A stretch of DNA of 64,000 nucleotides from NCBI GenBank assembly GCA_951406725.2, contig OX597820.1, positions 7,378,001-7,442,000 of the forward strand. Direction: 5' to 3'. The notes under the pieces were generated by a model. That model worked only from the letters and a program-made list of their open reading frames with translations, was not told the DNA's origin and did no database searches. The stretch is from Octopus vulgaris (lineage: Eukaryota). The position numbers were made by a program, and so were the translations under genes. Of the stretch, positions 1 through 64,000 are shown piece after piece; within the stretch, counting starts at the first letter, position 1; every line of letters begins with the position of its first letter.

Positions 1-199
1 CGTATATTTGTATATATATGCTATTTGTATATATATGTGGGTGTAAGGGCGTACATGTCTGTCTGTGACGTTGTGTCTCTATGTATTTGGCTATGTCTAC
101 CTGGATGTATATGTGAATATGTAAGTAAACACGAGTTCATGTGTGTGAGAGTGTGAAAGTGTATATTCGTATGTACGAATAAATGCATTTACACATTTA

Positions 200-2753
<2,554 letters not shown>

Positions 2754-4332
2754 TGTTTCTTTATTAGCCACACAGGGCTGCACACAGATAGAACAAATTA
2801 CAAGGTAGAGCTTTTCTTTTGAAGGTTTAAGAAAGAAAAAAAAAAAAAAAAAAAAGGAAGGGGGAGTTTCGATCAAAAGGGATCGTAAAAGGAGAGAAAG
2901 AGGACAAAAAAAGGGGGGTTTAAAAAAAAAAAGGGGGGAGGAAAAACAATTGATCAATAGGGATCGTTATCACAGAAATGTCAATATGAAGTGTAAAGGG
3001 GAGGACAGGTGAGGTTTACCCGTGCAAAGAAAAGCCTACGGAAAAGACCACGGTAACCTCGGTCAATGATGTCACATTTTATATTTCTTTTTTTTTTTTT
3101 TTTGCAAATAAGCAACTCTCTGTTTTCGATTTCTGGGTTCATAGGACTATGCTCAAGGTGGCTTCGTCATTCATACGTGCCATTCTTGCTACATTCACCC
3201 ATCTTTTTTTAAAACATTCGCTAGACAAAACTTGCCTTTCTACTCTCACTTTCCTTTTCAAGTGGTACTTGAAGAAGTTGATGAGAGATTGACCAGAGAG
3301 GAAAGTGTTTGTCTCCAATCCTTTCAGACGCGTCCACCAGATACATTCTTTCGCCATAGCCACAAGGATGATGAAAATAGCTCTTCCTTCCCGTTTGAAG
3401 GAAGGAGGCGTGACAATATTGACGATAGACTCAGCTGATAAACCGACTCGTCCCACACGTGACAGCAGTTGTTCGACATAAGCCCACAGGTCGGAAATTG
3501 TTGGACACTGAACGAGTGCGTGCAGAACGGTTTCGTCGCTCTGACCGCATCTCGGGCAGGTCGGCCCCGTGTTTCTCGAGCCGTGTCTGTAGAGCTTATC
3601 CCGAACGGGTAGCGCTTCTCGGTAGCACTGCCAGGCCAGGGATCTCTGGAAGTTGTCCATGGGCCCTGGTCCGAACGTCGTCCTGAACAGGCGGGTCAGG
3701 TACTCCTCGTCGACGTCCAGGTTCGCCCCGAGCTCGTCGTCGTACCTCCCCTCCACTAAACCCCTATAGAATGCTTTGGTTGTGTTGAAGTCACTTAAGG
3801 TCGACCCAGGACGGCAGAGTTGCTTGAGAGCAACGCGACACTCGCGGTGCCATTCGCCCTTCCTCGGCCTCTTTTTGATCCACGACTGCAGTTCGGTCAT
3901 GGAGACGAGCTGCGGGAAAGCGTGCCTCACAAACGGCGACCACACCTGTTCACCGTCGTCTACATAGAGCCAGAGATGCCGCAGTCTCAGCGCGTGTCTG
4001 CGCATCATCAACCACGGCATGCCCAGCCCTCCTTTTAACGGGTGTTGACAGCAAATGGATCGCCTGACCATCGGGACGCATCCTTTCCACAAGAAGCGAA
4101 AGAGATGCGTTGTAGTTTGGTGATGGTAGGGTCGGGACAAGGTACGACGGTCAGGCGGTAGTAGATGACGGACGCGATGTACGTGTTCGCCACCTCCGCT
4201 CGACCTTTTAGGGACAGTTTCCTCTCGGCCCATTGCCGGGCGAGAGTGACCACCCTACTCGTTATCTCGTTCCAGTTCTTCTCCACTTGGAGGTCCGGAC
4301 CAAACCAGACCCCGAGCAACTAGACCCCGAGC

Positions 4333-4334
<2 letters not shown>
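2754..4334 (-). mobile_element. 5'-truncated Tx1/L1-group non-LTR retrotransposon (ORF2 RT thumb + zf-RVT C-terminus + 3'UTR)
   Basis: Protein LGVWFG...WAERKLSLKGRAEVANTYIASVIYY (4035-4319) joins by one frameshift near 4100 to LFRFLWKG...KGGLGMP...CPRCGQSDETVLHALVQC, with the stop at 3139. The T-rich 3'UTR ends AATAAAGAAACA. (GATA)n flanks both sides. Confidence 0.92.
3139..4319 (-). pseudogene. Partial LINE ORF2 (reverse-transcriptase C-terminal region and CCHC zinc finger), 1-bp frameshift at ~4100
   Basis: Two overlapping ORFs reconstitute ...ITKLQRI/LFRFLWKG... The LS.KGR, GGLG and CxxC-x8-H-x4-C motifs are typical of L1/Tx1 ORF2. Confidence 0.88.
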
Positions 4335-4427
<93 letters not shown>

Positions 4428-4864
4428 GCAGATGTTTTTCAAATAGATACAAGGTCGGTGCTGCCAATAAATGCGATTTCACTGTTTAACTTTACCTTAA
4501 CGACTCCACAGTGAGAAAAACTTTTCGAACGAAACCCTACAATACATTCTATCTGATAATTTACTGATTCTATCAATCTAACAGCCTGGTATTTATAAGG
4601 ATTTAATTAGGGGTTTACGTAAAACGTAAATGATTTGATGATTAAGCGGCCTGAAAATAGTCCGGTCTTTAAATATTTTTTATATCATTATAAGTTTAGG
4701 GTTTTATCTCAAATATTTGGCTACAAGCATTTTACGGGTAACTTTTCGGGCATTTTTATGAAACTGTAAATTAAAGAAGGGTTTCAGTTGTTTAGAGAAG
4801 TAACTTCGCGTCAATTGTTGTCAATTTTATTCTTATATTACTTATTATGTAATATGTTATATTG

Positions 4865-5060
4865 GTTTCTAATTTTGGCACAAGGCCAGCAAATTCCGGA
4901 AAATGGGATAAGTGGATTGCTTCGACGCCAGTGGTCAACTTGTCCCTATTATATCGACCACGAAAGATTCAAAATCAAGGAATTTGAATTCGGACCGTAA
5001 AAATTGTTGAAACAGCGCTAAACATTTTGCCCAGCAGCCTAACTACTCTACTGGCTCGCC
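4865..5060 (-). mobile_element. Degenerate SINE-A (alternative A2 tail)
   Basis: Diverged reverse-complement match to the SINE-A head (…ctggctcgcc), central tcgac…gaaag and the ggcacaaggcc tail. Confidence 0.6.
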
Positions 5061-5244
5061 TTGTATGCATGTACATATATGTTTATAGAGATGTATGTAT
5101 GTATATGTGTATATATGTGTGTGCATGTACATATATGTTTATAGAGATGTATGTATGTATATGTGTATATATGTGTGCATGTATGTATGCCTTTCTCTCC
5201 TTTGTTGGTGTTGCAGAACATGTTGACCGACTGCTAGCCTTGTA

Positions 5245-5276
<32 letters not shown>

Positions 5277-5699
5277 TTTCTACAAAGAGGGTTAGTGAAG
5301 AAGAGACAGAGTGCTATATATATATATACAAATATATATATATAAATATACATATACGTACAGACATATATATATATATATACACACACATATAGATAGA
5401 TATATGTGTGTGTGTGTGTGTGTGTGCAATGTATATGTGTGTATGTGTTTGCAATTATACAGCTGTGTATGTATGGTGTGTGTGTTTATACAATGTGACG
5501 TCTCTATGTTTGGATTAGTGTATATGGCAAATACACAATACTAATTTGATGAGATTAGGTTGGCTTTCGGCCTGGACACAGAGTGGTGGGGGTAGCGAGG
5601 GAGGGAGGAGGAGGAACAGACGGTCGATGGCTGACCATCACAATGTATAAAGGTGATGGCAGTAGTGGGAGGGACATTATTGAATATGTGTTGATGATA

Positions 5700-6362
5700 G
5701 AGTTGGTGGTGGTGGTGGTTTTGGTGGTGGTGGTGGTTTTGGTGGTGGTGGTATTGGTGGTGTTGGTGGTTGTGGTGGTAGTCGTGGTGGTATTGGTGGT
5801 CGTGGTGGTAGTCGTGGTGGTGGTCGTGGTGGTGGTGTTGGTGTTGGTGGTGGTGGTGGTGGTGACAATTTTGGGTTAGCGGTTGTGATGATGTTTGTAG
5901 TGGTGGTGTTGGTAGCAGTGTCGTTCTCTAGTTAGTGGTAATAATAGTGGTGGTGGTGGTGGTGGTGCTATTGCTGCTTCTATTTTTACTACAGTTGCCG
6001 CTGCTGCTGCTGATGGTGATAAAGATCATACTGATGACAACAGTGACGAAGATGACGACGGCGACGACGACGACAACGGTGATGATGATGATGATGGTGT
6101 TGATGATGATGATGATGATGATGGTGTTGATGATGATGATGATGATGGTGTTGATGATGATGATGATGATGGTGTTGATGATGATGATGATGATGGTGTT
6201 GATGATGATGATGATGATGATGGGAGGTGATGATGATGATGATGTTGATGATGATGATGATGATGAATAATGATGAGGGTGGTGGTGATGATGATGATGG
6301 TGATGATGATGATGATGATGATGATGGTGATGGTGATGGTGATGATGGTGATGGTGATGATG

Positions 6363-6394
<32 letters not shown>

Positions 6395-6437
6395 GATGGT
6401 GATGGTGATGGTGATGATGGTGATGGTGATGATGATG

Positions 6438-6469
<32 letters not shown>

Positions 6470-6583
6470 GGTGGTGATGATGATGGTGATGATGATGATG
6501 GTGATGATGATGATGATGATGGTGGTGATGATGATGATGATGGTGGTGGTGATGATGATGAAATGATGATGATGATGATGATA

Positions 6584-6642
<59 letters not shown>

Positions 6643-6728
6643 GATGATGGTGGTGATGATGATGATGAAATGATGATGATGATGATGATAATGATGATGA
6701 TAATGATGATGATGATGATGATGATGAT
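5700..6728. repeat. Trinucleotide microsatellites (GGT)n then (GAT)n/(GGT)n mosaic
   Basis: Read directly. Poly-V, -M, -D and -P ORFs appear in multiple frames. Confidence 0.95.
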
Positions 6729-7034
6729 TACAATGCGTCAGATGTTATTTTCTGTGGTGAACCCGAATAAAAGGGACGTCCATAACAGCAAGGGCACTTA
6801 AATTACTCTCAGGTATATATTACGGGCAGCAATTGTCCCAGGGAGCTGCATTTCAAAAGACATGATTGAAACAAAAGGGGGAGGGGGAGGAAGAGGAGAG
6901 ATTTTGCTATTGTAAGGTGGATCGGTAGTTGGTGCTGCGTGGGTTCACCGCTGGGTTATCCACTGGAGAGAAGAAGTAACGTGCAAGTTGTCTTGGGTAG
7001 CACCTATGTCTGTCTGGGTGGGTCATATATATTG

Positions 7035-7265
7035 GGCGGCGAGCTGGTAGAAACGTTAGCACGCCGGGCGAAATGCTTTGTGGTATTTCGTCCGCCACTG
7101 CGTTCTGAGTTCAAATTCCGCCGAGGTCGACTTTGCCTTTCATCCTTTCGAGGTCGATAAATAAAGTACCAGTTACTCACTGGAGTCGATGTTGTCGACA
7201 TAATCCCTTTGTCTGTCCTTGTTTGTCTCCTCTATATTTAGCCCCTTGTGGGCAGTAAAGAAATA
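7035..7265 (+). mobile_element. SINE-A: tRNA-derived head, Deu/Nin-like central domain, A1 (Tx1-like) tail
   Basis: Head ggcggcgagctgg, B-box-like gagttcaaattcc, core gaggtcgactttgcctttcatcctttcgaggtcgataaa, tail agccccttgtgggcagtaaagaaata. Multiple copies occur in the window. Confidence 0.9.
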
Positions 7266-8490
7266 TATATATACAAGGGTAATCCCAAAAGTACACACAC
7301 ACACACACAAACCATGCTTCTGCAGACATACAGTTTGCTTTCCAACCATGTGGTTTGGGGTTAAGTCCTACACAGTACCTTGGCGAAATGCCTTCTTGTA
7401 TGGCATTTGGGACTGACCAAAGGCACTTACTACAATGACGCTGTCGCAGATCTGGATTTCTTAAGATTTTCCACACACACACATTCAAAGCTTAGTCTAA
7501 CATGCTGTCATCAGACTTAATTACTTCGGCTTCTGAAGCCTGTTCTTGGTAGAAGACGTTCATTTGATCATAGGAGCAACGTAGTTGGGGAAGTTCGTTG
7601 AGTTTGGGTAGCAAGGAGAAAGAAATGGTCGAGCGAGAAGGAATAAAGAGAAAATGAAGACGGTAAAAGGATATCGGAGTGGAAAAGGAGTGGAAGTAAC
7701 AATCTTTCGACGAAGCTGTTTGCGTCGTTTAATAGAAATTGCTATTTGATTACAGGTAAGGTGTTCTCATTTGCTTTTTGTTAGTTCAGTCAGGTGTTTA
7801 TGGAAAGTTACCTGCTCGTAGTTAAAATTGTGTGGGAGTTCATGAGATAGAAACATAAGACTCCAATTACTAATACATTTGGATTCTACAAAAACATTTG
7901 TATTCTGCTGCGATTCTTGTTACATAATTCATTCAGAATCTACAAAAAGAAATGTATTTGGATGTTTATAATATATTAGAACAAGAAATAAAAAAAAACC
8001 CAGTTGCATCATGCTCCGTTTGTGACTATCAGTAGATTTAGAATTTGAAATGGTAAAACTATTTGCAATCTGCGGCATTTGTAAAGAATGTTACATTTGG
8101 ACACTCTGCTGTTTTGTGACTTTATTTGCATTTATAAACAAATAAAAACAAGAATGATTCATCTGAATCTGCGGTTACACTTACACATGGATTCCCCCAA
8201 AGCAATTCGATTCTTATTCTGCTGCTGTTGCTGCTTCTATTACTACAGTTGGAATCAACAAAAAACAATTGCATTCTACAGCTTTTTCTTTAAACTAAGG
8301 ATGCAGTTGGAAGCTGCGAAAATAATTCTATTCTACTATAAGTACAATTGGGTTCTGCTACGGTTTCTGTGACTACAGCTTTGGCTCTGCAAAAACATTT
8401 GCGCTCTTCTACTTTTATGAACTCATTTACCTGTGGAATCTGCATCGACAATTGTTTTCCGCTGGAACTACAGATGAAATCTAAATAAAC

Positions 8491-8910
8491 AGGCGCAGGA
8501 GTGGCTGTGTGGTAAGTAGCTTGCTTACCAACCACATGGTTCCGGGTTCAGTCCCACTGCGTGGAATCTTGGGCAAGTGTCTTCTGCTATAGCCCCGGGC
8601 CGACCAATGCCTTGTGAGTGGATTTCGTTGAAGGAAACTGAAAGAAGCCTGTCGTATATATGTATATATATATATAAAATATATATATATATATGTGTGT
8701 GTATGTGTTTGTGTGTCTGTGTTTGTCCCCCCACCATCGCTTGACAACCGATGCTGGTGTGTTTACGTCCCCGTCACTTAGCGGTTCGGCAAAAACAGAC
8801 CGATAGAATAAGTACTGGGCTAACAAAGAATAAGTCCCGGGGTTGATTTGCTCGGCAAAAGGCGGTGCTCCAGCATGGCCGCAGTCAAATGACTGAAACA
8901 AGTAAAAGAG
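8491..8910 (+). mobile_element. SINE-B: tRNA head, CORE-like domain, internal TA/TG microsatellite, (AAAAGAGT)n tail; inserted in the tandem array
   Basis: aggcgcaggagtggctgtgtggtaag…ggttcagtccc…cttgggcaagtgtctt…gactgaaacaagtaaaagag. More than 10 copies in the window. Confidence 0.9.
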
Positions 8911-11171
8911 TTGTATCCTTCAGCATAAATGCCTGCAGTTACTGTGGGATTCTACAAAAGAATTTGGACACAGCTACATTTCTGAACTCATATTTGGACT
9001 CTACAAAAATATTTGACTTCTACAGTTTTTGCAACGAGATTGAAATTTGGAAACAGTTTTATTCAGCTATGACATCTATTAGAATCCACAAGAACATTTA
9101 TATCCTAGTTTAATACATTTCGAATCTATACCAATAATTGTATTATGATGCTTTGGCGACTGTAGTGTGTATTGTAATCTACAAGAACATATTTATTCTA
9201 CTGCACTGGTGACTTCGAGATGAAAATTAAAACCAGTTGTATTCTGCAGCCAATACGAGTTGTAAACTCCTTAAACAATTGTAATCTAATGTAACTACAC
9301 TTGAAATGCATATAAAGGACTCTATTGCATTTGTGATTGATGTTACGTTTGGAATTCATAAAAACTCTCGTAGTTTGCAACGATCGTCACCGCTATTATA
9401 GTTGGAATCTGGGGAGAAAATATTTATATTTTGTTACATTCGTAAATCGAGTCACATTGGAAATCTACGATTGCAATTGTACTCTGCTGCATTGGTGGAT
9501 TTGGTGATATTTCTCATCTCCAAAAACAAGTTTGTTCTGCTGCATTTGAAATCCCAAAGCACAAAATATATATCGAAGCATTTGTTACCACAGCTCCAGT
9601 TGAAATCTAGGACAACTATTGCAATCTGCTGCATTTGCGATCATTTCTATGTGGAATCTACAAGAGAAATTGCAATCTGGGACACATTTGCAAGAGGAAG
9701 CTGCAAAAGCAAAGATAGCCTCGTGCTGCTTTCGCAAATGTATTTTGCTTGTGGAACTTACAGACACAATTGTATTCTTCGCATTTTTTTGTATGTAGTT
9801 ACATTGGGTATCTACAAAAACAATTGTATTCTGCAACGTTCATGAATTTATTTACACTTTGAGTCTACAAAAACCAGTGCATTCTGCTACTTTTATGAAT
9901 ACATTCACATCTGGAATCTACAGAAATAACGGTCTCCTGTTAGTCCTATGAATGTAATTCTAATTGGAACCTGCAATGCCAACTGTCTTCTATTTTTTAT
10001 GAATGGAGATTATTGAAATCTCAAAAGCATATGTATTAAACTACTTTGGTGAATGTATTTTTGTTTGCGATCTACTAAAGAATTACGATAACATTTCGAA
10101 ATTTTTCTAAAAAATTTACGTTCGTAGTTTTTTGAATGCATTTAAATATGGACTCTATAAAATCAGTTGTATTCTGCAATAGTTACGAAGTAATTACATT
10201 TGAATTTACAAACACATTTAGAATCTACTAACCTCAATTACTATTCTGTTTTTGAAACTACAGTCGAAAGCTACAAATACATATGAATACAATCTGCTTT
10301 GTTAGTGTTTTTATATTTCGAATCTACAAAAGAAGTTGTACTCCGCCCACTTTGGGAATGGTTTTAGGTTCGGAATCTACAACACACAATTGTATTCTGT
10401 TACTTTTACTCATGGATTTACACTTGGTAAATACAAAAACAAATACATTCTGCTACTTTTTTGAATGTATTTATATCTGGAATCTACAAAGCTACTTGCT
10501 TTCCTCTAATTCTATGAAAAGATTTATATTTAGAATATGCAAAATCTAACGTAGTCTGATGCATCTTTTAGACATTTTTATTTGGAATCTAAAAAACAAC
10601 AACTGTATTCTGCTACAATTGTGAATGCAAATAAACTTTTGTAATCTGCTTGTAGAAAAGTATTATTCTGCTTTTGCGACTACATTTGGAATCTACAAAA
10701 CCAGTTATATTCTGTTACATTTATCAATTTCATTTACATTTGGAATTTATGAAAAACATTTTTTTTTCTACTTCTTTTGTGAATGCATTTATAGTTGAAA
10801 TCTACAAGAAAAGGATTTTATGCCACTGCATTCGCGGTTAGATTTGGTGCTAGATTCCAATTGCATTCTGCTACATTTAGGAAAACATTTTACATTTGGG
10901 AAACTTTGGGAAACGCATTTCTGATTGGAATCTACGAAGACAGTTGTATCCTCTTACATTTTATGTATATATTATTAGGAATCTACAAAAGCAATTGTTT
11001 ACATGGGAATATGGAACCACAGTTCTGTTCAGCTCATAATGTGAATGTGTTTATATTTGTAATCTACAAACACAATTTTATTCTGCAACTTTCGTGAATG
11101 AATTTGCATTTGGCTCTCCAAAAACAGGAATAACCTGCTACTTGTTTGAATGCGTTAGCATTAAGTTTCTC

Positions 11172-11585
11172 ATTTCTTTACTACCCACAATGGGCTAAAC
11201 ATAGAGGGGACAAACAAGGACAAACAAACGGATTAATTCGATTACATCGACCCCAGTGCGTAACTGGTACTTGATTTATCAGCCCCGAAAGGATGAAAGG
11301 CAAAGTTGAACTCGGCGGAATTTGAACTCAGAATGTAACGGCAGACAAAATACCTATTTCTTTATTACCCACAAGGGGCTAAACACAGAGAGGACAAACA
11401 AGGACAGACAAACGGATTAAGTCGATTACATCGACCCCAGTGCATAACTGGTACTTAATTTATCGACCCCAAAAGGATGAAAGGCAAAGTCGACCTCGGC
11501 CGAATTTGAACTCAGAACGTAACAGCAGACGAAAAAACCGCTAAGCATTTCGCCCGGCGTGCTAACGTTTCTGCTAGTTCGCCGC
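11172..11585 (-). mobile_element. SINE-A dimer (full copy 11355-11585 followed by headless copy 11172-11354) inside the tandem array
   Basis: Two SINE-A bodies and tails in tandem. An imperfect 17-bp direct repeat flanks them (11154-11170 and 11589-11605). Confidence 0.9.
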
Positions 11586-14500
11586 TTTGTTAACATCTAG
11601 TTTCTACTAAAACAGTTCCAATCTTCTGCTTTTGTAACTGCATTGGGAAGTTAGAAAAACATGAATTCTGCTCTTCCTTTTGTGAATGCATTTCTGTAGC
11701 AAATCTAACAAAACAATTGTGTTATGCTATCCTTATTCTGCAAATCCAGAAATACTTTTATTTGGAAACTAAAAAAGCAGTTGTATTCTGCTACATTTGC
11801 GAGTTCATGTATATTTGGAATCTACAAAACCTATTGCATTCTGAGACTGTTCAAATGCAGATTTGGAATCTGCAAAAACAAACTTATATCTTACATATTT
11901 TCTGAATGCATTAACTATTGAAATCTACAAGAACTGTTACACTCGACTACGTTTATGCATGTTTCTACATTTAGAGAATATATAATACAATTGTATTCTG
12001 TTTCTCTTAAGAATGCATTTCCATTTGCCGCCTGCAAACGCAATTCTGTACCACTGTTTGTCTGAATGCATTGTTATTTGATATCTATTACATATATTTC
12101 ACTTCTGTGAATGCATCTAGATTCGGTATCTGCTAAAACAATTGTATTCAGTTCCTATCTCTAATGCATTTACAATTCAAAACTGTGAATGCATTTAATT
12201 TAGAATCTACAAACACAATTGCTTTCTGCTACACTTGCAAATGCATTATATATGGAATATTCTACAACTTTTGTGTAACTATTTGTATTTTAAATCTGCA
12301 CAAGCAATTGTTATGTAATCCTCTGCTTTTGCGAAAACTTGTGGAACCTGCAAAACAAGTCTATTTCGCTTCTTTTGTGAATGCATTTATATTTAGATTC
12401 TGCAAAAACGGTTGCATTCTTTTGCTTCTATAAATACATTTACTTGTGGTATCTACAAAACAATTGTATTCTTCTAAATTTTAAAACGTATTTTTATTTG
12501 GAATTTACCAAAACAGTTATATTCTACGACATCTCTGAAAGCATTCATTTTGAAATTAACACAGATATTTCTATTCTCCGAATATTATGAATGCATTTAC
12601 GCATGGAATATTACTAAAAAAAACAAAACAATTCTACTCTGCTGCTTTTGTGAACATGTATATATCTATAGTCTAAAAGAATGGTATTCTACTCCTTTTG
12701 TGAATGCATTTTAGTTAGAATCTACATAAAACATTGCTACTTCTGTGGATGCAACTATATTTGGAATCTTCCAAAACTGTTATAGGAATGCATTTGCTGT
12801 TGGAATCTGCGAAAACAACACTACTCAGCTAATTTTGTGAATGCGTTTATGTCTGTCATGTGCAAAAAAAAATGTATTCCGTTGCATTTATGAAAGCATC
12901 TACGTTCGGATTAGCCACAAACAACTGCCCGGGTGCACCTTTTGCAAATGCAATTAGTTTGGGAATCATCAAAAACAAAGTCATTCTGCTAATTTTGCGA
13001 ATGCATTAACATTTGGAACTTACAAAACCAATTGTATTCCGTTCTTTTTTGAATTCATTTATATTTAGAATCTACATCCATTGTATTCCGTTGTATATAT
13101 GTGAATGCCTTTACGTTTAGTATCTACAAAAGCAATTGGATTCTCTTAATTTTGTGAATGTATTTCAATTTCGAATGCACGAAAGCAATTCAATTACTCT
13201 CCTTCTGCGACTGCATTCGGAATGTACAAATAAATTTTACTGTACTAGTTTTGTGGACACTTTTAATTTTGGAAAATACCCCAACAAATGTATTCACCTG
13301 CTTTTGAGTTAATATATGTAAAACTGCCAAAGTATTTCCACTCAGCTCCATTTGTGAATGCATTTACAGCTGGAATCCACAGAATCAATTGCACTCTATT
13401 ACTGTCGTGAATGCGCAACTATTTTTGTAAACTGCAAAACATTTGCATTCCTAAGCTTTTGGGACTGCATCTAAAGACTGCAAAAAGCCATGGTATTCTG
13501 CTACTTATGCGACTGCTTGAATTTTACAATTTCTATTGTGTTCTGCTACTACTCTAAAAGCATTTCCATTTGGATAATACAAAATTAATTCTGTCCTTCT
13601 GTTTTTAAGAATGTATTTATATTTGAAAAATACAAAAACAATTTTATTGCGCTTTTTAATGAATGCACTTTACATGGAAACTACATAAACAATTGTATTC
13701 AGCTCCTTTTACGAATGTTTTTTAGATTTGGAATCTACAAACACTTTTGTATTCCAGGAACTATGTAAATACATTTTGATTTGTAATTTGCAGAAACAGG
13801 TATATTCCTCTGATTTTACGATTACATTTGCAATCTACAAAATTAATTGCACTCTGCTAAATGTGTGAATGCAGTCACATTTCGAATCTACTAATACAAC
13901 TGCTTTTTCTGCCTTTGCGAGTACATTTGTAATCTACAAACCAACTGTTTTCTGCTCGTTTTGTGAATGAATATATTTTGGTAATTTCTAATAATAATTT
14001 GTTTTTTCTACAACTTCTATGGCACGTTTGCATTTGTGATTTACAAAAACAATTGTATCATATTTTGGAATTTACAAGAACATTTTATTGAACTACTTTT
14101 ATGAATGCTTTTGCATTTGGAATCTACAAAAAGAATTGTATTTTCTACGTTTGTGCGTGCATTTTCATTTGTATCTACGAAAACAATGGTTTTCCTCTGC
14201 TGTTGCGACTATATTTCGGATCCAAAAAGAAAAACGATTGCATGAATACATTTTCATTTGGCGACTATTAAACCAATCGCATTCTACTTTTGCAACTATT
14301 ATTATATTAGTAATTTACACAAAGAATTAATTTCTACTACACTTGTGGCTATATTCCCTCGCAGAAACGTAGAAAAAGAACTACAACTTGCTGTTTTTTT
14401 TTTTTTTTTGCTACAACTAAAATTTACAAAATACTACTCTTCTCCCATTTTCTGTGACTACAACCGGGAGTCTACAAAACAATTCTTTTCTGCTGAATTT

Positions 14501-57839: not shown

Positions 57840-58400
57840 GGTAGTGTTGTCTTTCCTCTCACAGTATAGATTGCATGTAAGGTCTCTTTACGCATTCGAT
57901 TATGCCTCATGTCCCATCTTTGCTATGACGCCACTTTGCATTAGTTCAGAACATGTTCCACTGTTTATTTACCTTAACAGAGGGAGCATGCAGGGTTATC
58001 TTATTTCACCATCCCCATCACTAGAAATGCATTTTAGGGCAAGAAGTACTTCACTCACCTAAAAAAATGAAGCTGACCTCCAAGATGTTCTCTGGTTGGT
58101 AAGTGTTCAAAGCCCACAACAGTGAGACTAAATGGGACACCAAGACACATTCTGATACATTTCTTAACCTTGGATTCCACTGTCCAAATTTGCTGGTATC
58201 ATATATCAACAAAAGCGAGAGAAGGTACGATATTAACACGAACTGCAGGTACCAAACTTTGTATTTCCTAGAGAAGAGTCATTAGTCTATTGTTTATCGA
58301 GTTGCCATTCTACCTTCCAAGCTTCTTCACTGCTTCTTTGGCCATTGTTGTAATGCGTTGGTTGGCGAACAATCAGGCCCGGTCGCATACCTTCCCTCTC
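57840..58400 (-). mobile_element. Highly decayed Hero-like (R2-group) LINE RT fragment
   Basis: Across frameshifts it reads RITTMAKEAVKKLGR*…KYKVWYLQFVLISYLLSLLLIYD…VESKVKKCIRMCLGVPFSLTVVG. This resembles the Hero motifs IPT..E.PVKSLGRW, GK.K.W..Q…LLWPLL.YE and RKWLG.P. Confidence 0.6.
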
Positions 58401-58780
58401 CATACTGAATATTTGTATTTGCTGTTTGGTTTCAAACACACATACACATACACACACACACGTAACTGTTTATCTTTCATTTTGTTTTAGTAATTACAGT
58501 GTGGCCTTGTTGGAGCACCGCCTTTGTTTTTAGTCGAACAAATCTCACACAGCTTTTATAAAGCTAGTACATATTTTGCCCAACCGCGAGGTTATGACAG
58601 AATTACCAAACCCAGATCAGTTCTCAAAACAGTGGGAGTAGGAGCAAGCACACACACACACACACACTTACGGACGTATGTACGTATGTATGCATGTATG
58701 TATGTATGTATGTATGTATGTATGTGCGTATGTGTGTATGTATGTACGTATGTATGTATGTATGTATGTATGTATGTATG

Positions 58781-59338
58781 TCAGGTCACTTTCGAGTGCT
58801 ACTAGTAACATGTAACCCAGTACAACCTGTTGCATGGTCGGGTCGCCGGCGATTAAACTGGCAACCCCACCAAGCTTGCTTGGTGAGGAGGGTGTTTATT
58901 GGACACCCTGCGAGATGAAAAACAAAACCCGCCAAAGGGCGGAGGAACTCTTGAGAGTCAACGGCCATCCAATAAATGTCTTAAAGCTGTCTCATGGGCG
59001 GGTACATAGAAATAATCGGACTGAATACCCGATCGCCCAGTTAAACCATTGGGAGCGAAGGACTCCTAGCCTTTGTTAGGGCATCCTTCTAGGAGAAGGT
59101 AACTCAGGTGACTGGGATAACTCCGACATAAAACCTGCGGCTCAGTGGTTAACGATGATGTTGACTTGTTCTTCTTTTCGGATTATGGCTGCTGTCGCTT
59201 TGTGAGTGGGATTGACTCAGTGCACAGCCTTTCCTCACTTTAAAAAAAATCTTCTTGCACAGGCATTGCACGATAACAACATTGATTAAGCTTCGTGCAA
59301 TGGCCATACTCGATAACGAGGGGGTAGCCACCAAGTAT
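58781..59338 (+). mobile_element. Non-autonomous RTE-derived element inserted in the internal microsatellite of a degenerate SINE-B (58480-58650, 59340-59460)
   Basis: RTE-5'UTR-like motifs aaaacccgccaaagggcggagga and tagggcatccttctaggagaaggtaactc, no ORF, TATG at both boundaries. Confidence 0.6.
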
Positions 59339-60642
59339 GTATTACGGTCTCTTTCAGTTTCCGTCTACGAAATCCAGTGAAAACTCTGAAGAGATTTTCC
59401 CAGGTTGTCACACACTAGGACTGAAACCGTATGTCGCCACATCTGCATCCGAATTCCTTACACATTCTTTTTCTCTGTATGGTTTTTTAACATTTTTATT
59501 TTTTCGTTCTGACCACCCCACCTCCTCATTTTTTTTCTTCTCGATACTTTCTGCCGATGAGCGTAGACTCGAAACGTCAAACACTTTTCCATTTTTCCCT
59601 AGCGTTAAACTTATACACCTGCGTCTTTGGTTTTTCTGTAACTTTGAACTATATATATATTACTTGTATGCACACACACACACACACACACGCGACATAG
59701 ACACGCATACAAACATTCACACACACACACACACACCTATATACAGAATAAAACATGTCGCCTACAAGCATATTTTTTCTCATTTCACTAAACTGGCTCT
59801 AAGTATATAATTATTGACAACTTATTTATAATTTATTCATTCATTTTAAAACGAGACTCTGTCAAAACATTAACATACAAATACAAACTTGCTAATTTTT
59901 ACATTCATTTGTTTCTAATTTTTGTTTTATACTTTTAGGTTTATATTTGTCTTTCTTTACCCATTTGTTTGTTTTTTTCTTCGGCATTACTTGTTGGCAT
60001 TAATTTTAAATGTTCCGTTATTTAAGTTTTGTTTCTCATGTTATTGCTAGTTTTTTCTTGGGTTTTTCTTGGTCTTTTTATCGAATTCTTATTGTGGTTT
60101 CGCTAGTGATGACACGTGGCTCAGTGGTTAAAATGTTAGGCTCACGGTCTGAGGTTACAAGACCAATCACATCACTTAATTTGTTTCTTTAACTGGTCGC
60201 TGGCAGTACATTATTTAATGTTTCACTTTAGGACGGTTTTTTTATTAAAACAGATCAATGAAGGAGTTATCATCCGGGCCCAAGAACCCTTTGGCTTTCA
60301 TGCAACAACTTCAGTTTTCTGCAAGAATTCTGGAACCCAAACCCTCAAATCAATGATATCAGGTTATCTATGTTTCTACCAGCTGTACACGCTACCATCA
60401 GCACAATATAAATGATACCTTCAACGCCTACCTTCCACGTTTTTCTGTCAGTGTTTTTTCCTGTTCCAGCACTATTTCAAATTAGTATATTCCAAAAACA
60501 AAAAGAATAAGAATATCGATGTCAAGAGATACTGTACAGCGTAATAGATATTGCATTCGCATCACTCGCTACCTATGCAAATTCCACACAGCAGATTTTT
60601 CTAAGAAGCAGAAACACGCGCACACAGACACACACATATACA

Positions 60643-60848
<206 letters not shown>

Positions 60849-60976
60849 CCTATCTATCTATCAATCAATCAATCTACCTACCTATATATATATATGTATA
60901 TATATACATGTGTGTGTGAGTGTGTGTATGTGTGTGTGCATAAATATAGATATATCCAAGAATGTATGTATATAAG

Positions 60977-61020
<44 letters not shown>

Positions 61021-61121
61021 GTATATGTATATATACCTACTGCAGGATAAAAACTTTTTCGGGAAAATAATTTCATCAATGGCCAGCATATCAAAAAATA
61101 CCTTTAAAGGTTAATTTATAA

Positions 61122-61491
<370 letters not shown>

Positions 61492-61682
61492 TGTGTATAT
61501 ATAAATATATATATAACACACATATATATATATAGATACATATATATATATACATATATATACACATATATATATAGATAGATACATATATATACATATA
61601 TATATCTACATATATACATACATATACATATACATATATACATACATATACATATACATATATACATATATATATATATATG

Positions 61683-61794
<112 letters not shown>

Positions 61795-61895
61795 TATATA
61801 TATGCGTATATGTATATGTATATGTATATATATATGTATATATATATGCAGATATATATATATATATATATCTACATATATATATACATATACAT

Positions 61896-61928
<33 letters not shown>

Positions 61929-61987
61929 TGCATATATATATATACATACATATATATATATACATACATATATAAATACATACGTAA

Positions 61988-62030
<43 letters not shown>

Positions 62031-64000
62031 TATAAACACACACATACACACAAATATATATATATATACTTACATACATAATTCTTGGATATATCTATGT
62101 ATGTATGTATGTATGTATGTGTGTGCGTGCAAACATACCTCAACATATACATTTGTGTGCATGTGCGTGTGTAAGAGTGTGTATGCAGGCGTGCGTATGT
62201 GATTTTTTTTAACGTGCGGAAAGTGACTCAATTACTGAGAGTCTCGTGAATGGCACTATCCATCCACGTCAGGAACTCCGGGCACTTGAGTCACTTTTGT
62301 AACTTTCTCCCGATTATAAATAAAAGGGCCGATATATATATATATATGCTTATATGGAGTTCCATTTTTCCTCTTTGTTCTACCAATCGTACGATACGCA
62401 TGCATATACATGTGTGTACATGTATGTATGTATGTATGTATACATGTATGTGTGTATATATGCATGTATGTATAGGAGCACACTTATGCATGTACTATAC
62501 ACACACACAAACACTTCTAAATCTACACACACATGATAGGATTTCATATAAGATTTTTATTTAGGACCATTTTTTTTTCTTTTCCTAAATATTGATGTCA
62601 CCAATCATATTCATTGATGGCGGACGCTGGGAATTGTGTAAAAATACTCCGCATGCAACATTTGTCAATCAAGTTCTAGATCTTACATCACCAATTACCC
62701 AGGGATAGCGGCATGTTTTTCGATGACATGTCTTTTCTTCTCCTCATCCATTCAACTTCTGTCTCTTCTCTCCCACAATCATTTTTTTTTTCATATATAT
62801 ATATTATTTGTTTCAGGCATTTCTTCTTTCACAGATGAGATATTAAGCAAGTAAAGATATAGATTTATGGCTATTTTCTTGCTTTTTGGCACCAGATCAA
62901 CTTTACTTAAGCAGAACCTATGATATATGATATTTTAGCTATGACCATTCCATATTTCTGAGAGCTTTTAGGACTGCACAAGCTGTGTCTCGTCTTAATA
63001 TAGAAGGGAAAAGTTTGATTTAAAGGTGATATGGCTGCTATCTTTTCCAGGTGGAGCGACCAGATACAGGTTAGTTAAAAGGGGCTGATTATCATTTTCA
63101 TCTTATGTCCCATTTTTACGGTAAGTTTTGCTCCTCTTTCAGATTTTAGCTGTCCGAAATCTAATCCTATTTATTGGAAAATGGACGATGCTGCAGGCCA
63201 TCTTATCATATGGAAGGTCAGGAGGATTTACAATAACTGCCATCTTTAATTGCTCCCTAACATACAATTATTGTTTTAATCACCTTCTTGGGGTTTATAG
63301 GTGTCAGATGTCAGACCTACTCCGGAAAAGAAGCCGTATTTTTAGAAGATATACAGTATGTAGAGAGGTTAAATTCCAGGCATCACTACGGAACGATAGA
63401 CTATGGCCAATACTGTCGATATTATAATGGCAGACACAGTTTCTAGAACATCTTAATTAGTTCATTTCTCAACTCATTCTTCTCACATTCCAATTCTCAC
63501 AGTTTTTATCCGCAGAGATTTTTCTCTCGCCTTTTTGTCATTTCTCAAATATTCATTAAAACAACAACAAAAAAAAAAACACAATTGTCTATCTTACAGG
63601 ATATTTTTACTCTTGTGTGGTTATATGTGTTTCCAGTTCTTGTAGGAATACTTTGCACTGAATATATCAACTCAATAAAAATTTACTTAAGGTTAAACAA
63701 CAGCAATAACGTTGATGAACAGTTCGTTAATTGTCATAAAACAGCTAAAATAGCTAAAAACCAAACTTGTTAAATAAATGTCTTATTGTAAACCTCGGTC
63801 ACTATGAGAAGCTTCAAATTAAATAGCATCTCCATCAACAGGTCATTCCATTCATTCAATGGCACCTGTATCACCGAGGCACCAGTGTACTGAACTAAAT
63901 GGAAATCGTATAATATTATTGAAAATAATTATGACTTTTTAGGCTCAGGAAGTTCTATGTACACCAACCTAATTTCTCTGACAACACTTCACGAAAGGGA

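What the first reader, a model, noticed from the sequence alone, without database searches (positions are those of the whole stretch)
2754..2805. SINE-A 3' tail matches the Tx1-like LINE 3' end: candidate SINE-LINE partnership
Seen: the LINE end on the + strand (tgtttctttattagccacacagggctgcacacagatagaacaaattacaagg) aligns to the SINE-A tail at 11355-11403 (tatttctttattacccacaaggggctaaacacagagaggacaaacaagg). By hand this gives 41 matches, 8 mismatches and one 3-nt gap. Both end in a small stem-loop (AGCC-6nt-GGCT vs GCCC-5nt-GGGT) followed by ARTAAAGAAA and have no poly(A). Established: stringent-type SINEs borrow the 3' tail of the LINE that mobilises them, and Tx1 partners are less commonly reported than CR1, L2 or RTE. 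Inference: a Deu/Nin-like tRNA-SINE is mobilised by Tx1-group machinery here.
Basis: partly seen in the sequence, partly recalled or inferred. Interest (0 to 1): 0.8.

Follow-up and report, generated by a model that had tools for sequence, protein, structure and literature searches.

The report
Octopus SINE borrows Tx1 retrotransposon tail
A very abundant short repeat (SINE) in what is likely an octopus genome ends in nearly the same 50-base tail as a likely Tx1-type retrotransposon sitting in microsatellites, so it likely hijacks Tx1-type enzymes by mimicking their RNA end, though probably those of a sister family rather than this exact element.

Summary
Confirmed: the LINE 3' end (2805-2754, minus) and the SINE-A tail (11403-11355, minus) align with 41 matches, 8 mismatches and a 3-nt gap and end at the same base. 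A second LINE copy and four more SINE tails agree; all 10 LINE-SINE tail pairs beat 1000 shuffles, while other SINE families' tails do not. The LINE is L1/Tx1-group, closer to a Tx1-named protein than to human L1, and 2 of 2 copies lie inside microsatellites. New here: a second abundant SINE subfamily has the same hairpin loop and spacing with flipped stem pairs (3 of 4 pairs change on both sides), so the hairpin looks selected. Against this exact family as partner: its loop is 6 nt against 5, and 4 of 6 SINE junctions start GGTA while both LINE copies start TAT. Verdict: a real shared tail, likely a stringent tRNA-SINE/Tx1-group partnership via a sister family. No Tx1-tailed SINE appeared in ten paper searches; Repbase and Dfam were not checked.

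The parts
2754..4335 (-). L1: 5'-truncated Tx1-like LINE copy (end of ORF2, 385-nt 3' UTR, tail), inserted in a (TATC)n array
   Evidence: (TATC)n on both sides
3139..4319 (-). C-terminal part of ORF2 with a CCHC zinc finger (zf-RVT); one frameshift near 4100
   Evidence: Pfam PF13966 E 2.5e-8; tblastn in frames -3 then -2 against P0001, P0002, P0298 at 62-78%
2754..2805 (-). LINE tail shared with SINE-A
2766..2779 (-). LINE tail hairpin, 4-bp stem with 6-nt loop, followed by a 10-nt A-rich stretch holding AATAAA
15725..15983 (+). L2: second, shorter copy of the LINE 3' UTR with the same tail, inserted in (TA)n/(TATG)n
   Evidence: 209 of 249 aligned bases identical to L1, 45 of 52 in the tail; flanks
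11355..11586 (-). SINE-A copy S1 (tRNA-like head, body, type-1 tail at 11417-11355)
11172..11354 (-). SINE-A copy S1b, head-less, in tandem with S1
   Evidence: TRF period 184 x 2.0
23117..23347 (-). SINE-A copy S2, inserted antisense into another SINE-A; 13-nt target duplication starting GGTA
22982..23449 (+). SINE-A host copy interrupted by S2; tail hairpin partly deleted; 12-13-nt target duplication starting GGTA
45847..46078 (+). SINE-A copy S3; 12-nt target duplication starting GGTA; A and B boxes at positions 11 and 73
7035..7265 (+). SINE-A copy S4; inserted in a short (TA)n site with a 7-nt duplication
18905..19104 (+). Type-2 SINE copy T2a: same head and body, hairpin with flipped stem, (ATT)n end
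27495..27698 (+). Type-2 SINE copy T2b, inside an (ATT)n array
29950..30138 (+). Type-2 SINE copy T2c, old and degenerate
4866..5062 (-). Type-2 SINE copy T2d, old

Best explanation
SINE-A is a roughly 235-base tRNA-headed repeat whose last 50 bases match the 3' end of a likely Tx1-group LINE, and it likely spreads by presenting that tail to the enzyme of a Tx1-group LINE, probably a sister family of the one in this window. Shown: the shared tail ends at the same base; the hairpin geometry is kept in three tail types, with stem pairs flipped between SINE subfamilies; the tail is a swappable module joined at 11418-11420; both LINE copies lie inside microsatellites; SINE copies carry 7-13-nt target duplications. 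Inferred: Pol III transcribes the SINE from its A/B boxes; the LINE ORF2 protein binds the hairpin (by analogy with zebrafish L2, loop specifically and stem generically); its endonuclease nicks the target; a few bases of the RNA end pair with the nicked strand and prime reverse transcription. That pairing would explain why type-1 junctions often start GGTA, type-2 junctions ATTATT and LINE junctions TAT. The direction is likely LINE to SINE by template switching, because both LINE copies keep AATAAA while 63% of the laid SINE depth reads AGTAAA.
For: Tail identity and shuffle tests. A covariance model built from the nine SINE tails alone ranks the two LINE tails first among non-training hits, 19.2 and 15.5 bits against 12.4 for the next (E 0.13 and 1, rough). 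The hairpin+10 nt+GAAA pattern has 8 hits in the window, all in these SINEs or the LINE; block shuffles give a mean of 0.04 (pattern designed on these tails). On nine SINE tails 94.4% of cells pair, 3 of 4 pairs change on both sides, covariation 0.806, 0 of 500 shuffles, best slid control 0.313; RNAalifold predicts the same 4 pairs with covariation term -1.21. In four public runs the only stem change above 4% among the 40 listed rows is the pair-keeping G.U to G-C, at 15-18%; the best-supported loose-end place at the 3' end in the three DNA-type runs is exactly the shared end, 11355; the type-2 tail branches off at 11418-11420. LINE class: proxy P0001 (69% identical) scores 315 bits against an alligator protein named TX1 149 kDa and 174 bits against human L1 ORF2p, and groups with the former at 0.979. 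2 of 2 LINE copies are in microsatellites that cover 7.8% of the window. One SINE copy (S4) is in (TA)n like L2.
Against: The LINE loop is 6 nt and the SINE loop 5 nt, and loops set specificity in ZfL2 (PMC4176376, passages). GGTA starts 4 of 6 type-1 junctions but 0 of 2 LINE junctions. Sequence identity is only 33-41 of about 50, lower than expected of a current partner. There is no compensatory change between LINE and SINE in the plain alignment, and single tails are mostly not more stable than shuffles. The covariation comes from two related subfamilies, so perhaps 2-4 events, on windows I anchored on the loop. Type-2 tails do not match the LINE in primary sequence (38-762 of 1000 shuffles). 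The tree has no L1 outgroup and no curated Tx1 references. No other LINE clade's tails could be compared.
Confidence: 0.65

Rival explanations
1. This very LINE family is the working partner of SINE-A.
For: Same end point; S4 sits in (TA)n as L2 does; the 11355 loose ends are AT-rich and in one run alternate TA. The family looks recent (20 runs in 12 studies hold 0.76-0.94 of its words), and the L1-L2 divergence (84% identical) overlaps SINE-A pairwise identity (86-93%).
Against: Loop length differs; GGTA junctions in 4 of 6 SINE copies against TAT in 2 of 2 LINE copies; tail identity 67-84% of aligned bases; loose-end agreement is only 0.38-0.39 in an AT-rich genome. This is a sub-case of the best explanation, counted inside its 0.65.
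Confidence: 0.2
2. Reverse flow or relic: the Tx1 family captured its 3' end from a SINE (or both took it from a third LINE), and SINE-A is moved by another clade such as RTE, CR1 or L2.
For: The type-2 tail has the same hairpin but ends in (ATT)n, an end type I recall from RTE/L2/CR1 partners (recalled, not tested). GGTA(TT) may be the homologue of the type-2 end. RTE and CR1 are abundant in O. vulgaris (PMC13282606). In the LINE the tail is barely more conserved than the rest of the UTR (45/52 against 164/197).
Against: Both LINE copies end precisely at the tail and keep AATAAA there, while most SINE depth has lost it. The match stops about 50 nt in, with no SINE body in the LINE UTR. SINE tails are demonstrably swapped modules.
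Confidence: 0.22
3. The SINE took the tail from a Tx1 element, but the enzyme is of the relaxed type: the hairpin is not needed and only end pairing with the target matters.
For: Weak folding energies. One full-length copy with a clean target duplication lacks half the hairpin (22982-23449), though it may have lost it after insertion. Crocodilian Tx1-Mar is inferred to move SINEU with no shared tail (PMC4494074).
Against: Stem pairing is kept through two-sided changes while loop and spacing stay fixed.
Confidence: 0.09
4. Chance or convergence around a poly(A) signal in a T/G-rich stretch.
For: Without the last 10 nt, 4 of 10 pairs lose significance.
Against: Two pairs stay at 0-1 of 3000 without those bases; the ends are co-terminal; control SINE tails fail; no other 400-nt tile of the window scores above 32, against 40-50 for the LINE tiles.
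Confidence: 0.04

Closest known systems
Stringent SINE/LINE pairs (UnaSINE1/UnaL2; bivalve V/CORE SINEs with CR1, CR1-Zenon, L2, Nimb)
   Same: 35-61-nt shared 3' tail at 72-95% identity (range given in PMC11481361); hairpin with compensatory changes; one body carrying different tails.
   Different: The partner here is L1/Tx1-group. No Tx1 pair is in Ohshima's table of 58 pairs (PMC3747384 Table 1), in the bivalve survey passages or among SINEBase's four LINE-derived regions.
Maize ZmSINE2/3 with LINE1-1_ZM; Chlamydomonas SINEX-3_CR with L1-1_CR
   Same: SINE tail shared with an L1-clade LINE; short hairpin with conserved loop and variable stem (PMC3472496).
   Different: Plant and algal L1 lineages, with poly(A) or (T)n ends; the only three L1-tailed SINEs in that survey, none from animals.
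Crocodilian SINEU with Tx1-Mar (Kojima 2015, PMC4494074)
   Same: A short retroposon inferred to use Tx1 machinery.
   Different: snRNA heads and poly(A) tails; no LINE sharing the 3' end was found, and the link rests on shared targets. Here the link is the tail and the targets only partly agree.
Microsatellite-targeting Tx1 families Kibi (TC)n, Koshi (TTC)n, crocodilian (TTCC)n/(TTTC)n group
   Same: Tx1-group ORF2 inserted inside a microsatellite (as described in PMC4494074).
   Different: Targets here are (TATC)n and (TA)n; no named Kibi/Koshi sequence was available to place it against.
Octopus OR1/OR2/OK SINEs (Ohshima and Okada 1994) and the automatic classes tRNA-Core and tRNA-Deu
   Same: Abundant octopus tRNA SINEs (PMC8967140); SINE-A is very probably among the families already in repeat libraries.
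   Different: The original paper and consensus sequences were not held, so identity is untested; none of the passages read names a partner LINE.

Membership tests
Stringent SINE/LINE pair | Homologous, co-terminal 3' tails | tested here: met
   end point also seen in public contigs
Stringent SINE/LINE pair | Conserved tail stem-loop with compensatory changes among SINE subfamilies | tested here: met
   few independent events
Stringent SINE/LINE pair | Same stem-loop, same loop, in SINE and this LINE | tested here: inconclusive
   6-nt against 5-nt loop; register slid by one; 0 two-sided changes; yet the SINE model ranks LINE tails top
Stringent SINE/LINE pair | Shared insertion signature | tested here: inconclusive
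   1 of 6 SINE junctions like the LINE, 4 of 6 start GGTA; loose ends AT-rich with low agreement
Stringent SINE/LINE pair | Overlapping activity in time | tested here: inconclusive
   2 LINE and 5 SINE copies only
Stringent SINE/LINE pair | Tail-dependent trans-mobilisation | not testable with these tools
   needs a cell assay
Tx1 clade | ORF2 with AP endonuclease, RT and C-terminal CCHC finger | tested here: met
   zf-RVT in the window; RT in P0001, and EN+RT+zf-RVT in P0008; EN and RT core themselves are cut off in the window
Tx1 clade | RT groups with Tx1 rather than L1 | tested here: inconclusive
   315 against 174 bits and 0.979 support with a TX1-named protein, but by proxy, one named sequence, 113 rows, no L1 outgroup
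Tx1 clade | Target preference | tested here: met
   2 of 2 copies flanked on both sides by microsatellite; small sample
Tx1 clade | ORF1 with zinc knuckles (recalled feature) | not testable with these tools
   both copies 5'-truncated; no genome held
tRNA-derived SINE | A and B boxes in the head, under 700 nt, target duplications, high copy number | tested here: met
   box patterns (recalled consensus) match at 11 and 73, TSD 7-13 nt; about 245,000 contigs laid in one run, both tail types; ARAGORN and Rfam name no parent tRNA
Deu/Nin SINE | Nin domain in the body | tested here: not met
   17-nt Lottia Nin motif, 0 hits at 3 mismatches; no likeness by eye to the printed domain
CORE SINE | CORE domain, including its conserved 5' 45 bp | tested here: inconclusive
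   5' motif hits 3 places, none in SINE-A; 3' half alike by eye only; 12-nt motif search uninformative, 40 hits against 71 by chance
SINEU | snRNA head and poly(A) tail | tested here: not met
   no snRNA match in the head of S3; no poly(A)

The most novel reading that the evidence does not exclude
Octopus Tx1 elements are stringent-type L1-group retrotransposons that radiated onto different short targets ((TA)n/(TATC)n, (ATT)n, GGTAY), each with its own version of one tail hairpin, and one of the most abundant octopus SINE lineages tracked them by swapping tails. This would be the first animal L1-group lineage shown by a SINE tail to read an RNA structure, and it would make Tx1, not RTE or CR1, a main engine of the octopus SINE burst.
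Probability: 0.3. Interest if true: 0.78.

Novelty: new variant of a known kind. Interest (0 to 1): 0.58.

Why it matters
Whether the L1/Tx1 lineage began with strict recognition of its RNA tail and later relaxed to poly(A) is an open question (PMC3472496, PMC3747384); the surveyed evidence came from three plant and algal SINEs. A hairpin tail shared by an animal Tx1-group LINE and a tRNA SINE gives a direct test case, with natural stem-flipped variants as ready controls. SINEs make up 11.6% of the O. vulgaris genome (PMC13282606), and no passage I read names their mobilising LINEs.

Tried and rejected
No genome is held for the window, so no genome-wide consensus or age profile was possible. 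Scans for more loci found nothing: viral contigs, metagenome contigs, prokaryote genomes. Earlier scan notes were empty. No RNA holder was listed on record. Laying contigs on the SINE tail showed no loose ends of a closer LINE tail, but 769 rows were hidden and counting was capped in two runs, so this says nothing either way; the depth profile past 11355 fits some copies running on into GGTATT but cannot be quantified. ARAGORN and Rfam gave no parent RNA. Pfam on 78 frames (12, 66 of the 99 filtered frames listed) showed no other LINE remnant to compare. ESM Atlas returned only unnamed zf-RVT clusters; cluster look-up gave no useful names. I first read the type-2 tail as unrelated and rejected that. 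I first judged the hairpin unsupported and revised. 'Deu/Nin' was rejected. No computed alignment to published CORE or Nin consensus sequences was made; that comparison is by eye plus three short motifs.

Full report
Setting. The window is animal repeat-rich DNA, likely from an octopus: the nearest named proteins to the LINE frame are from Argonauta hians (62%) and an Octopus bimaculoides gene model. No genome is held, so the work rests on the window, protein relatives, one lay of public contigs and papers.

Observation. The window holds two LINE 3' ends (L1 4335-2754 minus; L2 15725-15983 plus) and five intact SINE-A tails (S1, S1b, S2, S3, S4), plus a sixth copy with a partly deleted tail. 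The quoted pair is the best of ten; the others give 33-40 matches. On the last 50 nt all ten pairs beat 1000 of 1000 dinucleotide shuffles, and eight control pairs with two other SINE families do not. Under stricter scoring two pairs with S4 weaken (12 and 233 of 1000), and with the last ten bases removed two pairs stay at 0-1 of 3000, four at 16-48 and four fail. The likeness is therefore real, co-terminal and not only a shared AATAAA.

The LINE. L1 is a 1.58-kb 5'-truncated copy: end of ORF2 with a zf-RVT finger, one frameshift near 4100, and a 385-nt pyrimidine-rich 3' UTR. The RT core is missing, so I used P0001 (69% identical) as proxy. It scores 315 bits against an alligator protein named 'transposon TX1 uncharacterized 149 kDa protein', 174 against human L1 ORF2p and at most 88 against R2. 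In a 113-row tree its clade joins the group holding that protein at 0.979, without an L1 outgroup or curated references. Both copies have microsatellite on both sides, (TATC)n and (TA)n/(TATG)n, against 7.8% of the window in such arrays; microsatellite targeting is described for Tx1 families Kibi and Koshi (PMC4494074, parts 1-4 of 5 read). Tx1-group is likely but not formally placed. Twenty of 24 listed runs, in 12 studies, hold 0.76-0.94 of its words (the best may be the window's own sample).

The SINE. About 235 nt, with A and B boxes by recalled consensus and 7-13-nt target duplications, copies 86-93% alike, and about 245,000 contigs laid on a 151-nt piece in one run, both tail types included. 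The Deu/Nin label fails: the Lottia Nin motif has no hit, and the printed Nin and Ceph sequences look unlike it by eye, whereas the 3' half of printed mollusc CORE sequences looks alike. The CORE 5' motif is absent from SINE-A, so I do not file it as CORE either.

The hairpin. The evidence came from elsewhere. Four window copies share SINE-A's head and body but have another tail (type 2); public contigs show it branching off at 11418-11420 in 3,239 contigs of run X1. That tail keeps the loop, the closing pair and the 10-nt spacing to GAAA, while the middle stem pairs are flipped from C-G to G-C. On nine ungapped SINE tails 94.4% of cells pair and 3 of 4 pairs change on both sides; covariation 0.806 exceeds all 500 shuffles and all slid controls, and RNAalifold finds the same pairs. 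These are two related subfamilies and windows that I anchored, so the events are few. Among the listed differences in four runs, the one common stem change keeps pairing (G.U to G-C, 15-18%). A model of the SINE tails alone ranks L1 and L2 above every other non-training site (19.2 and 15.5 against 12.4 bits; E-values weak).

Which partner. Against this exact family: a 6-nt loop against 5 (loops decide specificity in zebrafish L2, PMC4176376, passages); identity of only 67-84% of aligned bases; and junctions. Four of six type-1 copies continue into GGTA, three of them with the GGTA duplicated at the 5' side; one continues into (TA)n and one into neither. T2a and T2b continue into ATTATT; both LINE copies into TAT. 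In public contigs the best-supported 3' loose-end place is the shared end 11355, followed by mixed AT-rich DNA (agreement 0.38-0.39), so GGTA is not universal. The type-1 end plus GGTATT lines up with the type-2 end plus ATTATT, which suggests that the last bases of the RNA pair with the nicked target and help pick the site (inference). O. vulgaris has 80 L1-Tx1 families, 13 of them recently active (PMC13282606, parts 1-2 of 3 and supplement search), so a sister family with a closer tail is plausible.

Mechanism. Most likely (0.65): a Pol III SINE gained a Tx1-group 3' end by template switching and is reverse-transcribed in trans by a Tx1-group ORF2 that binds the hairpin; this family itself is the main partner in about a third of that (0.2). 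The direction LINE to SINE is suggested by AATAAA in both LINE copies against AGTAAA in 63% of SINE depth. Rivals: reverse capture or a third donor with another clade as mobiliser (0.22), a relaxed enzyme with a passenger tail (0.09), chance (0.04).

Prior knowledge. Ohshima's 58 pairs include no Tx1 and only three L1-tailed SINEs, in maize and Chlamydomonas (PMC3747384, passages and Table 1; PMC3472496, passages). SINEBase lists Bov-B, CR1 and two L2 regions (PMC3531059, passages; supplement unavailable). Mollusc surveys name CR1, CR1-Zenon, L2 and Nimb (PMC4758252, PMC4824008, PMC11481361, PMC5804259; passages, one section and supplement searches). SINEU is tied to Tx1-Mar by target only. 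PMC8967140 (passages) lists tRNA-Core and tRNA-Deu as the main octopus SINEs without partners. Ten searches of the held library showed no Tx1-tailed SINE. Ohshima and Okada 1994 and Albertin 2015 were not held, and Repbase, Dfam and the Zenodo library could not be queried, so a prior database note remains possible.

Verdict. Observation confirmed; interpretation partly supported; a new variant of a known kind, interest 0.58.

Noticed in passing
window 32335-32560: Chimeric SINE: head and body of a third family (C) joined to the 3' tail of family B, another case of tail swapping.
   Followed up: no
window 23826-24212, 53570-53971, 29397-29801, 35054-35448, 34616-34984, 48406-48838, 8480-8911 and others: Family B, a roughly 390-nt tRNA SINE with a CORE-like stretch and an internal (TA/CA)n tract, in about ten copies; by eye it shares a GTCGA hairpin stretch with the SINE-A body. 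Possibly OR1/OR2 (recalled names, untested).
   Followed up: partly
window 44270-44631, 54142-54497, 39355-39547: Family C, a roughly 370-nt tRNA SINE ending in (CAG/CAA)-type repeats; its tail does not match the LINE.
   Followed up: partly
window 11172-11586 and 22982-23449: SINE-A inserts into itself: one head-less tandem joined at an internal GGTATT and one antisense nested copy at an internal GGTAC, fitting the GGTA junction signature.
   Followed up: partly
window 4308-4335: The 5' junction of the truncated LINE carries a 13-nt direct duplication, as from a template slip during integration.
   Followed up: no
window about 8370-14220: Degenerate 52-53-nt tandem repeat spread over about 6 kb, into which S1/S1b is inserted.
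   Followed up: no
protein P0004: An O. bimaculoides predicted Rho GEF 10-like model holds a stretch 83% identical to this LINE's ORF2, probably a repeat fragment inside the gene model.
   Followed up: no
proteins P0007-P0035: A sister clade of intact 1,150-aa ORF2 proteins at 38-45% identity, some clusters with hundreds of members in unnamed assemblies; their 3' ends would test the age of the tail.
   Followed up: partly
window 62250-62561: Weak Pfam TMEM169 match below its cut-off (E 0.002), probably chance.
   Followed up: no
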